From: a bacterium
GTDB taxonomy: Bacteria; Patescibacteriota; Saccharimonadia; CAILAD01; BJGX01
Length of the DNA stretch: 64,000 nucleotides
Direction of reading: 5' to 3'
Assembly (NCBI GenBank): GCA_029778565.1
Contig: JAKOQC010000249.1
Span: forward strand, 45,611 to 109,610
In this document: piece by piece, positions 1 through 64,000 of the stretch
Position numbering within the stretch: position 1 is the stretch's first letter
Layout of the letters: every line of letters begins with the position of its first letter
Program-made: the position numbers and the translations under genes
Notes under the pieces: generated by a model
Database searches by the model: none
What the model saw: only the letters and a program-made list of their open reading frames with translations
Told to the model about the DNA's origin: nothing

Positions 1-1
1 T

Positions 2-1036
2 GCAGCTTTATTTGTACCAATCGTAAAACGCTTCGCCTTTAAGGTAGGAGCGGTTGATAAGCCAAGTAAGATTGCTCGTAAAATACATACCAAAACGATG
101 GCCAGGGGTGGGGGAATTGCAATCTTTTTAAGCTTTCTCATTGTTAATTTAGCCCTTATAGGTCTCCACTGGTGGCAGTTTTGGGGTTTAATTGTGGCTT
201 CTACTATTGTAATGGCAGTTGGATTGCTTGATGATATTAAACGTTTGCCTGCAACAACTAAGCTGATAGTTCAAATTCTGGCCGCATTTGTAGCCATTTT
301 TGTATTTGGCATTCAGATAGAAGGCCTTTCAAATCCATTTACGCAAGGTGTGTTAGCATTCGACCCACATATAACTTTTGCGTTATTGCACCATACTATC
401 CAAATTAATATAATTGCTGTAATTATTACAACTATTTGGCTTGTTGGAATGACCAATACTATGAATTTTGTTGATGGAATAGATGGTCTTTCTGGTGGTG
501 TGGCAGCAATTGCAGCCTTTGTTATGTTTGCTCTGGCTATCGGGCCAAAAGTAGACCAGCCTCAAACCGCAGTAGTGGCGATTGTTTTGACTGGTGGTTG
601 TCTAGGGTATTTGATTTACAATTTTCATCCTGCCAAGATTTTTAATGGTGATTCAGGAGCGTATTTCTTGGGTATGGCACTGGGTATTCTGGCTATCTTT
701 TCGGGTGCTAAGCTAGCTACCGCTGCACTTGTACTTGGCGTGCCAATAATAGACGCTACCTGGGCGGCCTTACGACGTATTCTGCAAGGTCGCTCTCCGT
801 TTAGCGCCGATAGGGGGCATTTACATCATCTCTTACTTGATGTTGGTCTCTCGCAGCGTCAGGCAGCGCTGCTAATATACGCACTTTGTGCCATATTTGG
901 CGGTATTGCACTTATTGCATCACCAGAACAAAAACTTGTGGCTATCTTCTCACTCATAGTTTTAATTATGCTGTTATTCTTGCTACTTACACTCTTGCGC
1001 CGCCGGAAGAATCAGAATAAAAACCAGCTTACGTAA
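2..1036 (+). CDS. MraY/WecA-family glycosyltransferase 4 (undecaprenyl-phosphate GlcNAc-1-P transferase), 5' end outside window
   Basis: Frame open from position 2 (AALFVPIVKRFAFKVGAVDKP...); motifs GLLDD, NTMNFVDGIDGL, FNGDSG, DRGHLHH; multiple TM helices. Confidence 0.9.
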   Translation, partial: AALFVPIVKRFAFKVGAVDKPSKIARKIHTKTMARGGGIAIFLSFLIVNLALIGLHWWQFWGLIVASTIVMAVGLLDDIKRLPATTKLIVQILAAFVAIFVFGIQIEGLSNPFTQGVLAFDPHITFALLHHTIQINIIAVIITTIWLVGMTNTMNFVDGIDGLSGGVAAIAAFVMFALAIGPKVDQPQTAVVAIVLTGGCLGYLIYNFHPAKIFNGDSGAYFLGMALGILAIFSGAKLATAALVLGVPIIDATWAALRRILQGRSPFSADRGHLHHLLLDVGLSQRQAALLIYALCAIFGGIALIASPEQKLVAIFSLIVLIMLLFLLLTLLRRRKNQNKNQLT

Positions 1037-1066
1037 TTGACACCTTAGCACCAGATGTGCTAGTAT
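1037..1066 (+). promoter_or_regulatory. sigma70 promoter with overlapping inverted repeat TAGCAC-N5-GTGCTA
   Basis: TTGACA 1037-1042, TAGTAT 1061-1066, palindrome 1046-1062. Confidence 0.55.
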
Positions 1067-1090
1067 TTCTATGTAAGAGGGCAAATAAAC

Positions 1091-1474
1091 GTGAATGGTA
1101 AGAACCTTCAAGAGTTAATTAAGAATCTACAAGTCTTTTACACCTGTCCTTCTTGCGGTGCACATTATCGTAATGAGGATATTGCTTTTTTAGGACGTGT
1201 AGATGAGCACTGCTTTATGCAGCTTACCTGCCAGGCCTGCTCATTGCCAATCTTGGCTACTGTACTGCTTGCTAGTCAGATAGAAAAATCTGTTAAAGCT
1301 GACGGTGCACGAGCTAACTTTGCTACTTCGACGCCTCGAAAACGATTTCGCTCCGACTTAAAACGCGGTGAGAAAGCTAAGTTTAGTGGTTCAAGCGAGA
1401 TTAGCAGCTCTGAAATTGCCAACCTTCATCTTTATTTGTCTAATAATTCGACAGATTTACACACTTATTTTTAG
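1091..1474 (+). CDS. hypothetical zinc-ribbon protein
   Basis: CPSC...CQAC pair, GTG start, upstream of rplY. Confidence 0.7.
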   Translation: MNGKNLQELIKNLQVFYTCPSCGAHYRNEDIAFLGRVDEHCFMQLTCQACSLPILATVLLASQIEKSVKADGARANFATSTPRKRFRSDLKRGEKAKFSGSSEISSSEIANLHLYLSNNSTDLHTYF

Positions 1475-1480
1475 TTTATT

Positions 1481-2173
1481 ATGGAAAAAATCAATCTTAT
1501 AGCCCACAAGCGAGAGGTTTTTGGGAAAAAACTTCGTACTGTCCGCAAAGCCGGTGATGTTCCGGCTATTGTCTATGGACAAGAAAAAGAACCAGAGCCA
1601 GTAACCGTTAATGCACACGAATTTACCAAGATTTATGCCCGTGCTGGTCATAACACTATTATCGATCTTAAAATCGATCAAGATGCTAGTGACAACGTTT
1701 TAATTCAAGATGTAGCCACAGATCCTATTAATGGCGATATTACTCATGCCGACTTTTATCGCGTAAATATGAGCCAGGCAATTCGTACCTCGGTACCAAT
1801 CCACTTTGTCGGTGATGCTCCAGCTGTTTACCAAGATGAAGGTACACTACTTACCAATATTGAAGAAGTAGAAGTAGAGACACTTCCAGCTAAGTTGCCT
1901 GCTAATATAGAAGTGGATATTTCTAGTCTTGATGACTTTGAAAAGGCTATTCATATCTCAGATCTTAAGGTTCCAGAAGGTGTAGAGATTCTCGATGATC
2001 CCGAAGAGCTTGTTTGTAAGGTAGATCCACCACGCTCAGAAGAAGAACTAGAAGCTCTTAACGAAGAGATAGTAGAAGAAATGCCTGCCGAAGAAGGTGC
2101 AGAAGCTAGTGAAGAAGCTGGTGAAGCCGAAGGCGGTAGCGAAGATAAGCCCGCTGAAAAACCTGCTGAGTAA
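1481..2173 (+). CDS. rplY: 50S ribosomal protein L25 (CTC form)
   Basis: R.....VPAIVYG, HADFY, C-terminal beta domain and acidic tail. Confidence 0.95.
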   Translation: MEKINLIAHKREVFGKKLRTVRKAGDVPAIVYGQEKEPEPVTVNAHEFTKIYARAGHNTIIDLKIDQDASDNVLIQDVATDPINGDITHADFYRVNMSQAIRTSVPIHFVGDAPAVYQDEGTLLTNIEEVEVETLPAKLPANIEVDISSLDDFEKAIHISDLKVPEGVEILDDPEELVCKVDPPRSEEELEALNEEIVEEMPAEEGAEASEEAGEAEGGSEDKPAEKPAE

Positions 2174-2192
2174 ATTAACCAGCTAATACATT

Positions 2193-2231
2193 AAAAATAC
2201 CTCAGAATAGATAAGTCTGAGGTATTTTTTT
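2193..2231. terminator. bidirectional intrinsic terminator
   Basis: AAAAATACCTCAGA-loop-TCTGAGGTATTTTTT between convergent rplY and nrdR. Confidence 0.85.
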
Positions 2232-2625
2232 AGCTATGTTCTGCTAGATAGTGAAGATAAGCCTTCTTATCTATTGGTTTAATGGTTGCCAGGGTAAGAC
2301 TAGCTAGTTCTTTGCTCGATACGGTGGCATCGTTTTGCTCTAGTAACTTTATTTCTACCGTATCAGCTAGTTTATCAATCAGTGCATAATCTTTGCTGTT
2401 GCCCTGAAAACTCTGGGCGATACTCATATAGAGCTGAGAGCGGTGATAGGGGGAGGCAGAATTATTTTTGGTGATAGCTACGTGTTGCATATCTGGTTTC
2501 TCAAAGGTAGTAAAGACCCGCTTGCAGTTTCTGCAATACTTACGGCGCCATGTCTGGGTTTGGCTACGAGTAGATCGCGAATTGGTTGTGCTTGTACTGG
2601 TGGAGTTACAAAATACACATTTCAT
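2230..2625 (-). CDS. nrdR: NrdR-like transcriptional repressor (Zn ribbon plus degenerate ATP-cone)
   Basis: MKCVFC...NSR...WRRKYCRNCKRVFTTFE; start moved to ATG at 2625. Confidence 0.8.
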   Translation of the reverse strand: MKCVFCNSTSTSTTNSRSTRSQTQTWRRKYCRNCKRVFTTFEKPDMQHVAITKNNSASPYHRSQLYMSIAQSFQGNSKDYALIDKLADTVEIKLLEQNDATVSSKELASLTLATIKPIDKKAYLHYLAEHS

Positions 2626-2700
2626 ATCTATATATTGACATACTACTATAAAAAAAACCAGTGGAAAAGGTACCAAATTTCTGGGGACAAGTAATAATAT

Positions 2701-2716
2701 GTTCGTATTATGTTTG
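2701..2716 (+). promoter_or_regulatory. candidate LexA/SOS box (GTTCG-TATTATG-TTTG)
   Basis: Similar direct repeat upstream of rmuC and comM; lies in the dinB promoter. Confidence 0.6.
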
Positions 2717-2751
2717 CTTTTATATCTATAAAAAATTACAATAAAGAAGCT

Positions 2752-4017
2752 ATGCAAAAACTTATTAACCAGTTGCCCAAACCCAAACCATATTCAACAC
2801 TTTATATCGATATGGATTCTTTCTTTGCTTCTGTTGAGCAGTTTTATCACCCCGAGCTTAGAGGTAAACCAGTTGGGGTGGCTACCGGTACGACTGCAGG
2901 GGCCAGTATTGTGGCTGCTTCGATAGAAGCGAAGAGAAGGGGCGTACGAGGAGGGGTAAAAATTGATGTTGCACGACGTTTGTGTCCGGGAATAGCCATT
3001 GTGAGTGATAGCCCACATTCGTATAGAGCTATTCATCGGCAAATAATGGCTGTTTTGCAGGCCACGCCATGCATGGTAGAGGCCAAAAGTATCGACGAGG
3101 CAGTACTAAGAATTCCACATTATATGCAAAATCGTAATGATATTTTTGCTTTAATAAAAGCAATAAAAGCTAATTTATACAAAATGTATAACGAACATAT
3201 ATATTGTTCTATTGGGGTATCGAGCAATATGTGGCTGGCGAAGATGGCAGCGAGTTATAAAAAGCCCAATGGTGTATATATAGTACATAATAAGCTGGCG
3301 GAATTTTATACAGATCATTCTCTCTTAGATCTTACGGGTATTAACTACCGTATGAGACGTCGTTTGCACGCCTTACAAATACTTACACCCCTCGATCTTT
3401 ATTGTGCACCACAACCATTCTTGCGTAGGTCGTTGGGGGTAGAGGGCGAGAAGTGGTATTTTCGAATGCGCGGGTATGAGGTAGATAGACGACCTTTGGT
3501 AAAACAGCGCTCGTTAAGCCATCAAGTTACTACTATTCCAGATTATCCAGATAATTTAGAAAAAATTACAACATATTTAGTAAAGATATCTGATGTTCTT
3601 GGTAGAAGATTAAGAGAAAAGCATCTAAAGGCCCGTTCTGTTTATCTTAGCCTGCGTTTAGAAAATAATACCTACTTGATGAGTGAGTTTAAAAACGTTG
3701 CAGAATTTAATGATTCATTAGTTTTAACCAATTATTTAAAAATGTTGTTAAAAAAACTAGAAATTAATGTAAGGGTTATTAAGATAACGGTAGGTGTGGG
3801 TAAAGTTAGCGAGAGTTGGCAACTCGATTTTGATAGCCATATAAAGCAGAGGCGGGCAAATACGGTGTATGCAGCACTCGATAGGATATCGCAAAAATAC
3901 AATAAGGCCGATCTGGTGCGGTCACTTAAACTGAGTAATAGTGATTTTATAGACTTAGAGCGAGTGGGTTTTGCCGGCGATATTATTCGCCATACTTCAG
4001 ATTTGGCAAACTATTAG
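2752..4017 (+). CDS. dinB: Y-family DNA polymerase IV
   Basis: YIDMDSFFASVEQ, SIDE, SIGVSSN.WLAKMA; -10 TACAAT at 2737 supports ATG 2752. Confidence 0.92.
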   Translation: MQKLINQLPKPKPYSTLYIDMDSFFASVEQFYHPELRGKPVGVATGTTAGASIVAASIEAKRRGVRGGVKIDVARRLCPGIAIVSDSPHSYRAIHRQIMAVLQATPCMVEAKSIDEAVLRIPHYMQNRNDIFALIKAIKANLYKMYNEHIYCSIGVSSNMWLAKMAASYKKPNGVYIVHNKLAEFYTDHSLLDLTGINYRMRRRLHALQILTPLDLYCAPQPFLRRSLGVEGEKWYFRMRGYEVDRRPLVKQRSLSHQVTTIPDYPDNLEKITTYLVKISDVLGRRLREKHLKARSVYLSLRLENNTYLMSEFKNVAEFNDSLVLTNYLKMLLKKLEINVRVIKITVGVGKVSESWQLDFDSHIKQRRANTVYAALDRISQKYNKADLVRSLKLSNSDFIDLERVGFAGDIIRHTSDLANY

Positions 4018-4035
4018 GTATAATACATCAGATGT

Positions 4036-4112
4036 GGGTCCTTAGCTCAGTTGGCTAGAGCGCTTCCTTGACGTGGAAGAGGTCAGAGGTTCAAGTCCCC
4101 TAGGACCCACCA
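4036..4112 (+). tRNA. tRNA-Val(GAC)
   Basis: Cloverleaf GGGTCCT/AGGACCC, anticodon arm CTTCC-TTGACGT-GGAAG, GGTTCAAGTCC, encoded CCA. Confidence 0.97.
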
Positions 4113-4155
4113 CATTATAAACACCTGCCAGGTGTTTTTTGTTATAATAATGCTT

Positions 4156-6155
4156 ATGGAAAAGCATCCTCTGCAGTCAAAATATCCTGAGCTACATACG
4201 TCTAAGCCAGTAGAGCACGAGGTTGCCCGTCAGCGCCAGCATGGTGAGCGTATTCCCAATGAGCCGGCACCCAAGCTAGAAGCTTGGCTCCGCTTATTAG
4301 AGAGAACCCACACGGGTAAAGGTGGTAGTGAGGCCCGCCAAGCCGCGCAGCCACAAATATACGAGCGCATAAAAACTCTCTACCATCGTCCAACCCAAGA
4401 GGGCGGCTATATTACCGGTCTTGATGATGCCTCTATAGAACGCTATTTACACCATCAAGCCCGGATTGCCCACGAGCAAGGCCATGGCACCATTGAAGAT
4501 ATTATGGCCCGAGCAAATGACCAAGTGCGAGCCGAGGCCAGAGAGACTATCCGAACCGACCAAGAACGCAGTCTCGATGCTTGGTTGGATTATCTTATCT
4601 CTGATGATGCCACGTACCCAATGTGGTTTAAGTACTACACCTTCCGTAACATTACTCGTCTGGCTGACTATGACAAACAAAAAGGCGAGTTTCCGAAGCG
4701 TTCTAAATCTACTACTGCACCTTTTCCAGATATTAATCGCGAAGCCTTGGCATACATGGAAGACAGCTTAGCCAAACATTATGGCCTGAAAGCCATTGAC
4801 CCAGATAATACTGCCGAGCAAATAACACCAGAGACCAAAGCGCTCTTAGATAGAGATGCTAACTTTGCCAGTCTCTACAAGCGTGCTATTGAATACGCTG
4901 CTCCCAAACACGCCGAGAGTCTTAATGTTACCGATGGTCGCTGGGTAAAGTACGACCAGACAAGTGACAACAGTAAGAGTAAAGAGCTAGCTCACTCACT
5001 GCATGGCTATGGGACGGGCTGGTGTACGGCCGGCGAAGGCATGGCTCATAGCCAACTGAGTGGCGGTGACTTTTATATCTACTACACGAAGAGTGAAGAT
5101 GGTCAGTACTCGGTACCCCGTGTGGCTATCCGGATGCAAAACCAAGCTGGCCAGCAACGCATTGCCGAGGTGCGGGGAATTGAGACCGACCAGAACATGG
5201 AAGCTGAGTTGGTACCGATTGCCGATGCTAAGCTTGCTGAGATAGACTCCGCGGGTGCTGAAAGATATAAGAAATGCTCTGAGGACATGCGCCGTCTTAC
5301 CGAAATAGACAACCTACTTAAAGACAACCCAAATGCTGAGCTCAGCAAAGACCAGCTGAGATTTCTCTACGAACTAGATAGAAAGATTGAAGGCTTTGGC
5401 TATGAGAAGGACCCACGGATTGCCGAGATCTTACAAACTCGTAACCCGAGGGCTGATTTGGCTTTTGTATTAGATCTACAGCCAGAACAAATTAGTCTGT
5501 CTAAAAGTGAAGCCTTGATCGGTAATATACTCTATCACCATGGTGATCTCGAGCTCAGCGACCTCACCACCGCCAAAGGCATATATCTGCCAGCGAATGT
5601 TGGCGGGTATCTCAGCCTTAACAGCCTCACCACCGCCGAAGGCTTACACCTACCCGAGACGATCGGTGGTGATCTCTACCTCAACGGCCTGCACACCGCC
5701 GAAGGCTTGCACCTGCCCAAGACGATCGGTGGTGGCCTCTACCTTAGTGGCCTGACCACCGCCGAAGGCTTGCACCTGCCCAAGACGATCGGTGGTGATC
5801 TCTACCTTAGTGGCCTGACCACCGCCGAAGGCTTGCACCTGCCCAAGACGATCGGTGGTGATCTCTACCTTAGTGGCCTGACCTCGGCCGAAGGTTTACA
5901 GCTACCCGAGACGATCGGTGGGTCTCTCTTCCTCGGGGCCTGACCTCGGCCGAAGGTTTACAGCTACCCGAGACGATCGGTGGTGATCTCGACCTCAGAG
6001 GCCTGACTTCGGCCAAAGGTTTACAGCTACCTAAGACAATCGGCGGGGTAATTAGTATCTATAATCTACCCACTAGCGAAAGGTTATTACTCGAAAAGGA
6101 GTATCCACAATTTGCAGATAAATGGCAATGGTTTCCTGAATATTACGAAGAATAA
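4156..6155 (+). pseudogene. CPR hypothetical protein with C-terminal 21-aa LRR-like repeats, frameshifted at 5935-5938 (ORF stops at 5943; shifted frame ends at TAA 6155)
   Basis: GWCTAG/DFYIYY/PRVAIRM/EVRG core; the repeats continue in another frame after a 1-nt loss in a G run. Confidence 0.75.
5542..6047 (+). repeat. 8 tandem 63-bp coding repeats (GDLYLSGLTTAEGLHLPKTIG)
   Basis: 63-nt period visible directly; central copies nearly identical. Confidence 0.95.
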
Positions 6156-6302
6156 GAAGAAGAAGAACCAGAAGAGATAGAGGAATAATTAAAAATAATG
6201 GTTAAAATTGTTTGTTAAGTGCAAGATTGTCTTTATTTGCAATAAAAATAATTGCAATACTTTCTCTTGTATAAATACATAATTTCTTGGTATAATAACA
6301 CG

Positions 6303-6454
6303 TAGTTACATAAGACGAAGTAGCAGACCTCACCAACCTGCGAAGTCTCGCTGGTATATGGCGTACATATGCAAAAGAGAGATCCGCCATGGATAAACCA
6401 AGTGGAACCTCCCAGACCGTTCTGGGACTTGGTAGATAGGGCGGTTTTTGTTTT
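6303..6454 (+). promoter_or_regulatory. T-box riboswitch (Thr) with ultra-short stem I
   Basis: Antiterminator CCAAG-TGGAACC-TCCCAGA/TCTGGGA-CTTGG (6398-6432); competing terminator 6414-6447 plus U tract; directly upstream of thrS. Confidence 0.8.
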
Positions 6455-6467
6455 ATAAGGAGAAATC

Positions 6468-8285
6468 ATGACAGATGCAAACTTAGATAAGATTCGCCAT
6501 AGCCTAGCACATATAATGGCAGCGGCCGTGCAAAAGCTTCATCCAGAAGCTCAGTTTGGCGTAGGTCCGGTAATAGAAAATGGGTTTTATTACGATATTA
6601 AGCTCGATAACCCACTTGATGCTCAGGAGCTGAAAAAAGTACAGAAAGAGATGAAGAAACTTATCTCTGCCAAAATAGACTTTGTACGCGAAGAGTGGCC
6701 GATAGATGAGGCTATAAAGTACTTCAAAGAACATAAGCAAGGTTTTAAGGTAGAGTTACTACAAGATTTAAAAACAAAAGGTACCACGGCAGTGGCAGAT
6801 GCTGGCGATTCAGATTTAATTGACAATTCAGTTGAGAAAATTACAACAGTTAGTGTATATAAAACAGGCAATTTTATCGATCTTTGTCGTGGCCCACATA
6901 TAAAGAACACCAGCGAAATAGATGTTGATAGCTTTAAGCTCGATAAAGTAGCTGGAGCCTACTGGCGGGGTAATGAAAACAATCCTCAGATGCAACGTAT
7001 CTATGGGGTGGCTTTTGAAAACAAGGCTGGTCTCGAAGTGTATCAGCAAATGGTAATAGAAGCTGAGAAGCGAGATCATCGCAAGCTGGGTCAGCAACTC
7101 GATTTATTTACCTTTTCTGATTTGGTAGGTCCTGGTCTGCCACTGTACACACCCAAAGGTACAGTGCTTATTAATCAGCTCAAAGCCGCATTAAATGAAA
7201 TTAGTAATAAGTATGATATGCAGCCAGTATCTATTCCTCATCTGGCAAAGCTTGATTTATATAAAATCTCTGGGCATGCTGAGAAATTTGAAGATGAGTT
7301 ATTTAAGGTAGAAAGTCATTACAAGCAGGAGTTTGTGCTTAAGCCAGTAAATTGTCCTCACCATACCCAAATATACGCATCGCGGCCACGTAGTTATCGC
7401 GACTTGCCAATTCGTTATATCGAGCAAACCATGCAATATCGCGACGAAAAGCCAGGGCAAATAGGTGGCTTACAACGTACTCGTGGATTTACCGTTGATG
7501 ATGGACATACATTCTGTCGAGTTGATCAGATAAAACATGAGGCCGAGATGATAGCCGAGATTATTGAGAGCTTTTATAAAAACTTAGGATTATGGGGTAA
7601 CCATTGGGTTTCACTCTCGGTTAGAGATCCTAAAAAACCTGAGGCTTACATTGGCGAACCATCTGATTGGGATGAGGCCGAGCAAATGTTAAAAGAAATT
7701 GCCCAAGAGAGAGGCTTGGATGCTAAACGAATGGAAGGCGAGGCGGCTATTTATGGGCCAAAGCTCGATTTTATGTTTAAAGACGCTCTCGGGCGCGAAA
7801 CTCAGCTTGCCACCATTCAGCTCGATTTTGCTATGCCAAAGCGTTTTGAGCTGGTCTATACGGACGAGACAGGTAAAGAAAAGAATCCAGTTATGATCCA
7901 TCGGGCAATTTTAGGATCGTTTGAGCGCTTTATTATGTTATTAATAGAACATTTTGCCGGAGCATTTCCGGTATGGCTGGCACCAGAACAGGCAAGAGTA
8001 TTGCCGGTATCAGATAAATTTAACAAATATGCACATGAAGTTGCATTAAAACTAAAAGAAGCAGGTGTACGTGTAGAAACAGATGATAGCTCTGAATCTT
8101 TAGGCAAGAAAATTCGTAATGTTGAGATGATGAAGGTTCCATACGCACTTATTGTAGGAGAAAAAGAGCAAAAAAGCCGCTCGGTATCTGTACGCCGCTA
8201 TCAAAAAGGCGATGAAGGTCAGCAGAAAGTTAATGTATTTATAACAACATTATTGAAAAATATATCTGATAAGTCACTCAATTAG
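6468..8285 (+). CDS. thrS: threonine--tRNA ligase (lacks N-terminal TGS domain)
   Basis: RHSLAH, DLCRGPH, RDHRKLG, KPVNCPHH, YGPKLD, HRAILGS.ERF. Confidence 0.98.
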   Translation: MTDANLDKIRHSLAHIMAAAVQKLHPEAQFGVGPVIENGFYYDIKLDNPLDAQELKKVQKEMKKLISAKIDFVREEWPIDEAIKYFKEHKQGFKVELLQDLKTKGTTAVADAGDSDLIDNSVEKITTVSVYKTGNFIDLCRGPHIKNTSEIDVDSFKLDKVAGAYWRGNENNPQMQRIYGVAFENKAGLEVYQQMVIEAEKRDHRKLGQQLDLFTFSDLVGPGLPLYTPKGTVLINQLKAALNEISNKYDMQPVSIPHLAKLDLYKISGHAEKFEDELFKVESHYKQEFVLKPVNCPHHTQIYASRPRSYRDLPIRYIEQTMQYRDEKPGQIGGLQRTRGFTVDDGHTFCRVDQIKHEAEMIAEIIESFYKNLGLWGNHWVSLSVRDPKKPEAYIGEPSDWDEAEQMLKEIAQERGLDAKRMEGEAAIYGPKLDFMFKDALGRETQLATIQLDFAMPKRFELVYTDETGKEKNPVMIHRAILGSFERFIMLLIEHFAGAFPVWLAPEQARVLPVSDKFNKYAHEVALKLKEAGVRVETDDSSESLGKKIRNVEMMKVPYALIVGEKEQKSRSVSVRRYQKGDEGQQKVNVFITTLLKNISDKSLN

Positions 8286-8291
8286 ACCAGC

Positions 8292-9155
8292 ATGTCGAAA
8301 ATGATTACTATTCTTGGCCCAACAGCATCTGGAAAGACTGTTATGGCGGTAGAACTAGCTAAAAAGTTTAATGGTGAGATAGTTTGTGCCGATAGTCGCA
8401 CTATCTATAAGAATATGAATATCGGTACGGCTAAACCTACAAAAGTAGAACAACAAAACGTTCCTCATCATCTATTAGATATCGTTTTGCCAGGTGAAGT
8501 ATTTAGTGTATTAGAATTTCAAAAGCTAGCAAGGTCTTGTATTGCAGATATTCAAAAGAGAGGTAAGCTACCGTTCTTAGTTGGCGGGAGCGGACTCTAT
8601 ATAGATTCGGTTTTATTTAATTACTCATTTCAGCGCAGCTCTGTGGGCAGAGTAGTGACCAAAAATTTATCGCTACAACAATTGCAGAGTAGAGTAAAGG
8701 CAGAGTTTCCAGAAATTGAATTAAATAATTCAGACATACATAATCAACGTCGGTTAGAGCAAATCTTAAGTCGTGGGATGGTAAAAAGTGATGACAGAAA
8801 AAAACAGAAAATTGATAGCTTAGTGTTAGGTTTGGACATAAAAATACCAGTATTAAAGAAAAATATAGCCCAAAGAACAGAATCTATGTTGAATAAAGGT
8901 TTTATTCAAGAAGTAGAAAATATCATCTCTACGTTTGGTGAGGATTGCCCGCAATTACATACAACCGGATACAAAGAAGTTTTAGATTTTATTCATTCTG
9001 GCACAACCAAAAACCAGCTGGAACTACAAATTAACTCGGCTACCTACCAACTAGCTAAGAAGCAAATAACTTGGTTTAAACGCAACCCTGATATTATTTG
9101 GGTGAATACCTTTGCAGAGGCAGAAAGAAACGTATCAGATTACCTTAAGCTTTGA
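8292..9155 (+). CDS. miaA: tRNA dimethylallyltransferase
   Basis: GPTASGKT, DSRTIY.MNIGTAKP, VGGSGLY, AKKQITWF. Confidence 0.95.
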   Translation: MSKMITILGPTASGKTVMAVELAKKFNGEIVCADSRTIYKNMNIGTAKPTKVEQQNVPHHLLDIVLPGEVFSVLEFQKLARSCIADIQKRGKLPFLVGGSGLYIDSVLFNYSFQRSSVGRVVTKNLSLQQLQSRVKAEFPEIELNNSDIHNQRRLEQILSRGMVKSDDRKKQKIDSLVLGLDIKIPVLKKNIAQRTESMLNKGFIQEVENIISTFGEDCPQLHTTGYKEVLDFIHSGTTKNQLELQINSATYQLAKKQITWFKRNPDIIWVNTFAEAERNVSDYLKL

Positions 9156-9167
9156 TACAATAAGTGT

Positions 9168-10553
9168 ATGAAAAAAACCGCAGCAATTTTGGCTGCCAAA
9201 GTAGTTAAGTCGGCATCACGCATAAAAAAAACCGCAGCCACAGCTGCTCCGGGTTATTTGGCTGAGCGGATTGATCCAAACCTGTTAAAAAAGTTGGGTA
9301 GCATTAATTTTCCTGATGGTGTTGTGTTGGTTACAGGTACAAATGGTAAGACTACTACGACAAAGGTATTAGCCGACGTCTTGCGAAATGGGGATATTTC
9401 TTTTGTGAACAATCGCGCCGGTTCTAACCTGAGCAGAGGTGTTATTAGCTCGATACTGACCGAAGCGAATTTAAGAGGTTTTACCCAGGCACGCGTTGGA
9501 TTATTTGAGGTAGATGAAGCCTATTTACCAGAAGTGGCTGCCGCCCTACAGCCCAAAATGGTGGTGGTGACAAATTTATTTCGAGATCAACTTGATAGAT
9601 ATGGAGAGCTGGATAGTATTGCCAATAAGTTTCGGCAAGCGTTTAAGAATCTGCATTCTACTACTTTGGTCTTGAATGCTGATGATCCATTGGTGGCTAG
9701 CCTTGGTATGAAACTCAGTGGAAGTCTAAAGGTCTTGTACTTTGGTATATCTGATAAGTCGGCTTTTAGGGCATTACAACACGATAACAGTGCCGATAGT
9801 ATTGTTGACCCATTTAGTGGTGATACATTGCGCTATACACACCGGTATTTTGGCCATATTGGTCTTTATACTACCAAATCACATTCGTTTAGCCGACCCA
9901 AGCCACAAATAAATGTTACTAAACTAATAAAATCTAGTGAGAAAAGTATAAAAATAAATGTAAAAACTACAACGGAATTACTTTCCGTATCTGTAAATCT
10001 TTCAGGAAACTATAATATATACAATGTTCTGCCAGCATTTGCCACGGCACAATTATTTAGAATAAATAACACCATAGTTTTGCAGACACTTGCCAATCTT
10101 AGTGCTGCTTTTGGTAGAACCGAGGCAATGCAAATAGATAAGACAATTTTCGACCTTTATCTAATTAAAAATCCAACAGGTTTTAACCAAGTGATACAGT
10201 CATTTATACAGAAAGACTCTAAATGCCCACTTATACTTGCTATTAACGATAATATTGCTGATGGACGTGATGTATCTTGGTTGTGGGATTGTGCAATTGA
10301 AGATTTTGCATCTAGAGTAGGCCCCGTAATTCTTACAGGCACCCGGGCTCTGGATATGCAACTCCGGCTAATATATGCTGGCTATAAAGGCAAGATAATA
10401 ACCGAGACAAATGCCAAAAATGCACTTAAAACTGCTCTTGGGTTGGCAAAGAATAATCGAGTAATAGTACTTCCTACATATACTGCTATGTTATCTCTTA
10501 GATCTCTTATTAATGAAGCCAACGATGAAACCAGCAAGGAGTTTTGGCAATGA
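9168..10553 (+). CDS. murT: lipid II isoglutaminyl synthase, Mur ligase subunit
   Basis: VTGTNGKTTT, NLFRDQLDRYGE, KNPTG, DGRDVSWLWD, PTYTAM. Confidence 0.93.
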   Translation: MKKTAAILAAKVVKSASRIKKTAATAAPGYLAERIDPNLLKKLGSINFPDGVVLVTGTNGKTTTTKVLADVLRNGDISFVNNRAGSNLSRGVISSILTEANLRGFTQARVGLFEVDEAYLPEVAAALQPKMVVVTNLFRDQLDRYGELDSIANKFRQAFKNLHSTTLVLNADDPLVASLGMKLSGSLKVLYFGISDKSAFRALQHDNSADSIVDPFSGDTLRYTHRYFGHIGLYTTKSHSFSRPKPQINVTKLIKSSEKSIKINVKTTTELLSVSVNLSGNYNIYNVLPAFATAQLFRINNTIVLQTLANLSAAFGRTEAMQIDKTIFDLYLIKNPTGFNQVIQSFIQKDSKCPLILAINDNIADGRDVSWLWDCAIEDFASRVGPVILTGTRALDMQLRLIYAGYKGKIITETNAKNALKTALGLAKNNRVIVLPTYTAMLSLRSLINEANDETSKEFWQ

Positions 10554-11266
10554 GAAAACTACGAATTTTACACCTATATCCTGATAGGATGAACATTTAT
10601 GGTGATATGGGGAATATTATTTGCCTACAAAAACGTATGGACTGGTTTGGCTTAAAGCATGAATATATTACCAACACTGTAAGTGAAAAGCTGAGTGGTA
10701 AGTTTGACCTTATTTTTATGGGAGGTGGGCAAGATAGGGGGCAGATAGCTGTAGGGAGTGATTTACAAACCAAACAAGCGATTATTAAAGATCATATTAA
10801 CTCTGGTGTACCAGCTTTGACTATCTGTGGTGGTTATCAGTTATTTGGTAAATACTTCCTTACAAAAGATTCGGGAAAAATAGAAGGAATAAGTGTGTTT
10901 GATGTTGTAACAAAAGCAACAGAATTGAGAATGATAGGTAATATCGTCTGTGTAAGTGACGAATTTGGTACAATTGTCGGGTTTGAGAATCATAGTGGCG
11001 CTACACAACTTGGTGATAGTGCTCAACCACTAGCTAAGGTAATAAAAGGCTATGGAAATGATGGTAAATCTGGTTTTGAGGGGGTAATTTATAAAAATGC
11101 CATTGGTAGCTATCTTCATGGCCCGCTCTTACCTAAAAATCCTTCTCTAGCAGACTTTCTTATTGGCACAGCGGCCCGAAATATTGATAAGCAATTTATA
11201 TTAAAAAACATTGACGATAGTGTAGCTATGCTAGCAAATAGTTATGCTCAAAAATTACCACAGTAG
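10550..11266 (+). CDS. gatD: lipid II isoglutaminyl synthase, glutaminase subunit
   Basis: YGDMGN, GGGQD, ICGGYQL, GFENHSG, YLHGPLLPKNP; ATGA overlap with murT. Confidence 0.93.
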   Translation: MRKLRILHLYPDRMNIYGDMGNIICLQKRMDWFGLKHEYITNTVSEKLSGKFDLIFMGGGQDRGQIAVGSDLQTKQAIIKDHINSGVPALTICGGYQLFGKYFLTKDSGKIEGISVFDVVTKATELRMIGNIVCVSDEFGTIVGFENHSGATQLGDSAQPLAKVIKGYGNDGKSGFEGVIYKNAIGSYLHGPLLPKNPSLADFLIGTAARNIDKQFILKNIDDSVAMLANSYAQKLPQ

Positions 11267-11381
11267 GGTAAAAAACTTTTATTAACTGTCTAGATTTTTT
11301 ATTCATTTACCTCTATAATCAGGAGTAAATATCGAATAAACGCATAAATGAACACATTTATGCAGGACGATAAGGTGGAAG

Positions 11382-12053
11382 ATGTTTGAACAATTGTTTG
11401 GATCAAAAACTCGAGTAAAACTACTTAGCTTGTTTTATAACAATCCCGAGCGTCCTTTTTACGTCAGAGAAATTACTCGCAAAATTGACGAGCAGATTAA
11501 CTCTGTTCGTCGGGAACTGCAAAATTTACTAAATATTGGTATTGTCCGCTCGGTTAACCAAGGTAACCGATTGTATTATGAAGTTAACCCTAAATATAAG
11601 TTTTATAATGAATTGCAGGCGATCTTCTCTAAAATTCCTGCTAAATCAAAAGCTATTAAACAAACCAAAGAAGATGACCATATCTTAAAAGAACTCAAAA
11701 AAGCCGGAAATGTACGTATGGTTTTCCTAAGTGGGGCATTTGTACGAGGCAGTAACCAGTCGATAGATATCTTTATTGTTGGCGATATGAACAAGGCTAA
11801 GCTTGCCAGTATAGTAGCTGAGCTCGAGAAAGAAATGAGTCGAGAGTTAAACTACACTGCAATGCGATTAGAAGATTTTGACTACCGTCGTAACTTAAGT
11901 GATAGATTTTTGCTTGATATACTCGATGCAAAAAAAGCTGTTCTTTTTGATAGTCTAGGCATCTTTGAAAAAGAGAAGAAAGATCAGCCAGAAAAAATTC
12001 CTGTTATTGATCAAAATGAAGATTACTCAACAGTAACAAAATCGGCGGTATAG
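11382..12053 (+). CDS. winged-HTH plus degenerate nucleotidyltransferase-like protein (CPR regulator family)
   Basis: LFGSKTRVKLL...YVREI...NSVRREL HTH; LSG.F...IDIFIVGD. Confidence 0.75.
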   Translation: MFEQLFGSKTRVKLLSLFYNNPERPFYVREITRKIDEQINSVRRELQNLLNIGIVRSVNQGNRLYYEVNPKYKFYNELQAIFSKIPAKSKAIKQTKEDDHILKELKKAGNVRMVFLSGAFVRGSNQSIDIFIVGDMNKAKLASIVAELEKEMSRELNYTAMRLEDFDYRRNLSDRFLLDILDAKKAVLFDSLGIFEKEKKDQPEKIPVIDQNEDYSTVTKSAV

Positions 12054-12056
12054 GGT

Positions 12057-13091
12057 ATGAAAAAAGTACGCCACATTGTCGTAGTATCACCCTTATCGTT
12101 CTTATACTTACTCGGCACGATTATTTTGGTATGGCTTACTATACAGCTATCGGGCATTATATTGTCACTGATTGTGGCTGGTATTTTTGCAATTGCCCTT
12201 AATCCACTCGTTACTTTTTTAGAAGAAAAGCTAAAAATTCGTCGTGGTTTTGCCGTGGCAATAGTAATTATCAGTATAGTGGCGGTATTTGCTTTTATTA
12301 TGTGGCTAATCATTCCAACTACAATTACGCAGGCTCAGACTCTGGCAAAAAATTGGCCATCATACCAAACAAAGCTTAAAGACTATACTTCTCATAACAG
12401 CAACCTATCATGGGCATATCAGCGTGGTGAACAGTTATTCCGAGATAATACAAGTCGTATCTCTAATAACCTAACGAGCATCTCACTGAGTTTAGCTGGT
12501 GGTCTCTTTAGCTTTCTTACTTTCTTTGTCTTCTTAATTTATATGTTAGCCAGTGGTCGCCGGTTTGCGGTAATACTTTCTGGTTTGTTACCTAAGAAGG
12601 CCTGGCGTATACAGTTTGTGAGTATTATGCATGATGTTTCTAATAAACTTGGACATTGGCTACGTGGGCAACTAGTATTGTGCTTTATTGTCTTTATATT
12701 AAGTTATATTGGTATGTCGATACTTGGTATAGATTATGCATTAACCTTGGCATTATTTGCTGGTCTAATGGAGGCAGTACCGATGGTGGGTGCATACTTA
12801 GGTGCAATACCAGCAGTAGCCTTCGCCTTTGTTACTACTGGATCTCTCTGGAAGACCGCTGCGGTTGCAGTACTGTTCTTGGTAATCCAGCAGCTAGAAG
12901 GTAATATTATTGTGCCTCAAGTAATGAAGAAGGCGGTGGGTGTGCACCCTATGATTGTTCTCTTAGCAGCAATGGTAGGTGGAACGCTGCTTGGTTTTGT
13001 TGGTGTGCTCATAGCTGTGCCAGTCACGGCAGCTTTATCGGTAATATTTTCGAGTATGCGCCAATATTATGATGATAGGATAGAGAAGTAA
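12057..13091 (+). CDS. AI-2E family membrane transporter
   Basis: WLRGQ, VPMVG, IQQLEGNIIVP, G..G...AVP; many TM helices. Confidence 0.9.
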   Translation: MKKVRHIVVVSPLSFLYLLGTIILVWLTIQLSGIILSLIVAGIFAIALNPLVTFLEEKLKIRRGFAVAIVIISIVAVFAFIMWLIIPTTITQAQTLAKNWPSYQTKLKDYTSHNSNLSWAYQRGEQLFRDNTSRISNNLTSISLSLAGGLFSFLTFFVFLIYMLASGRRFAVILSGLLPKKAWRIQFVSIMHDVSNKLGHWLRGQLVLCFIVFILSYIGMSILGIDYALTLALFAGLMEAVPMVGAYLGAIPAVAFAFVTTGSLWKTAAVAVLFLVIQQLEGNIIVPQVMKKAVGVHPMIVLLAAMVGGTLLGFVGVLIAVPVTAALSVIFSSMRQYYDDRIEK

Positions 13092-13119
13092 TCGATAAAA
13101 ATTGTTATAATAGAGTCTT

Positions 13120-13653
13120 ATGGAAATAACCAAAAACAATCAGGATAGCTTTTTACTTGTCACTAAACAGGTAGATGTAGCTATTAACCCAACAGGTGAG
13201 TCAAAAGCAGGTGTGGTATTACAAACTACCTCTGAACATACATATGCGCCTACAAAAGACCAAATAGTTTTTGATGGACCAGGCGAATATGAAGTAAAAA
13301 ATACAATGATCGATGCAGTTGGCTTAAAAAACACAACTGGATTTGTTGTTACATCATCTGGTTTGCGAGTAAGTTTTGTACATACCGACGAAAATAACCT
13401 CGATGAGTCCCAGATAGAGGCTTTGGGCAACCCGGATATTCTAATAATTAAGGTATTCGGAGATAAAGCCGAGTCACTCAATAAGCTTATTAGTGAGTTG
13501 GAGCCCAGTATTGTTGTACCCTTTGGCTACAGCGAAGATCAATTAAAGTCACTTTCGGCAGAATTTGGAAAAGACATTACTCGAAGTGCTAAGCTTAAAG
13601 TTAGTAAAAAGGATGTCTCGATAGAAAATCAACAACTTATTGTCTTAGAGTAG
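13120..13653 (+). CDS. degenerate MBL-fold protein
   Basis: DGPGEYEVK and ELEPSIVVP motifs; metal-binding His motifs eroded. Confidence 0.7.
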   Translation: MEITKNNQDSFLLVTKQVDVAINPTGESKAGVVLQTTSEHTYAPTKDQIVFDGPGEYEVKNTMIDAVGLKNTTGFVVTSSGLRVSFVHTDENNLDESQIEALGNPDILIIKVFGDKAESLNKLISELEPSIVVPFGYSEDQLKSLSAEFGKDITRSAKLKVSKKDVSIENQQLIVLE

Positions 13654-13663
13654 GCAAGTAGTA

Positions 13664-13699
13664 ACAAAAAAGCCACCATTTATTGGTGGCTTTTTTGTT
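13664..13699. terminator. bidirectional intrinsic terminator
   Basis: AACAAAAAAGCCACCA-TTTA-TTGGTGGCTTTTTTGTT. Confidence 0.85.
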
Positions 13700-13708
13700 A
13701 ATAGAGTA

Positions 13709-13948
13709 TTATTTCTTGGTTGGGTTCTCGGTTGCAGCAGCCAATTCCTTGGCGTTTAGTTGGGTTTCATACTTGCGTAGAGTACGAATTGTAGAAGCAG
13801 CCAGCTTTAAGCGAACCTTCTGGCCATCTATTACCAGGGTCTTCATTTGTAGGTTTGGCTTCCAGGCTTTTGGAGTGGCTCGCAAAGAGTGTGAGCGGTT
13901 ATTACCAAACTGTTTTCCTTTACCGGTGATATCGCATTTGTATGACAT
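13709..13948 (-). CDS. rpmB: 50S ribosomal protein L28
   Basis: CDITGK...GNNRSHS...W.PNLQ. Confidence 0.95.
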   Translation of the reverse strand: MSYKCDITGKGKQFGNNRSHSLRATPKAWKPNLQMKTLVIDGQKVRLKLAASTIRTLRKYETQLNAKELAAATENPTKK

Positions 13949-14044
13949 AACCAGACTAGTGTAACAGGTTATAAATTAAATTTCAAGTCTAAAAAGAAGG
14001 TATTCTTTTGCGTTCAAACCTATATCTGCAGTACTATAGAGACT

Positions 14045-14680
14045 ATGCATATCGATATTATTACATTAGTAATGTATCTCATTATCCTGGTTATAGCTCT
14101 GACTATACACGAGTTTTGCCATGCCTGGGCTGGACATTTACTGGGAGATGTAACCGCCAAACAACACGGGAGACTTACTCTTAACCCATTGGCACATATT
14201 GACCCGCTAACAACCCTACTATTACCGATTGGGTTGATTATGCTTGGCTCGCCAGTTGTGTTTGGTGCGGCTCGACCAGTACCATTTAACCCATATGCGG
14301 TGCGATATGATAAATGGGGTGTAGTTTTGGTAGCAATCGCCGGTCCACTGAGCAATTTGGCTATGGCAGTTGTGGTAGGTCTGTATCTACGCTTTGTACC
14401 TATCTCGGGAATATATGGTCAATTTTTATTACAATTTGTAATAGTGAATCTAGCTTTCTTTATATTTAATATGATCCCATTTCCGCCACTAGATGGAAGT
14501 AGGGTATTATATGCTATTGCACCTGCATCAATTCGCGACATTATGGATAGAATTGAAAATTACGGTATTGTAGTGGTATTTGTGTTTATTTTGTTCTTAT
14601 TTCCGCTTATCACTCCATTTATCACCAGAAGTGTACAGTTTTTACTAAACCTTATCGTGGGTGGCTCAGTAGGCCTGTAG
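14045..14680 (+). CDS. site-2 protease (M50) family
   Basis: HEFCH, TLNPLAHID, AGP.SN, FNMIPFPPLDG. Confidence 0.92.
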   Translation: MHIDIITLVMYLIILVIALTIHEFCHAWAGHLLGDVTAKQHGRLTLNPLAHIDPLTTLLLPIGLIMLGSPVVFGAARPVPFNPYAVRYDKWGVVLVAIAGPLSNLAMAVVVGLYLRFVPISGIYGQFLLQFVIVNLAFFIFNMIPFPPLDGSRVLYAIAPASIRDIMDRIENYGIVVVFVFILFLFPLITPFITRSVQFLLNLIVGGSVGL

Positions 14681-14697
14681 CGTGCTAGAATAAGAAT

Positions 14698-14860
14698 GAG
14701 TTCTGCTACGCCCGCACTTTACTAAGGTTACATATTTTTTCTGCTTAGACATTTTACTAGGGAATCTTAGATTACTCTTAAGGAAAGCCTTAGGATGTTG
14801 CGGATACCCACCTGAACTTTTTTTCAGGAAAAATACTAGCCTTGCGGCGATGCGGACTCT
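14698..14860 (+). ncRNA. ssrS: probable 6S RNA
   Basis: ~160-nt rod closed by GAGTTCTGC..CGCCCGCA / TGCGGCG..GCGGACTC; internal CCCACCTG as in Firmicutes-type 6S; -10 TAGAAT at 14686. Confidence 0.6.
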
Positions 14861-14888
14861 AAAGAAATTATAAAAAAAACGGCGCTTT

Positions 14889-15446
14889 CTAGAGTTGAAA
14901 GTGTCGTTTTATTTTAGCTTCGTCTTCGAGATGGCTCGCAACAATGAGTCGAATTTTTTGACCGAGATTATAGCGAGCTCTGGTGGTTTCAACATATTTT
15001 ATCGGGTTATATGGTGAAAGCCAAAGACCTTTGCTGTAGTTGTAGAAATGAGCATTTTTAAGGTCAAGAATAATTTGATTACGTATTGCTTTCTGGCTCT
15101 CTGGTATATCAAAGGTAACAAGGTAATAGCGGCCATCCCATCGACCAGTGGTTGGGATACTAGCTCGGGTCTGTTCGCGTTGTAGTTTAGTGCGACCCTT
15201 CTGAGTGATAGTGTAGACTTTCTGGTTATCGAGTATTCCGACACTTATATAACCCTGCTTGGCAAGGAGCGCTAGTGTATCAGTAATACGTCTCGAAGCG
15301 GTGGTGGTTTTTGAATCAGAAAATACCGATACCAGGCTTGGTTCGGTGGTAATTTTGCTTTGCCGCAAAAGGTCTTTCTTGGCAATAAAAGAAAGTATTT
15401 GAGCTGATTTGGTTAGATTCTGCACTAAAATTACTCTTACATACAT
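14889..15446 (-). CDS. PaaX-like wHTH regulator with Cas2-like C-terminal fold
   Basis: Y.ITQKG wHTH followed by WDGRYYLVTFDIPE. Confidence 0.75.
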   Translation of the reverse strand: MYVRVILVQNLTKSAQILSFIAKKDLLRQSKITTEPSLVSVFSDSKTTTASRRITDTLALLAKQGYISVGILDNQKVYTITQKGRTKLQREQTRASIPTTGRWDGRYYLVTFDIPESQKAIRNQIILDLKNAHFYNYSKGLWLSPYNPIKYVETTRARYNLGQKIRLIVASHLEDEAKIKRHFQL

Positions 15447-15521
15447 AGTATGTCATAACATAAGCTTTATGTGAATAGTATTATCAGAACTACTTTGTGA
15501 TATCTGGTATAATTTTTTCAT

Positions 15522-15598
15522 CGGGGTGTGGCGCAGTTGGCTAGCGCGTACGGCTGGGGGCCGTGAGGTCGGCAGTTCGAGTCTGCTCACCCCGACCA
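15522..15598 (+). tRNA. tRNA-Pro(GGG)
   Basis: CGGGGTG/CACCCCG acceptor, TACGG-CTGGGGG-CCGTG anticodon arm, GTTCGA T-loop, CCA. Confidence 0.97.
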
Positions 15599-15715
15599 GT
15601 CAAAATATCCAAGCGTAGCTTGGGTACTTTGACTGGAAGAATGTATGAGAACTGCCATATTTTGCTCTAGCACAATGGCAGTTAGCGCGAATGAATAGTA
15701 TTCAATTCGAGCGCT

Positions 15716-15735
15716 GTCTGCTCACCCCGACCAGT
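15716..15735 (+). repeat. 20-bp duplicate of tRNA-Pro 3' end (att-like scar)
   Basis: GTCTGCTCACCCCGACCAGT identical to 15581-15600. Confidence 0.85.
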
Positions 15736-15793
15736 AATTATTTTGAAATAGCTATGCTTTACATTTTGCGACGTTGGTCGTAGTTTAGAACTA

Positions 15794-15946
15794 ATGGGTA
15801 AACTTATAACTATTACCGTAATCGTGTCGTTATTGTTGATGTATGGCAAGTACATGGCAGATATGCAGCAGCAGGCTGTGCAAAATCTTAACAATATTAC
15901 GCATTTATATAGTCATGCCGAAGAAGTAGCTGCACAGCTGCACTAA
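15794..15946 (+). CDS. small 50-aa protein with N-terminal hydrophobic helix
   Basis: MGKLITITVIVSLLLMYGKYMADMQQQAVQNLNNITHLYSHAEEVAAQLH; below the ORF-track cutoff. Confidence 0.55.
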   Translation: MGKLITITVIVSLLLMYGKYMADMQQQAVQNLNNITHLYSHAEEVAAQLH

Positions 15947-15976
15947 AACAAGTCTAAGTGCTATACTAAATAAGTT

Positions 15977-16384
15977 ATGGCTGATTCTGTATTTACCAAG
16001 ATGCTTAAGGGTGAAATCCCACGAGAGATTATCTATAAGGACGATGTGTGTTTTGTTATTCCAACCATCGCGCCTCATACAGAAGGTCATGTAATGGTGA
16101 TACCGATAAAACAGGTGGCAAATTGGGAAGACTTAGATCCTAAGACCTATCAACACTGTATGGAGGTTGTGCAAAAAATGGGGAAGATATTAAAAAAAGT
16201 ATATCAATGCCCAAAGGTTGGGTTAGAAATTGTTGGATTTGAAGTGCCTCATGTACATATAAATGTAATTCCGTTCTATAAGATAGAAGACATGGATCAT
16301 ACGAGTGCTAAAGAGGTAGAATTTACCACATTACAGCCGGTTGCCGAGAAGATTCGTACAGCAATAAAGCAGGAGGGAGCATAA
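15977..16384 (+). CDS. HIT family hydrolase
   Basis: DSVFTK..GEIP, GHVMVIP, EVPHVHIN (third His replaced by Asn). Confidence 0.9.
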   Translation: MADSVFTKMLKGEIPREIIYKDDVCFVIPTIAPHTEGHVMVIPIKQVANWEDLDPKTYQHCMEVVQKMGKILKKVYQCPKVGLEIVGFEVPHVHINVIPFYKIEDMDHTSAKEVEFTTLQPVAEKIRTAIKQEGA

Positions 16385-16388
16385 AATA

Positions 16389-17171
16389 ATGATATTTATT
16401 GTAATATTACTTTCAATTGTACAGGCGATTACAGAATTCCTGCCTATCAGCAGCTCAGCTCACTTATTGTTAGTACCCTGGGCTTTCAATCTAACTGATC
16501 CGGGATTGGCTTTTGATGCTGCAATTCATATTGGTACGGCTCTTGCATTGCTGGTCTTCTTCTGGAAAGACTTTTGGAAGATGGTAAAGACCAAAGATAG
16601 ACTTCTTTGGTACATAGTTGTTGCATCTATTCCAGCGGGCGTAATTGGATTCTTTGGTGATAAGTTTATCGAGAAAACTCTGCATGCTAGCAGTTATGCA
16701 CCACTCATTGTTGGTATAGGAATGATTTTCTTCTCATTACTGCTGTACTATGTTGATACGGTTGGTAAAAAGAAAGAGCAAGAAAAAGAAATTACGCTAA
16801 AGCAAAGTTTATTTGTAGGCTTTGCCCAGGTTCTTGCCTTTATACCCGGTGCTTCGCGATCTGGTGTAACTATTACCGCTGGTCTCTGGCTAGGCTTTAC
16901 TCGTAAAGAGGCAGCCCGGTTTAGTTTTTTACTTGCTACTCCTATCTCATTAGGAGCCGGTCTATATAAACTCTTAGAATTAATTAAAAACCCTAGCCCA
17001 ACACTTTCTAACTTTGATATTCTTGTAGGAATTATAGTTACCTTTGTTGCCGGTATCGTAGTAATTAAGTGGTTATTAGATTACCTCAAAAACCACTCAA
17101 TGTTGTTATTTGTAATATATAGAATCGTAATTGGATTGGCAGTAGTAGGGCTATGGCTGATACGGAGGTAA
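16389..17171 (+). CDS. uppP: undecaprenyl-diphosphatase BacA
   Basis: TEFLPISSSAH, PGASRSG, AARFSFLL. Confidence 0.95.
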   Translation: MIFIVILLSIVQAITEFLPISSSAHLLLVPWAFNLTDPGLAFDAAIHIGTALALLVFFWKDFWKMVKTKDRLLWYIVVASIPAGVIGFFGDKFIEKTLHASSYAPLIVGIGMIFFSLLLYYVDTVGKKKEQEKEITLKQSLFVGFAQVLAFIPGASRSGVTITAGLWLGFTRKEAARFSFLLATPISLGAGLYKLLELIKNPSPTLSNFDILVGIIVTFVAGIVVIKWLLDYLKNHSMLLFVIYRIVIGLAVVGLWLIRR

Positions 17172-17557
17172 TTGTCTATTGTGACGGGGGTAGTCGGGGC
17201 AATCCTGGGCCTTCAGCTTCAGGTGTTGTAATAAAATCTACAAAAGGTAAGGTTTTGGCTGAATATTGTGAATTCTTGGGCGAGCGCACCAACAATTATG
17301 CAGAATATTCAGCAGTAATTTTGGCACTGCAAAAGTTGCACGAAATGGGGGTGAGCAAAGCTGACTTTTATTTAGATAGTCAGTTGGTGGTACGTCAGCT
17401 GAATGGGGAGTACAAAATAAAACATCAAGATATGAAGTTATTATTTGCAAAAGTCGAAGAATTATCTCGAGGAATTGAGGTGAGCTATACGCATGTTTTG
17501 CGCGCAGACAACAAAGAGGCAGATGCAATGGTTAATAAGTGTTTAGATGCTGAATAG
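17153..17557 (+). CDS. rnhA: ribonuclease HI
   Basis: DGGSRGNPG, TNNYAEY, DSQLVV.QLNG, N..AD. Confidence 0.93.
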   Translation: MADTEVIVYCDGGSRGNPGPSASGVVIKSTKGKVLAEYCEFLGERTNNYAEYSAVILALQKLHEMGVSKADFYLDSQLVVRQLNGEYKIKHQDMKLLFAKVEELSRGIEVSYTHVLRADNKEADAMVNKCLDAE

Positions 17558-17599
17558 ATTACTATAGACAATTGTATAATATTATACTAAAATAATAAT

Positions 17600-18064
17600 G
17601 TGAGTTAGCGCACAATCGCTCGTTTTTTACGAGAGGAAAGTCCGAACAGCACAGAGTACAGTAGTTGCTAACGGCAACCTAGGGTAACCTACGGGAAAGT
17701 GCCGCAGAAACTATACCGCCCCTCACCATATCACTTGAGTTACGAGTGATATGGTGAGGGGTAAGGGTGAAAAGAGTGTCCTCGCTTGCGAGGAGTAAGT
17801 TTTAATCACACAGTGATCAATATTTACAGGTAAGAGCTCACAATCTTAGTTGGTGACAATTAAGAGTTGGTAAACCCTGCTGGCTGCAAGATTAATGGAT
17901 CCTTCTACATATTGTAGACAAGTTACTCGCTTGAGAAATAGGATATATCGCATGATCCCACGCCATCTGATGGTGCGGGACGCCCGGAAACGGGAAGATA
18001 GATGATTGTGGTCTCTCACTATGCAATGGTGAGAGATACAGAATTCGGCTTATAACTAACTCAC
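17600..18064 (+). ncRNA. rnpB: RNase P RNA
   Basis: GAGGAAAGTCC, AGTGCCGCAGAAA, GGTAAACCC, ACAGAATTCGGCTTAT; P1 GTGAGTTAG/CTAACTCAC; terminator follows. Confidence 0.95.
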
Positions 18065-18114
18065 ACCAGAAAAAGCTCTATTGAATAGGGCTTTTTTGGT
18101 ATAATAAAGCAAGC

Positions 18115-19536
18115 ATGAAAAAACGCAGCGAGCTGGCATTTTTGCTTATACATATACCAATAGACTATCTTATGATTGTTTTTGGATTTGCTCTGGCGTA
18201 CTTAATTCGAGAAGGGCAAGCCAAACCGTTTGCCTATTCGATAGCAGGACGACAGTACCTACTCGGTCTTTTAGTACTGTTGATTAGTTGGTTAGTAATT
18301 TATGCACTCTTTGGTTTATATAGTTTTAGTAGCGCTCACCGTTCGCGTTTGAGCGAGTTTAGTCGTATCGTGGGGGCTTCGGCAATTGGTACTACACTAC
18401 TAATTATTTTCGATTTCTTTTCTACTAATCCAATCTTTCCGTCGAAGGCTGTACCAATATATGCATTCTTGTTTGCTACGGTTTTAGTCTGTTTAGCTCG
18501 ATATAGTCTTTATTTATTACAACAGCTTTTATATCGCTATCAATTTGGAACTCACAATACGTTGATATTAGGTAGTGGCCCAGCGCGGATAGAGCTCGAG
18601 AATGTATTGAATAATATGGCACGTGGATACCATATTGTTGCAAATAATACTACAAAAAGTTTTTTTAGCCAGAAAAATTGGCAAGAACTTCAGAGCAAGT
18701 ACAATTTAGATGATATCTTTTATATCGATAACAGTGAAGATGCAGAAGCAATAACAAAGCTATTATTGTTTTGTCGACAACATCAAGTACAGTTACATGT
18801 GGTACCAACTATTCGTGAGCTCTATGGCACTACTATGAAAACCGCCCGACTTGGTGATATGGCGTTACTAGAAGTAATAGCAACACCCTTAGATGGTTGG
18901 GGGCGGGTTGTTAAGCGAATTGTTGATCTCTTATTGTGTATGGCGGTACTCTGCATAGCTCTACCGGTAATGGCAATAATCGCAATTCTGATTAAAATCT
19001 TTGATAATGGTCCGGTGTTTTATACGCACAAAAGAATTACTCGTTCGAGTAAACCATTAAAAATCCTCAAGTTCCGTAGTATGAAACAGATGTACTGTAC
19101 TGGCGGAAAATATGACGGCAAGACAGATTTAGAGGTTTTAAAAACGTTTAATGATCCAGAGTTAATTGCAGAGTTTAAGCGTGATCAAAAAGTGAAGAAT
19201 GATCCGCGTGTAAGTTCGATTGGTCGTTTTTTACGTCGCACCAGCTTAGATGAATTACCGCAGCTGTTTAATGTATTAGCAGGACAGCTCAGCTTTGTAG
19301 GGCCTCGACCGATTGTAGAAAATGAACTTAGTCGCTATGGTGATGAATCGGGAATTTTCTTACATATTAAGCCGGGTCTAACTGGACTATGGCAGGTTTC
19401 TGGCAGGAATGATATTGACTATGATTCTCGGGTAAAATTAGACATTTACTATATAGAAAATTGGAGTTTGGGACTAGATATCTCTATTCTGTTTCGAACA
19501 ATTCCGGTTGTTCTATTTGGTAGAAGTGGATATTAG
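18115..19536 (+). CDS. polyprenyl glycosylphosphotransferase (WcaJ/WbaP-type sugar transferase)
   Basis: KFRSM, DPRV...[33 protein letters not shown]. Confidence 0.93.
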
Positions 19537-19542
19537 GAGTTT

Positions 19543-20649
19543 ATGAGGGTAGCAATTGTACATGATTGGCTCACTAACCTAGGTGGAGCAGAACGAGTAG
19601 TTGAGGTATTAAGCCGAGAGTATCCAGAGGCACCAATTTATACCAGTGTGTATGATGATACTCGATTAGATTTGTTTAAAGACAAGCAAATTACTACCTC
19701 ATTTTTGCAACATTGGCCATTTTCAAAAAAACGACATCAGCTCTATCCAACACTCAGAAGGTATGTCTTTGAGAGCTTTGATTTTTCAGACTATGATTTG
19801 GTCATTACATCGGCAAGCGCTGAAGCTAAAGGAGTAATTACTCGTAGTGAGACCCTACACGTAGCCTATATTCATACGCCTACTCGTTATTATTGGAGTG
19901 GTTATAGCGACTATGTAAAAAATCCCGGATATGGTGTACTTAATCCGCTTATAAAGCTGATTCTCCCGAGACTGGTAAAAACAATGCGTTATTGGGATTA
20001 TGCGGCTGCTGCACGGGCCGATGTGGTGATAGCTAATTCACAAACGGTTGCCCGGCGTATTAAAGAGTATTATAACCGTGAAGCTAGAGTGATTTATCCA
20101 CCGGTAAATGTAAAAAGATTTGCAAACCCTATAACAAAAAATGAAGGCTATTATTTGGTTGTAAGTCGCCTTATACCATATAAGCGAATTGATCTGGCAG
20201 TGCAGGCTTGCAACGAGCTTGGTAAAGAATTGATTGTGGTAGGTAAGGGCAGCGAACTAGGAAAACTACGCAAACTTGCAGGTAAAACAATTCGATTCGA
20301 TACTGAGGCGAGTGATGAGGCAGTGGTAAAATATATACAAAAGTGCAAAGCGTTCTTGTTTGCGGGCTTTGAGGATTTTGGTATTACACCGGTAGAAGCA
20401 ATGGCTGCGGGTAAGCCAATAATTGGGTATGCTAACGGTGGTTTGGGTGAGACAGTCATTAACGGTACTACCGGTATTTTGTTTAAACAACAAACTATAC
20501 GTGATATGAAGGATGCGATAGAAAAATTTGAGCAAACCACATTTAGTGCAGTAAAAATAGCACAGCATGCTCAAAATTTTTCTGAAGCTATTTTTGCAAA
20601 GAAAATGAAAGAAGTGATAGATGAAGCCCTCACTAAAAAACAGACCTAG
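19543..20649 (+). CDS. GT4 glycosyltransferase
   Basis: HDWL..GGAERV, EDFGITPVEAMA.G. Confidence 0.92.
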   Translation: MRVAIVHDWLTNLGGAERVVEVLSREYPEAPIYTSVYDDTRLDLFKDKQITTSFLQHWPFSKKRHQLYPTLRRYVFESFDFSDYDLVITSASAEAKGVITRSETLHVAYIHTPTRYYWSGYSDYVKNPGYGVLNPLIKLILPRLVKTMRYWDYAAAARADVVIANSQTVARRIKEYYNREARVIYPPVNVKRFANPITKNEGYYLVVSRLIPYKRIDLAVQACNELGKELIVVGKGSELGKLRKLAGKTIRFDTEASDEAVVKYIQKCKAFLFAGFEDFGITPVEAMAAGKPIIGYANGGLGETVINGTTGILFKQQTIRDMKDAIEKFEQTTFSAVKIAQHAQNFSEAIFAKKMKEVIDEALTKKQT

Positions 20650-22066
20650 ACCAACCCTATTACAGGCAATGGCAATTGCTGCTGGAATGATTTTTGTGGC
20701 TTTTTTGATAGTTTTTGTGGTTAATAAAGTAATAAGTACAACAATACCCACTCCAAAGGAACTTCAATACAGCCATTTGTATGAGTATTTTAGTGGTAAA
20801 ACTAAGCCCACCAAAACTCTAATAGTTTTTGCGAATAATGCGGAGCAACGTTTTGGTGGGGGGTTTCTTGGTTCGTATGCAATCTTGCAGGGTAACAACG
20901 GAAAATTTAATCTGAGCGATGTAAATAATATTTACAATATAGACTATGACACGGTAAATGCTAAGCTGGGTATTCCGGTGCCAGAATACATGAAATACTT
21001 GGCTCCGTATTTGAGTCTGCGTGATAGTGGCTTGGTTCATAATTGGCCTACGAATGCTCAAGAAGCAATGAAATTTTACAATGCTGATACAGGTGATAAT
21101 GTAGATGCAGTGATAGAAGTAACACCCCAGGTCTTGCGTGAGTTATTAAAAGAAACCGGCCCAGTTACTCTAAAAGACTATAATCTGACTATTACAGATG
21201 AGAATTTTCTCGAGAAAGTACAGTTAGAAGTAGAGGCCGGAAAAGATAAAATTGCCGGAAAAGACCCAAAGGCTGGTATCCTTACTGGCCTTGCCCAGGT
21301 ACTAATGCAACGTTTGGCCGCTCAGCAGAATATTCAAACACTTGCTCATTATTCAAATCTGTTTACTAAACTTGCTAATGAAAAACATATTTTACTCTAT
21401 AGTAATGATCCAACCGTACAGGCCCAAATAGAGGAGCTCGGCTTCTCGGGAAGTATTAAAAAGACCGACTATAATTATTTTCAGATAACAGAGGCTAACT
21501 TTGGGGCTGATAAGAGCAGTCCGTTTATCGAACAAAAGGTAAATTATGATCAAACAATACTGCTAGATGGCACCAGTAGTGTTGTTGTTGATATCTCTCG
21601 CCGTCACACAAAACCGCAAAGTTTTCCGTATACAAATCCTTATACCAACAAACCAGACTGGCTAATAAAAAGTAATATTTCGTATATGCAAGTTCTTGTG
21701 CCATACGATTCACAACTAAAAAGTTTTTCTGGGGTTGATAAGATTACTACCAGTTATGAGAAGCCCATCCAACAACTTAGTTATATTTCTCTGTTAGGTC
21801 CACTTGGTCCGCCCCAGACTGTTCGGCTGAATTATTCTGTGCCACAACATTATGATGTTGGCAGAAACATTACGGTAAATCTTCTAGTGCAGAAACAATC
21901 GGGTGGTTGGCCATATGGCTTGGTATATCGCTTGCACACACCAGCAGGGTATCACTTGGTGGCAAGTAGTGATAACCATACAGCCGCAATAGATGCCAAT
22001 ACTACCGAGCTTCGTGCTACAATTAATACAGATGCCATCTTGAGTTTTGTATATGAAAAAGACTAA
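20621..22066 (+). CDS. DUF4012-like membrane-anchored protein
   Basis: N-terminal TM, NNAEQRFGGGF motif, NFGADK, QKQSG. Confidence 0.75.
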   Translation: MKPSLKNRPRPTLLQAMAIAAGMIFVAFLIVFVVNKVISTTIPTPKELQYSHLYEYFSGKTKPTKTLIVFANNAEQRFGGGFLGSYAILQGNNGKFNLSDVNNIYNIDYDTVNAKLGIPVPEYMKYLAPYLSLRDSGLVHNWPTNAQEAMKFYNADTGDNVDAVIEVTPQVLRELLKETGPVTLKDYNLTITDENFLEKVQLEVEAGKDKIAGKDPKAGILTGLAQVLMQRLAAQQNIQTLAHYSNLFTKLANEKHILLYSNDPTVQAQIEELGFSGSIKKTDYNYFQITEANFGADKSSPFIEQKVNYDQTILLDGTSSVVVDISRRHTKPQSFPYTNPYTNKPDWLIKSNISYMQVLVPYDSQLKSFSGVDKITTSYEKPIQQLSYISLLGPLGPPQTVRLNYSVPQHYDVGRNITVNLLVQKQSGGWPYGLVYRLHTPAGYHLVASSDNHTAAIDANTTELRATINTDAILSFVYEKD

Positions 22067-22763
22067 TCAAAAAAAATCTCACAACGTTATTTACATGAAG
22101 TCACTCAGCAAACGCTACGATGATGAGGCGGGTGTTTTAGATGCTCTAAAGGGAATTAACCTTGAAATAAAAGATGGTGATTTTATTGCTATTATGGGAC
22201 CATCTGGCTCGGGTAAATCGACACTAATGAATATAATTGGTTTACTCGATAGACCAACTGCAGGTGTATTTTTATTGGATGATGTAGATATTGCTACACT
22301 TTCTGAGAAAGAACTGGCTCGTTTGCGACGAGATAAGATTGGTTTTGTGTTTCAGAGTTTTAATCTGTTGCCGCGGCTGAATGTTTTTCAGAATGTTGAG
22401 CTTCCAATGGTCTATGCCAGAAAAAGTAAGTCCGAACGCAAGCTAAAGGTTGCCGAGGTTTTAGAGAAGGTAGGGTTGGCCGATAAGGCAAAAAATCGAT
22501 CAAATAGAATGAGTGGTGGCCAGATACAACGTGTGGCAATTGCTCGTGCACTCACTAACAACCCAAGTCTTATTCTTGCCGACGAACCAACTGGTAATCT
22601 TGATACTAAAACCGGAGAAGAGATAATGGATTTGCTAAAAAGCTTGAATCAGCAAGGAGTAACTATTGTACTCGTTACTCACAATCCTGAAGTAGGAAAG
22701 TATGCCAACAAGATCGTATGGGTAAAAGACGGCTTACTTACTAAGAAGAAGGTGCCGGTATGA
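22053..22763 (+). CDS. ABC transporter ATP-binding protein (LolD/MacB family)
   Basis: [32 protein letters not shown]. Confidence 0.95.
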
Positions 22764-24007
22764 TTTTGCAAAATATCAAAATGGCGCTTATTAGTATTCG
22801 TTCGGCCAAAATGCGTTCGTTTTTAACGATGCTCGGTATTATTATTGGCGTTTTTGCCGTCTTAGTTATGATAGGCATTGGCGATGGGGTAAAGAGTCAA
22901 GTTTCTAGTCAAGTTTCGAGCTTGGGCTCTAATTTACTTACAGTTACATCTGGACAGATAGGTGGTAGCGGGACGACTGCAAAGAATGGACAGCAACAAA
23001 AAGGTGGTGGTGGGTTTAATTTTGCCAGCTCGGTTGGTACATCTACACTTACTTCTCAAGACGTAAAAACAATCGAACAAACTAAGAATGTTACTGCAAC
23101 CGCACCATTTAATATTGTTTCTTCCAATGTAGCTTACCAAGATTTATCAACAAGCTCACCATTTATCTCTGGGACAACTGCAAACTATAGTGATATTCGA
23201 CAGCTCAAGTTAGAGAATGGTGCATTTTTTACAACAAAAGATAACGATAATAATGCAAAAGTAGCAGTTTTAGGGGCTGATACTAAGCAAAATCTATTTG
23301 CTGATGGTGATGCGCTAGGTAAAGAGATTGTTATACGAGGGCAGAAATTTACCGTGGTGGGCGTGATAAAAAAATCTGACACAGGCGCGGGTTTTGGTGC
23401 CAGTTCTGACGATATTGTCTATATTCCTATTAACACAGCCAACCAAGTTACGAATTCAAACCAAATATTCCGTATTCTAGTGCAAGTAAATGATCCAAAA
23501 AACATCTCGTCTACACAAAACGCTATTAAAGACGCCTTAAAAACAAATCATGCTGGTCAAGAAGACTTTAGCGTACTTACCCAAGAAGACCTGCTTTCTA
23601 CCTTTAATACAATTCTCGATCTTCTTACTGCCTTTGTGGTAGCAATTGCATCAATTAGTTTGTTGGTAGGAGGAATAGGTATTATGAATATAATGCTTGT
23701 AACCGTGAGTGAGCGTACTAGAGAAATAGGTATACGCAAAGCTATTGGTGCAACCAGTGGTAATATACTTAGTCAGTTCTTAATAGAAGCAGTTATACTT
23801 TCGGTAATTGGTGGATTACTGGGTCTGGCACTCAGTTACGTTGCTGGCTTAGTAGTGAAAAAGTTTGCTGGTATCACACCAGTATTTAGCCTTAAAGCGC
23901 TTGTGCTTGCCCTTGGTGTGAGTTTGTTTGTGGGAGTTGTGTTTGGAGTTGCCCCAGCCATTAAAGCCGCTCGTAAGCGCCCTATACAAGCCCTAAAGGC
24001 ATTGTAG
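22760..24007 (+). CDS. ABC transporter permease (MacB/FtsX family)
   Basis: RSFLTMLGIIIG, GGIGIMNIMLVTVSERTREIGIRKAIGA. Confidence 0.95.
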   Translation: MILQNIKMALISIRSAKMRSFLTMLGIIIGVFAVLVMIGIGDGVKSQVSSQVSSLGSNLLTVTSGQIGGSGTTAKNGQQQKGGGGFNFASSVGTSTLTSQDVKTIEQTKNVTATAPFNIVSSNVAYQDLSTSSPFISGTTANYSDIRQLKLENGAFFTTKDNDNNAKVAVLGADTKQNLFADGDALGKEIVIRGQKFTVVGVIKKSDTGAGFGASSDDIVYIPINTANQVTNSNQIFRILVQVNDPKNISSTQNAIKDALKTNHAGQEDFSVLTQEDLLSTFNTILDLLTAFVVAIASISLLVGGIGIMNIMLVTVSERTREIGIRKAIGATSGNILSQFLIEAVILSVIGGLLGLALSYVAGLVVKKFAGITPVFSLKALVLALGVSLFVGVVFGVAPAIKAARKRPIQALKAL

Positions 24008-24011
24008 AAGT

Positions 24012-24659
24012 TTAGAAAACAATATTGTAGAGTCTGTCTTGTAAAGTGGTTGTATGATCACCACTACAACTAGCTGGATCTTTTTTAAGGTTATATTCAC
24101 TGGCTTTATTTGGTATGTCATTATCTCGAGCTATAAGCTCGGCGTCTGTCTCACTGCCATAGTTAATTAATAACTTGTCTTCCGATCTAATAACTATGCC
24201 GCTTAGTGAATCAAGTTTGCGTCCATTGAGTAGGTAGGTTACCTTATTCTCTGGGTTGTCTTGATATACTTTACCAGCGAGATTTACATAACCTTTCTGA
24301 GCCGAGGAATTAATATTTTCGAGGAATTGAGCATAGGTAACTCCATTAGCATGCACATGAATAACATCATAAACATTATTGTGCATATGAGCGCGGTGAA
24401 GGGGGTCAGAATCGTCATTAATAGAGCAGCTGGCGACTTCTTGGTAGAATGCTGGTTCGGGAAACATTTGTTGTTGTCCGTTAATCCAAACCTGCCAATT
24501 GGCATGATAATGTGTGGCGTGGTCGGGCTTGTAGGTAATAAATCGAAAAAGAGCAAAAAGTACTAATCCAACAAGCACACCAATAAGAATGGAGTTAACA
24601 ATAACAAGCGTATTTTCTGTTTTTTCTGGTTGTGAAGTGGGTTTTTTTGCAGCTTTCAT
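24012..24659 (-). CDS. hypothetical membrane-anchored protein with HxH motifs
   Basis: N-terminal TM; HYHA, AHMH, IHVH. Confidence 0.7.
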   Translation of the reverse strand: MKAAKKPTSQPEKTENTLVIVNSILIGVLVGLVLFALFRFITYKPDHATHYHANWQVWINGQQQMFPEPAFYQEVASCSINDDSDPLHRAHMHNNVYDVIHVHANGVTYAQFLENINSSAQKGYVNLAGKVYQDNPENKVTYLLNGRKLDSLSGIVIRSEDKLLINYGSETDAELIARDNDIPNKASEYNLKKDPASCSGDHTTTLQDRLYNIVF

Positions 24660-24718
24660 TACTCTATAGTACCAAAAAACCTATCTTATTCGATAGGTTT
24701 TATATCTGGAATCTATTA

Positions 24719-25060
24719 TTACTTAGCTGCTTTAACAACAGCCTCAAATGCTTTTGGCTCGTTAACGGCAAGTTCTGCCAAAGTTTTGCGATCGAGTTTA
24801 ATCTCGGCTTTCTTTAAACCGGCAGTTAAAACAGAATAACTTGTACCATTAATACGGGCAGCGGCACCAATACGTGTAATCCAAAGTGATCGCATATCTC
24901 TTTTTAGATTACGACGATCTCTATATTGATAACTCATTGCTTTTAGTACGGCTTCGTGGGCTTTACGATAACTACTTCGGCGAGTTTTGCTGTAGCCTTT
25001 GGTAAGCTTGAGTACTTTTTTATGTCGTTTGGTGGCTGTTACGCCGCGTTTTACTCTCAT
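24719..25060 (-). CDS. rplT: 50S ribosomal protein L20
   Basis: MRVKRG, YRDRR, R.LWI.RI, LDRK.LAELA. Confidence 0.97.
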
Positions 25061-25061
25061 C

Positions 25062-25256
25062 TTAGATTCCTAACATTTTCTTAACGTTTTTACTATCACC
25101 CTTAGCAGCATCGTGTTCTAGCGTGTAGGCACGTTTACGTGCAGCTGATTTTAGCGTAAGTTTGTGCGCCCGTGTAGCTTTACGGTGCATTACTTTTCCG
25201 CTACCAGTAACTTTTACTCGTTTAGCGACTGTTTTGTTAGTCTTAATCTTTGGCAT
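25062..25256 (-). CDS. rpmI: 50S ribosomal protein L35
   Basis: MPKIKT.K...KR..VTGSGK; position between infC and rplT. Confidence 0.95.
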
Positions 25257-25794
25257 CTTCTTGCTTTCTTTGACTTTTAACTTCTTTTTTTAGTCCGACA
25301 ACGATAGACATATCGCGTCCGGCTAAGCTTGGATCTGACTCGATAATAGCGATGTCGCTAAGCCCTTCAAAAAATTTATTGAGCACTGCTCGACCTAAAT
25401 CTTGATGAGTCATCTCGCGACCCTTAAAGCGGGCAGTAATTTTTACTTTATTGCCAGCATCTAAGAATTTACGAGCAGCTTTACGCTTAACTTCTATATC
25501 GTGGTCACCAATTTTTAATCCCATTCGAATCTGTTTGACTTCGATGGTTTTCTGCTTTTTACGACTCTTAGCGGCTTGTTTTTCTTGCTCGTACTGGTAC
25601 TTACCCCAATCGAGCAATTTACAAACCGGTGGTTTCGCACCAGGAGAAACTTCGGCTAAGTCGTATCCTTGCTCTGAGGCCATCTGTAGGGCCTGCGAAA
25701 GAGTTACGACGCCAAGCTGTGAACCATCAGCACCCAACAAACGTACGGTTGGGGATTTTATCTCATGATTCAACTTAAAACGTGGTTTTTTCAG
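25243..25794 (-). CDS. infC: translation initiation factor IF-3 (probable CTG start)
   Basis: N.EI...VRL, PPVCK..D.GKY.Y, KGRE; AAGGAG 6 nt before in-frame CTG at 25794. Confidence 0.93.
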   Translation of the reverse strand: MKKPRFKLNHEIKSPTVRLLGADGSQLGVVTLSQALQMASEQGYDLAEVSPGAKPPVCKLLDWGKYQYEQEKQAAKSRKKQKTIEVKQIRMGLKIGDHDIEVKRKAARKFLDAGNKVKITARFKGREMTHQDLGRAVLNKFFEGLSDIAIIESDPSLAGRDMSIVVGLKKEVKSQRKQEDAKD

Positions 25795-25844
25795 TGATTT
25801 CTCCTTAAAGCTCCAGACAATAGTAACACGAATAGCTTGGCAAA

Positions 25845-26663
25845 TCAAGACTCTTCTGTTGATAATAATTTGTCGCTTTGGTCTTGGGTAAGCTCAAAAC
25901 CACGCTTTACAATAAGGCGAAGTTTCTTGCTGTGTAAACCAATAGAAACTGGCTTTTTCAGTACCGCACCAAATGGGTCACGAATAGTGCCGGCTGACTC
26001 AATCTGCGCCACCTTAAACGGTAGGCGAAATTGCAGCTGGCTTGATTGCACGTGATTATTCTTAAAGGCGAGGTTTTGCAAAATAGGAGTCGACTCGGTT
26101 TCGAGTTCGTGTTTCTCATAGCCTTCAATAACGAGCGACTTAGAAGGGTGCATACTATCAAATTGTTTGTTCAGGAGTTTTATTGATCCTGTAGGGGATT
26201 TTATTTGTAATTTTTTGTCAATAAAAAATTGTGTAGTACCATCTTCTGGAAGATCTGTAATCTTTAATTGATAGTCGAAAAGCATAAAGTACTGATTAAT
26301 AGAGCAGAGGGTTATCTCAAAGAGTTTACGTTGCGCAATGGCCTTACAGGCATCTTTGTGGTTTTTGAGACCAAGTTTTTGGGCGAGAGTATTTTTGGTA
26401 AGAGGAATGTAGCCAATTACAGCGTTATCATCAAGAAGTTTTGCATAGCTAAGCAGGGCAGAGAAGGTATCTTGTTTGCCTACACAAATATATGCCGAAG
26501 CCGCCTCAGTTTGTTGCTTAAGAATCGTTCCAATCGTAGTAAAATCTTCAACAATATGAAACTCTGCAGTTACATTAAGCTTGCTTGCCCAATCCCTAAG
26601 ATAGGTTAAAAGTGCCTCGTTTTCAGCAGACTTATTATCGATAAAGAGATGATAGTTACTCAT
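25845..26663 (-). CDS. degenerate diacylglycerol-kinase-fold protein
   Basis: CVG..DTF, IGYIPL..N.LA..LG resemble the DAGK GGDGT/GxIPxGTxN motifs but are eroded. Confidence 0.55.
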   Translation of the reverse strand: MSNYHLFIDNKSAENEALLTYLRDWASKLNVTAEFHIVEDFTTIGTILKQQTEAASAYICVGKQDTFSALLSYAKLLDDNAVIGYIPLTKNTLAQKLGLKNHKDACKAIAQRKLFEITLCSINQYFMLFDYQLKITDLPEDGTTQFFIDKKLQIKSPTGSIKLLNKQFDSMHPSKSLVIEGYEKHELETESTPILQNLAFKNNHVQSSQLQFRLPFKVAQIESAGTIRDPFGAVLKKPVSIGLHSKKLRLIVKRGFELTQDQSDKLLSTEES

Positions 26664-26668
26664 AATTG

Positions 26669-27025
26669 TTAGGTAGTCTTACACTTGGCATTTAGTTGAG
26701 CGCCTTTTTCAACTAAAATATTGGCCGATTCAACACTACCATCCACACTGGCGCAATTTTTTATTTGTACTTCATCGGTAAAACTAGCACTACCTTTATA
26801 TTTGCCTTCAATAATCCCTACACGGGCGTTGAGATCGGCAGTAACATTTGCATTGTTTCCAACTTCAATGAGACCACTTGTAGTTACTTCTCCAGTATAG
26901 CGACCATCCAACAAGATATCGCTTTCAAACTCTACAGTGCCGGCAGCTATAGTTTGTGCCCCTAGGAAAAATTCTGGGTGAACACTAAAACCATGATGGG
27001 TACTTTGTTGTTTATTCCACCACAT
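26669..27025 (-). CDS. bactofilin (polymer-forming cytoskeletal protein)
   Basis: Beta-helix pattern, ends ILVEKGAQLNAKC; start set at MWWNK. Confidence 0.8.
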   Translation of the reverse strand: MWWNKQQSTHHGFSVHPEFFLGAQTIAAGTVEFESDILLDGRYTGEVTTSGLIEVGNNANVTADLNARVGIIEGKYKGSASFTDEVQIKNCASVDGSVESANILVEKGAQLNAKCKTT

Positions 27026-27497
27026 CTTTTTGAGCCTTTTCTCTGTCGAGCGCCTTTTGTAGAGCAATAGTCTCTTCGTCTGAGAGGTTATATTTACTTA
27101 AGCCATCTCGTATTTCCTTAGCATATACTCGAGTACCGGTACGAGCGTGTACACTCGAGAGTACAACACCATTATTATTGTTATCGAGCAAGGCAAGAAC
27201 AAAACTTTGGTTACCGCCAGTATCACCAAATGGATTAAACCGAATAAGCGCCTGCTTAGAGATAGCAAACTTAGAGTTTTGGTGCATTTTGGCAACGAAT
27301 TCGGCCATCTCGTCTATTTTGTTTTGGGCATCAGCTACGTTATGGCTATATTCCTTAATAAGGTCTTCTACTTTTTTTGCACTAGCTCCTTCGAGAAATT
27401 GGCCATATTTTTTTTGTAATTGCCAATACCGCCATTGAGTAAAACCAATTACACCAATGCACGCAAAAAGTATCAAAACAAATAAGCTCGTCTGCAT
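27012..27497 (-). CDS. DUF4446 family protein
   Basis: RFNPF.DTGGNQSF..ALLD...G, YAK, LS.EE. Confidence 0.85.
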   Translation of the reverse strand: MQTSLFVLILFACIGVIGFTQWRYWQLQKKYGQFLEGASAKKVEDLIKEYSHNVADAQNKIDEMAEFVAKMHQNSKFAISKQALIRFNPFGDTGGNQSFVLALLDNNNNGVVLSSVHARTGTRVYAKEIRDGLSKYNLSDEETIALQKALDREKAQKDVVE

Positions 27498-27564
27498 AGT
27501 ACCCCTATTATATCTGGCTAGAGGACTAGCCACAAGAGAAAGTGCCGTGTACAATAGCAGCTAT

Positions 27565-27891
27565 ATGGCAAAAAAGAAGAAACATCGCAAGTCTAGCCGC
27601 TCACGCAAGCAGAGAATGCAAGCTACTTCTGCAAATGTAACAGCTTCAAATAATGGGGTGAACCAACGAGAACCTGAATCTGTTGCAGCAGTTACTCTTG
27701 CAGCTAAAAATGAGCAAAAACCCAGCAAGAATCAGATGACTTATGATGATGTTGAGTTAAGCTATGTAAAAGAAGATGTAACTAAGACAGTTGTCTTGGT
27801 TGGGATTATCTTAGCTATCTATGCTGCTGTTTGGTTACTAATGACCTATACCAACCTTAGTATGCAGATTTTGCATATTTTTTCTCGATAG
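27565..27891 (+). CDS. small membrane protein with basic N-terminus
   Basis: MAKKKKHRK..., YVKED then TM helix; -10 TACAAT upstream. Confidence 0.7.
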   Translation: MAKKKKHRKSSRSRKQRMQATSANVTASNNGVNQREPESVAAVTLAAKNEQKPSKNQMTYDDVELSYVKEDVTKTVVLVGIILAIYAAVWLLMTYTNLSMQILHIFSR

Positions 27892-27896
27892 ATAAT

Positions 27897-29408
27897 TTAG
27901 CGCTGGGCAACTTGTGGTCGATACTGTAATGCTTCGGTGAAGTGAGTTATATTAATCTCTTTACTGTTGTCGAGGTCAGCAATAGTGCGTGCAACTTTTA
28001 AGACTCGCATGTATGATCGGGCAGACATATTAAAATGATTGTATGCTTGGCTGGCTAGCTCTTCTACTTCATTATTAAGCATACAGTATTGCTTAACTAA
28101 TTTATTGTCCATTTCGTGATTGCATGTAGCATATGATTCTGCAAACCTTTTAGCCTGAATCTCCCGAGCTGCTTTTACACGTTTAGCAACGGTTTTTGTG
28201 TCTTCTTCATTGTGAATTTCAAACAAGGCTTTGCGCTCGGTCTTAGTGACTTCAACAATAAGATCGATTCTATCAAGTAATGGGCCAGATACTTTTGTAC
28301 GATAGCGATTAATCTGGCTTGGTGAACAATTACATGTATTGCTCGGGTCGCCATCATACCCACATGGGCAGGGGTTTTGTGCTGCAACTAAAAGAAACTG
28401 AGCTGGAAACTGATATGTAGCACTGGCGCGCGAAACAGTAATTGTTCCATCTTCGAGTGGTTGGCGCATTACCTCGAGTACATGCCGTGGGAACTCAGGT
28501 AATTCATCTAAGAAAAGTACTCCTCTATGTGCGAGACTAATTTCGCCTGGTTTAGGATGGGTACCGCCACCAATTAGCGCAATATCGCTCGCTGTGTGGT
28601 GAGGACTACGTAAGGGGCGAGTAGTAACAACTTCTGAGTTATTGTGCCCAGCCAAGCTGTGAATGCGGGTAATTTCGAGCATCTCTGAATAACTTGGTGC
28701 AGGTAGTAAGCCAATAAGTGCTTTTGCGAGCATAGTTTTGCCGCTCCCAGGTGGGCCGGAGAGGAGAATATTATGATTGCCAGCGGCGGCAATTTCGATG
28801 GCTCGGCGAGCTTGGTGTTGGCCATAAATTTCTGTCATATCTACGCTTGCCGCCCTAGTATTGGCCTGAATAACGGTTTTGTTGAGTGGCAAGAGAGTTA
28901 TCTCGCCAAGTAGATGTTGATAGAGTTCGAACAAGTTTTTTACCGGTATGACTTCTATGCCTTCAATAATAGCCGCTTGTTTAGCAGAGTCGGCCGAGAT
29001 AAAGAGCCGGGTAAAGCCAAGTTCTACAGCCATTTGTGCCGTAGCTAATGCTCCAGAAACTGCTCGAGTGCTACCGTCAAGCCCAAGCTCGCCATAAAAT
29101 AAGCTATTCTGAGGAATTTTTTCTATTTGGTTACTCGCCAAAAGTAGACTTGTTGCCATAGCGAGGTCGTAACTTGAACCGGTTTTTGGGATGTCGGCTG
29201 GAGCAAGATTGAGGGTAATGCGGCGTGGTGGGAGATGTAGTCGTGAGTTTTTTAGCGCCGAGCGCACTCTTTCTTTAGCCTCATCGACAGCTTTATTGGC
29301 CAGACCAACAATAATGAAGGCCGGCAAACCGTTATACATATCGGCTTCTACCTCTACTAACTGAGCTTGTAAACCAATATGACTAATAGTATGTACTTTT
29401 GCTAACAT
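27897..29408 (-). CDS. comM: YifB/ComM Mg-chelatase-like AAA+ ATPase
   Basis: NLAPAD..K.G..YDL, GPPGSGKTM, PGEISLAHRGVLFLDE, NPCPCG, SGPLLDRID. Confidence 0.95.
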   Translation of the reverse strand: MLAKVHTISHIGLQAQLVEVEADMYNGLPAFIIVGLANKAVDEAKERVRSALKNSRLHLPPRRITLNLAPADIPKTGSSYDLAMATSLLLASNQIEKIPQNSLFYGELGLDGSTRAVSGALATAQMAVELGFTRLFISADSAKQAAIIEGIEVIPVKNLFELYQHLLGEITLLPLNKTVIQANTRAASVDMTEIYGQHQARRAIEIAAAGNHNILLSGPPGSGKTMLAKALIGLLPAPSYSEMLEITRIHSLAGHNNSEVVTTRPLRSPHHTASDIALIGGGTHPKPGEISLAHRGVLFLDELPEFPRHVLEVMRQPLEDGTITVSRASATYQFPAQFLLVAAQNPCPCGYDGDPSNTCNCSPSQINRYRTKVSGPLLDRIDLIVEVTKTERKALFEIHNEEDTKTVAKRVKAAREIQAKRFAESYATCNHEMDNKLVKQYCMLNNEVEELASQAYNHFNMSARSYMRVLKVARTIADLDNSKEINITHFTEALQYRPQVAQR

Positions 29409-29448
29409 TTTCACCCCCTTAACGTTTGTACTTTTACATCATATTATA

Positions 29449-29463
29449 CGAACGTTGTACGAA
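29449..29463 (-). promoter_or_regulatory. candidate LexA/SOS box TTCG-TACAACG-TTCG
   Basis: Abuts the -10 TATAAT of comM on the minus strand. Confidence 0.65.
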
Positions 29464-29492
29464 AGGCAAGCATAAAAATAGTACTATCTTGG

Positions 29493-30554
29493 TTAACCCC
29501 TATACCATTTTGCAGCAGATTCGGGTGGTACCGAATTAATCACCATACTGGTAGCTACTTCAAAACCTCCCCACGTATTGCTACGTCCACATACTTTCAC
29601 AACTAAACGCTGGTGTTGTGAAATGCCATTTTCGAAAAAGAAATTGAAGCTAATATTGTGACGTGTGAGTTTGGCGCAAAACCGCTTTAGATGACGTGCA
29701 ATATAGAGTTTGTCGGTCTTTTCGAGTTCGATAGTGGAGGTAATTTTGCGTTTTGGTACTATCCAGTATTCGAAGGGCCATTGGCTAGCATATGGGCAAA
29801 ATACAATAAACCGAGAGTCTTCACAGAGTACCCTAACCTTATGATTCTTTTCATAAGCAATAATATCGTCGTACGGATCCCGACCATTTGTTTTGGCGTA
29901 TTCCTCGATTATTCTCGATTCATCAACAAACTTTTGGGGGACAAACGGCAAAGCAAAGATCTGGCTGTGTGCATGGGCAAGGCTAGCTCCAGCATCAAAT
30001 CCGTCGTTATGAAAGACTAGCACGTACTCTATGCCATGCTCATGAGTAAGGTGCGTGGTACGTTGCTGAAATACATCGATTACTTTTGCTATCTGACCCT
30101 CACTTAGATAAGCCAAGGGTTTGTTAGCCAACGGGGTATCAATAATTATTTCTTGTTTACCATAAGCCTGAGGATTGTCTGGGCTAAGACTAGGAAATTT
30201 ATTCTCAACTGCTTTCACCAGCCAATCACCGTGCTTGTTCTTAAGGCTATAAAATTCGCGATTTCTATCGAGACGTGGACTCTGTGCGGTCTCGATAAGT
30301 TTCTTGTCTGGATTATGCATATCATAAGGGCGCGAACCACGTGATGGAGCTACGATGACATAATATTCGTTAAGATAGTCTCGACGAATCTGAGTATCAA
30401 TGCCGCGGGTATCTAGCTTTATACCCGCATGTTGGGGGGTGAAATGCGAGAAGCAAGCAGCTGCGTTTGGTGGGGTTTGACTCTTGGACTGATGCTTGGT
30501 TGTCTCGGTTCGGGCAGCATGATAATTGCTATGAGTTTGGTCGGAGGAATTCAT
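29493..30554 (-). CDS. galactose-1-phosphate uridylyltransferase-like (GalT/DUF4921)
   Basis: R..RP, NKFP, G.QEIII, GASLAHAHSQ. Confidence 0.85.
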   Translation of the reverse strand: MNSSDQTHSNYHAARTETTKHQSKSQTPPNAAACFSHFTPQHAGIKLDTRGIDTQIRRDYLNEYYVIVAPSRGSRPYDMHNPDKKLIETAQSPRLDRNREFYSLKNKHGDWLVKAVENKFPSLSPDNPQAYGKQEIIIDTPLANKPLAYLSEGQIAKVIDVFQQRTTHLTHEHGIEYVLVFHNDGFDAGASLAHAHSQIFALPFVPQKFVDESRIIEEYAKTNGRDPYDDIIAYEKNHKVRVLCEDSRFIVFCPYASQWPFEYWIVPKRKITSTIELEKTDKLYIARHLKRFCAKLTRHNISFNFFFENGISQHQRLVVKVCGRSNTWGGFEVATSMVINSVPPESAAKWYRG

Positions 30555-30608
30555 TATTCTTATGCTACCAGCATTGCGCTCTTTCTGTAAAGACGTAATA
30601 ATAAAGGA

Positions 30609-31721
30609 ATGAAGAAAAAAATATTGGTTTTATCAGCTAAAACAGGGGGTGGGCATCGGGCCGCCGCTCTGGCGGTGCTTGAGGCATTTAATCATATTGA
30701 GCACGATCTAGAAATTACTCATTACGATTTTATTGAGAATGCTCCACGTCCCTTCGACGACCTACCAAAGTATTACTCGACAATTACCAAACTTCCACCA
30801 GCATATGGTTCGATATTTAAGGCTACAGAAGGAAAACGCCAGGCAAAGTTCTCAACTGATACTATTGCTCGACTTTATAAAACTCATTTAGAGAAGGTAA
30901 TAAATCAATTTAATCCCGATATTATTTTATCTTTCCATTTTGGGGCTAACTGCCTTATGCCCGTTATTGAAAGCATGGGTAAGACTATACCTTACATTAC
31001 TGTAGTAACAGATCTAGCTACGGGTCACCCAATGTGGTTTGATGAACGTGCCAGCGCTTGTATTGTACCGAGCCATGAAGCCTACGTACGTGCTCGAACC
31101 TATGGAATGCCAGCCAGTAAGTTACACATTATTGGTCTTCCTATTAATCGTCAGTTTGGCTTAGAGAAGCGTTCTAAAGAAGAAATTCGCCAAAGTCTTG
31201 GGTGGCCAACGGATAGACCAGCCATCTTGGTGATGACCGGTGGCGATGGGCTCGGTAAGATTAATATGCTCTCTCGACGGATAGACAATACCAAATCGAT
31301 TGAAGCCTCAGTAGCGATTATTGCTGGGCGCAATGCTACTCTCGAGAAAAATTTAAGTAAAAGAAATTGGAAGAAACCAACAATTATCTATGGATTTCGC
31401 GATGATATTGCCGATATGATGCACGCTGCTGACGTATTACTAACCAAAGCAGGCCCTGGAACCATCGTAGAGGCCATTGTAAGCCGTTTACCAATCGTTA
31501 TCTATGACTTCTTGCCTGGGCAAGAAGAAGGCAATCTAGAGTACGTAGTGAGTAATCACGCAGGGGTTTGGGCGTCGACAGCCACGCTTGCCACGCGAGC
31601 TACACATGATATCTTAAATGGCAATATTACGATTGGTGGGGCGGCGTATGAGAAAACCAGGTTACGTCACGAGCATGCTGCCGAGAAGATTGCTGAATTT
31701 GTTAAGCACTATCCTCTATGA
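30609..31721 (+). CDS. MGDG synthase/UgtP-like diacylglycerol glycosyltransferase (GT28)
   Basis: GGGH.AAA, VVTD...H..W, TKAGPGTI.EA, PGQEEGN. Confidence 0.88.
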   Translation: MKKKILVLSAKTGGGHRAAALAVLEAFNHIEHDLEITHYDFIENAPRPFDDLPKYYSTITKLPPAYGSIFKATEGKRQAKFSTDTIARLYKTHLEKVINQFNPDIILSFHFGANCLMPVIESMGKTIPYITVVTDLATGHPMWFDERASACIVPSHEAYVRARTYGMPASKLHIIGLPINRQFGLEKRSKEEIRQSLGWPTDRPAILVMTGGDGLGKINMLSRRIDNTKSIEASVAIIAGRNATLEKNLSKRNWKKPTIIYGFRDDIADMMHAADVLLTKAGPGTIVEAIVSRLPIVIYDFLPGQEEGNLEYVVSNHAGVWASTATLATRATHDILNGNITIGGAAYEKTRLRHEHAAEKIAEFVKHYPL

Positions 31722-32908
31722 AAAGATTGTTGATTGTATCTGATCTGTTTGCACCCTCTATAGGTGGTACCGAGACGGTAACCGATGCCATGGCAACTAA
31801 TTTGCCCAAAGTAGGCTATCAGACTACCGTAGTAGCTCCAGCTGTTGCCCATAAAACAACACCCTATACGGAAAAATCTCAACATGGGTATTCAATTGAG
31901 CGTCTGCGCTCGTTCTCACCACACCTACAAAAGAACTTACGCTTTGGTTTTAGACCGTACAAACAACTTGTTCAATATCTTGATCAGGTTGGTCAACCAG
32001 ACATAATTCATGCCAACAATCTCTTTCCATTAAGCCGCGCGGCGATAAAATATGCGCGTCGTCATAACATTCCATTGGTAATTGGCAGTCATTTAATGCC
32101 AGAAAGTATTACATTTGGTTTAAGTTGGTTTAAGACCCTTCAGCGCGGTTTAAATCGCTTTGGCTGGCGTTATATAGCCAGAGTATATAACAAGGCCGAC
32201 ATTGTTATGAGCCCTACCAATACTGGTATTCGTTATCTTAAGCGTAATGGCTTGCGAGTACCAACCCGAGCAATCAGTAATGGTATAGATTTGCTCACCA
32301 ACAAACCTATTCACACAGATAAGACAATCTTGCGCAAAAAACTTGGTATATCTGGTGATTTGGTGTTGATGTATGCAGGACGACTAGGAGTAGAGAAGAG
32401 AATTGATGTAATAATTACGGCCTTTGCTAAAGAATATGCCACCTTTAATGCCAAATTAATACTGTTGGGTGATGGCAATGCGCGTAAACAATTACGTCGC
32501 CAAGTAAAAAATCTTGGTATCGAGAAAAATGTTATCTTTACTGGTTATGTTACCGACCACGAACGCAAGCGAGAATATTTAGCCGCAAGTGATGGGTTTG
32601 TAATAGCGAGCCCCGTAGAGCTGCAAAGTTTGGTAACTATGGAGGCCATGGCAGTAGGCTTACCAGTGTTGGCCGCAAGAGCAGGAGCGCTACCAGAACT
32701 TTGTCAAAATGAAGTAAATGGCTTTACCTTTGCAGATGGTAATACCAATCAGCTGGCCGATAGAATGTTTAAGCTCTTAAGTAGTGAAAAACTTCGTCAG
32801 AAGTTTTCGAAAGCGAGCCTAGAAATTATATCGCAACATGATATTACTGATACCTGGAAAAAGTATGACGAGATGTATGCAGAGGTATTAGAGAAGTATA
32901 AAAAATAG
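31718..32908 (+). CDS. GT4 glycosyltransferase (diacylglycerol glucosyltransferase-like)
   Basis: H.MPE, ISNGID, GRL..EK, ELQSLVTMEAMA.GLP. Confidence 0.88.
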   Translation: MKRLLIVSDLFAPSIGGTETVTDAMATNLPKVGYQTTVVAPAVAHKTTPYTEKSQHGYSIERLRSFSPHLQKNLRFGFRPYKQLVQYLDQVGQPDIIHANNLFPLSRAAIKYARRHNIPLVIGSHLMPESITFGLSWFKTLQRGLNRFGWRYIARVYNKADIVMSPTNTGIRYLKRNGLRVPTRAISNGIDLLTNKPIHTDKTILRKKLGISGDLVLMYAGRLGVEKRIDVIITAFAKEYATFNAKLILLGDGNARKQLRRQVKNLGIEKNVIFTGYVTDHERKREYLAASDGFVIASPVELQSLVTMEAMAVGLPVLAARAGALPELCQNEVNGFTFADGNTNQLADRMFKLLSSEKLRQKFSKASLEIISQHDITDTWKKYDEMYAEVLEKYKK

Positions 32909-32950
32909 CCTCAAGATATATATTTGAGGCTAAGTGCAGTTCTTATGTGC

Positions 32951-33241
32951 TCAGCGCCCGCAGGTGCAATTCTCGCAACGAAACTCACAGGTAATGACAG
33001 TAGTGACTGCCAGTGTGACAGGCACCTCTCTAGTAGGCGTAACAAATTGAATTGACTTGAGCTTTTCTCTAAATTCTTTCTTGGCAATTGCTTCGGCAAC
33101 GGTATCTTCATCGAGAAGCTCATCGATTTCATCTAAGAGAGCATCAGTATCACTCAGATCACGTTTTGTGACTTCGGGTATGTCTTCGACTTCTTCTACT
33201 TTGTCTTGCTTCTGACTGCTCTTGGTATTTTGTTGCTGCAA
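32951..33241 (-). CDS. Pup-like protein with Cys-rich C-terminus
   Basis: AAGGAG RBS plus TTG start; TDALLDEIDELLDE matches the Pup helix; ends CEFRCENCTCGR. Confidence 0.75.
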   Translation of the reverse strand: MQQQNTKSSQKQDKVEEVEDIPEVTKRDLSDTDALLDEIDELLDEDTVAEAIAKKEFREKLKSIQFVTPTREVPVTLAVTTVITCEFRCENCTCGR

Positions 33242-33351
33242 GGTACACTCCTTGTCTATCGGAGAAATATATTTATACCAAAAAATTATTTACAGCACAA
33301 GCATAAGCATTCTTGACATTTTACCCTATAACAGGTAAAATCTCTTCTTAT

Positions 33352-33751
33352 GGGGCTGTATTAGCTTTGACATATGGAACTTTGAAAAATATTCGCAAGC
33401 CGGGCCGGAATGCACGTTAGCCGTTCCAAAACACTTTAAGTGCCAATACACTTATTAGCAAGGTAAAGGCTGCTTTTGCAGCTCCTAGCCTTGCGCCAGC
33501 ATTTGCCTAATACGCTATGCCGCTTACTACCCAGACACCAGATAGGGTAACAAGCGTCGATTATCTGGATGCGGTCTTACCACCTCTCTGGGCGAGATCT
33601 AAGTAAAAATAAAGAGAGCAAGCAACTTGAGCGCTCTTGTCGGTTTTTTACACTCTTGGGGCTTGTAAAATCCCTTTAGAATCGACTATGCTTGAAGACG
33701 ATATTTTTTCAAACCGTATGGACGCGGGGGCAGAACCCGCCAGCTCCACCA
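33352..33751 (+). ncRNA. ssrA: tmRNA; tag ANTLISKVKAAFAAPSLAPAFA* (33442-33510)
   Basis: 5' GGGGCTG, 3' CAGCTCCACCA (G3-U70 pair), TTAAGT-GCC resume context, Ala-rich tag; TTGACA/TAAAAT promoter; smpB nearby. Confidence 0.95.
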
Positions 33752-33758
33752 AAAATGC

Positions 33759-33992
33759 CTAACCTTTGTTGGGCTTTTTTGATACTATTCGTTTCTTTTT
33801 GAACGTTATTACTCCTACGGCAAGCATAACTATACCAACCGGAAAGGTAACTATGCCAAGCATAGAAATGACCAGTAGGGCTGGGTTGTTGGTGGCAAAA
33901 TAACCAGTCAGACATAGGGGCAGTACAAGTACCAAAACTGTACCCAGTATTACCATGGTAGTGCTACTCATCTTTGATATTAGTTTACTCAT
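33759..33992 (-). CDS. small two-TM membrane protein
   Basis: MSKLISKMSSTTMVILG...; two hydrophobic helices, basic tail; abuts the stop of the upstream gene. Confidence 0.6.
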   Translation of the reverse strand: MSKLISKMSSTTMVILGTVLVLVLPLCLTGYFATNNPALLVISMLGIVTFPVGIVMLAVGVITFKKKRIVSKKPNKG

Positions 33993-33993
33993 G

Positions 33994-36900
33994 TTATGTG
34001 TGGTGGTTTTTCTTATCTGTAACGTAGAGGATATAAGCCAAAAGAGAGGCAAGAAGCAATATGCCAATAATGGATGACCACCAGATGAAGATATAAGTTC
34101 GATTAGGATTGTTATTGCGTGTCCTGCCAGTGTTATCTGGGTTGTTATTATTGCTATCGACTATTGTAACAGTGCCTTCAATAGTGCCAGCTGGATGCAA
34201 TACATATCCATTCGTGTTATCTGTTACTGTTTTGGTAGTCGGGCTTACTGGGCTTGGTGTAGGAGGAATTGGCGTATCTTGGAATGTCCAGTATGTGTTG
34301 CCACCACTGTTTATACTGTCGTAAGCAATCATTACAGACGCATTAATATTATTGCTATCACTTACATCTAGATACTGCAAAGTACGGCTGCCTTGCGCAT
34401 CTATTTGCCAAGGAGTACCCGGAGAAGAAGATACGAGTGTGAGTAGTTCTGTAGCGGAGCCGCCTTTTAGGATGAGATCTCCCAGTATGGTCTCGGTACC
34501 ACCAGCAGGGAAGGTGAGAGTATCGGCCGAGGCTACAATTTTGGTTAGGTTATTAAAGGTAGTGCCCATAATAATCTGGTTGCTGCCATCGAGGATTACT
34601 GTTCCGCCATTAGCATTAAAGGTAGAGCCAGTATTGATAGTAAAGTTACCGCCTACAGTCATGTTGGCACTCGTTGCAGTAAAAGTACCATTATTAATAA
34701 CACTAAAGTTACTATTTATATCTAGCGTGTTATATGTGCCAAGGTTAAGATCGGTGCCATCGATAACAAGATTATTAGCGTTTAGGCCTGTAAAACCATT
34801 GAGAGAATTAGAAGAATCAATCTGTAGTATCCCCGATAAATCGTTAAGCGTTCCTGTACCAGAGAAGGTACCAAAAACATAGAGAGAATCTGTATTGCCC
34901 ATGACTATTACTGGATTGTTACCTAGTGGAAAAATACAGTCTGAGCCGACCGAAAAGTAACCCGCCGATTTATTGAACGTTACTAAATTAATGACCGCAT
35001 TGCCACAGAATGCATTCTGATCTTTAGCACCATAAAAAGTAATAGTACCACCGTTAGCATCAAAGGTAGCACCATTATAATTGACAGTAAAATCGCCACC
35101 TATCGACATTACCCCGGCTGGTGCAGTAAAGCTAGAAAAGCTACCCTGAGAAAAATTTGTAAAAATATCAACCGAAGAGAAGTTACTAAAGTCCACGCTA
35201 ACATTAGCTGCAATAAATACACTCCCGCCAACCAATAAGCTATCAAAGCCGGTTAAAGCGTTGGCAGAGCCAATAGTAAGCAGAGAAGCAGAACTAAGAA
35301 AACTTAGTGTACCAGTACCATTGAAGTTACCATTGAGAATAATATCACCAGAATTTGTAAATGTAGGATTATTACCCAACTCAAAACTACAATCAGAATT
35401 GAAAGTTTTTGTGCCAGTATTGGTAAACCTAACCTGATTAAATGTTGCCCCGCCACAGATTATTGTAGCTGTACCATCACTAAACTCAGTGGTGCCCCCA
35501 TTGGCATTAAAAGTAGCGGCCGGGTTGATTGTTAATGCTTTCTGAAAATACATTGTGCCCGTAGGTGCAATGAAAGTGCCAGAATTTATTGTAACCGTAG
35601 AAGGAAAGTTAACACCAGTCACCGGCACAGTAACACTACCTCCTGTCTGGGTGTATGTTCCAGTTAGACTAAACGTTAAGAAACTACTAAAGTCGAGTGT
35701 CGCGTTAACCTCTGCAAATGAACCCGCTGACAGGCCCGAAAACCCAGACAACGATCCGGCACTATTGATTGTCAGGAGGTTTCCGGTAGCTGCCGAGGCT
35801 ATGGTGAGTGTGCCGCTACCAGAGAGTGTACCGTTTAGGATGAAATCTGTGGTCGTACCACTGCCAATAGTTGGGTTATTGCCAAGTGGCAAGCTACAAT
35901 CGCTACCAATAGTTTTTACACCAGCTGTATTAGTAAATGTCACCAAATTAAACACAGCACTATTACATGCAATAGATGCCGTAGTTGTACCGTTAAAATT
36001 TACTGTTCCACCATTTGCTGTAAAGCTACCTGCCGTAATACTGAATGCACCACCTATAGACATCGTTCCACCTGGGGCCGTAAACGATCCCGAACTCATG
36101 CTAAATGCTGTACTAATGGTAAAGGGAGTGTAGCTCCCAGCATTAAAACTACCTCCGGCAATTGTAAGATTCGCTACAGAGAGCCCCGTAAACCCGGATA
36201 GACTAGAGCCGCTATTGAGGGTAAGGGTGCCGGCAGACTGTGTTAGGGTGCCCGTCCCAGACAGCGTGCCGTTTAGCACAACCCCTTGTGCAATAGTCGG
36301 ATTGTTACCAAGCGGTAATGTACAAGTACTATTGACTGTCTTAGCTGCAGTGTTATTGAAAGTTACCAGATTAAACGTTACACTTCCACAACTAAGAGTT
36401 GACGTTGAGCCGGTAATGTTAACTGTGCCACCATTCGCATTGAAGGTAAGCCCAGCTGTGAAGTTCAGACCTGAAGCACTAAGGGTTCCGGACGGAGCTG
36501 TGAATACAGATGTTGCACCTAACGAAAAGCTTCCAGTCACAGCAAAAGTGGTATAGCTGCCAGCATTTAAAGTACCGTTGATTGTTACATTACTTCCTGA
36601 GTTTATACCCGAGAATCCGGAAAGAGTACCCGTTGTGCCCAATATGAATGTTCCTGTTGTAATAGAGAGTGTGCCGCTGCCAGAAAGTGTACCATTTACA
36701 GTAATGGCATTGGTAATAGCGGGGCTGCTCCCTACCGGAATAGTGCACCCAGAACTAATTGTTTTTAGGCCCGTATTGGTAAAGGTTGCCGTATTGAGTG
36801 AAATACCATTACAAGCTATTGTTGCGGCACCACCTGAGAAGTTGACCGTACCGCTGTTGTGGTTAAAGGTCGGAGTGCCCGTTACTGTAACAGCGCCACT

Positions 36901-37320
36901 AATAGATGTTGTGCCAGAACTCGCAGTGAATGTCCCACCAGAGAGCGTAAAGGCCGCCATCGTGAATGACTGATTGGATGCAGTAAAACTCCCAGTAGCC
37001 TGCGAAAATGTGGTTGTAGTTGCGAAGGTGCGAGCTAAGGTGATTGTGCCAGTATACCCAGCAGCAATGGTTAATGTGGCCACACTTGCTGGCGCACCGG
37101 CATCTATCGTCGAATTCTTGGTCGACGTTGCATTAAAGGTAACCGTATCGCCAGCTATCGGACAGGTATCGGTAGTCCAGTTTGCACAGGTACTCCAGTT
37201 ATTATCAGCCCCACCACCATCCCAGGTGAGAGAAGCGGCGTGAGCGTGCAGGGGGTTAGCAAACAGAGATAAGAGGCTCGTAAACACTAAAAGAACCACT
37301 ACAGAGTAAGTAAGTAGCAA
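33994..37320 (-). CDS. large Thr/Gly/Ser-rich surface protein (beta-solenoid repeats, C-terminal TM anchor)
   Basis: Signal peptide ...AHA/A, WDGGG..NNWS..NW start, five ~140-150-aa repeats each with a Cys pair, Pro linker, TM. Confidence 0.85.
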   Translation of the reverse strand: MLLTYSVVVLLVFTSLLSLFANPLHAHAASLTWDGGGADNNWSTCANWTTDTCPIAGDTVTFNATSTKNSTIDAGAPASVATLTIAAGYTGTITLARTFATTTTFSQATGSFTASNQSFTMAAFTLSGGTFTASSGTTSISGAVTVTGTPTFNHNSGTVNFSGGAATIACNGISLNTATFTNTGLKTISSGCTIPVGSSPAITNAITVNGTLSGSGTLSITTGTFILGTTGTLSGFSGINSGSNVTINGTLNAGSYTTFAVTGSFSLGATSVFTAPSGTLSASGLNFTAGLTFNANGGTVNITGSTSTLSCGSVTFNLVTFNNTAAKTVNSTCTLPLGNNPTIAQGVVLNGTLSGTGTLTQSAGTLTLNSGSSLSGFTGLSVANLTIAGGSFNAGSYTPFTISTAFSMSSGSFTAPGGTMSIGGAFSITAGSFTANGGTVNFNGTTTASIACNSAVFNLVTFTNTAGVKTIGSDCSLPLGNNPTIGSGTTTDFILNGTLSGSGTLTIASAATGNLLTINSAGSLSGFSGLSAGSFAEVNATLDFSSFLTFSLTGTYTQTGGSVTVPVTGVNFPSTVTINSGTFIAPTGTMYFQKALTINPAATFNANGGTTEFSDGTATIICGGATFNQVRFTNTGTKTFNSDCSFELGNNPTFTNSGDIILNGNFNGTGTLSFLSSASLLTIGSANALTGFDSLLVGGSVFIAANVSVDFSNFSSVDIFTNFSQGSFSSFTAPAGVMSIGGDFTVNYNGATFDANGGTITFYGAKDQNAFCGNAVINLVTFNKSAGYFSVGSDCIFPLGNNPVIVMGNTDSLYVFGTFSGTGTLNDLSGILQIDSSNSLNGFTGLNANNLVIDGTDLNLGTYNTLDINSNFSVINNGTFTATSANMTVGGNFTINTGSTFNANGGTVILDGSNQIIMGTTFNNLTKIVASADTLTFPAGGTETILGDLILKGGSATELLTLVSSSPGTPWQIDAQGSRTLQYLDVSDSNNINASVMIAYDSINSGGNTYWTFQDTPIPPTPSPVSPTTKTVTDNTNGYVLHPAGTIEGTVTIVDSNNNNPDNTGRTRNNNPNRTYIFIWWSSIIGILLLASLLAYILYVTDKKNHHT

Positions 37321-37456
37321 TTGGTGGATTGACTTGTGCTGATCTTTTTTCTTTTTGATTTTGTTTTACCCTATGATTTTTTCAATCAACTAGTTATATT
37401 GTATCGAACCTATTGAGATTAGTATATATATAAGTATAAGAATTAAACCAAAGCAT

Positions 37457-37605
37457 AAAAAAAATCGAGCCGCAATTTGGCTCGAATACATTAATTTCTT
37501 TCTATTATTTATTTTGTTAAAACAAATTGACGGGGCTTTATGCCTCCGCCAATCTGTAAAAAAGAGCTTTGTTTTTGTTTTGAGTAATTTTAGTGTGCAG
37601 CACTA
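37457..37605 (-). ncRNA. candidate small RNA (or leaderless 21-aa ORF)
   Basis: TTGACA(37640)-18-TATTAT promoter, GC hairpin 37522-37557, terminator 37457-37485. Confidence 0.5.
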
Positions 37606-37675
37606 AATCCATAATACTGGTTAAGCATAAGCCTTGTCAACAACTTTTTTCAAAGTTTTTTTAGTTTTTTTGCAA

Positions 37676-38686
37676 TTATTTTTTTTCGCTAGTAAATTTA
37701 CCGTCACGCGCAAACGAATTATTGGCCAAAAGTTGGGCAAAGATTTTTTGAGCTTCGGCAACGTTTTGGCTCTTGCCGTCCCACTTTGCCATTACTGGGT
37801 CTTGCACGGCGCGCGAGAATGAGAAAGTAATAGGCCAGGGTTGTTTGCCGGCGCTTCCGATAGCATTCAGATTGGCTGTAGCCATATCAGGAGATTGGCC
37901 GCCAGATAAGAACACGATACCGGCTATATCTTTTGGTACACGCTCGTTAAATACCCCTAACGTGGCGTTGGCAACAGCATGCGGGTCGGATTGTTGCGGA
38001 TTATCTTTGCCAGCCAGCACCATGCTTGATTTTAATATCACACCAGATAAATCAACTTTGTAAGCAGTAAGCAGCTCAAACAATACTCGTAATACAACCG
38101 AGAGTGTATCTTGGCAGGCCTTCTGGCTATGTGTGCCATCATAAAGAACTTCTGGCTCTACAATAGGTACCATTCCAGCGGCTTGAGCCAAAGAAGCATA
38201 ACGAGCCATAGCGTGCAGGTTGGCATGTATAGCAGTAGAGGTAGGAAGTTTGCCTGCCTCATCTATAACAAATGCAGCCCGCCATTTGGTAAACCTCGCA
38301 CCCATTTTGTAATACTCAGTCAGCCGTTCGGCGAGGCCATCGAGGCCTTCAGTAACTGTTTCACCAGGGAAGTTAGGCAGGTCTACAAGCCCGCCATCGA
38401 CTTTTATACCTGGTATTATGCCTTGTTCTTGTAAATAATCAGCAAATGGCTTGCCGTCGTCAGTGGTTTGGCGAATTGTTTCGTCGTAGAATATTACACC
38501 GCTGATGTATTGTGCGACATTGGGTGTAGTAAAGAGCATTTGGCGGTATAGGCGTCGCATTTCTTCGGACTGTTCAATATTGAGGGCTGCAAAACGCTTA
38601 TTAGCACTTTTTGTCGACTCATCGGCAGCTAAAAGCCCCTTTGGATCTGATAATAGCTGACTTGCAATAGAAGAGAGGGAATTCAT
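37676..38686 (-). CDS. fba: fructose-bisphosphate aldolase class I
   Basis: KGLLAADES, GIKVD.G, KWR, PIVEPEV, FLSGGQ, FSFSRA.Q. Confidence 0.95.
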   Translation of the reverse strand: MNSLSSIASQLLSDPKGLLAADESTKSANKRFAALNIEQSEEMRRLYRQMLFTTPNVAQYISGVIFYDETIRQTTDDGKPFADYLQEQGIIPGIKVDGGLVDLPNFPGETVTEGLDGLAERLTEYYKMGARFTKWRAAFVIDEAGKLPTSTAIHANLHAMARYASLAQAAGMVPIVEPEVLYDGTHSQKACQDTLSVVLRVLFELLTAYKVDLSGVILKSSMVLAGKDNPQQSDPHAVANATLGVFNERVPKDIAGIVFLSGGQSPDMATANLNAIGSAGKQPWPITFSFSRAVQDPVMAKWDGKSQNVAEAQKIFAQLLANNSFARDGKFTSEKK

Positions 38687-38850
38687 AGTACCTCTAGCAT
38701 AAGCAATATTCACCAATAATTCAAGTTAACAGAAGAAAATGTACTGATTTTATACATATACTTAATGCTATAGCACTTAGTATATGCGAAATTATTTTCT
38801 GCTAACAGATATAAAATGCAAATGAACACTAAAAATAACTGTACTAATAT

Positions 38851-39300
38851 TTAACGTTTAGACTGAATATCGCGGCTAGCATCGCGTAGCATATCACGCT
38901 TTTTTATTGTCTGACGTTTGTCATAGGCCTTTTTACCACGCCCAAGCCCTATTTCTACTTTAATAAGGTTGCGCTCTAGACCCATTGCTAGAGGTAAAAC
39001 AGTCATGCCGGCTGACTGCACGGCTTCTCGAAGCTCAACAAGCTCTTTCTTTTGCAGTAATAGCTTGCGATTACGGGTAGGATCGTAATCTTTGGTGTGC
39101 GAAGCATGTTTGTAGGGGGTGATAGTAGCATTGGTGAGAAATGCTTCATTACCACTAAAGTGCACAAAGCTACCTTTAAGGCTAATTGCACCAGATCTGG
39201 CACTCTTGGTTTCTTGGCCACTCAAAACAATACCAGCTAGATACGTTTTACTGATATCATAGTCAAATTTGGCGCGTTTGTTCTTGGCTAAGATTTTCAT
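38851..39300 (-). CDS. smpB: SsrA-binding protein
   Basis: NKRA.FDY, AGIVL.G.E.KS, R.RKLLL, GKK.YDKR. Confidence 0.96.
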   Translation of the reverse strand: MKILAKNKRAKFDYDISKTYLAGIVLSGQETKSARSGAISLKGSFVHFSGNEAFLTNATITPYKHASHTKDYDPTRNRKLLLQKKELVELREAVQSAGMTVLPLAMGLERNLIKVEIGLGRGKKAYDKRQTIKKRDMLRDASRDIQSKR

Positions 39301-39347
39301 AGTTCTTATTATAGCCTACTTGATGCTAAATCAGATATAATAGCAAT

Positions 39348-40952
39348 ATGGAACTCCCAAAACAGATAGTCTTTCAGGCTATCGAGCAAGCTTATACTAA
39401 CGAATTTCAAGAGAAACTCCCGACAGGAGTGAGTTTAGACTATTGCGAGGCAAAGTTTGGTGATTTTGCATCGAATATTGCCATGCAATTAGCTCCTAAA
39501 TTACAACTCTCACCTAGGGAAGTGGCTGATTCTTTAGCTGAAGAAGTGCGGAAAGTAAAAGATATTGATACTGTTGAGGTGGCTGGGCCGGGGTTTATTA
39601 ATATCACACTCAGCAACGAGACGTGGTGTAGATATGCCGAAAATCTTACTCAGTTTGGTAACCTAAATCAGGCAAAACCTCAAAAAGTACAAATAGAGTT
39701 TGTTAGTGCTAACCCTACCGGTCCATTAGTACTTACCAATGCTTGGCAAGGATACTATGGGGATATTTTAGCCAATATCTATTCTAGCCAGGGCTACCAA
39801 GTAGCCCGAGAATATTATCTGAATGACGGTGGCAACCAGATAATAGCTCTTGGTGATGCTATTCAACAGAGCCTGGGTAAGGATTTTTCTGAAGAACGTG
39901 CCAAAGAGCTTTATAGAGGTGAGTATGTAGATGCAGTTGCCAAGACAATTAGTGAAGAGTATGGAGACGCTAGCCGGGTTTTAGCTACTCAGCCAGCAAT
40001 AATTGGTAAACGTGCAGCAGAAATTATTCTCGACCATTATATACGTCGTGATCTCGAGCATTTGGGTGTGCATTTTGACACAATCTTTTCTGAAACTATT
40101 GCAGATACGAAGGCTACCTTAGCTAGACTGAAAGAAGCCGGGCTTCTAAAAGAAAAAGAGGGGGCTATCTGGCTGAATGGCGAAAAGATTGGTCTCGATA
40201 AAGATGAGGTGTTGGTGAGGAGTTATGATAAAGGTGAAACCTACTTCCTAAAAGATATCGCTTATCAACTTAATCGCATAGAGGATAGGGGGTTTGAAAA
40301 AACTATTACCATTGTGGGCCCAGATCATCACGGTCAAGCCATACGGCTTGTAAAGACACTCGAGGCACTTGGCCACACGAGTTTTACCGAGCTGTCGACT
40401 CAAACTATCCGCCTTATCAAAGATGGGAAAGAGTTTAAGATGAGTAAACGGGCCGGTAATTATATCCTCCTTGCCGATTTCCTTAATGAGGTGCCAACCG
40501 AGGCAGCTCGATTCTACTTTGGCATGCGCGACACTAATAGTCATATGGATTTCGATATTGATCTTGTAAAAGAGCGATCACAGAAGAATCCGGTATATTA
40601 TGCAATGTATGCCTATGCCCGGGCATGTTCACTCCGTTCTTTAGCTAAAGAGAATAATCTAGTGACTGCCAATAATCTTTCACCAGACAACCTATCGGCA
40701 CCCCAGCGTGAGTTGTTGCGACAGATTAGTCAGTTACCAGAAATATTGCAGGCAATAACTCAAAATCACAAGGTACACCTTCTGCTTCATGCGACATTAG
40801 AAGTAGCACAGTGTTTTCATGAGTGGTACGAGCAAGAAAAGATAGTAGGTAGTGATGATGCTCAGCACAAACTCGCCCTACTCGATAGATTCTGCTCTAT
40901 TTATGAGGTAATCTTTTCTATTCTTGGAGTAACTCTCTTAGAAAAAATGTAA
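39348..40952 (+). CDS. argS: arginine--tRNA ligase
   Basis: FGDFASN.A, AGPGFIN, EFVSANPTGPL, KMSKR.G, YAYAR. Confidence 0.93.
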   Translation: MELPKQIVFQAIEQAYTNEFQEKLPTGVSLDYCEAKFGDFASNIAMQLAPKLQLSPREVADSLAEEVRKVKDIDTVEVAGPGFINITLSNETWCRYAENLTQFGNLNQAKPQKVQIEFVSANPTGPLVLTNAWQGYYGDILANIYSSQGYQVAREYYLNDGGNQIIALGDAIQQSLGKDFSEERAKELYRGEYVDAVAKTISEEYGDASRVLATQPAIIGKRAAEIILDHYIRRDLEHLGVHFDTIFSETIADTKATLARLKEAGLLKEKEGAIWLNGEKIGLDKDEVLVRSYDKGETYFLKDIAYQLNRIEDRGFEKTITIVGPDHHGQAIRLVKTLEALGHTSFTELSTQTIRLIKDGKEFKMSKRAGNYILLADFLNEVPTEAARFYFGMRDTNSHMDFDIDLVKERSQKNPVYYAMYAYARACSLRSLAKENNLVTANNLSPDNLSAPQRELLRQISQLPEILQAITQNHKVHLLLHATLEVAQCFHEWYEQEKIVGSDDAQHKLALLDRFCSIYEVIFSILGVTLLEKM

Positions 40953-40958
40953 CTTGCT

Positions 40959-42914
40959 TTAAATGGGCAGGCTAAAAAGCCCATCCTTACTAACAAAGTA
41001 GAGCAGGTTATTTTTCTCATCGACAGTAAAATTGGTAATATTAGTTGTGTTATTTACAACTAACTGCTTTTGAAATACCGCGCTATTACCCTGGATAGTT
41101 AACAACGTAAACGAATTGTTACTGCTGTCGAGTAAGAAAAGCGATTCTGGAGAAGAACGGTAGCCAAGCTGTATGACATTATCAAGAGACGGTATACCGG
41201 TAGTGGTAAAGCTTTGGGCTGTATTCTGGCTATATTGGCGAATATTACCTGACTTATTTGTAGTATATATTGTGTTTCCCACAACAAAGCTAACAGCATC
41301 CTTTAGGCTCGGATCGTTTGTCTTTAAGTAATTTGTTTGTGGGCCAAACTGATTACTGCCAACAGAGCGAAAACGGTAAATTTGGCCAGCGGACGGCATT
41401 AAAAAGTAGAGATTGCCAGCATAGGTGGCGGTGGCTTGTGCGCTGGGCCAGAAACTTGCACTCGTACGTGCTTCTGTGACGGTTAAATCTGGTTTAACTG
41501 AGAACACCGATGACTGGGTCAGGGCATAGGTAAGAGGAGAGTCTGTCGATGAAACGAGCCATTTGCTATCAACTAAGCTGGTTTGGGTTTTATTTGTTGT
41601 CTTGTTAGAGCTAGTAATGTAGCCTAGAAGCCTACCAGTAGCTGGATTTAACAAATTGAGTTGTGTTGAAGTGCCGGTTAACAGAGAATACGAAAAGTTG
41701 TTCTCACTAAAGGTTTTTGTGGCACTCACCCGAAAGATATTATGAATTTCATCGAGTTGAACTTGTGAGTATTGTGCAATCTCATCAAGCGTTGGTTGTT
41801 TATGGCCTGAGGCATACTTATTAAGTGTGGTTTTTTCGGTTGCACTAAGGCTAGATATTTCTTTTAGAACTTGGTTAAACTGTGCCTCTGAGTTACTTGT
41901 GTCTTGGTTGGTTTTGCTTGCTTGGGCATTTGTATACAGACCTTGAATCTTCTGATACTCTGTTGATGTTTTGCTATTACTACCAAAAATATTCCAAGCG
42001 ATAATACTAGCAATAATAATAGCTATCACTCCACCAATAATAAGTAATGCTCTCAGTGGGTTTGGATTAATATACGTACTCCATAGCTTTGTCCAGAGTG
42101 ATTGTAAACGATGTGTAATGGCTCTTACTGGTTTTGTTTTGTGAGTATGGGTACTAGGTTGGCTTTGAGTAGTTTTCTTGGAGATGATACGCGATTTAAC
42201 AATCCTGTAGTGTCGTTTAATATTGTGGTGAGCTTTGGCAATAATTCCAGTAGAAGCAAGTACGGGCAACTTGCCAAGAGGTGACTGAGATTGAGTGTCA
42301 AAGTTAATGATTAGGTTAAACCAAGCAGATTCAACGCGACCATGGGTAGTCAAATGTACTGAATAGGCTATTTCTTCTAAGCTATTTGATTTTGGGTTAT
42401 TACTGCTTTCGGCGAGGGTAATAAAAAGATGTTTTAAATCTTTGTGTGATCCAGAAATAATTTCTGAAAACTCAAGAAATTCTTCTGGCGTATAAACCTC
42501 GTGTAGGCGATGTGAGCTGTCTTCGGCAATAATATAGCCTTCACCACAGGCCGAGACGAGAAACTCGCTCTCAGTAATAGTAATGATGCAAATACTATAC
42601 TCGTATTCTTGTCGGTGGTCTTTGTAGTAGTGTCGAATTTCTTCCATACCTGTGTTAATGGCACGAATAGACCGACTAAAGCGCTTAAAATTGTCATCTT
42701 CAATTTCTGCGCGGTAATAATGATCTTCAAAACTTACAATGGCACGTTCGAATACTTGCTGATGCACTTCTCCAGGAATATATGCCAGAAAGAACGTTTC
42801 GCCGTAATGATTGTTATTAGAGTGAGAGTTTAAGACTTGGAAGTGAAAGTTGGCTGCTGTTGGCAAACCTTTTGCGGGAGAGGCTGTCTTATATGTACAT
42901 AACTCTCTTTCCAT
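40959..42914 (-). CDS. CPR hypothetical: cytoplasmic domain, TM helix, extracellular beta-propeller
   Basis: Central TM, YAGNLY...QIYRF propeller-like repeats. Confidence 0.65.
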   Translation of the reverse strand: MERELCTYKTASPAKGLPTAANFHFQVLNSHSNNNHYGETFFLAYIPGEVHQQVFERAIVSFEDHYYRAEIEDDNFKRFSRSIRAINTGMEEIRHYYKDHRQEYEYSICIITITESEFLVSACGEGYIIAEDSSHRLHEVYTPEEFLEFSEIISGSHKDLKHLFITLAESSNNPKSNSLEEIAYSVHLTTHGRVESAWFNLIINFDTQSQSPLGKLPVLASTGIIAKAHHNIKRHYRIVKSRIISKKTTQSQPSTHTHKTKPVRAITHRLQSLWTKLWSTYINPNPLRALLIIGGVIAIIIASIIAWNIFGSNSKTSTEYQKIQGLYTNAQASKTNQDTSNSEAQFNQVLKEISSLSATEKTTLNKYASGHKQPTLDEIAQYSQVQLDEIHNIFRVSATKTFSENNFSYSLLTGTSTQLNLLNPATGRLLGYITSSNKTTNKTQTSLVDSKWLVSSTDSPLTYALTQSSVFSVKPDLTVTEARTSASFWPSAQATATYAGNLYFLMPSAGQIYRFRSVGSNQFGPQTNYLKTNDPSLKDAVSFVVGNTIYTTNKSGNIRQYSQNTAQSFTTTGIPSLDNVIQLGYRSSPESLFLLDSSNNSFTLLTIQGNSAVFQKQLVVNNTTNITNFTVDEKNNLLYFVSKDGLFSLPI

Positions 42915-42984
42915 AAAACCCCTTTTTATTAGCTTAACATCTTATCTATAGGTTACCAAGTAGATTTCTCGTATAATGAAATAA

Positions 42985-45807
42985 ATGGAGAGGTATAATG
43001 CAGCACAAAAGCAGGCGATAGCCCATGGTGAGGGGCCAGCTTTAGTTGTGGCCGGGGCTGGTACAGGTAAGACAGCTGTTATTACACAGAGAATACTTCG
43101 ATTAATAGAATCTCGCCGAGTGGCTCCAGAAAAGATATTGGCTTTAACATTTACCGATAAAGCCGCTGCAGAAATGCAAGATAGAGTAGACGATATATCG
43201 CCCATTGGATATATCGATAGTACAATAACTACATTTCATAGTTTTTGCGCTGAAATATTACGTGGTTATGGGGTAGAGATGGGCCTAAGTACTGATTTTA
43301 CAATTATTTCGGGCTATCAACAGGTAGTAATTTTGCAGTCTGTAATAAACGAACTTGACCTGGTTTACTACAAAACCAATAGTAGCCCATATAGCTTTGT
43401 AAATGCAGTACTTGGTTTTCTGGGACGCCTGAAAGATGAGGGGATAACCGAGCAAAAGTTTGCCCAATTTGTTAAACAGAGCAAGCTAGAGGGTGAAGAA
43501 AAAGAGCGAAACGTAGAGCTTTCTCATATCTTTACGGCTTTCGAAAAAGCCAAGCTAGAACAAAATTGTCTTGATTACTCAGACTTATTGGTCTGTTGCT
43601 TGGAGCTTTTTCAGTTAAGAAAAGAGGTTTTAAAGTATTTTCAACAACAATATGAATATATTTTGGTTGATGAATACCAGGATACTAACTACGTTCAGAA
43701 CGAAATAGTAAAAATATTATCAAAAAAACATCGAAATTTGTTTGTTGTTGGTGATGATGATCAGTCAATTTACCGATTTAGAGGTGCAGCTATTAGTAAT
43801 ATATTGCACTTTATCGATGATTTTCCGGATGCGAAGCAATTTGTACTTACTCAAAACTATCGTTCCACACAGCAAATTCTAGATGTTAGTTATCGTCTTA
43901 TTAACCATAACAATCCCTATCGACTAGAAACTCAAAACAATATCAACAAAAAGTTATCATCTACCCAAAAAGGTAAGGCACCAGAAGTAAATTTCCTTGC
44001 AACTCAGCCCATGGAAGCAGAATGGGTAGTTAATAAGATAGAAAGTCTCATTAAATCCGGTACCCCCTCGAATGAAATTGCTATTCTCTTACGTAAGAAC
44101 AATCAAGCCGAAGTCTTTACCCATCTATTAGAGAAAAAATCTATTTCTTATGAGCTTAGTCAGAACAAAAAACTCTTTGAGCAAGAGCCAGTAAGGTCAC
44201 TTATTAATCTTATAAAGGCTATTAATAACCCAGACGATTCACAAGCACTCTATCTGGTATTGGTTGGGCACATCTATTCTTTGCCAATCGATGAAATAGT
44301 AAGTGCAAGTGCGGCTGCACACAGGGCACGGATAAGCCTTGAAGAATATCTAAATACAAGTAATGAAAGCCCAAATGGCGGCAAACAAGCGCTAGATGAT
44401 ATTAAAGAACTACGCCAAAATGCGCTTACACTAACAGGAGGGCAAATACTTTACTCCTATCTAGAAAAATATCATATTATTCAAAATTTAGTAGATAAAT
44501 CTGAGTCTGATTATAATGCTGTTTTGCAGTTACAATACTTATCGCAATTTTTCTCGCTCATTCGAGACTACGAAAGGACTGTTGCAACCCCCAATCTCTA
44601 TGGCTTGTATCAGTATTTCGAATTAATGCATCAAAGTGAGGTAGATATTGTCTCAGAAGTAGCACCGCTTGATCAGTCAGCTGTGCAGATATTGACGGTA
44701 CATAAAGCAAAAGGGCTTGAGTTTAGTGCTGTATTTTTAGTTGATATGGTAGAGCAGACATTTCCAGCCACACGGCGCCCAGAACCTATTAGAATACCAG
44801 ATGGCCTACTAGAGGGCAGTGATAGTGCTGATATCAACTGGCATTTACTTGAAGAAAGACGGTTGTGCTACGTTGCTATGACAAGAGCAAAAAACACTCT
44901 CTATATAACAGGTTCGGCTGATCATGGTGGCAAGCGATCCAAAAAACCCTCCCGATTCATTACTGAAGCAACAAATTATACTCCTAAGAAATCAGAACTT
45001 TCTCAGATAAAATCGGCCTTTGCTGATTTTCAACCCACGCTAGCAGCAAAAACCAGTAAGAATTTTGATCCTACGCAGAAGTACTTTGATGAAGGTGGCT
45101 GGCTTCATTTGAGTGCCAATCAAGTAGCTGACTATCTGCGTTCGCCCAAAGAATTTTGGTATTTTGATGTTTTACAACTACCCAAAGGCCCGTTTCATTC
45201 TCTGGTATATGGTTCGGCTATACATGCCGCTATAGAGTATTATTATAGCCGTGTAATACGTGATCAAAGGGTAAATCTGAATGAGTTACATACAGTATTT
45301 GATAATTCTTGGAAGAGTGAAGGGTTTGTGTCGTTTCAGCACGAACAAGCAAGGCGTAAAAAGGGGAAAGAAGTGCTAGGACGGTTTTACAAGGAGCAAC
45401 AAGCCAAAAAAGACTTCCCTAAATGGGTAGAAAAAGCATTTACACTGCGATTACCAGAAGTAAAAATGGTTATCCGGGGTAGATATGATGCAGTTTTTGA
45501 TAGGCAGGGAAAAATAGAGATAAGTGACTTTAAAACTGGTGAGGTTAAGGATGAAAAAGCTGCTCAGAAGAAGCTAAAAGACAGTATACAAATGGCGATT
45601 TACGCCTTAGCGTGGGAAAAGATAGCCAAAACACCGGTAGAATCTCTCAGTTTAAACTTTCTTGAAAAGTCTATTCTTGTGAAGCAGCAACCAATAGACG
45701 AAAGTGTGGTTATTGCTAAGTTAAATAAAGTGCGCGATGGTATACTAAGTAAAGAATTTAGTCAGAGTGGTGAAAGTAGAGTAAATTTTGGAAGTTTTAT
45801 CGAATGA
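42985..45807 (+). CDS. UvrD/PcrA-like helicase fused to C-terminal PD-(D/E)XK nuclease
   Basis: AGAGTGKT, DEYQD, GDDDQSIYRFRGA, HKAKGLEF, EERRL.YVAMTRA; GRYD...DFKT, Q..IY. Confidence 0.92.
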   Translation: MERYNAAQKQAIAHGEGPALVVAGAGTGKTAVITQRILRLIESRRVAPEKILALTFTDKAAAEMQDRVDDISPIGYIDSTITTFHSFCAEILRGYGVEMGLSTDFTIISGYQQVVILQSVINELDLVYYKTNSSPYSFVNAVLGFLGRLKDEGITEQKFAQFVKQSKLEGEEKERNVELSHIFTAFEKAKLEQNCLDYSDLLVCCLELFQLRKEVLKYFQQQYEYILVDEYQDTNYVQNEIVKILSKKHRNLFVVGDDDQSIYRFRGAAISNILHFIDDFPDAKQFVLTQNYRSTQQILDVSYRLINHNNPYRLETQNNINKKLSSTQKGKAPEVNFLATQPMEAEWVVNKIESLIKSGTPSNEIAILLRKNNQAEVFTHLLEKKSISYELSQNKKLFEQEPVRSLINLIKAINNPDDSQALYLVLVGHIYSLPIDEIVSASAAAHRARISLEEYLNTSNESPNGGKQALDDIKELRQNALTLTGGQILYSYLEKYHIIQNLVDKSESDYNAVLQLQYLSQFFSLIRDYERTVATPNLYGLYQYFELMHQSEVDIVSEVAPLDQSAVQILTVHKAKGLEFSAVFLVDMVEQTFPATRRPEPIRIPDGLLEGSDSADINWHLLEERRLCYVAMTRAKNTLYITGSADHGGKRSKKPSRFITEATNYTPKKSELSQIKSAFADFQPTLAAKTSKNFDPTQKYFDEGGWLHLSANQVADYLRSPKEFWYFDVLQLPKGPFHSLVYGSAIHAAIEYYYSRVIRDQRVNLNELHTVFDNSWKSEGFVSFQHEQARRKKGKEVLGRFYKEQQAKKDFPKWVEKAFTLRLPEVKMVIRGRYDAVFDRQGKIEISDFKTGEVKDEKAAQKKLKDSIQMAIYALAWEKIAKTPVESLSLNFLEKSILVKQQPIDESVVIAKLNKVRDGILSKEFSQSGESRVNFGSFIE

Positions 45808-46304
45808 ATAATCATATCCACAGAGACCAAGAATGGCTCGAAAATATGTTAGCCGACATCTGGTATAAGTACTTTTTTGATGTTGAGCAATCGAACAACG
45901 TAACTATACGATATGGCAGAAAAGCTAAACGGCGTCTAGGGTCTATCAGTCTCGATAGAGTGGACGGAGTAACGTCAATAATTACTATAAACCCACTCTA
46001 TCAAGACGAGATGGTTCCAGAATATGTTGTAAAAGCTACCATAGTACACGAAATGACCCACTATGCACACGGATTTAATTCTCCTCACGAGCAAAAACAG
46101 CGGCACCCTCATTCTGGAGGGGTAATACGCAAGGAATTTGCCGAACGAGGTCTAGAAGATCTTTATCTTAAGCAACAGAAGTGGTTAAAGGACAACTGGA
46201 TAGGTGTAGTCGAGAAGTATTTTGGACCGCAAAAACCAATATATAGAGTACGACGCAAAAGTACCTCACAATCGATCAAAATTAGCCCATGGTGGATGAG
46301 CTAA
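45804..46304 (+). CDS. SprT-like zinc metalloprotease
   Basis: HEMTH.AHG and PH.G; ATGA-coupled to the helicase. Confidence 0.7.
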   Translation: MNNHIHRDQEWLENMLADIWYKYFFDVEQSNNVTIRYGRKAKRRLGSISLDRVDGVTSIITINPLYQDEMVPEYVVKATIVHEMTHYAHGFNSPHEQKQRHPHSGGVIRKEFAERGLEDLYLKQQKWLKDNWIGVVEKYFGPQKPIYRVRRKSTSQSIKISPWWMS

Positions 46305-46439
46305 ATTATTATAAACATAACTTGCTTAGCAAATTAGTCCGTCATAAAAGCAAAAAACAAAAATCTGCACATAAATTAACAACAAAAAACTTATGGTAAA
46401 ACTATTGAAAAATAGCATTAATTATGATATAGTGTGTTT

Positions 46440-46784
46440 ATGAAACAGCGAAAAGTATCAATAACGCAAGGTAATAATATAGTTGCACAAAGTTCGGGCT
46501 ATACATTAAAGCAAAAGGCCTCTATTAGAAGTCGCGAGCGACTCAATAAGTTAGCAGTTACTAAAGCAAGAAAGTACTTACTGTTTGCTCTTATTACTTT
46601 TGTATTTACTCAAATAATCAAATTCCTTACTAACAGTGTCTTTTGGAATGGAAGTGAAACTCCAACAGGAGTATTGTTCTTGTTTGTAACTTACCTTCAG
46701 ATAGGATTATTGTTATTTACATTTATCTTTTTGGTAAGTGCTGCTTACCAAGCATTGAAACGTATTTTTTCTGATATAGCCTAA
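46440..46784 (+). CDS. hypothetical membrane protein
   Basis: Basic N-terminus, two TM helices. Confidence 0.65.
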   Translation: MKQRKVSITQGNNIVAQSSGYTLKQKASIRSRERLNKLAVTKARKYLLFALITFVFTQIIKFLTNSVFWNGSETPTGVLFLFVTYLQIGLLLFTFIFLVSAAYQALKRIFSDIA

Positions 46785-46795
46785 AACTTAGTATA

Positions 46796-46810
46796 TTCGT
46801 ATTGTGTTCG
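46796..46810 (+). promoter_or_regulatory. candidate LexA/SOS box TTCG-TATTGTG-TTCG
   Basis: Covers the -35 region of the rmuC promoter (TATAAT 46824). Confidence 0.65.
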
Positions 46811-46835
46811 TACATTTCAACTGTATAATGGATGT

Positions 46836-47912
46836 ATGATTACTTTTTTATTGTTCTTAATGGTTGTTATTCTCATAGTTGGTTTTTTAGGGCTGTATCT
46901 TTCGTTTCAGGGTAAATTAGCACGTCTAAAAGATGACTCTTCACTTGGTTATATCAAGCAAGATCTTGAGGCTCTTAACCAGACGCTTAGTAAGACCCAA
47001 GAAGCGATGCATGAACGTATTGATCGCAATAACGCCACTATGCAAAGCAGTATGCATAAACAAATGAGCGAGTCATCTCGACTAATTCAAGAAGTAACTA
47101 CGCGTCTCACCAAGCTTGACGAAACTAATCGTAGGGTAGTAGACGTAGCCGATGAGCTAAAAACCCTACAAAACGTACTGTCCAACCCTAAACAACGGGG
47201 TGTACTTGGTGAATACTATTTAGGTGAAATTCTCAAGAACACCATGCCTCCAGATAGATATCAGCTGCAATATAAATTTAAAAATGGTGAGATAGTTGAT
47301 GCAGCTATTTTTTTAGATCAGGGAAAAGTATTGCCGATAGATTCAAAGTTCAGTTTAGAAAACTATAATCGAGTAGTTGAGGCAAAGGATAAAGAGAAGC
47401 GAGATGCGCTTATTAAACAGTTTAAAGTCGATTTAAAAGCCAGAATTGATGAAACCTCTAAATATATTCGTCCAGATGAGAATACGATGGATTTTGCCTT
47501 TATGTTTATACCTTCCGAAGCCATATATTATGACCTCCTTGTAAATAAAGTAGGTACTATCCAGACGAGTTCTCAAGACTTAATAGAATATGCATTTCGA
47601 GATAAACGGGTCATTATTGTCTCACCGACATCATTTATGGCATATTTACAGACGGTTATGCAGGGATTGAGGAGCTTGCAAATAGAAGAACAAGCCAAAG
47701 AAATACAAAAACGTGTAGGTCAGCTAGGCAAGCATCTAATAAATTATGATGAATATATGCACAAGCTGGGTAATTCTCTTGGTACTACGGTGAACCACTA
47801 CAATACTGCCCATAAAGAATTGAAGAAAATAGACAAAGATGTAGTAAAAATTGCTACAACCGATGAAGCCGTTGAGCAGCTGGTTATTGAGAAGCCTCAT
47901 TTAGAAGATTAG
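46836..47912 (+). CDS. rmuC: DNA recombination protein RmuC
   Basis: KQRG.LGE, IDSKF, KYI.P, DFA.MFIPSE, VSPT. Confidence 0.93.
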   Translation: MITFLLFLMVVILIVGFLGLYLSFQGKLARLKDDSSLGYIKQDLEALNQTLSKTQEAMHERIDRNNATMQSSMHKQMSESSRLIQEVTTRLTKLDETNRRVVDVADELKTLQNVLSNPKQRGVLGEYYLGEILKNTMPPDRYQLQYKFKNGEIVDAAIFLDQGKVLPIDSKFSLENYNRVVEAKDKEKRDALIKQFKVDLKARIDETSKYIRPDENTMDFAFMFIPSEAIYYDLLVNKVGTIQTSSQDLIEYAFRDKRVIIVSPTSFMAYLQTVMQGLRSLQIEEQAKEIQKRVGQLGKHLINYDEYMHKLGNSLGTTVNHYNTAHKELKKIDKDVVKIATTDEAVEQLVIEKPHLED

Positions 47913-47936
47913 CTGTGATATAATTTAGAGTATGAA

Positions 47937-47980
47937 TCCCGTTAGAAAAACTTTCGGGATAGAAAGGGTATTCTAACGGG
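47937..47980. mobile_element. 44-bp MITE-like palindromic insertion with ATGAA direct repeats
   Basis: Inverted ends CCCGTTAGAA/TTCTAACGGG flanked by ATGAA at 47932 and 47981. Confidence 0.7.
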
Positions 47981-48964
47981 ATGAAAACAGTATTTTCAGG
48001 ACTAAAACCAAGTGGTGATATGACAATCGGCAACTATCTTGGAGCAATGAAAAACTGGCCTTATCAGCAGGGTCTAGCTAGAACAATCTTCTTTGTACCC
48101 AATGCACATGCTATAACTGTTCGCCAAGACCCTACAGAACTAAAAAAACGAACATATGATTTAGTAGCTTGGTTGATTACTGTTGGTTTAGATCCAAAGA
48201 AATCGATAATTCTTGTTCAGTCTAAAGTACCAGCTCATGCCGAGTTGTGTTGGATTCTCGATAACTACGTTACAATGGGCGAGCTCAGTAGAATGACCGA
48301 ATATAAAGATAAGTCACAAAAACTTGGCCCCGAAGGACAGTTAGTCGGCCTGTTTAACTACCCAGTATTAATGGCAGCAGATATTTTGCTTTACGATGCC
48401 AATGAAGTACCTGTAGGAGAAGATCAGAGACAGCATCTAGAGCTGGCACGTACGATTGCTGAGAGATTTAACCGTCTTTATGGTAATACCTTTGTTTTAC
48501 CCAAGGCAACAATTCCCAAAACTGGCGCTCGCATAATGGGTCTTGATGATCCTACTAAGAAAATGAGTAAGAGCGATCATCCTGATAGCTTTATTATGCT
48601 TGCCGAAACAGCTGATAGTATACGTAAGAAAATTAAACGGGCTGTTACTGATTCAGACAATAGAATAATTTATGACAAAAAGGGTAAACCAGCAGTTTCT
48701 AATTTAATAGAGATATATGCAGGCTTTAGCGATGAAACAATCTCTGTTATCGAAAAGCGGTTTGTAGGTAAAGGCTATGGCGAGTTCAAGGCAGAGCTAG
48801 CAGAGCTAGTGGTAGAGAAGTTATCTCAATTACAGGCCGAGTTTTATAAAATTCGCGATAATGAGGCAATGTTAGACAAAGTAATAGACTCGGGAAGTGC
48901 TAAAGCTGCCGAAATTGCGAACGAAAAGCTACGTGAAGTTAAAGAAAAAATTGGTTTATTGTAA
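47981..48964 (+). CDS. trpS: tryptophan--tRNA ligase
   Basis: SG.KPSG..TIGNY.GA, YPVLMAADILLY, VPVGEDQ.QH, KMSKS. Confidence 0.97.
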   Translation: MKTVFSGLKPSGDMTIGNYLGAMKNWPYQQGLARTIFFVPNAHAITVRQDPTELKKRTYDLVAWLITVGLDPKKSIILVQSKVPAHAELCWILDNYVTMGELSRMTEYKDKSQKLGPEGQLVGLFNYPVLMAADILLYDANEVPVGEDQRQHLELARTIAERFNRLYGNTFVLPKATIPKTGARIMGLDDPTKKMSKSDHPDSFIMLAETADSIRKKIKRAVTDSDNRIIYDKKGKPAVSNLIEIYAGFSDETISVIEKRFVGKGYGEFKAELAELVVEKLSQLQAEFYKIRDNEAMLDKVIDSGSAKAAEIANEKLREVKEKIGLL

Positions 48965-49051
48965 AATATACCACGTACTCTAACAGGTATAGATGTAATA
49001 AATACGTTAAAAAGCATTGACATTAGCATAAGCGTTTGCTACAATAGTCTT

Positions 49052-49587
49052 AACATTGTTCTTTCAAATAAAAATAAAAACCAACACAAAAACCATGCCA
49101 CAAATTCTTTACGCATTCTATGACGATACTTGATCTCTATAAAAGTATCTCTATTTAAACCAATTTCAACCTAATACGGTAGGGGAAGTCTGGCTCATAA
49201 AAGGCAGCCCCCTTGCTTTTTATAGCCAGTTTTTCCCTACTGTTCGAGGGGCAAACTAAGATAGTAATTTCTGCTGTTCTGTTAAGTTATTTGTACCTTG
49301 TCTATCTTCACCCGAAGGAGTCGGCTAGGACTTGCTCTCTAATTCTTTGGAGCGCGAATCCTGGCCGGTCTGCCATACGGATGGTTGGGAAGTCGTCAAC
49401 CGTGTATTTCAGTAATTGATGCATATATGCGCCTTGACAGCTTACAACGGCTACTTTCGGTTCTGCTGAGAGTTGGCCTTCGGGCCAGCGTGTGCCATTT
49501 AGTTAATTCTATTAAGGGCAGATACGTTGGCCCGTAACCAAATTTTGTTGAAAAGTAACCACTTTACTGCCAGTAGGGTGGTTTTTT
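49052..49587 (+). ncRNA. candidate large structured non-coding RNA
   Basis: TTGACA(49017)-17-TACAAT(49040); several long helices, UUCG tetraloop, terminator 49557-49587; no credible long ORF. Confidence 0.6.
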
Positions 49588-49640
49588 ATTTGTTTTCGTG
49601 ATAGTATACCTTAGTAAATTGTACCTGGAGGTAAGTCAGT

Positions 49641-49985
49641 ATGCCTACAAAGCTTACACATGGTGCTTATACAAGAGATAGTAAGTATGAGGTTGTGCAG
49701 CATCGCTATGCTGCTTCTGGGTTTGCTGCTTATGTAGAGTGCTTAGAGGTAGTAAACCCACCTGATGGTATGCCTAGGTATATTATTCACTGGTATTACA
49801 TAAAGGATGCGGTTTTCTCAGGGGATCATAGCTGGTATTTCTCTTCATTAAGTGCAGCTCAAAAAGCTTGGGATAAGTTTTGGAGACAATCTCAAAGTGA
49901 ACCTAAGGAACGGTTTAAAAATCAAGAAGGATTTATTTATTATGAATACAATAGCAGCGATTCTCCATGGTATTACGTAAAGTAA
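49641..49985 (+). CDS. hypothetical aromatic-rich protein
   Basis: GGAGG RBS, own -10, downstream terminator 49985-50012. Confidence 0.7.
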   Translation: MPTKLTHGAYTRDSKYEVVQHRYAASGFAAYVECLEVVNPPDGMPRYIIHWYYIKDAVFSGDHSWYFSSLSAAQKAWDKFWRQSQSEPKERFKNQEGFIYYEYNSSDSPWYYVK

Positions 49986-50319
49986 CCCTAACCCTGTGTT
50001 AGGGTATTTTTTATTGTTATTAATTTTTGACATAATAATAGGCAACTTATGCACAATATCCACAAGCCGAGCTAAAAGTGTTCGGTTTTTTACAAATTAC
50101 ATAATTATTTAATTTAGCTCGCTCAAGCATTACACAAATTGAACTGCAAAATAGAATTTACAAAATATTACAACACTAGTCTTAAGAATAAAATAAGTAT
50201 TCATTAGCATTTTCTAGTATCACAAAATAAAAAATGTATGCAATATTGAATAGATTATTTGATCAAATAGCATAATTTGATGGAAATGCTCTAAACCAGT
50301 ACAATAGAAGGTACAAATT

Positions 50320-50718
50320 ATGCTTTCACAACGTTCTGTCATACTACTTTCTATATTTGGGCTCGTTTTTTCATTTATTATCTCTACTCTAGGGGTGGTA
50401 TATGCCTTATTTACGTATACGCCTGCTAAATTGGGTCCAGCGGGTATTACTTTTTGGTTTATTGGCATACTAATAAGTGTAGGAAGTGTTATAGCTTTGC
50501 TTGGTTTCTTGTGGAAGTTACGTCACGAAGAACATCGTTTGACCGCTGCAAAGGCACTTACTAGCTCTTTGCGTACAGGTTTCTTGGTGGGTTTTACGGT
50601 ATCGATTTTATTGGCTCTCTCGAGTTTGAGAAGCCTAAGTATTCGTGATATTATCTTATTTATTCTTGTAGTAGTGGTAATAGAAATCTATTTTCGTACC
50701 AGAAAGAAAAGAGTATGA
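50320..50718 (+). CDS. four-TM membrane protein
   Basis: Hydrophobic helices; ATGA-coupled to pheS. Confidence 0.75.
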   Translation: MLSQRSVILLSIFGLVFSFIISTLGVVYALFTYTPAKLGPAGITFWFIGILISVGSVIALLGFLWKLRHEEHRLTAAKALTSSLRTGFLVGFTVSILLALSSLRSLSIRDIILFILVVVVIEIYFRTRKKRV

Positions 50719-51701
50719 CCTCACAGAACGACATAATTAAGGCCCTAGAGGCTGATTTAGTGCAAGCGAGCAACGAGCATGCAATTGCGCAAGTTAAATC
50801 TAAATATCTTGGTAATAATAGTTTTATTTCTGAGCAACTTCGCTTGTTGCCAGGCTTAGCCCCAGAAGAAAAAGCCCAAAAGGGTAAAGAGCTGAATATT
50901 CTCAAAAACCAGATAGAACATGCAATTACCGAGGCACGCGAGCAGTTATTGTCATCACAGCAATTTCCAATAAAAGACATATCTCTGCCAGGGCAGAGAT
51001 TTAAGCAGCCCTATGGGCATATGCATCCTGCGAGTAGGGTGTTACAAGAAACCTATAAGATATTTTCAGATTTAGGCTTTGCGGTGGTAGATAGCGGCGA
51101 GATAGAGACTGATTGGTATAACTTTGAGGCTCTTAATATGCCCGAAACTCACCCGGCGCGTGAAATGCAAGACACATTTTATATAAAAAACAATGGCAAG
51201 TTAGATGTTTTGCCCCGTACGCACACGTCTGGAATGCAAGTACGGTTTATGGAGGCAAATAAACCGCCATTTAAAATTATTGTACCTGGCAGGGTGTTTC
51301 GGAATGAAGACGAAGACGTTACTCATATTTGGGCTTTTCATCAGATAGAAGGCCTGGTTGTGGGCGAGGGGGTATCGATGGCACAGCTAAAGGGAACATT
51401 GCTACATGTTGTGCAGGGAATTCTAGGGCCAGAGGCTGACATTCGTTTTCGGCCTAGCTACTTTCCGTACACCGAGCCATCTGTAGAGCTCGATTGTCGT
51501 TATAAGGGTCAGTGGTTAGAGTTGGGTGGAGCAGGAATGATTAACCCTGTAGTACTGCAAAATGGTGGTATAGACCCCGAAAAATATACTGGTTTTGCCT
51601 TTGGTTGGGGTGCTGAGCGAATCGCTGCTATTAAATATGGGCTCGATGATTTACGCGAGCTGTGGCGACCACGCTTTGAATTTTTGGAGCAATTTGTATG
51701 A
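50715..51701 (+). CDS. pheS: phenylalanine--tRNA ligase alpha subunit
   Basis: NFEALN.PE.HPAR.MQDTF, RTHTS, FHQIEG, RPSYFPYTEPS, GFAFG.G.ER. Confidence 0.97.
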   Translation: MTSQNDIIKALEADLVQASNEHAIAQVKSKYLGNNSFISEQLRLLPGLAPEEKAQKGKELNILKNQIEHAITEAREQLLSSQQFPIKDISLPGQRFKQPYGHMHPASRVLQETYKIFSDLGFAVVDSGEIETDWYNFEALNMPETHPAREMQDTFYIKNNGKLDVLPRTHTSGMQVRFMEANKPPFKIIVPGRVFRNEDEDVTHIWAFHQIEGLVVGEGVSMAQLKGTLLHVVQGILGPEADIRFRPSYFPYTEPSVELDCRYKGQWLELGGAGMINPVVLQNGGIDPEKYTGFAFGWGAERIAAIKYGLDDLRELWRPRFEFLEQFV

Positions 51702-54481
51702 AAGTAAGTATACAATGGCTTAATAGCTATCTAAAAGAAAGACTTTCGACTAACGAAATAGTAGCCGCACTAGAACGCACCGAAGTTGAGATAGAAGAAG
51801 TTATTACACCACCAAAGCTAGATAAAAAAGTTATTACTGCCAAAGTGGTTAATGTAATAGACCATCCAAATGCTGATAAACTTAGGCTCGTTGATATTGA
51901 GTTTGGTAAAACAAAACGCCGGGTTGTATGTGGCGCGCCAAATGTTCGAAAAGGTTTGGTAGTGGCATATGCTCAGCCAGGCAGTGTGTTGCCAGAGGAT
52001 TTTGTTATTGGTGAGAGAGAAATTCGTGGTGAGAAATCGGCCGGCATGTTGGCCTCGGCGAAAGAGCTTGGCATGGGTAATGATCATAGTGGTATAGTAG
52101 AGCTCGACCCTGATCTCCCCCTTGGAATATCATTGTGCGACATAGAGAATATGGCCGATATTGTGGATGTTAAGACGCCAGCAAACCGATGGGATTTATT
52201 GTCGGTTTTGGGTTTGGCGCGCGAAATTTCTGCTAATTCTTCTAAAAATCAGGTTGTAGAACCAAAACGTGAGAAAATAGAATATAAAAACAGAGAAGTG
52301 GTGAAAGTCAAGGAAACTGGGGAGTGTGAACGATTTATTAGTGCGGTATTTAAAATTGATAGCAATGCAGAGACACCGGCTTGGATTGTGGAAAACTTAG
52401 AGGCGGCGGGGATGCGAGCTATACACCCCGTTGTAGATATTACTAACTTTGTCATGTTAGAGACTGGACAGCCTAGCCATGCGTATGACAGTAAAAAACT
52501 CAAGGGTGCTTTGCAAGTGCGTTTTGCCCGGGCCGGTGAACTCCTCTCTACTTTGGACGGGGTTGAAAGAAAACTGACAAAAGAAGATTTAGTTATTGCT
52601 GATAATTCCGGCGCAATTGGATTGGCGGGTGTAATGGGTGGAGCAAGTAGCGAAGTAAGCACTCAAACTCAAGAAATTGTACTAGAAGTTGCTAATTTTA
52701 ACAAAACCACTGTTCGTAGAAGTGCACTGCGCCATGGTTTGCGTTCTGAGGCGAGTACTCGATTTGAAAAAGGGCTACCTCTCCCTCTTCCCTGTTTCGC
52801 TTTTGAGCGAGCTGCGCAGTTACTTAAAGAAATTTGTAAGGCCGAACTTATTGGAGACGTAAATGATCAATTATATGCTTGGCCGTGGATTTCGTTTGTT
52901 GGTTTGCGTCAACGTCGCGCAGAAATGGTACTGGGTACAAAGCTGAATGAAAAAGAAATAATTGAAGGGTTGCGTGCGCGTGGGTTTAGTGCAGAACACT
53001 TTTCTCTTTCTGCCGAGGCTAAAAAACATCTTGGCAAGCCATATGTATATGGTGCTAGCTTTAAGAAAAACGGCGAAGAAGCTTTTGACTGTTCATATTT
53101 AGTAGAGAGAATATATTCAAAAATTGGGATTGCAATTGGCCATACTGCTCAGCAACAATTTAACTCTGGAAAGCCTGTCGAAAAAGATAATCTCAAACCT
53201 GGAGATTTAGTGTTTTATTCGGGTCATTGGGAAAAATTAGACGCCAAAAGCCGTGGCGATATTGGACATGTGGGGATGTATTTGGGTAAAAACCAAGTTA
53301 TTGAGGCAAGTGAATACGAGTTTGACACCAAAATTGGCAAGTATATAAAACGCAAAACTGCCGACGTACGCTATACTACGCTTGATAGTTATACGAGCAA
53401 TCCTACTTTTAAAGGTGCGCGACGGTATACTGAGAGCTTTAATCATATTATTGCTGTTGTTGCTCCCTGGTGGCGTACTGATATTGTAAAAGAAGTTGAT
53501 TTAATTGAAGAAGCCGCCAAAATATTGGGGTATGAAAATATGCCGAGCAAGTTGCCCGAATTACCGCCTATGGAAACGGCAGATCATCAAATGTTACCTG
53601 GATTAATGGGTATGCGCGAAGATTTAGTAGCTGCAGGATTATTTGAAGTAACTACGTATTCATTTGTTAGCGAGCAAGACTTGCTTGATACTCATATTGA
53701 TCCCACGAGTGTGTTGGCAATAGAAAACCCAATGAGCAAAGAACAGGCCTATTTACGTAACTCGCTTTTAAGTAGTCACCTACAGACAGTAGCTCGTAAT
53801 AATACATTCTATGAAAAAGAATATGGTTTTTTTGAGCTTGCTCGAATATACGAAAAATCTCCCCGCTCTAAAACATTAGCCCAAGAGAGCTGGCGACTAG
53901 CGATCTGTGCAGTTGGTAAAAACGGTCTCGAAAGGATAAAAAGTGTGCTCGATATGTGTGAAAGTCGCTACCAACTAAGGTTGGCGTACAAGCGCAGTGA
54001 AGAAGCCAATTTCTTACCCGGCCGAACAGCCACCCTACAGAGCCAGAGAATACCTGAAGTTAGGGGATTATATGGACAGGTTAAACCTATTTGTCTAAAA
54101 AAATTCTCAATTAGTGATGAGATAGTGTTTGCCGAAATTATATTGCCTGATCAGTCTATTTTTGCAGAAAGCACCCAAAAATCGGTGTCCCTTCTCCCCT
54201 ATCAGCTTGTTAGCCGCGACCTTACGCTCGAGTTACCCAATGAAGTTCTTTGGCAAAACATTGCATTGATTGTAAAATCGCAGAAACGTATATCTCGGGT
54301 GCAATTTCTACAGGAATTTGCCAGTGAAGAATTAACAAAAACAAATAAGAAACGGGTGAGTATGCGAATTTGGATTGATTGCGGGGCTAATCCTAGCCAA
54401 AAAGAGATAACAAAATATATGAGTGCTATAGAAAGTACCTTACTTGCTGACAAAACGCTAAAGCAAGTCAAAATAGTCTGA
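51698..54481 (+). CDS. pheT: phenylalanine--tRNA ligase beta subunit with inserted NlpC/P60 domain
   Basis: HPNADKL, CGAPN, RG..S.GM, VVDITN.VM.E.GQP.HAYD, RFEKG, P..R.DI...DLIEE, NP...EQ..LR; extra ~145 aa at ~53001-53430. Confidence 0.95.
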   Translation: MKVSIQWLNSYLKERLSTNEIVAALERTEVEIEEVITPPKLDKKVITAKVVNVIDHPNADKLRLVDIEFGKTKRRVVCGAPNVRKGLVVAYAQPGSVLPEDFVIGEREIRGEKSAGMLASAKELGMGNDHSGIVELDPDLPLGISLCDIENMADIVDVKTPANRWDLLSVLGLAREISANSSKNQVVEPKREKIEYKNREVVKVKETGECERFISAVFKIDSNAETPAWIVENLEAAGMRAIHPVVDITNFVMLETGQPSHAYDSKKLKGALQVRFARAGELLSTLDGVERKLTKEDLVIADNSGAIGLAGVMGGASSEVSTQTQEIVLEVANFNKTTVRRSALRHGLRSEASTRFEKGLPLPLPCFAFERAAQLLKEICKAELIGDVNDQLYAWPWISFVGLRQRRAEMVLGTKLNEKEIIEGLRARGFSAEHFSLSAEAKKHLGKPYVYGASFKKNGEEAFDCSYLVERIYSKIGIAIGHTAQQQFNSGKPVEKDNLKPGDLVFYSGHWEKLDAKSRGDIGHVGMYLGKNQVIEASEYEFDTKIGKYIKRKTADVRYTTLDSYTSNPTFKGARRYTESFNHIIAVVAPWWRTDIVKEVDLIEEAAKILGYENMPSKLPELPPMETADHQMLPGLMGMREDLVAAGLFEVTTYSFVSEQDLLDTHIDPTSVLAIENPMSKEQAYLRNSLLSSHLQTVARNNTFYEKEYGFFELARIYEKSPRSKTLAQESWRLAICAVGKNGLERIKSVLDMCESRYQLRLAYKRSEEANFLPGRTATLQSQRIPEVRGLYGQVKPICLKKFSISDEIVFAEIILPDQSIFAESTQKSVSLLPYQLVSRDLTLELPNEVLWQNIALIVKSQKRISRVQFLQEFASEELTKTNKKRVSMRIWIDCGANPSQKEITKYMSAIESTLLADKTLKQVKIV

Positions 54482-54536
54482 CTTTTTCTTAGAATAAGAG
54501 GTATAATAGGAGAAATATTAACATCAATAGATAATT

Positions 54537-56039
54537 ATGCCAAAATCGCCAAAACCCGATAGTCAACCATATGCTCACCGCTTTGCACTACCAAAGTCGC
54601 TAAGTAAATCTGGGCAAAAACCAAGTATGCTGGCTCGAATGCAGTTTGTGGTTCTTGGTGCACTTTTGGCTTTTTTGTGTATTAACGGAGCTGTAGCCGC
54701 TGCGCTAACTGGCAGAATTTATCCTGGCGTATCTGTAGCCGGACACGATTTAAGCTTTAAAACTCGCGCCGAGGCGATGCAGACTTTACGGCAAATCCAA
54801 ACCAAGCGAAATTTTACCCTCAAAGTAGGTGATAAAGTATTTACTACTACTGATGCCGAGCTGGGATCGAATTACGATCTCATAACTACAGCCAATACTG
54901 CCTATAGTGTCGGCAAAAATGCAGCCTTGCCAGTTTTTGGTATCTTTACCAGTGAGCGAAATGGACAACTTGGTCTTGCATACAATTTAGATTTGGTAAA
55001 ACTAAAGGCTTTCACTTCTTCTGTGGTACAGTCGGTTGGCCACGATCCTATTAATGCCACATTGGTAATAAATGAAGGGGTAATAACTGATCAGCCCGAC
55101 CAAGATGGACTACGTATAGATCAAAAAGCACTTAATCAAATAATTCAGTCGGCACTTAGTGATGGCCAAGATGAAAATATTACCTTGCGACCAGAAGTGC
55201 AAAAAGCCGATATCCAAGTGGCCGATTTAGCACCGGCGCGAGCGAGCGCCGAAACTCTGTTGAGTAAACAAATAATACTATCCTATAATGGTAAAAATTT
55301 TGTGGCCGATAAAAACGCTATTGGTCATATGATAGTTTTTGAAGCTCAAGATGGAGCTGATGGTAAAAAACACTTGGTAGCCAAAATATCTCCAGAACAA
55401 GTTGCTGGCTATGTACAATCGGTTGCTAATCAAATAAACATTGCACCCAAAAACAAGATAATAACGGTAGCCAATGGCACTAGTTCGGTTACACAAGAAG
55501 GCGTAGATGGTTTGGCAGTTAATCAAGATCCGGCAATTAATGCAATTGTAGCCGGGCTCAATGCCAATCAGGATGTTAGTTTTAGTCTAACAGCTTCTCC
55601 AGTAGCGTTTAAGACGCAGACCAATGCTTTTGGTGGAATTGGTGGATTGGACTATCCGCAGTACATTGAGGTTTCTCTGCGCCAACAGCATTTGTGGGCT
55701 TGGCAAGATGGTCAAGTAATCTTTAATGCCCCAATTACCAGTGGTGCTACTGGTGCAGGTTTTGGAACAGTAACAGGGACCTTTGCGATTTATGCCAAAG
55801 AACGCAGTCGATATCTTAATGGTGCACAATATGGTTATAACTATAATGTTTTTGTTGATTACTGGATGCCATTTTATAACGGTTACGGATTGCATGATGC
55901 CGACAGGTGGCGCTCAAGCTATGGTGGCCAGGACTATTATTATGGTGGCAGCCATGGGTGCGTAAATATGTCAGGTAGTTCAGCGGCATTTTTATATGGT
56001 TGGGCACCGATTGGTACACCTGTTTGGGTGCATAGTTAA
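54537..56039 (+). CDS. L,D-transpeptidase with PG-binding repeats
   Basis: N-terminal TM, IYPGVSVAG, YWMPF...GLHDA..SHGCVN. Confidence 0.9.
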   Translation: MPKSPKPDSQPYAHRFALPKSLSKSGQKPSMLARMQFVVLGALLAFLCINGAVAAALTGRIYPGVSVAGHDLSFKTRAEAMQTLRQIQTKRNFTLKVGDKVFTTTDAELGSNYDLITTANTAYSVGKNAALPVFGIFTSERNGQLGLAYNLDLVKLKAFTSSVVQSVGHDPINATLVINEGVITDQPDQDGLRIDQKALNQIIQSALSDGQDENITLRPEVQKADIQVADLAPARASAETLLSKQIILSYNGKNFVADKNAIGHMIVFEAQDGADGKKHLVAKISPEQVAGYVQSVANQINIAPKNKIITVANGTSSVTQEGVDGLAVNQDPAINAIVAGLNANQDVSFSLTASPVAFKTQTNAFGGIGGLDYPQYIEVSLRQQHLWAWQDGQVIFNAPITSGATGAGFGTVTGTFAIYAKERSRYLNGAQYGYNYNVFVDYWMPFYNGYGLHDADRWRSSYGGQDYYYGGSHGCVNMSGSSAAFLYGWAPIGTPVWVHS

Positions 56040-56082
56040 GACAATATAGTCTCATATAAACATAACTGGTATAATAGGGTGT

Positions 56083-56541
56083 ATGGATCCCCAACAATCT
56101 CCTCCTAACCCAAATACTGTTCCTGCACCACAGCCAACAATCGAACAGATTGCTGCACAAAAAGGTGCTGCACCAAACCTACAACCATCCGCAGAGGCTA
56201 ATAATCCTGGGGTAGAAATTCAAAGCGGACAAGCAGAACTTGCACCTACGCCGAGTGTGGGCGCACCAGTTGCTAACACCCCATCAGCCGCAGTAGTAAG
56301 TACAAATACTCCTCCCCCGGCGCAAGTTGTGCATACTGGTAGTGTGCAAGGTCGTGCGCTACAAGCTCAAGACTTGGCAAATCTTTCAGCAAGTGATGAC
56401 GACCTAATAGAAAAAGAATGGGTAGATACTGTTGATAATGTGATTGAAAAAGATGAGGATGATCCCCTAACTGAGGATGTTGATCACAATACCGTGAGCC
56501 GAGCATATCAAAAGCAGCGATTTAATCTGGATGTCTCATAA
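56083..56541 (+). CDS. Pro/Gln-rich hypothetical protein
   Basis: Low-complexity N-terminus, structured-looking C-terminus A.DDDLIEKEWV...DP...Y...RF. Confidence 0.7.
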   Translation: MDPQQSPPNPNTVPAPQPTIEQIAAQKGAAPNLQPSAEANNPGVEIQSGQAELAPTPSVGAPVANTPSAAVVSTNTPPPAQVVHTGSVQGRALQAQDLANLSASDDDLIEKEWVDTVDNVIEKDEDDPLTEDVDHNTVSRAYQKQRFNLDVS

Positions 56542-56568
56542 ATTAAGAAATAACACCACCAGATATAT

Positions 56569-59073
56569 ATGAACCAATTTGTCATTTTTACTAGTATTTT
56601 GTTTCTGCTATTTGCCAGTGGTATATCTGTCTTAGCATATTTTTTGTTGCGCAAACGTGCACGGCATAGCAAAGATATTGAACGATCTCTGAAGATGGTA
56701 CCACTATTGGTCAAGCTTCCACCTCAAGAAGTAGGTGAAGATGGACGTGACAGCCGAGAGCTTATTAAAGAAAACATTGCCAAGGCTGAAGGTGTGTTTA
56801 ATTTATTAAGTGGTATAGCGACCGAAAAAGCTTCATATTATGGCAAAAAATACATTAGTTTAGAAATTATTGCTGAAGGAAAGTTGATTAACTTTTATAT
56901 TGTAGTACCCGTCAGTCTACTGAGTGCTGTGCAAAAAGCCCTAGTAGCCGGATATCCCAATGTACAGATAGAAACCGCCCAAGAAACAAATATATTTTCT
57001 GACAAAAGCAAAATAGCTGGTGTGCAGGGCGGTGAATTAGTCTTAGCTAAAGAAAGTATCTACCCTATTAATACCTACAAATCCACAGACTTCGACCCAT
57101 TGTCTGGTATACTCTCGGGACTAACCAACTTGGGCGATGGTGAGGGTGTGGGGATACAAATTCTTATTCGTCCGGCGGGAAGTGACTGGACTAAATATGC
57201 CCTAAAGCGTAGTAAAGAACATTTAGACCCGAGTAGCTCAGAAAATAAAGCCCTTAGTTTTGGCTCGGATGTATTGAAAGCACCATTTAAAGCACCAAGC
57301 TCGAGTGACAATGATAAAAAACCCGATAAACAACCCACTGCTATCGACCAGCGCAAGAGTGAGACAATCGAAGATAAGGCAAAATCGCCCGCTTTTGAAA
57401 CATGTATTCGTTTAATTGCTAGTTCTGACAATCCAGCACGTGCTCATGTAATGATTCAAGATTTACAACTTGGGTTTGCTCAACTCAGCCAGGGCGGCAG
57501 TAATGGTTTTAAATATCAAAGTGCTGATTCACCACAAGAAATTGCCACAAATTTTATTTTTAGATTCTTTCCTGTTGCCAAAAAGAAGAATGTATTGAAT
57601 GCGGTCGAACTCGCTACGATTTTTCATCTGCCAAGCGAGGTAATTGGTATTGCAACACAGCTCGAACGCAAAGCGGTAAAAGAAGTAGCTGCTCCAGCCG
57701 GTCTTCCTACGGAAGGCCTGAGAATTGGTGTAAACGAATATCGAGGGACAAACACACCGATCTATATTACCCAAGATGATAAGCGCCGCCACATTTACAC
57801 CATTGGTCAGACAGGAACAGGTAAATCAACCATGCTTACTAACTTAATGCTCCAAGATGCATATGCTGGTAAGGGTTTTTGTTTTATCGACCCAAATGGT
57901 GACGAGGCTGAGAAGTTTTTGGGACGAATTCCGGCTAATCGCGCTGAAGATGTCATTTACTTCAGTCCGGGAGATACAGAATTTCCTCTAGGGTTTAATA
58001 TTATGGAGTACGATCGTAATCACCCCGAACAGCGCGACTTCTTGGTGCAAGAAGCAATTTCAATGCTATATAAACTCTACGATCCGCAACATCAGGGTAT
58101 TATTGGCCCACGGTATGAACACTGGTTTCGAAATGCTGCTCTCACCGTTATGGCCGACCCAGAAGGTGGTACATTTATAGAAATACCAAAAGTATTTACT
58201 GACGATGAGTATTTAAAGAAGAAATTCAAATACGTTACCGACCCAACGGTGCAAGACTTTTGGACGGGTGAGATGGCTCAGACAGATGCACATTCTAAGA
58301 GTGAGATGCTAGGATGGTTTGTTTCAAAATTTGGTGCGTTTGCTAATAACGCCATGCTTCGCAATATTATTGGCCAGAAGACTTCAGCATTTAACTTCCG
58401 TCAGATAATGGATACCAATAAGATTTTGATTGCCAACCTCAGTAAAGGTTTGCTTGGTGAGTTGAATGCCAAATTGCTTGGTATGATATTTGTGATTAAG
58501 TTACAAATGGCAGCTATGAGTCGGGCCGATACACCCGAAGATCAGCGTGTAGATTTTGCTCTGTATGTCGATGAGTTTCAGAATATCGCTACCGATAGTT
58601 TTGCTACAATTCTTTCTGAAGCCAGAAAATATCACTTTAATCTTATTGTAGCCAACCAGTATATTGAACAAATTGATGAGCAAATTCGCGATGCGGTATT
58701 TGGTAATGTTGGTAGTATGATTATTTATCGAGTAGGTAATGATGACGCTGAGTATATTGCAAAACAATTCTCACCACAGTATGATGCCAGCGATATCGCC
58801 AATATCCCTAATCACTACGCTGCTGCTAAGATTATTGCTGATGGTATTCCCACAACCCCATTTAGTTTGCATGGTGACCCGCCGGTTGATGGAAATGTTA
58901 TTAATACTAATTTGCAGAATGCTATGCGCGATCTTTCTCGAGCTAAATACGGACGACCAAAAGCAGAGGTTGATGCTGAAATTGCTCGGAGCCTGAGTGA
59001 CAGTTTACCCACCGAACCAGCGGGTGGCGACGCAGCTGCTGGTGGTATGGGTACAGAACAGACTGGAAATTAA
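56569..59073 (+). CDS. VirD4/TraG/HerA-like membrane P-loop ATPase
   Basis: RRH.Y.IGQTGTGKS, IDPNGD, LYVDEFQN, SEARKY, ANQY..Q. Confidence 0.88.
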   Translation: MNQFVIFTSILFLLFASGISVLAYFLLRKRARHSKDIERSLKMVPLLVKLPPQEVGEDGRDSRELIKENIAKAEGVFNLLSGIATEKASYYGKKYISLEIIAEGKLINFYIVVPVSLLSAVQKALVAGYPNVQIETAQETNIFSDKSKIAGVQGGELVLAKESIYPINTYKSTDFDPLSGILSGLTNLGDGEGVGIQILIRPAGSDWTKYALKRSKEHLDPSSSENKALSFGSDVLKAPFKAPSSSDNDKKPDKQPTAIDQRKSETIEDKAKSPAFETCIRLIASSDNPARAHVMIQDLQLGFAQLSQGGSNGFKYQSADSPQEIATNFIFRFFPVAKKKNVLNAVELATIFHLPSEVIGIATQLERKAVKEVAAPAGLPTEGLRIGVNEYRGTNTPIYITQDDKRRHIYTIGQTGTGKSTMLTNLMLQDAYAGKGFCFIDPNGDEAEKFLGRIPANRAEDVIYFSPGDTEFPLGFNIMEYDRNHPEQRDFLVQEAISMLYKLYDPQHQGIIGPRYEHWFRNAALTVMADPEGGTFIEIPKVFTDDEYLKKKFKYVTDPTVQDFWTGEMAQTDAHSKSEMLGWFVSKFGAFANNAMLRNIIGQKTSAFNFRQIMDTNKILIANLSKGLLGELNAKLLGMIFVIKLQMAAMSRADTPEDQRVDFALYVDEFQNIATDSFATILSEARKYHFNLIVANQYIEQIDEQIRDAVFGNVGSMIIYRVGNDDAEYIAKQFSPQYDASDIANIPNHYAAAKIIADGIPTTPFSLHGDPPVDGNVINTNLQNAMRDLSRAKYGRPKAEVDAEIARSLSDSLPTEPAGGDAAAGGMGTEQTGN

Positions 59074-59152
59074 TATACTGCTTAAGCCTTGCATAGCTAT
59101 TGTAGTATGTACTACAATAAAGCATAAGCAATTGTATATTTAAAGGAGAAAG

Positions 59153-61504
59153 ATGAAAATCGTAAATTTCCGAGATGTCGTCACTAACTTTAAGATTGGT
59201 GGCATCTCAAAAAACAAAATCTCGTTCTATGCCAAACGTCTTACTAAGGAAACTTCAGCACGACGACTGGCTTCACTACTTTTAGTCGGCCTATTAGTAT
59301 TCCAGTTTATTACGTTTATTGCTCCACCATCAGCTGGGCGGGCAGCAAGCTGTACGTCGAATGACATTATTAACTGTGGTATTGGTGATAGAAGTAACCA
59401 AGGTGTTTTAAATGCATTCAAAAGTACTGGTGCGATACAGCTTCTATACCAGGCAGGTGTTACCGATAATGATGTTTTAAATGGCCAAGCCAATGCTAAT
59501 ATTTGTCGTACACCTGGCCTGCTTTCGATGGGTCGAACCCAAGCGCCGGGATCATTCTTATATCCGGGTCATAATGACATATGGATTGGTGATGCGAGTA
59601 GCCGCTGGCTACAAAACTGTTTTGCAGGTGAATTACTGAACGTAAAAGTACAGGGTAGCACAATAGGTACGGGTGATCCCAATGCTTGGTACCAAGTAGG
59701 TATTCTCTACGACTGTGGTAACTTGGTATTTATTCCCACCTCGCCACATCAACAACCAAAAACCATTACCTGTTCAAGCTTGAATGTCTCTAGCTTTACA
59801 GCTACTGTTGGTCAACCAATCGTAGTTGCTGGTTATGCACACGGAGACAACATTAGTGCTGGCGAGTTAGTCGATATGGCCTATGGCGCCTATGATAGCG
59901 GTACTAATAACCTAGTAGGAGGTATTCCCCAAGGAAATCCCCTGGGGGCACAAGGTGTACCGCATGATGCAAATAATAACTTTATTGATAATGCTGGGCG
60001 AGCGTTTACCTTTAATCAACCAGGTACCTACGATCTTAGACTGCTAGTTGGATATGATAATAATGGGCAAAAATTGTTTGCCGCTGGTAGTGCTGCCGGA
60101 GATTGCGCTCGTACTGTTACTGTTACTCAACAAATGACATTACGATGTGCACAGCTAGATATTGTCGCCAAAACTGGCAATACGCCATTTACTCCAGGCC
60201 TAAAAGGCACAGCAGGCGTTGATGGTACTTCGGGTACAAAACCCTATCCTTCTAAATTCGAATATATTCTTTTGCAGAAATATACAGGCCCAGACAATCC
60301 AAGTTTGCCGATTGTTACCTATAACGGTGTAAAGTATTTAGAAGGTAATCCTAGTGGCGGGACTACTCGAATTACACACACCAATGCCAATCCTGCGGTC
60401 TATACCGACCCCGCATCTAGTCCAGCTTTCTCTGCTACAGAATTCAAACAAACTACACCAGGTGATTTCTTAATTATTCTCCGAGTAACCGACCAGAATA
60501 ATACAACTGCGCCAGAGAATCCAAACAACTGTTTTGTACCATTTACTACCACCCCTCCACCTGCAGAGTTTGCTTGTAAAACTCTCACTGCTGACCCTGC
60601 TACAGGTACCGCTCCACTGAAGGGAGTAAATCTAACCGCAACTGCAACAGTCAAAAATGCAGTGGTTAAATCGTACCAATTTGACTTTGGTGATGGCAGT
60701 GCTAAACAAACAGTTACGAGCAGCCAACTTACCGCCTCTACAAAACACGACTATAACAATCCGGGTAAATACACAGCGACTGTTAGTATAACAACCGATA
60801 GGGGTACCACGACAGATACCCAAACGTGTAAGACGGTTATTAATCCAACACAGGTGCAATATACGAAAAATGTAGCCAATATGACCCTGCTTACGAATGA
60901 CGGCAAACCCACCGACGCGAATAATCAGGTAGCAAAAGCCGGAGATACATTGCGCTACCAAATAGCAATTTGTAATGCTAATGGTGCACCCATTAATAAC
61001 TATGTATTCGAAGATGATGTAACCGACCTATTGTATTATGCTGATTTGGCAGACTTGGGCGGTGCTACCAAGGTAGTTAAAAATGGACAGACCAAGCTTG
61101 TCTGGCCTGCGACCGATATTGCCTCGTTGCCGAATGGAAAGTCATGTACTGATAGCTCAGGAAATATTATTCCAGCTAACTTTAGTGCACACTTTAAATC
61201 ATTTACTGTTAAGGTAAAAGATCCTATTCCAACCAAACCAAATGTACCACTCGACCCATCGGCCTACGATTGTAATATACAAGATAATTTCCATGGCTCT
61301 ATCGTTACTACTCCAATTGGTGTAGTACCAGCCAAACAAGTAGAATGTGCTGCGCAAAAATTACCACAAACTGGTGCAGGCATACCAATCTTTGTTATTT
61401 CGTTCTTTGCCGCGAGCTCAGTATTCCTATTCTTCCGCAACAGATTACTCAAACGTGAGCTAAAACTGGTCGAAACATTATCTGATGATGAAGGAGGCAT
61501 GTAA
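59153..61504 (+). CDS. PKD-domain surface protein with LPQTG sortase-type anchor
   Basis: Signal peptide, Cys-paired Ig-like domains, FDFGDG PKD, LPQTG + TM + basic tail. Confidence 0.8.
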   Translation: MKIVNFRDVVTNFKIGGISKNKISFYAKRLTKETSARRLASLLLVGLLVFQFITFIAPPSAGRAASCTSNDIINCGIGDRSNQGVLNAFKSTGAIQLLYQAGVTDNDVLNGQANANICRTPGLLSMGRTQAPGSFLYPGHNDIWIGDASSRWLQNCFAGELLNVKVQGSTIGTGDPNAWYQVGILYDCGNLVFIPTSPHQQPKTITCSSLNVSSFTATVGQPIVVAGYAHGDNISAGELVDMAYGAYDSGTNNLVGGIPQGNPLGAQGVPHDANNNFIDNAGRAFTFNQPGTYDLRLLVGYDNNGQKLFAAGSAAGDCARTVTVTQQMTLRCAQLDIVAKTGNTPFTPGLKGTAGVDGTSGTKPYPSKFEYILLQKYTGPDNPSLPIVTYNGVKYLEGNPSGGTTRITHTNANPAVYTDPASSPAFSATEFKQTTPGDFLIILRVTDQNNTTAPENPNNCFVPFTTTPPPAEFACKTLTADPATGTAPLKGVNLTATATVKNAVVKSYQFDFGDGSAKQTVTSSQLTASTKHDYNNPGKYTATVSITTDRGTTTDTQTCKTVINPTQVQYTKNVANMTLLTNDGKPTDANNQVAKAGDTLRYQIAICNANGAPINNYVFEDDVTDLLYYADLADLGGATKVVKNGQTKLVWPATDIASLPNGKSCTDSSGNIIPANFSAHFKSFTVKVKDPIPTKPNVPLDPSAYDCNIQDNFHGSIVTTPIGVVPAKQVECAAQKLPQTGAGIPIFVISFFAASSVFLFFRNRLLKRELKLVETLSDDEGGM

Positions 61505-62127
61505 TGGCAGATAGAGCCGAGCTAGAGCCAGAAAGTGGCGCCGAGAAACTTGAGGTAAGCCAACTAAAAAAACTCGAGAAAGAAAAAGCACCAGAGGTTA
61601 GTAAAGCTGAGATAGAAGCTGGAGAAAAAGATTTGGCTCGCCGCCATGAAGCGGCCGAGAGAAATCTGAGTGCTGAAAAAAAACGTGAAGCTGATGCCGA
61701 GAAGAAGCGCGAGGCTGACCTAGAGAGAGAACGCAAAGAAGCTGAAAAACTCGAGAAGGTCGAGAAAAAACCACCAAAAGCCAAACCAGCGGCAAGCTAT
61801 ACCAAAAAAGAAAAGGCAACTGTTTATAAAAAAGAAATCAAGATGGTGCAGGCTCAGTTGCCACGCCGTAGTAAAACTTTTTCGAAAGTAATTCATAACC
61901 CAGCTGTAGAAAAAGTATCGGATGTAGCCGGTAAAACAATTTTGCGCCCCTCGGCACTTATTGGCGGTAGCGTTGTTGGCTTAGCAGCAGGCGTGACTGT
62001 TTATGCCATTGCTCGATTCTATAATTACGGCATGCCTAATTGGCTTTTACCAATACTTCTTATATTGGGTGCGCTGCTGGGTATTGCTGCAGAGCTTATT
62101 CTCAACAGATTTCGAACCACTGAATAG
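61504..62127 (+). CDS. hypothetical protein (charged coiled coil plus two TM)
   Basis: FSKVIHNPAVE..S....T..RP motif, C-terminal TMs. Confidence 0.7.
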   Translation: MADRAELEPESGAEKLEVSQLKKLEKEKAPEVSKAEIEAGEKDLARRHEAAERNLSAEKKREADAEKKREADLERERKEAEKLEKVEKKPPKAKPAASYTKKEKATVYKKEIKMVQAQLPRRSKTFSKVIHNPAVEKVSDVAGKTILRPSALIGGSVVGLAAGVTVYAIARFYNYGMPNWLLPILLILGALLGIAAELILNRFRTTE

Positions 62128-62195
62128 TTTTACAACAAGAATTATTTCCTCGAGCCACTAAACTGGTGTAAAATAGTAACCATAAGCTTCTTCAA

Positions 62196-63041
62196 GTGAG
62201 GCAAATGGTTTTTGCTATGCTAAAAAAATATTTTCTCCCAGTTGTAAGTCTCATCTTGGCACTGTTATTCGCCTCAATAGCAACTTTTTCTGTTCGGGCA
62301 GATACGATTAGTCAAAGCTATACTGCTGCGGTAAATATTCCTGCTGGTTCACTGGTTGCTTTACAACAAGGCAGTAGCTCGCAGATAGTGCCAGCAGACT
62401 CTAGCAATACTGATAGTCTTCTTGGAGTGACGGTGGCTCCGCAGGCTAGTTTGGTAAACCTCAATTCAAACAATGGTAATACGTTGGTGGTTACATCGGG
62501 TAATGCGGTAGTTTTAGTAAGTAATATTAATGGCGATATTGCCAAAGGCGACTCATTAACAACTTCACCTATTAGCGGTGTAGCGATGAAAGCTACAGCA
62601 CCCGGTAGAATTGTCGGGATAGCAACAAATAGCTTTACTGCTGCGCAGGCGAGTTCACGACAAAAGATTGCAGACAAAAAAGGTGAATCAAGTGAAGTCT
62701 CGCTTGGTCAGGTGTCGGCAAATATTATGGTAGGTAACTATCAAAATCAACCCACCCTAACAGGCAATGGCATAATATCTGCCGTTCAGGCAGTTGCTAC
62801 CAGCACAACAGGCAAAAGTATTTCAACCGCGCGAGCTCTTTTGGCCTTACTGGTACTACTTATCTCGGTGGTTATTTCGGTACTTATTCTTTATACGGCA
62901 GTGGCTAGCAGTATCCGCTCGATAGGTCGTAACCCACTTAGTCGCCACTCTATTTTACAGAGTTTGATACAAGTAATTATTGCAGTGGTTGTAATAATGC
63001 TTTCTGGGTTTTCAATAGTATATTTAATTATTGGGCGTTAG
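62196..63041 (+). CDS. hypothetical membrane protein (start may be 62205 or 62217)
   Basis: Signal peptide, VSNING.I..GD...SP..GV.MKA, SIGRNPL, two C-terminal TMs. Confidence 0.7.
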   Translation: MRQMVFAMLKKYFLPVVSLILALLFASIATFSVRADTISQSYTAAVNIPAGSLVALQQGSSSQIVPADSSNTDSLLGVTVAPQASLVNLNSNNGNTLVVTSGNAVVLVSNINGDIAKGDSLTTSPISGVAMKATAPGRIVGIATNSFTAAQASSRQKIADKKGESSEVSLGQVSANIMVGNYQNQPTLTGNGIISAVQAVATSTTGKSISTARALLALLVLLISVVISVLILYTAVASSIRSIGRNPLSRHSILQSLIQVIIAVVVIMLSGFSIVYLIIGR

Positions 63042-63045
63042 ACAT

Positions 63046-64000
63046 ATGAAACAAGAACACACCAAACCAAATTCAGCAAAAAGTGTAAAAGTAATTGCGC
63101 TATTTGATTGTATTGCTCAGACTGAGCCAGTAGCCGAGGCAAGTGTGGGTGGTGTAATGCAATTTGCTACTGGAGAGGCTGGACTGATTTGGCAGGTATC
63201 AGAAAAGTCAGTGACAGTTTTGCTCTTAGCTCGTGAATCTAAAGTAGTAGTTGGTACTACAGCCAAGTTAGCCGGGAATAGCTTGTATGTGAGAGCTGAC
63301 AATAAAGTGCTTGGGCACAGCGTCGATCCACTTTTGCAGACAATCGATGGGAAAAGTATTACACCATCAGGCAGCCCCCTGCCGGTATTTGGGGCCGCAC
63401 CAACTTTTCATGAACGGGCAATAGTAAATGAACAACTCGAAACAGGTGTGTTAATGGTAGATACGTTGTTTCCAATTGTAAAAGGTCAGCGCATTGCGAT
63501 TATTGGTGATAACAAAACCGGAAAGACCACTTTTATGACTCAGGTGGCGGCTCATCAAAAAAACCAAGATTGTGTAATTGTGTACGTTGCCATAGCCAAA
63601 CGTCGTTATGATGTCGCGCGTTTGCAACAACGTTTAGAAAATGCTGGAGTAATGGATAAGACAATCTTGGTTGTAGCCGATGCTTTCGATAGTCTACCAG
63701 CGGCATTTATTGCCCCATATGTAGGTTGCGCATTGGCAGAAAATTTTTGGCGACAGGGCAAAGACACTCTCGTCATTTATGACGATCTCAGTGCGCATGC
63801 CAAACTTTATCGAGAGCTCTCACTCTTATTAAAACAACCACCGGGCCGAGATGGCTATCCGGGAGATATGTTTTATATGCACTCTTCATTGTTAGAGCGT
63901 GCCGGCAAAATACACCGTAACGGTGCTACCCAAACGGTTTTAGCGGCGGGTACCAACCCCACAGGAGATATAACCGGTTATCTTTCGACAAGTTTAATTT
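63046..64000 (+). CDS. divergent F1-ATPase alpha-subunit-like protein, runs off the window
   Basis: Translated by hand: ETGV..VD.LFPI.KGQR..IIGD.KTGKT, IAPY.G, YDDLS.HA..YRELSLLL..PPGR..YPGD.FY.HS.LLERAG. Confidence 0.88.
   Translation, partial: MKQEHTKPNSAKSVKVIALFDCIAQTEPVAEASVGGVMQFATGEAGLIWQVSEKSVTVLLLARESKVVVGTTAKLAGNSLYVRADNKVLGHSVDPLLQTIDGKSITPSGSPLPVFGAAPTFHERAIVNEQLETGVLMVDTLFPIVKGQRIAIIGDNKTGKTTFMTQVAAHQKNQDCVIVYVAIAKRRYDVARLQQRLENAGVMDKTILVVADAFDSLPAAFIAPYVGCALAENFWRQGKDTLVIYDDLSAHAKLYRELSLLLKQPPGRDGYPGDMFYMHSSLLERAGKIHRNGATQTVLAAGTNPTGDITGYLSTSLI

Follow-up and report, generated by a model that had tools for sequence, protein, structure and literature searches.

What use could a member of the Saccharimonadia have for a protein that resembles Pup and yet seems unable to be conjugated? 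The question is raised by a gene of 96 codons on the minus strand (32951..33241) of the window, by which we mean the whole stretch of 64,000 nucleotides analysed here. An earlier note on this DNA had seen in it a capped Pup-like protein, its conjugatable end replaced by a cysteine-rich tail, and had suggested that it jams or hijacks the Pup-proteasome system of an actinobacterial host.

The open reading frame is a real gene under purifying selection. It starts with TTG (read as Met), and its translation contains RDLSDTDALLDEIDELLDE and CEFRCENCTCGR, matching the earlier quotation. Purifying selection follows from codon comparisons in which dN stays well below dS, with a dN/dS of about 0.2-0.3: dS is 0.22 and dN 0.06 between G000, the assembly holding the window, and its congener G001; dS is 0.90 and dN 0.18 against the metagenome locus L101; and dN is 0.22 at saturated dS between G000 and a second congener, G002. 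The good ribosome-binding site previously reported is AAGGAG (33248..33253, minus strand), 6 nt before the start codon, and neither site nor start varies in the four aligned genus-level loci (G000, G001, G002 and L101). This selection and eight close homologues also bear out the conservation of the frame, on which the earlier reading had been made to depend. Equally invariant in the four loci is GGTATAAA (33272..33279, minus strand), a candidate extended -10 promoter element that a consensus promoter scan did not call. On the 3' side, a terminator-like hairpin with a U run behind it is oriented for the gene (32900..32931, minus strand; 9-bp stem, -12 kcal/mol, z -3.4); hairpin and T run are kept in all four loci, and the consensus scan did not list the hairpin (loop of 9).

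The close orthologue in the metagenome locus (L101:4850-5330) has a TAG stop at codon 4 in an otherwise intact frame, which is either an assembly error or decay. Identity between G000 and G001 reaches 95-99% over the tail-coding half and the tmRNA region (window 32901-33100 and 33201-33700), against about 80% in the neighbouring glycosyltransferase gene and 83% over the Pup helix, and dS is 0.04 in the tail and 0.37-0.78 in the N-terminal half; recent exchange or a constraint at the RNA level is possible. Contigs assembled from RNA runs cover the tmRNA in four of four runs and the ORF in none, such contigs being unable to show absence.

Profile comparisons show that residues ~15-46 are homologous to Pup, beyond chance yet below the family cut-offs. 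The search with Pup profiles gave a divided answer to the likeness claimed earlier: the protein does match Pfam Pup (PF05639, 19.7 bits, E 0.0017), but this score lies below the cut-off of 27, as do the 13.4 bits of TIGR03687 below its cut-off of 41.45. Pup is the top Pfam match for all eight close homologues, and the ORF is the best Pup match of the whole G000 assembly. A Pup HMM built in this work places the ORF first when the assembly's 20,813 reading frames are scored, and for each of three shuffle types none of 5,000 shuffles reaches its score; this HMM is partly circular, its Pups having been retrieved with the family profile, which is not the case for the Pfam result. Local profile-profile alignment gives a probability of 97.9% over residues 15-46 only, where the alignment ends, and together with the shuffles upholds the Pup likeness of the N-terminal half. 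The four best PDB matches of the family profile are Pup chains (7px9, 3m91, 9cku and 3m9d).

Individual columns were counted in 23 capped proteins and 28 true Pups (the near-identical P0003, P0004 and P0027-P0032 were left out; close kin remain). D33, L35, L36, D37, I39 and L43 are kept in 21-23 of the capped proteins and are common to true Pups, whereas the Asn of the Pup helix 2 region, which all 28 true Pups have, occurs in a single capped protein. None of the 23 ends in GG[EQ]; the C-terminus here is CTCGR, and the conjugation tail is lost just as had been described. Homology ends where the Mpa-binding helix of Pup ends, and the conserved share is only the C-terminal two thirds of that helix: the equivalent of Asn50 is lost and P22 is predicted to break the remaining part. 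Pup has been defined by a C-terminal G[EQ] and adjacency to a pafA/dop homologue (PMC2588565, in part), and the capped protein, though derived from Pup, falls outside membership by profile cut-offs, by its C-terminus and by its neighbours. Compared with actinobacterial Pup (PF05639, TIGR03687; PDB 3M91, 7PX9, 7OXY), it is alike in leader length and in the DxLLDEIDxxL helix; it lacks GG[EQ] and the second helix, NAE[ED]FV-x2-Y, which serves in PafA/Dop binding, and has a 52-residue extension with a second helix of its own and four Cys; and no pafA, dop, arc or prc genes were found in its assembly. UBact is likewise a small acidic Pup-like protein, reported from outside the Actinobacteria, candidate phyla included, but it ends in a conjugatable G[EQ] and lies beside ligase and proteasome genes, an end and neighbours that the capped protein does not have.

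The protein can be divided into four parts. Residues 1-27 (33161..33241, minus strand) form a leader predicted, at low confidence, to be unstructured: the model has a pLDDT of about 50 there and no secondary structure over residues 1-29. In place and length this leader corresponds to the pore-threading N-terminus of Pup, the core Asp being preceded by 29-37 residues in most members of the family. Residues 28-46 (33104..33160, minus strand) are the Pup-homologous acidic helix DLSDTDALLDEIDELLDED with a net charge of -10 (predicted helix 30-44), in which D33-D44 correspond to Pup D37-E48 by PDB chain alignment. A family-specific second helix follows in residues 47-66 (33044..33103, minus strand; predicted helix 48-63); it ends F-x-E-K-L-x-S-I-x-F, stands where helix 2 of Pup would be, and has K[LI]x[ST] in 19 of 23 capped proteins. 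Residues 67-96 (32954..33043, minus strand) comprise a Thr/Val-rich segment and a C-x3-C-x2-C-x-C tail. Its four Cys are invariant in the eight close homologues and CxxC occurs in 20 of 23 capped proteins, so the Cys tail noted at the outset is indeed conserved; in codon comparisons its conservation equals that of the Pup helix, and it is predicted to bind metal. No domain match was found for the tail. The AlphaFold model is of low confidence overall (mean pLDDT 62, pTM 0.25), with the block of helices 30-44 and 48-63 at about 66-81 and an unreliable tail, and the best ESM Atlas scores, 0.83 and 0.80, are to unnamed clusters and below the meaningful range.

These features define a small, undescribed Pup-like family whose members, to judge from their C-termini, are non-conjugatable. 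Close homologues number eight proteins out of 42 candidates; 11 cluster representatives were matched among 1.84 billion, and 18 matches were obtained among 8,000 scored sequences. Leader and Pup helix are common to all members, while the tails differ in type (C-x3-C-x2-C-x-C, C...CxxC or a short GCxxC), so that a constant head is joined to at least four different tails. The family is found in Saccharimonadia, phages and unplaced contigs; distant homologues include P0009, P0012-P0015, P0018, P0019, P0021, P0025 and P0026, the P0011-type loci L099 and L100 are short and unplaced, and G580 (a weak match in a 633-aa frame), G390 and G279 were not counted as members. Capped genes occur in six of 61 relatives, among them all three genomes of the genus, and a scan of 35 of the 64 parts of a genome collection returned at least one capped gene and at least 14 true Pups. 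In a phylum sample searched with the family profile three of 401 genomes were positive, all of the same class and none outside it, and at the Pfam cut-off none of 201 genomes was; in these samples Pup-type genes are confined to Saccharimonadia, and the saccharibacterial origin assumed from the start is supported. Longer fused forms were absent from the 7,995 candidates scored, which is weak evidence, and neither PHROGs (0 of 6 Pup-like proteins) nor PADLOC (0 of 5 proteins) gave a match. A tree of 51 N-terminal cores (50 columns, one duplicated-helix Pup left out) is mostly unresolved and supports neither a single nor a multiple origin. Public runs in which the stretch occurs come from metagenomes of sludge, wastewater and digesters.

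Pup-type genes are also present in three viral records: one complete phage record of 86 kb, which has a WhiB gene and joins a Pup head to a different tail (L010), a record carrying a true Pup (L011) and a phage fragment with a member of the capped family (L012). No ligase gene was found in the three, two of which are fragments. Viral scans with three other alignments gave nothing new, one of them returning the same three contigs, and 50,697 records of cultured phages yielded no match in a weak search in which a true Pup query also matched none.

The bacterial carriers likewise lack the partners of Pup. The earlier note had found no pafA, dop, arc or prcAB in the window, and this extends to the whole assembly: PF03136 (PafA/Dop) and PF00227 (proteasome) have no match in the whole assemblies of six carriers (G000 and five others), PF03136 has none in the 52 genomes of the window's order in the class sample, ARC is missing from the three genomes of the genus, and neither ARC nor DUF1360 was found in G000, G001, G002 or G049, a genome of the same order. 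A PafA-like match on the home contig (E 3e-4 with a Saccharimonadia PafA-like profile) is spurious and belongs to a protein of tyrosine integrase type, as labelled by eye. Since the G000 assembly is 93% complete and exceeds those of its congeners by about 1.3 Mb, absence is better judged from G001 (3 contigs, 97%). With 633 contigs, G000 totals 2.25 Mb, where the congeners have 0.8-0.9 Mb; 405 of its contigs are shorter than 2 kb, all at 30-45% GC, and the extra DNA probably comes from elsewhere, though not from a high-GC host.

Elsewhere in the class, parts of the Pup system do occur. A true Pup above the cut-off is present in 14 of 401 class genomes, in every case ending in GG[EQ] and, at the loci read, lying among housekeeping genes. 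A PafA/Dop-like gene is present in 41 of the 401; seven of the 14 true-Pup carriers have one and seven do not, and proteasome subunits were found in none of the 14. Full ARC was found in one (G113) of 16 class genomes checked. Examples of such loci are L049 and L093 (both G113), L095 (G198) and L098 (G386), the last with a PafA/Dop-like gene next to an 85-aa true Pup whose acidic helix is duplicated (L098:6262-6519). Like the capped gene, these modules of Pup and a single PafA/Dop-like gene are stand-alone pieces of the Pup system without a proteasome in the same class; unlike it, they encode conjugatable Pups, and the order of the window is without the enzyme (0 of 52). The presence of true Pup, PafA/Dop-like and ARC-like genes elsewhere in Saccharimonadia makes the story of origin stronger, and also opens an explanation within the cell.

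The reading that we favour, with a probability of roughly 0.4, is that the protein may be a non-conjugatable decoy of the Mpa/ARC ATPase of an actinobacterial host, delivered by the epibiont. Residues 21-51 of Pup form an antiparallel helix on the coiled coil of Mpa with the free N-terminus passing through the pore, and Mpa engages Pup-DHFR, a linear fusion (PMC8755798 and PMC5515868, both in part), which makes a Pup head with C-terminal cargo a plausible Mpa substrate without any ligase. The engineered fusion and the capped protein both place the Pup head N-terminal to the cargo, and engagement of the fusion needs no isopeptide bond (PMC8755798, in part); the capped protein differs in being a natural gene product with a truncated Pup helix and a short Cys-rich tail as cargo. 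PafA and Dop, for their part, bind Pup's two helices and its C-terminal residue (PMC8599861, in part). The earlier note had the Pup helix dock on both kinds of partner, and what is retained here suits Mpa/ARC more than PafA/Dop: helix 1 and the leader, the latter predicted to be unstructured, are kept, while helix 2, the invariant Asn and GG[EQ] are lost. With no ARC found in the epibiont's own genome, a host target would be the simplest inference. In favour, too, no ATPase other than an ARC-like one was found beside a family member (G013 and G023). The protein would be exported into the host through a type IV secretion system (T4SS) or by another route, and its head would there occupy Mpa/ARC; a metal-clamped Cys tail might resist unfolding and prolong the occupancy, so that Pup-dependent unfolding and degradation would slow down, with less stress-response proteolysis in the host to the benefit of the epibiont. 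Affinity may be below that of Pup, because the helix is conserved in part, P22 would break it and the Asn50 equivalent is lost.

As to delivery, a T4SS cluster with two pilins, PrgI, a VirB4-like ATPase and an 820-aa amidase lies on contig C136 of the assembly (L104 = G000:C136:28000-47999; PF18895, PF12666 and PF19044/PF03135), and PF19044 is present in five of five carriers. No export signal was recognised in the capped protein, and its gene is far from this cluster. The T4SS of Saccharibacteria is essential, its role being stated as unknown, and cultured Saccharibacteria grow on Actinobacteria (PMC11665869, in part). An actinobacterial host is an extrapolation in the present case, because G000 falls outside the order that holds the largest families of the class. 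The cultured strains presumably belong to another order than G000. Against the decoy also speak the patchiness of the gene (six of 61 relatives) and the codon-4 stop of one close copy (L101), and the conserved second helix is not explained by a pure decoy.

More broadly, there is somewhat less than an even chance that Saccharimonadia epibionts and actinophages have made effectors of a host tag, with capped Pups that would jam or redirect the Mpa/ARC-proteasome alongside orphan Pups and ligase-like enzymes. If this is true, it would give a Patescibacteria effector its first named molecular target and pupylation its first natural antagonist or hijacker. For the question of how Saccharibacteria manipulate their hosts, a 96-aa candidate whose target can be predicted is open to direct tests on pure proteins and laboratory strains of Actinobacteria, and it would furnish work on Mpa/ARC with a natural probe or a scaffold for inhibitors. 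A literature search whose scope excluded subscription papers and supplements, the tables of which could list such genes, found no account of Pup mimics or of Pup-system genes in Saccharibacteria; the consulted part of the main text of PMC12592800 does not mention pup, proteasome or ubiquitin, nor that of PMC12288473 phage or orphan.

The main rival to the decoy, unlikely in our estimate but to be taken seriously, is that the protein acts in its own cell, as a relic or repurposed part of an ARC-like module that has lost the ATPase in this genus: today it would be small, acidic and either metal-binding or redox-active, or would bind another AAA+ enzyme of the epibiont. In G013 and G023 a capped relative lies about 1.4 kb behind an ARC-like ATPase, which is without the QYL end, in a cluster with DUF1360; this would point to use within the cell there and counts against the decoy. 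Other members of the class own pairs of Pup and PafA/Dop-like genes, in G036 a short peptide with CGCWG at its end comes after a third ARC-like gene, the tail is conserved as strongly as the Pup helix, and the missing export signal fits as well. However, G000, G001, G002 and G049 have neither ARC nor DUF1360, and still the Mpa-facing residues are under purifying selection, as judged at a saturated synonymous distance (G000 vs G002); the same design is, moreover, carried by ligase-free phages. The G023 and G013 clusters (L043:7171-11789 and L044:282-4916) consist of the ARC-like ATPase, DUF1360, a type III hammerhead ribozyme (RF00008; L043:9495-9550 and L044:2525-2579), the capped gene and two phage-like genes. 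The G036 peptide (60 aa, L105:3128-3310) lies directly behind its ATPase and before a gene that by eye resembles the DUF1360 gene, and does not score as Pup.

A hijacking adaptor, which we regard as quite unlikely, would share the docking of the head on host Mpa/ARC with the decoy and use the second helix and Cys tail to feed a host protein to unfolding and the proteasome without pupylation. In favour are the constancy of the head across no fewer than four kinds of tail, a second helix that is conserved and hydrophobic, and the engagement of linear Pup fusions by Mpa (PMC8755798, in part). On the other hand, the tail has no domain match and no target was identified, cargo held non-covalently may be shed while the adaptor itself is threaded, and the lack of a recognisable export signal weighs here as it does for the decoy. 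We hold it to be distinctly improbable that the protein inhibits host PafA/Dop, with helix 1 in the Pup groove, the new helix in place of helix 2 and the Cys tail blocking the active site. The conserved segment does equal helix 1 of the Dop/PafA-bound form (7oxy/7oy3 matches, E 0.055; PMC8599861, in part), and a second helix is predicted; yet the parts that contact Dop extensively, helix 2 and the C-terminal residue (same source, in part), are lost and do not align, and a long leader would be superfluous.

There is very little to be expected from a RiPP-like precursor with a Pup-like leader and a Cys-rich core, an alternative raised earlier that the conserved N-terminal part and hypervariable Cys-rich C-termini would suit, since no maturase, protease or transporter adjoins the gene in the loci read and a genome-wide maturase search, for the radical SAM class, found a gene in none of the four other carriers and, in G000, four matches on small unlinked contigs. 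A match to an NCBIfam radical SAM model (E 0.004, 15.8 bits against a cut-off of 500) is not meaningful.

Just as improbable is a partner of trans-translation, that is, an adaptor for tmRNA-tagged proteins co-regulated with tmRNA through a common promoter region. The tmRNA gene ssrA (33352..33751, plus strand; Rfam RF00023, 95.5 bits, E 1e-37; missed by ARAGORN) stands head to head with the capped gene, with 110 nt between it and the start codon, and smpB (38851..39300, minus strand; PF01668, E 2e-49) is 5.6 kb away; the layout given in the earlier note is thereby confirmed. This head-to-head arrangement is found in all four genus-level loci (G000, G001, G002 and L101), and the tag of the tmRNA looks unusually long. 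Elsewhere tmRNA is not beside the gene in six of nine other loci scanned (L099, L100, L102, L013, L043 and L044, some of them short), the capped gene is missing from 55 of 61 relatives, and each strand has promoter-like elements of its own, that of ssrA being of sigma-70 type (TTGACA-17-TAAAAT, 33313..33341, plus strand; 11 of 12 consensus matches). The adjacency is confined to this genus and probably incidental, and a functional tie to tmRNA and smpB is not supported. By eye, the tag encoded in the tmRNA (window 33442-33510) seems to run to about 22 residues, the last five being APAFA. The genes on the 3' side of the tmRNA (window 33759-37320) differ among G000, G001 and G002 and form a variable island, beyond which lies the gene of a 1,108-aa repeat-rich protein, probably of the cell surface.

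Follow-up and report, generated by a model that had tools for sequence, protein, structure and literature searches.

A structured RNA gene of about 500 nt, widely conserved in Patescibacteria, with a C-rich loop tentatively linked to Shine–Dalgarno sequences

The locus and its neighbours

The window, a stretch of 64,000 nt from a Saccharimonadia genome (G000; assembly GCA_029778565.1, contig JAKOQC010000249.1, positions 45,611–109,610), carries on its + strand a unit at 49017–49590 which is almost certainly a genuine structured RNA gene, complete from promoter to terminator. Its upstream neighbour is trpS (47981–48964, +; PF00579), which lies outside the RNA, served as synteny marker and stood directly upstream of the RNA in 28/28 loci. 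The unit opens with a sigma70-type promoter, TTGACA-17-TACAAT with an extended −10 element (49017–49045, 11/12 match), which the original prediction had called near-consensus, which a program-made promoter scan recovered and which is conserved in alignment A1. A promoter-like site precedes 71/76 homologues, and transcription is expected to start near 49052. An intrinsic terminator at 49557–49590 (49557–49583 in the scan) closes the unit; its sequence is unconserved.

Between these signals, all on the + strand, a boxA-like motif is followed by a single-stranded A-rich tract with the family motif CAAAAAYAAAA (49057–49094), near-invariant in A1 and a predicted landing site for a protein or the ribosome. 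Next come a lineage-restricted mini-ORF of 12 codons (49095–49133), whose UGA falls inside the conserved loop of the following hairpin, and that hairpin itself (49125–49149), short, with a UGA(A/U)CU loop conserved in A1 and found by strict pattern in 33/76 homologues; a GGUG-CYGAW-CACC hairpin in other classes is probably the same module. P1, a long covarying helix at 49176–49243, exposes a C-rich apical loop (CCCCC, 49208–49212), the proposed seed for pairing with Shine–Dalgarno (SD) sequences. It is followed by a variable helix P2 (49258–49308; exact helix in 3/27) with a recurrent UGYACYU motif at 49292–49298, and by a middle rod (49309–49392) composed of CC-GNN-GG, a covarying helix at 49322–49367 and CC-N8-UGGU-GGGAAG. 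The 3' domain (49481–49540), the module kept most widely in the family, consists of a 12-bp helix, a 2-nt bulge, a 4-bp helix and an A/U-rich loop, followed by UAACCA; in 20/25 members from other classes it runs into a U tract itself.

The + strand of 49050–49590 folded at −184.5 kcal/mol (z −7.58), and 0/100 shuffles were as good; the − strand of the same region gave z −2.91. In the predicted ensemble the P1 loop was unpaired with probability 0.98, and the 3' helix and terminator were paired with probability 0.94–1.0. The gene is single copy in its genome. Expression was checked against window positions 46800–51800 in 8/22 listed runs, all available as assembled contigs, five of which were RNA only by guess and four of these probably DNA. 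In the three RNA-labelled runs, assembled contigs of relatives covered the element; the longest begins at the end of trpS and continues for 156 nt beyond the terminator, which is compatible with DNA.

A small membrane-protein gene and pheS lie further downstream in most BLAST loci, with varying genes in between. In the window, the former encodes a 132-aa hydrophobic protein without Pfam family (50320–50718, +) and overlaps pheS. It is a syntenic neighbour in Saccharimonadia and an uncharacterised near-core gene of the phylum, present in 116/151 Patescibacteria and 130/151 Saccharimonadia genomes; in the loci read it immediately precedes pheS. As an obligate partner of the RNA it was rejected, there being no RNA-sized gap before its gene in most of 40 loci from other classes. 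Downstream genes are unrelated even within the genus, and the neighbours change with class (trpS/membrane gene/pheS; dksA-traR; a class I synthetase; an RNA methyltransferase), so that the RNA is not the leader of one gene. Directly behind the RNA, a 114-codon ORF with its own SD and terminator (49641–49985, +) is unconserved and without Pfam match; two congeners carry another gene there, and the site is a variable insertion site.

Conserved structure

Covariation was strong in P1 and in the 3' domain. For P1, 11/25 pairs showed changes on both sides, with covariation above all 500 shuffles, and the CCCCC loop over this stem was invariant in 24/24 rows. In the 3' domain (49481–49534), 9/16 pairs were compensated in 41 class members and 14/16 in 42 phylum-wide members, above all 500 shuffles and all slid controls; the covariation among Patescibacteria homologues that had been proposed as a check was thus found. 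The helix 49322–49330/49359–49367 was paired in 19–26/27 rows per position with several pair types, and 8/8 homologues tested folded at z −6.3 to −12.0. In the middle domain the sequence-only alignment slips in register: RNAalifold kept four pairs there, and the structure taken from one row scored 67% paired.

The motifs quoted in the original prediction lie at, or within a few bases of, the positions given there: GCCCCCT at 49207, GAGGGGC at 49246, AAGATAG at 49258, CTATCTT at 49302, CGGCTAGGA at 49322, TCCTGGCCG at 49359, GGCC-TTCG-GGCC at 49475–49486, CGGGCCAGCG at 49481, CGTTGGCCCG at 49525, GGCTACTTTC at 49449 and GAAAAGTAACC at 49550. Several pairings proposed between them did not hold up among the homologues. 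A pseudoknot of the P1 loop with GAGGGG was complete in 4/27 without compensatory change, and forming it would require 3 nt of linker to bridge a ~30-bp helix. The switch suggested for the 3' domain fails, the UUCG hairpin being complete in 3/27 and having a pair probability of 0.0 in the window ensemble; the antiterminator pairing of GGCTACTTTC with GAAAAGTAACC occurs in 0/27 and likewise has probability 0.0. A UACGG/CCGUG helix was kept in 3/27. The predicted mini-ORF did recur in close relatives, with ATG (49095 in the window) in 19/27 rows, the loop UGA in frame in 15/19 and the ORF ending there in 11; it was not noted in other classes read by eye.

All 27 close homologues share the 3' ACCA, whereas other homologues have different letters there, and outside part of one order it is lost. 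A tRNA-like CCA end or tmRNA-like acceptor was rejected on this replacement and because ARAGORN finds nothing at the locus; a long-range UGGU–ACCA pair was rejected because UGGU persists where ACCA is lost.

Distribution of the family

The Rfam scan of the locus gave nothing at gathering score and five chance matches at E up to 10, far below gathering; 20 homologous loci gave ten unrelated chance matches, with no family twice. No match at or near the gathering threshold was thus found to any Rfam 15 family (OLE, ROOL, GOLLD, raiA, SRP, 6S, T-box, riboswitches and introns included), as would be expected of a new RNA. BLAST matches were obtained in 33/61 genomes, its own included, and 28/30 returned loci were collinear homologues. 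Together with the single copy and the strong covariation, these results bear out the suggestion of a new large ncRNA.

Pattern scans matched Saccharibacteria/Saccharimonadia and one CPR2 genome. Among 151 Saccharimonadia genomes, a 5'-helix covariance model matched 85 and a 3'-domain model 97, and families f7, f8 and f9, missed by the models, carry the RNA at the same place on direct reading; the large model searches were run with strict filters, which makes their counts lower bounds. With an E cut-off of 0.01, a broader 3' model matched 22/143 Patescibacteria genomes from outside the class, of which nine had trained the model and 13 were new, 12 with upstream modules and one, which looks false, without. 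In three further classes it matched 9/11, 2/5 and 5/38 genomes, two of the last five looking false and one being uninspected. Its matches in controls were 0/5 in unrelated genomes and, in Bacillota (the phylum of a Syntrophomonas genome), 2/101 at E 0.008, about chance. Two patterns run on phage contigs gave three matches, all to unrelated sequence.

Model matches L250, L345, L346, L258 and L259, which have no upstream modules, were treated as false, and L251 is the uninspected one; pattern matches L031, L032, L038, L041, L051 and L058 and BLAST matches L029 and L030 were dropped as chance. Alignment A5 excludes the wrong-strand L037, L062 and L109 and the over-long L141, and alignment A7 the picks L207, L212, L208, L206, L118, L034 and L079. 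One contig in a Bacteroidetes-titled bin (L033) carries trpS and the RNA with a middle domain near-identical to that of a family f1 member, and is probably mis-binned.

The window RNA, ~500 nt long, belongs to an uncatalogued, widely conserved, Patescibacteria-wide family of structured RNAs. No description of it came up in literature listings or in word look-ups in candidate papers; large candidate lists (Fremin 2021; a 2026 language-model preprint) could hold it. Patescibacteria make up a large share of bacterial diversity and have little non-coding DNA. Most Saccharimonadia, and many families in other classes, have retained the RNA gene; these hosts lack Hfq, Rho and SRP, and the RNA is probably part of the core biology of these epibionts. 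TM7x is reported to have no validated small RNA (10.1101/2022.03.25.485537).

Modular anatomy

Anatomy was counted in 76 homologues chosen by their 3' domain. The A-rich tract CAAAAAYAAAA was found in 60/76 against 8.5 expected from shuffles, the UGYACYU motif in 32/76 against 8.7 expected, and a C-rich hairpin loop, by a lax test, in 51/76 against 22 expected. The C-rich loop is missing in 25/76 (15/25 outside the class) and is thus not the universal core. Estimated member length ranges from ~110 to 650 nt with a median of 416.

The modules are rearranged within the family. The tract stands before P1 in the window RNA and after it in other classes; in L218 the C-loop hairpin is kept though moved to the 3' end; L079 has little beyond promoter, C-loop hairpin and U tract; L034 and L080 have P1 and tract without the 3' domain. 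The smallest members (~110–180 nt; L214, L215, L226, L233, L243) retain only promoter, A tract, one hairpin and 3' domain. A single RNA can carry as many as three copies of the tract, which is present in further leaders of G000 as well, including at a promoter like the rRNA promoter of G001.

In f8, f9 and their kin the main RNA has no C loop; in 10/15 loci it is adjoined by a divergent small RNA that combines a similar hairpin with UGAAU loop, the same A tract and a (C/U)CUCGCA loop; a split of one RNA gene into these two is possible. The small RNA was seen beside the main RNA at L205, L209–L212, L214, L215, L226, L233 and L243, and in nine f8 loci tmRNA adjoins both.

Separately, an ORF-poor unit of ~1.1 kb lies upstream of the membrane-protein gene at L179 (G076, ~1219–2400), with promoter, boxA-like motif and terminator. 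It has no Rfam match at gathering score and none to models R1 and R3, and is a candidate for a different large ncRNA.

The C-rich loop and Shine–Dalgarno usage

SD motifs are enriched before the starts of G000, AAGGAG occurring 51 times against 1.1 expected in 650 genes. Paired with AAGGAGG, the SD form used most often, the loop sequence CCCCCUU leaves one mismatch, which speaks against SD pairing. In 3/4 loci of family f7 the loop position is occupied by ACCUCCU, identical to the 16S tail of four Saccharimonadia genomes. Across a sample of 24 genomes, represented by 16–100 kb each (9–91 genes, except G000), with crude start calls, loop status called by eye and kin that are not independent, the ten genomes with the loop had a median SD excess of 21 points and the 12 without it one of 2.5 (p 0.0009). 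Placing the two f8/f9 genomes in the loop-less group gave p 0.003, restricting the set to genomes of 45 genes or more gave 0.046, and pooling two known classes, the sole phylogenetic correction, gave 0.01–0.02. The loop-bearing G176 and G119 make little use of SDs (2 and 6 points), and f8/f9 use SDs though their main RNA is without the loop. All four loop-less genomes read keep a normal 16S tail, which argues that the loop tracks SD use by mRNAs and not the rRNA.

In the SD-poor genomes G169, G124, G304, G100 and G307, the A-rich motif of the RNA family precedes 15–37% of start codons. One Patescibacteria class (G169, G124, G304; L295–L299, L320–L323, L328–L331) combines almost no SD use and A-rich starts with a normal 16S anti-SD tail, as in Bacteroidetes. 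For SD-less Bacteroidetes, adenines upstream of the start codon are reported to enhance initiation (PMC7797042).

Individual targets did not stand out. At −10 kcal/mol the apical region of P1 paired with 16% of start-codon regions, slightly more than the 11% for random DNA, and exact complements of at least 10 nt to it occur at one site only outside the RNA. In the five genomes tested, Hfq (PF17209), Rho and Ffh/FtsY were each not found in 5/5, and KhpA and NusB were present in 5/5.

Proposed function and alternatives

From sequence, we infer transcription, pairing of the loop with mRNAs, targets and a protein partner. Our tentative preference is for a riboregulator of the RsaE/RNAIII kind that pairs with SD sequences and is built on a protein-binding scaffold. 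The exposed C-rich loop would pair in trans with the SD sequences of mRNAs and act on their translation, and a protein or the 30S subunit would dock at the A-rich tract and bulged 3' stem; lineages that have given up SDs and have A-rich tracts ahead of their start codons could then do without the loop and would keep the scaffold. SD pairing is suggested because the loop is unpaired and does not vary above a stem that covaries (in three of four f7 loci it also has the anti-SD sequence), because SDs are used in G000 and because the loop is lost together with SD use. The tract and the 3' stem are found in more members than the loop, so that a role in protein or ribosome binding is probably the older core; moreover, an sRNA acting by seed pairing would not need 500 nt with helices conserved in sequence.

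In Bacillota, RsaE and RNAIII bind SD sequences through unpaired UCCC motifs, independently of Hfq, and RsaE/RoxS and RNAIII share with the present RNA, known here from its sequence, an independent transcript, a 5' hairpin and terminator, an unpaired C-rich motif in the most conserved region and a host without Hfq (PMC2790875). Two of four features of C-rich SD-targeting sRNAs were found, the unpaired conserved motif and, by sequence, the stand-alone unit in an SD-using host. The differences are that neither sequence nor model matches, that members of the present family have extra conserved modules and, as a rule, a single C loop borne by a long covarying helix, and that the loop is lost in a third of the family members. 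RNAIII is itself large and has a small ORF. The association of loop and SD turns a large RNA of unknown role into a directly testable one, and a natural-transformation system is described for Saccharibacteria (PMC10187176).

Rather doubtful, though not far-fetched, is a protein sponge or scaffold of the CsrB, CrcZ or OLE kind that acts via the A tract, the boxA-like UGYACYU and the bulged 3' stem, the C loop being secondary and possibly read by protein. It would accord with the smallest members, reduced to promoter, A tract, one hairpin and 3' domain, with the repetition of the tract within RNAs and its presence in other leaders of G000, with the NusB and KhpA genes of all five genomes, and with sequence conservation at base-paired positions, as expected for protein recognition. 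RNAs of the CsrB/CrcZ type are stand-alone, protein-sequestering and carry a repeated single-stranded motif. In the window RNA, by contrast, one to three copies are embedded among long conserved helices, few for a sponge; moreover, a sponge leaves unexplained why the C loop follows SD use and equals the anti-SD in f7, and the neighbouring membrane protein is unlinked in other classes.

An extension of the SD-pairing riboregulator, which we consider unlikely, is a lineage-defining housekeeping RNA of Patescibacteria, a free-standing anti-SD decoy and ribosome dock that would gate initiation globally, for example by parking host-free cells, with modules that have changed places, been cut down to 110 nt or been divided between two divergent genes, and a C loop that follows SD use.

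Less likely again is an mRNA mimic that docks ribosomes for storage or hibernation, in which the A tract would load the 30S subunit, a token ORF would be present in some lineages and the helices would hold the ribosome. The A-rich motif before start codons of several SD-poor genomes and, in family f1, the ATG behind the tract, in frame with the loop UGA in 15/19 rows, point in this direction; a start codon is nevertheless missing in 5/27 close homologues and was noted by eye in none from other classes, there is no tmRNA-like acceptor stem, and the 3' ACCA is confined as described above.

Very improbable is an ornate RNA of the OLE, ROOL or GOLLD kind which would oligomerise via loop contacts (the C loop with G runs) or work with the membrane protein. 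OLE RNA (RF01071; membrane partner OapA; PMC12286853) is likewise ~500 nt long with many helices, and a small membrane-protein gene lies downstream of the present RNA in Saccharimonadia; RNAs of this kind form oligomers via kissing loops (PMC12286853). ROOL (RF03087) and GOLLD (RF02032) are also large and structured, but are borne by phages or prophages, whereas the window RNA is chromosomal, single copy and absent from the phage contigs scanned with two patterns. No Rfam match appeared at E up to 10, the loop has no covarying partner and no pseudoknot covaries, and the way in which modules change order, drop out or are divided does not resemble a compact fold. Nor was the fixed link of OLE to a membrane-protein partner gene found: the RNA ends at a terminator of its own ahead of the membrane gene, this gene overlaps pheS and is not adjacent in most other classes, and the length of the RNA varies about six-fold.

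A diverged housekeeping RNA, SRP or 6S, would be single copy, phylum-wide and strongly promoted like this one, and neither is annotated in most genomes tested; both identities were rejected and are highly improbable, as Ffh/FtsY stayed below cut-off and the large SRP gave no match at E up to 10 in 5/5 genomes each, while for 6S the RNA is not a closed rod, RF00013 has no match at the locus and the sole weak match lies 36 kb from the RNA (G041). Scarcely credible, finally, is a cis-acting attenuator or riboswitch, part of the original prediction, for which the window offers a mini-ORF, a terminator and complementary segments, but against which stand the antiterminator in 0/27 and the alternative hairpin in 3/27 homologues, a terminator of unconserved sequence that is separate from the conserved core, and a downstream gene that differs between relatives and classes.

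Other features of the window and its genome

Of the structural RNAs originally placed elsewhere in the window, RNase P (17600–18068) and tmRNA (33352–33751) were recovered and a 6S RNA was not, at Rfam gathering score. A small non-coding unit at 37391–37650 (−), with promoter, short hairpin, the same A-rich tract, GC hairpin and terminator and without Rfam match, may be what had been called 6S.

The G000 assembly comprises 2.25 Mb in 633 contigs, of which the 15 longer than 20 kb together give 0.82 Mb, matching its relatives in size; the remainder may be foreign. AGCATAAGC or its complement overlaps many strong promoters of G000, for example at 49025–49033 of the window, and its presence at so many promoters led us to reject this promoter spacer as an operator of the RNA gene. 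In relatives AGCATAAGC forms an inverted repeat around the −35 box, and a regulator site or a sigma preference is possible.

Follow-up and report, generated by a model that had tools for sequence, protein, structure and literature searches.

Inteins with a homing cycle occupy a fixed site in an essential gene and are marked by patchy presence, decay, clean loss and apparent re-acquisition, and aminoacyl-tRNA synthetases carry inserted accessory domains such as ProRS INS and the cyanobacterial CAAD. The known synthetase insertions are editing or membrane-anchoring modules; the LeuRS editing domain, as described in the accessible part of PMC13114784, is a foreign domain at a tolerant position for which free-standing homologues exist. 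Among peptidases, the closest described systems are the P60-type DL-endopeptidases (C. difficile Acd24020, 7cfl, and CD1368, 8v3w_H; B. subtilis CwlO/LytE) and YkfC/dipeptidyl-peptidase VI (B. cereus, 3h41), with chlamydial YkfC as a cytoplasmic precedent in the accessible part of bioRxiv 10.1101/2022.11.17.516864, where it was put to complementation of an E. coli dapD mpl double mutant on tripeptide. The γ-D-Glu recognition residues were named for YkfC by Xu et al. 2010 (PMC2954226); in the accessible part of that paper a Trp at position 228 is required for the strictest γ-D-Glu class, the S′ sites of NlpC/P60 enzymes are said to vary, and an SH3b domain (with a conserved Tyr118) together with Asp256 defines the free-L-Ala-specific YkfC subfamily. 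These two features keep YkfC off the cell's own precursors.

The pheT gene described here encodes a PheRS β subunit with a nested NlpC/P60 domain. The insert has the fold (Z 15-18), the Cys-His-polar triad and the Tyr/Asp/Ser γ-D-Glu site in common with the P60-type DL-endopeptidases but differs from them in having no signal peptide, LysM or SH3b, in lying within a cytoplasmic synthetase, in having His for Arg and a Tyr after Cys-Ser, and in carrying additional loops, both between the GD strand and the catalytic His and past the third residue. With YkfC it shares a likely cytoplasmic location, a plausible recycling role and structural similarity (Z 17.4), whereas it has no SH3b domain (seven Pfam matches, with B5 as the flanks) and Thr483 in place of Asp256; it works like YkfC at most and is not a member of that subfamily. 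Like the LeuRS editing domain, it is a foreign domain at a tolerant position, but unlike the known synthetase insertions it originates in a family of cell-wall enzymes, and individual lineages have swapped, inactivated or deleted it. In its fixed site in an essential gene, patchiness, decay, clean loss and apparent re-acquisition it resembles inteins, yet it carries no Hint domain, splice motifs or endonuclease and stays in the folded protein with its own conserved active site. A literature search, with supplements and most subscription journals outside its reach, found no paper on an NlpC/P60 domain within PheRS, and the term nlpc has 0 occurrences in the accessible text of PMC13114784; nor did we find a paper describing an architecture in which a core enzyme of translation houses a catalytically intact peptidase of the wall type.

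Architecture of pheT and Integrity of the Locus

In the window (the whole stretch of 64,000 nucleotides analyzed), pheT is a single open frame whose start overlaps the pheS stop, and it is the sole copy found in the genome. The features are as follows.

50715..51701, + strand: pheS, PheRS α subunit, 328 aa (PF01409, PF02912), overlapping the pheT start
51698..54481, + strand: pheT, PheRS β subunit, 927 aa (TIGR00472, 566 bits, cut-off 403)
52886..52999, + strand: B5 N-terminal half, residues ~397-434 (model aligned with the C-half to E. coli B5 402-475; DSSP)
53000..53434, + strand: NlpC/P60 domain in the B5 hairpin, residues ~435-579 (profile, alignment, model)
53042..53044, + strand: Tyr449, equivalent of YkfC Tyr226 (oxyanion/γ-D-Glu site; alignment; accessible part of PMC2954226)
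53087..53098, + strand: Asp464-Cys465-Ser466-Tyr467, catalytic Cys and S1 residues, Tyr467 being the subtype signature (alignment)
53138..53149, + strand: Gly481-His482-Thr483-Ala484, replacing the family Pro-Arg-x-small motif, with YkfC Arg255 changed to His (alignment; accessible part of PMC2954226)
53267..53269, + strand: His524, catalytic histidine (alignment)
53303..53305, + strand: Glu536, third polar residue of the triad (H/E/Q/M/T/D among relatives)
53435..53545, + strand: B5 C-terminal half with conserved R593, D595, D601, E604 and E605 (Pfam, alignment, model)
54537..56039, + strand: L,D-transpeptidase gene following pheT (synteny conserved whatever the state of the insert)

The Pfam layout of PheT comprises tRNA_bind (45-144), B3_4 (210-381), NLPC_P60 (446-541), B5 (582-612, C-half only), tRNA_synthFbeta (616-814) and a weak FDX-ACB match (835-911), which represents the B8 domain and scores 22.4 bits, under the Pfam cut-off. 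The B2, B3/4, B5, B6/7 and B8 domains and the operon with pheS identify a bacterial PheRS β subunit, and all domains are common to the E. coli (3pco/6oz5) and T. thermophilus (1pys/2iy5) proteins, with B5 superposing at 1.1-1.4 Å. Residues N250, P259 and H261, which we take to be editing-site positions, are kept in 64 of 65 insert-bearing PheT sequences (the remaining one is a gapped fragment), and R593, D595, D601, E604 and E605, presumably at the Mg site, are invariant in 65/65. The difference lies in B5, where an enzyme domain of ~145 residues, to which no listed PheRS chain aligns, replaces the loop of 12-25 residues present at this site in insert-less relatives. GC content over the insert (0.38-0.42) is similar to that of its surroundings.

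The original prediction of a 927-aa PheT with a complete NlpC/P60 domain between the B5 halves is borne out by Pfam and the model, and the sequence agrees with it on the catalytic Cys (codon 53090-53092) and His, on a continuous frame free of splicing motifs (one open frame, no intein or Hint among seven Pfam matches) and on the next gene, an L,D-transpeptidase of the YkuD family (Pfam). That prediction also named unsupported, chimeric junctions as a possible refutation. An assembly chimera is ruled out by 22 other protein clusters from independent sources carrying the PheT-NlpC/P60 insert, by the same insertion site at 65 loci, and by contigs (not reads) from three other studies that cross the junctions (X10 and X16 the 5′ one, X11 the 3′ one); a further contig, X5, covers the whole region but may be the source itself. 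Self-splicing is rejected as well, as the intein hallmarks (Hint domain, N-terminal Cys/Ser, C-terminal His-Asn, homing endonuclease) are absent from the insert by sequence, Pfam and model, both B5 halves are predicted to refold normally around it, and Cys-less copies sit in the sole, essential pheT. A chimera, or an element spliced from mature protein or RNA, is therefore extremely improbable, even though the bin itself is odd (2.25 Mb in 633 contigs, compared with 0.4-1.0 Mb in relatives).

Fold and Active Site of the Insert

The predicted structure (pLDDT 93.8) places the insert in the papain-like α+β fold of the NlpC/P60 (C40) family. Residues ~435-579 of the model align with 7cfl (Z 18.2, rmsd 2.4, 123 aligned; Foldseek E 7.5e-10) and 3h41 (Z 17.4, rmsd 2.3, 119 aligned), and the B5 flanks jointly align with E. 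coli PheRS 6oz5_B (Z 14.0, rmsd 1.1, 74 aligned). The insert scores 65.2 bits with PF00877 (NLPC_P60; cut-off 23, E 5.8e-18), and its only Pfam matches are NLPC_P60 and Peptidase_C92, with none to known tRNA editing-domain families (YbaK/INS, AlaX, DTD, B3/4).

The S1 residues are present, with Tyr449, Tyr451, Asp464, Ser466 and Ala484 corresponding to YkfC 226, 228, 237, 239 and 257, although the insert has Tyr rather than the Trp of the strictest γ-D-Glu class at 228. Among 68 inserts of the subtype, a count that leaves out 12 degenerate inserts, the γ-D-Glu site retains Tyr in 68, Asp in 68, Ser in 66 and a small residue at 257 in 68, and the Tyr after Cys-Ser occurs in 64. The Arg255 position is occupied by His in 50 of the same 68, by Tyr in 6, Phe in 5, Arg in 5 and Glu in 2; this PheT has His482, whereas Arg is kept in 30/31 other PheT inserts and 40/40 stand-alone or fused copies. 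Across 139 non-degenerate domains there is no or almost no variation at the Cys, His, Tyr and Asp positions. No signal peptide, membrane anchor or wall-binding domain is found among the PheT Pfam matches, the highest 19-residue hydropathy of PheT is 1.28, and in 30/30 stand-alone copies the catalytic domain begins within ~30 residues of the start (a hydropathy check rather than a dedicated signal-peptide predictor).

Distribution, Decay and Exchange

The insert occurs in PheT of at least three Patescibacteria classes, in 62 of the best 150 representatives, and is missing from the PheT of close relatives. The conservation that the original prediction set as a check is evident at this common site: the catalytic Cys is kept in 52/65 own-class inserts and lost in 13/65, the Cys-less inserts having arisen in at least three separate lineages with the core kept. 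The insert is under purifying selection (dN/dS 0.03-0.18), dead copies included (0.13-0.22 in three dead pairs).

In AU tests the tree of the insert and that of the backbone are mutually rejected (p down to 4e-9), from which it follows that the cassette recombines between pheT genes. A recent tract in G036/G029 has 93-100% nucleotide identity over codons 401-625 compared with 57-92% upstream, and in G008 an intact allele is nested among dead ones. The swapped, variable part is the C-terminal two thirds of the insert.

Outside pheT, the domain is a separate gene beside monomeric PheRS where pheT is gone. In family f177 all nine matches adjoin monomeric PheRS with the domain gene upstream, and in G802 it lies downstream; the gene adjoins or overlaps that of monomeric PheRS, so the PheRS link is kept in two gene orders. 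G802 also retains B5 remnants, which means that the adjacency can be the leftover of an eroded pheT; the domain tree root is weak (33), and the direction between insert and stand-alone gene is readable for G802 only. In a second class 12/22 stand-alone copies are not beside a PheRS gene. Fusions to Tyw3 (the tRNA(Phe) methylase) comprise two clusters that nest with a PheT insert at 96 SH-aLRT, those to TrmD and QueH are single clusters each, and 8 of the 120 matches listed combine the domain with a C39-like peptidase in one protein. The domain clade is also found on a contig bearing an archaeal TFIIB; to our knowledge, archaea make no peptidoglycan. A complex prediction of the stand-alone domain with the neighboring monomeric PheRS has a score of 0.00 and counts neither way.

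Since the domain survives where PheT is lost, PheT does its work with no insert or a dead one, and exchange is independent of the backbone, the domain behaves as an autonomous module carried by PheT. The suggestion of a synthetase that moonlights by coupling translation to the sensing of muropeptides is therefore not supported; the two functions proposed with it, recycling of muropeptides and hydrolysis directed at tRNA, are still the leading readings.

Cell-wall Gene Context

A C39-like gene follows pheT in 8/19 insert-bearing loci of the second class, stands directly behind murF in this genome (G000), G001 and G019, and is beside a Mur ligase in G034, G102 and G066; in G004, which has a dead insert, the slot behind murF instead holds ddl and a class IV aminotransferase. 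As an obligatory partner the C39-like gene was rejected (2/11 newly tested intact genomes, 2/7 without insert, 0/7 dead). MurE and MurF are present in this genome, in which Ddl, MurI and DapF were looked for and not found, and MurD was not found by tblastn with the organism's own Mur ligases and a motif scan (a weak test). Its MurC sits on a 4.3-kb contig that is perhaps foreign to the organism.

Ddl is present in 13/52 genomes with an intact insert compared with 23/32 without, a complementarity that amounts to a trend and is not significant given kinship (6 independent pairs, 2.4 with and 0.3 opposed, median p 0.5); in dead-insert genomes Ddl is no commoner (3/10). An apparent complementarity with glutamate racemase using PF01177 (4/36 compared with 9/19, hand count) did not hold with TIGR00067, MurI giving no signal either among independent pairs or in the second class (8/42 compared with 57/259 in the latter, hand count). 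Mur ligase domains occur in 57/57 genomes regardless of insert state, which rules out lost wall synthesis as the explanation of Cys loss. The L,D-transpeptidase neighbor is likewise discounted as functional evidence, as it also adjoins pheT genes with dead or no insert.

Possible Functions

The explanation we favor, and to which we give an even chance, is that the insert is an autonomous cassette, likely a cytoplasmic γ-D-glutamyl peptidase cutting salvaged peptidoglycan stem peptides or precursors. A folded NlpC/P60 domain rides in the surface hairpin of B5 and is swapped between pheT genes by recombination; PheT would be a tolerant, essential and always-expressed carrier whose conserved flanks may permit allele swaps. 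The domain would be catalytically active, its location in the cytoplasm being suggested by the host protein and by stand-alone relatives without a signal peptide, and would probably cleave after γ-D-Glu, as do YkfC and most of the family. Its products may feed MurE/MurF with diamino acid, D-Ala-D-Ala or dipeptide-stage pieces that the cell cannot make, and catalysis is presumably not coupled to aminoacylation. This salvage role is favored by the nearest solved relatives, all peptidoglycan DL-endopeptidases, by a γ-D-Glu pocket kept save for the Arg, by the C39-like gene often behind murF, by MurE/MurF in a genome where Ddl, MurI and DapF were not found, by the lower Ddl counts with an intact insert and by the chlamydial precedent; the variable C-terminal two thirds, the region where S′ sites of the family are said to vary, is also counted for it. 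The intact PheT editing and Mg residues and the presence of Pth in 56/56 genomes indicate that no translation function is obviously missing, and the idea that the insert makes up for the loss of an editing site or of Pth is rejected. Against salvage stand the Ddl counts once kinship is considered and those of dead-insert genomes, the MurI counts, Mur ligases that are present whatever the insert state, a C39-like gene that is not obligatory, the replaced Arg, the Tyr after Cys-Ser, the fusions to tRNA enzymes, the archaeal TFIIB contig and the lasting PheRS link, and, with neither SH3b nor Asp256, sparing of the cell's own precursors has no explanation.

Those fusions and that link are the basis of a possible though doubtful account in which the domain has taken on a new role as a hydrolase linked to PheRS or tRNA, and for that reason stays with PheRS in one form or another. 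It might, for example, strip tRNA of D-amino acids or of N-blocked or wrong acyl groups, or cleave the amide of a modification or an inhibitor. In its broad form, which we also hold to be rather doubtful, a peptidoglycan-peptidase family would have given rise, in Patescibacteria and in some archaea, to a novel class of tRNA-/PheRS-directed hydrolase, recombining as a cassette in PheT, kept beside monomeric PheRS after PheT loss and fused elsewhere to Tyw3, TrmD or QueH. Insertion in PheT in at least three classes and adjacency to monomeric PheRS in nine f177 genomes and G802 agree with a tRNA role, as do the missing B3/4 domain of monomeric PheRS (5/5 tested) and the failure to find DTD and YbaK in 5/5 genomes tested, but DTD and YbaK are likewise missing from genomes with a dead insert or none, insert-bearing PheT has intact B3/4 editing residues, and Pth is universal. 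The conserved γ-D-Glu pocket, the possible eroded-pheT origin of the adjacency and the second-class copies away from PheRS argue against it; the TrmD and QueH fusions are single clusters in small genomes where translation genes are common, and fast allele swapping would be odd for an invariant tRNA substrate.

That swapping, seen in the mosaic inheritance and the G036/G029 tract, together with repeated decay and the intact G008 allele, would suit a resistance or conflict module, a peptidase with arms-race alleles detoxifying a peptide or aminoacyl-adenylate-like inhibitor of PheRS or wall synthesis, much as MccF detoxifies microcin C. We consider this unlikely, as no diversifying selection is seen in the dN/dS values, recombination between conserved flanks can be neutral, and we know of no such inhibitor. 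It is quite unlikely that the insert is mainly a passenger that PheT tolerates, or a structural add-on, with catalysis no longer of consequence: the Cys-less inserts with a constrained core and the many relatives without insert speak for this, but the (near-)invariant Cys, His, Tyr and Asp and the retention of the domain as its own gene once pheT is lost speak against it.

If the salvage reading is true, the domain is a candidate enzyme for the supply of D-Glu, diamino acid and D-Ala-D-Ala to Patescibacteria whose peptidoglycan pathways are broken; if the tRNA reading is true, it would represent a novel type of enzyme for quality control in translation. The natural live, dead and stand-alone versions make it easy to assay. 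Under either reading an essential gene offers a dock to a cassette that can be exchanged, inactivated or lost with no mobile-element machinery involved, and the pheT genes of these lineages, being mosaics, are markers to be used with caution.

An NlpC/P60 Domain Lies within the B5 Domain of PheT

The sole pheT detected in the source genome (G000) is the window copy, and where relatives of the region are named, they are Ca. Saccharibacteria MAGs.

51698-54481, + strand: pheT, a single frame of 927 amino acids behind pheS

Pfam detects NLPC_P60 (E 5.8e-18) at PheT residues 446-541, with B3/4 before it and the C-terminal half of B5 after it. This placement and the structural alignment of a model confirm the original prediction of an NlpC/P60 domain inside B5, and the catalytic Cys and His that it located at 53090-53092 and 53267-53269 are Cys465 and His524, the active site being completed by Tyr449, Asp464, Ser466 and Glu536. 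The AlphaFold2 model of residues 396-616 was built from 64 sequences (pLDDT 93.8); in structure comparison its middle part aligns with peptidoglycan DL-endopeptidases (7cfl, Z 18.2; 3h41, Z 17.4), and both flanks jointly re-form B5 (E. coli 6oz5_B, Z 14.0, rmsd 1.1, 74 residues). Sequence, fold and catalytic residues all make the insert a member of the NlpC/P60 family; it is neither an intein nor a known editing domain. It may work like YkfC but falls outside the YkfC subfamily, having no SH3b domain and no Asp256. Most insert-less relatives have a loop of 12-25 residues at this position. The insert-less PheT of genus g28 at loci L074, L075 and L081 (genomes G154, G133 and G120) has loops of 28-40 residues versus 16-17, perhaps scars of imprecise loss. 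The window also encodes a predicted surface protein.

56569-59073: TraD/TrwB-like ATPase gene
59153-61504, + strand: 783-amino acid protein, predicted to lie at the surface and containing a PKD domain; encoded after the ATPase gene

Of 29 matches, 22 are other clusters that share the architecture, at 36-88% identity to the window PheT, and the insert junctions are spanned by contigs from three further studies (X10 and X16 at the 5' side, X11 at the 3' side), which together rule out an assembly artefact. Another contig, X5, covers the insert with both junctions but may itself be the source. The G000 bin is oversized (2.25 Mb in 633 contigs, 1.24 Mb of it in contigs <10 kb, compared with 0.4-1.0 Mb for relatives) and likely holds foreign contigs, for example those with murC (C144 and C389) and a second NlpC/P60 domain (C439, 34% GC); the window's contig itself nevertheless agrees with the small relatives. 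No description of an NlpC/P60-in-PheT fusion was found in the mostly open-access main texts searched, with PMC13114784 covered by a term search, and database annotations give these proteins as PheT or C40 peptidase and nothing more. The insert is real and combines known parts, with a predicted substrate.

Distribution and Selection

Among 100 own-class pheT loci, chosen rather than random, the insert is present in 65 and absent from 33 (two unscorable), with Cys kept in 52/65 and His in 53/65. The same site recurs across classes: at least 12 of ~373 sampled genomes of other classes carry the insert there. In a second class, judged Parcubacteria/Paceibacteria-type from the names of protein hits, matches occur in 42 of 301 genomes. 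Of these, 20 lie inside PheT, sharing the insertion site and carrying the Pro-Arg motif usual in the family, and the other 22 lie outside it. In a search of 1.84 billion proteins, the 150 best representatives include 62 PheT fusions. Inserts with lost catalytic residues are spread over at least three lineages, and the pattern is patchy even within g28 (three with, four without).

The insert is under purifying selection: dN/dS (NG86) is 0.03-0.18 in the nine intact pairs, out of 17, whose dS is unsaturated (0.065 for G000 and G001), the backbone being alike. Three degenerate pairs still give 0.13-0.22, indicating that the fold is retained while the active site decays. PheT's own conserved residues are identical whether the insert is present or absent.

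Evidence for Exchange of the Cassette

A PheT tree without the insert columns (FastTree, 169 rows) mostly tracks families and requires at least 16 gains or losses, whereas the domain tree, with 12 degenerate inserts excluded, crosses family lines. In AU tests on 38 sequences, the clades tested on one partition came from the tree of the other. On the insert data four backbone clades are rejected (p-AU 1e-6, 0.002, 0.003 and 5e-5), and on the backbone data two insert clades (4e-9 and 1e-7). Genomes G036 and G029 share 93-100% nucleotide identity at codons 401-625 and 57-92% upstream (dS 0.13 versus 1.28); between G040 and G129, identity drops to 48-63% at codons 476-575 from 59-89% elsewhere. 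Conservation in the N-terminal third of the insert, where the Cys lies, exceeds that of the PheT backbone; the differences sit in the remainder. The simplest reading is that the cassette moves by homologous recombination via conserved flanks. This statistical case is added here, as are the murF contrast and the correlation tests, failed or weak, described below.

The Domain outside PheT

In family f177 (14 genomes sampled), 9/9 matches are ~150-amino acid genes directly upstream of, and often overlapping, a monomeric PheRS gene composed of the catalytic domain and FDX-ACB. In G802 the monomeric PheRS gene is followed by a 232-amino acid frame in which two B5 remnants enclose the domain, which groups with a PheT insert in the domain tree. 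Since the domain outlasts the loss of the remainder of pheT, its function is under selection and does not depend on the PheT scaffold. No B3/4 domain was found in 5/5 tested genomes with monomeric PheRS, each having one PheRS catalytic domain. Several Patescibacteria families have no PheRS other than this mitochondrial-type enzyme (~380 amino acids).

L147, L152, L154-L158, L163, L165, L172, L190; genomes G261, G702, G731: monomeric PheRS

A distinct free-standing family of ~200 amino acids, with B5-like ends flanking the NlpC/P60 domain, forms a long-branched single clade (100 SH-aLRT) and occurs with either PheRS type.

L116:5551-6147, L118:5194-5778, L119:5254-5880, L177:2391-3002: members of this family
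L187:184-3282: stand-alone copy sharing a contig with reverse transcriptase and archaeal TFIIB
L189:4-1081: stand-alone copy divergent from an Asp/Glu racemase gene

An export-length N-terminal extension is absent from every stand-alone copy checked.

Predicted Substrate

There is about an even chance that the insert is a stem-peptide salvage enzyme. The γ-D-Glu site of YkfC is formed by Tyr226, Asp237, Ser239 and a small residue at 257, as described by Xu et al. 2010 (PMC2954226). These are conserved in this subtype in 68/68, 68/68, 66/68 and 68/68 inserts, respectively. In place of Arg255 these inserts mostly carry His, and the residue after Cys-Ser is usually Tyr. RipA-type enzymes have His in the Arg255 position. 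If the murT/gatD-like pair of the window amidates D-Glu, the Arg-to-His change might suit D-isoGln substrates.

9168-11266, + strand: murT/gatD-like pair (MurT_C, Mur ligase middle domain, GATase_3)

Chlamydial YkfC demonstrates that, in an organism with a reduced genome, a cytoplasmic member of the family is capable of stem-peptide recycling (bioRxiv 10.1101/2022.11.17.516864). Of the domain's other partners, the commonest is a C39-like peptidase, which is fused to it in eight of the 120 matches listed; the peptidase gene is next after pheT in 8/19 loci and stands behind murF in G000, G001 and G019, whereas in the dead-insert genome G004 (L309) that slot holds ddl and a class IV aminotransferase gene.

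L306:6074-8067 (G000 contig C213): murF, followed directly by the gene of the C39-like peptidase (PF13529), whose Cys and His are kept in 7/7 aligned

MurE, MurF and MurT/GatD-like genes are present in G000, a 93% complete bin in which no Ddl, MurI or DapF was detected. Several results count against salvage: the C39-like gene is optional, and Ddl is present in 13/52 intact-insert, 3/10 dead-insert and 23/32 insert-less genomes, a trend lost in independent pairs (median p 0.5). MurI shows no relation to insert state, and Mur ligases are universal. In G001 and 12 other intact-domain genomes, Mur_ligase_C matches number just one or two (those of G001 resemble MurE and MurF), which hints at a possible absence of MurC/MurD, though divergent copies could escape detection.

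Beside salvage, a detoxifying or conflict module and a passenger are both improbable, the passenger slightly the more so. In favour of a hydrolase linked to tRNA or PheRS, an unlikely candidate though less so than these two, are the persistence of the tie to PheRS in two gene orders and domain fusions with Tyw3 (in two clusters), with TrmD and with QueH; one copy of the domain also shares its contig with TFIIB.

P0175, P0212, P0205, P0171, P0203, P0204: domain fusions to Tyw3, TrmD, QueH and DUF218

Against such a role, the PheT editing site is intact, Pth is universal, DTD and YbaK are missing whatever the insert state, and 12 of the 22 stand-alone copies do not adjoin a PheRS gene.
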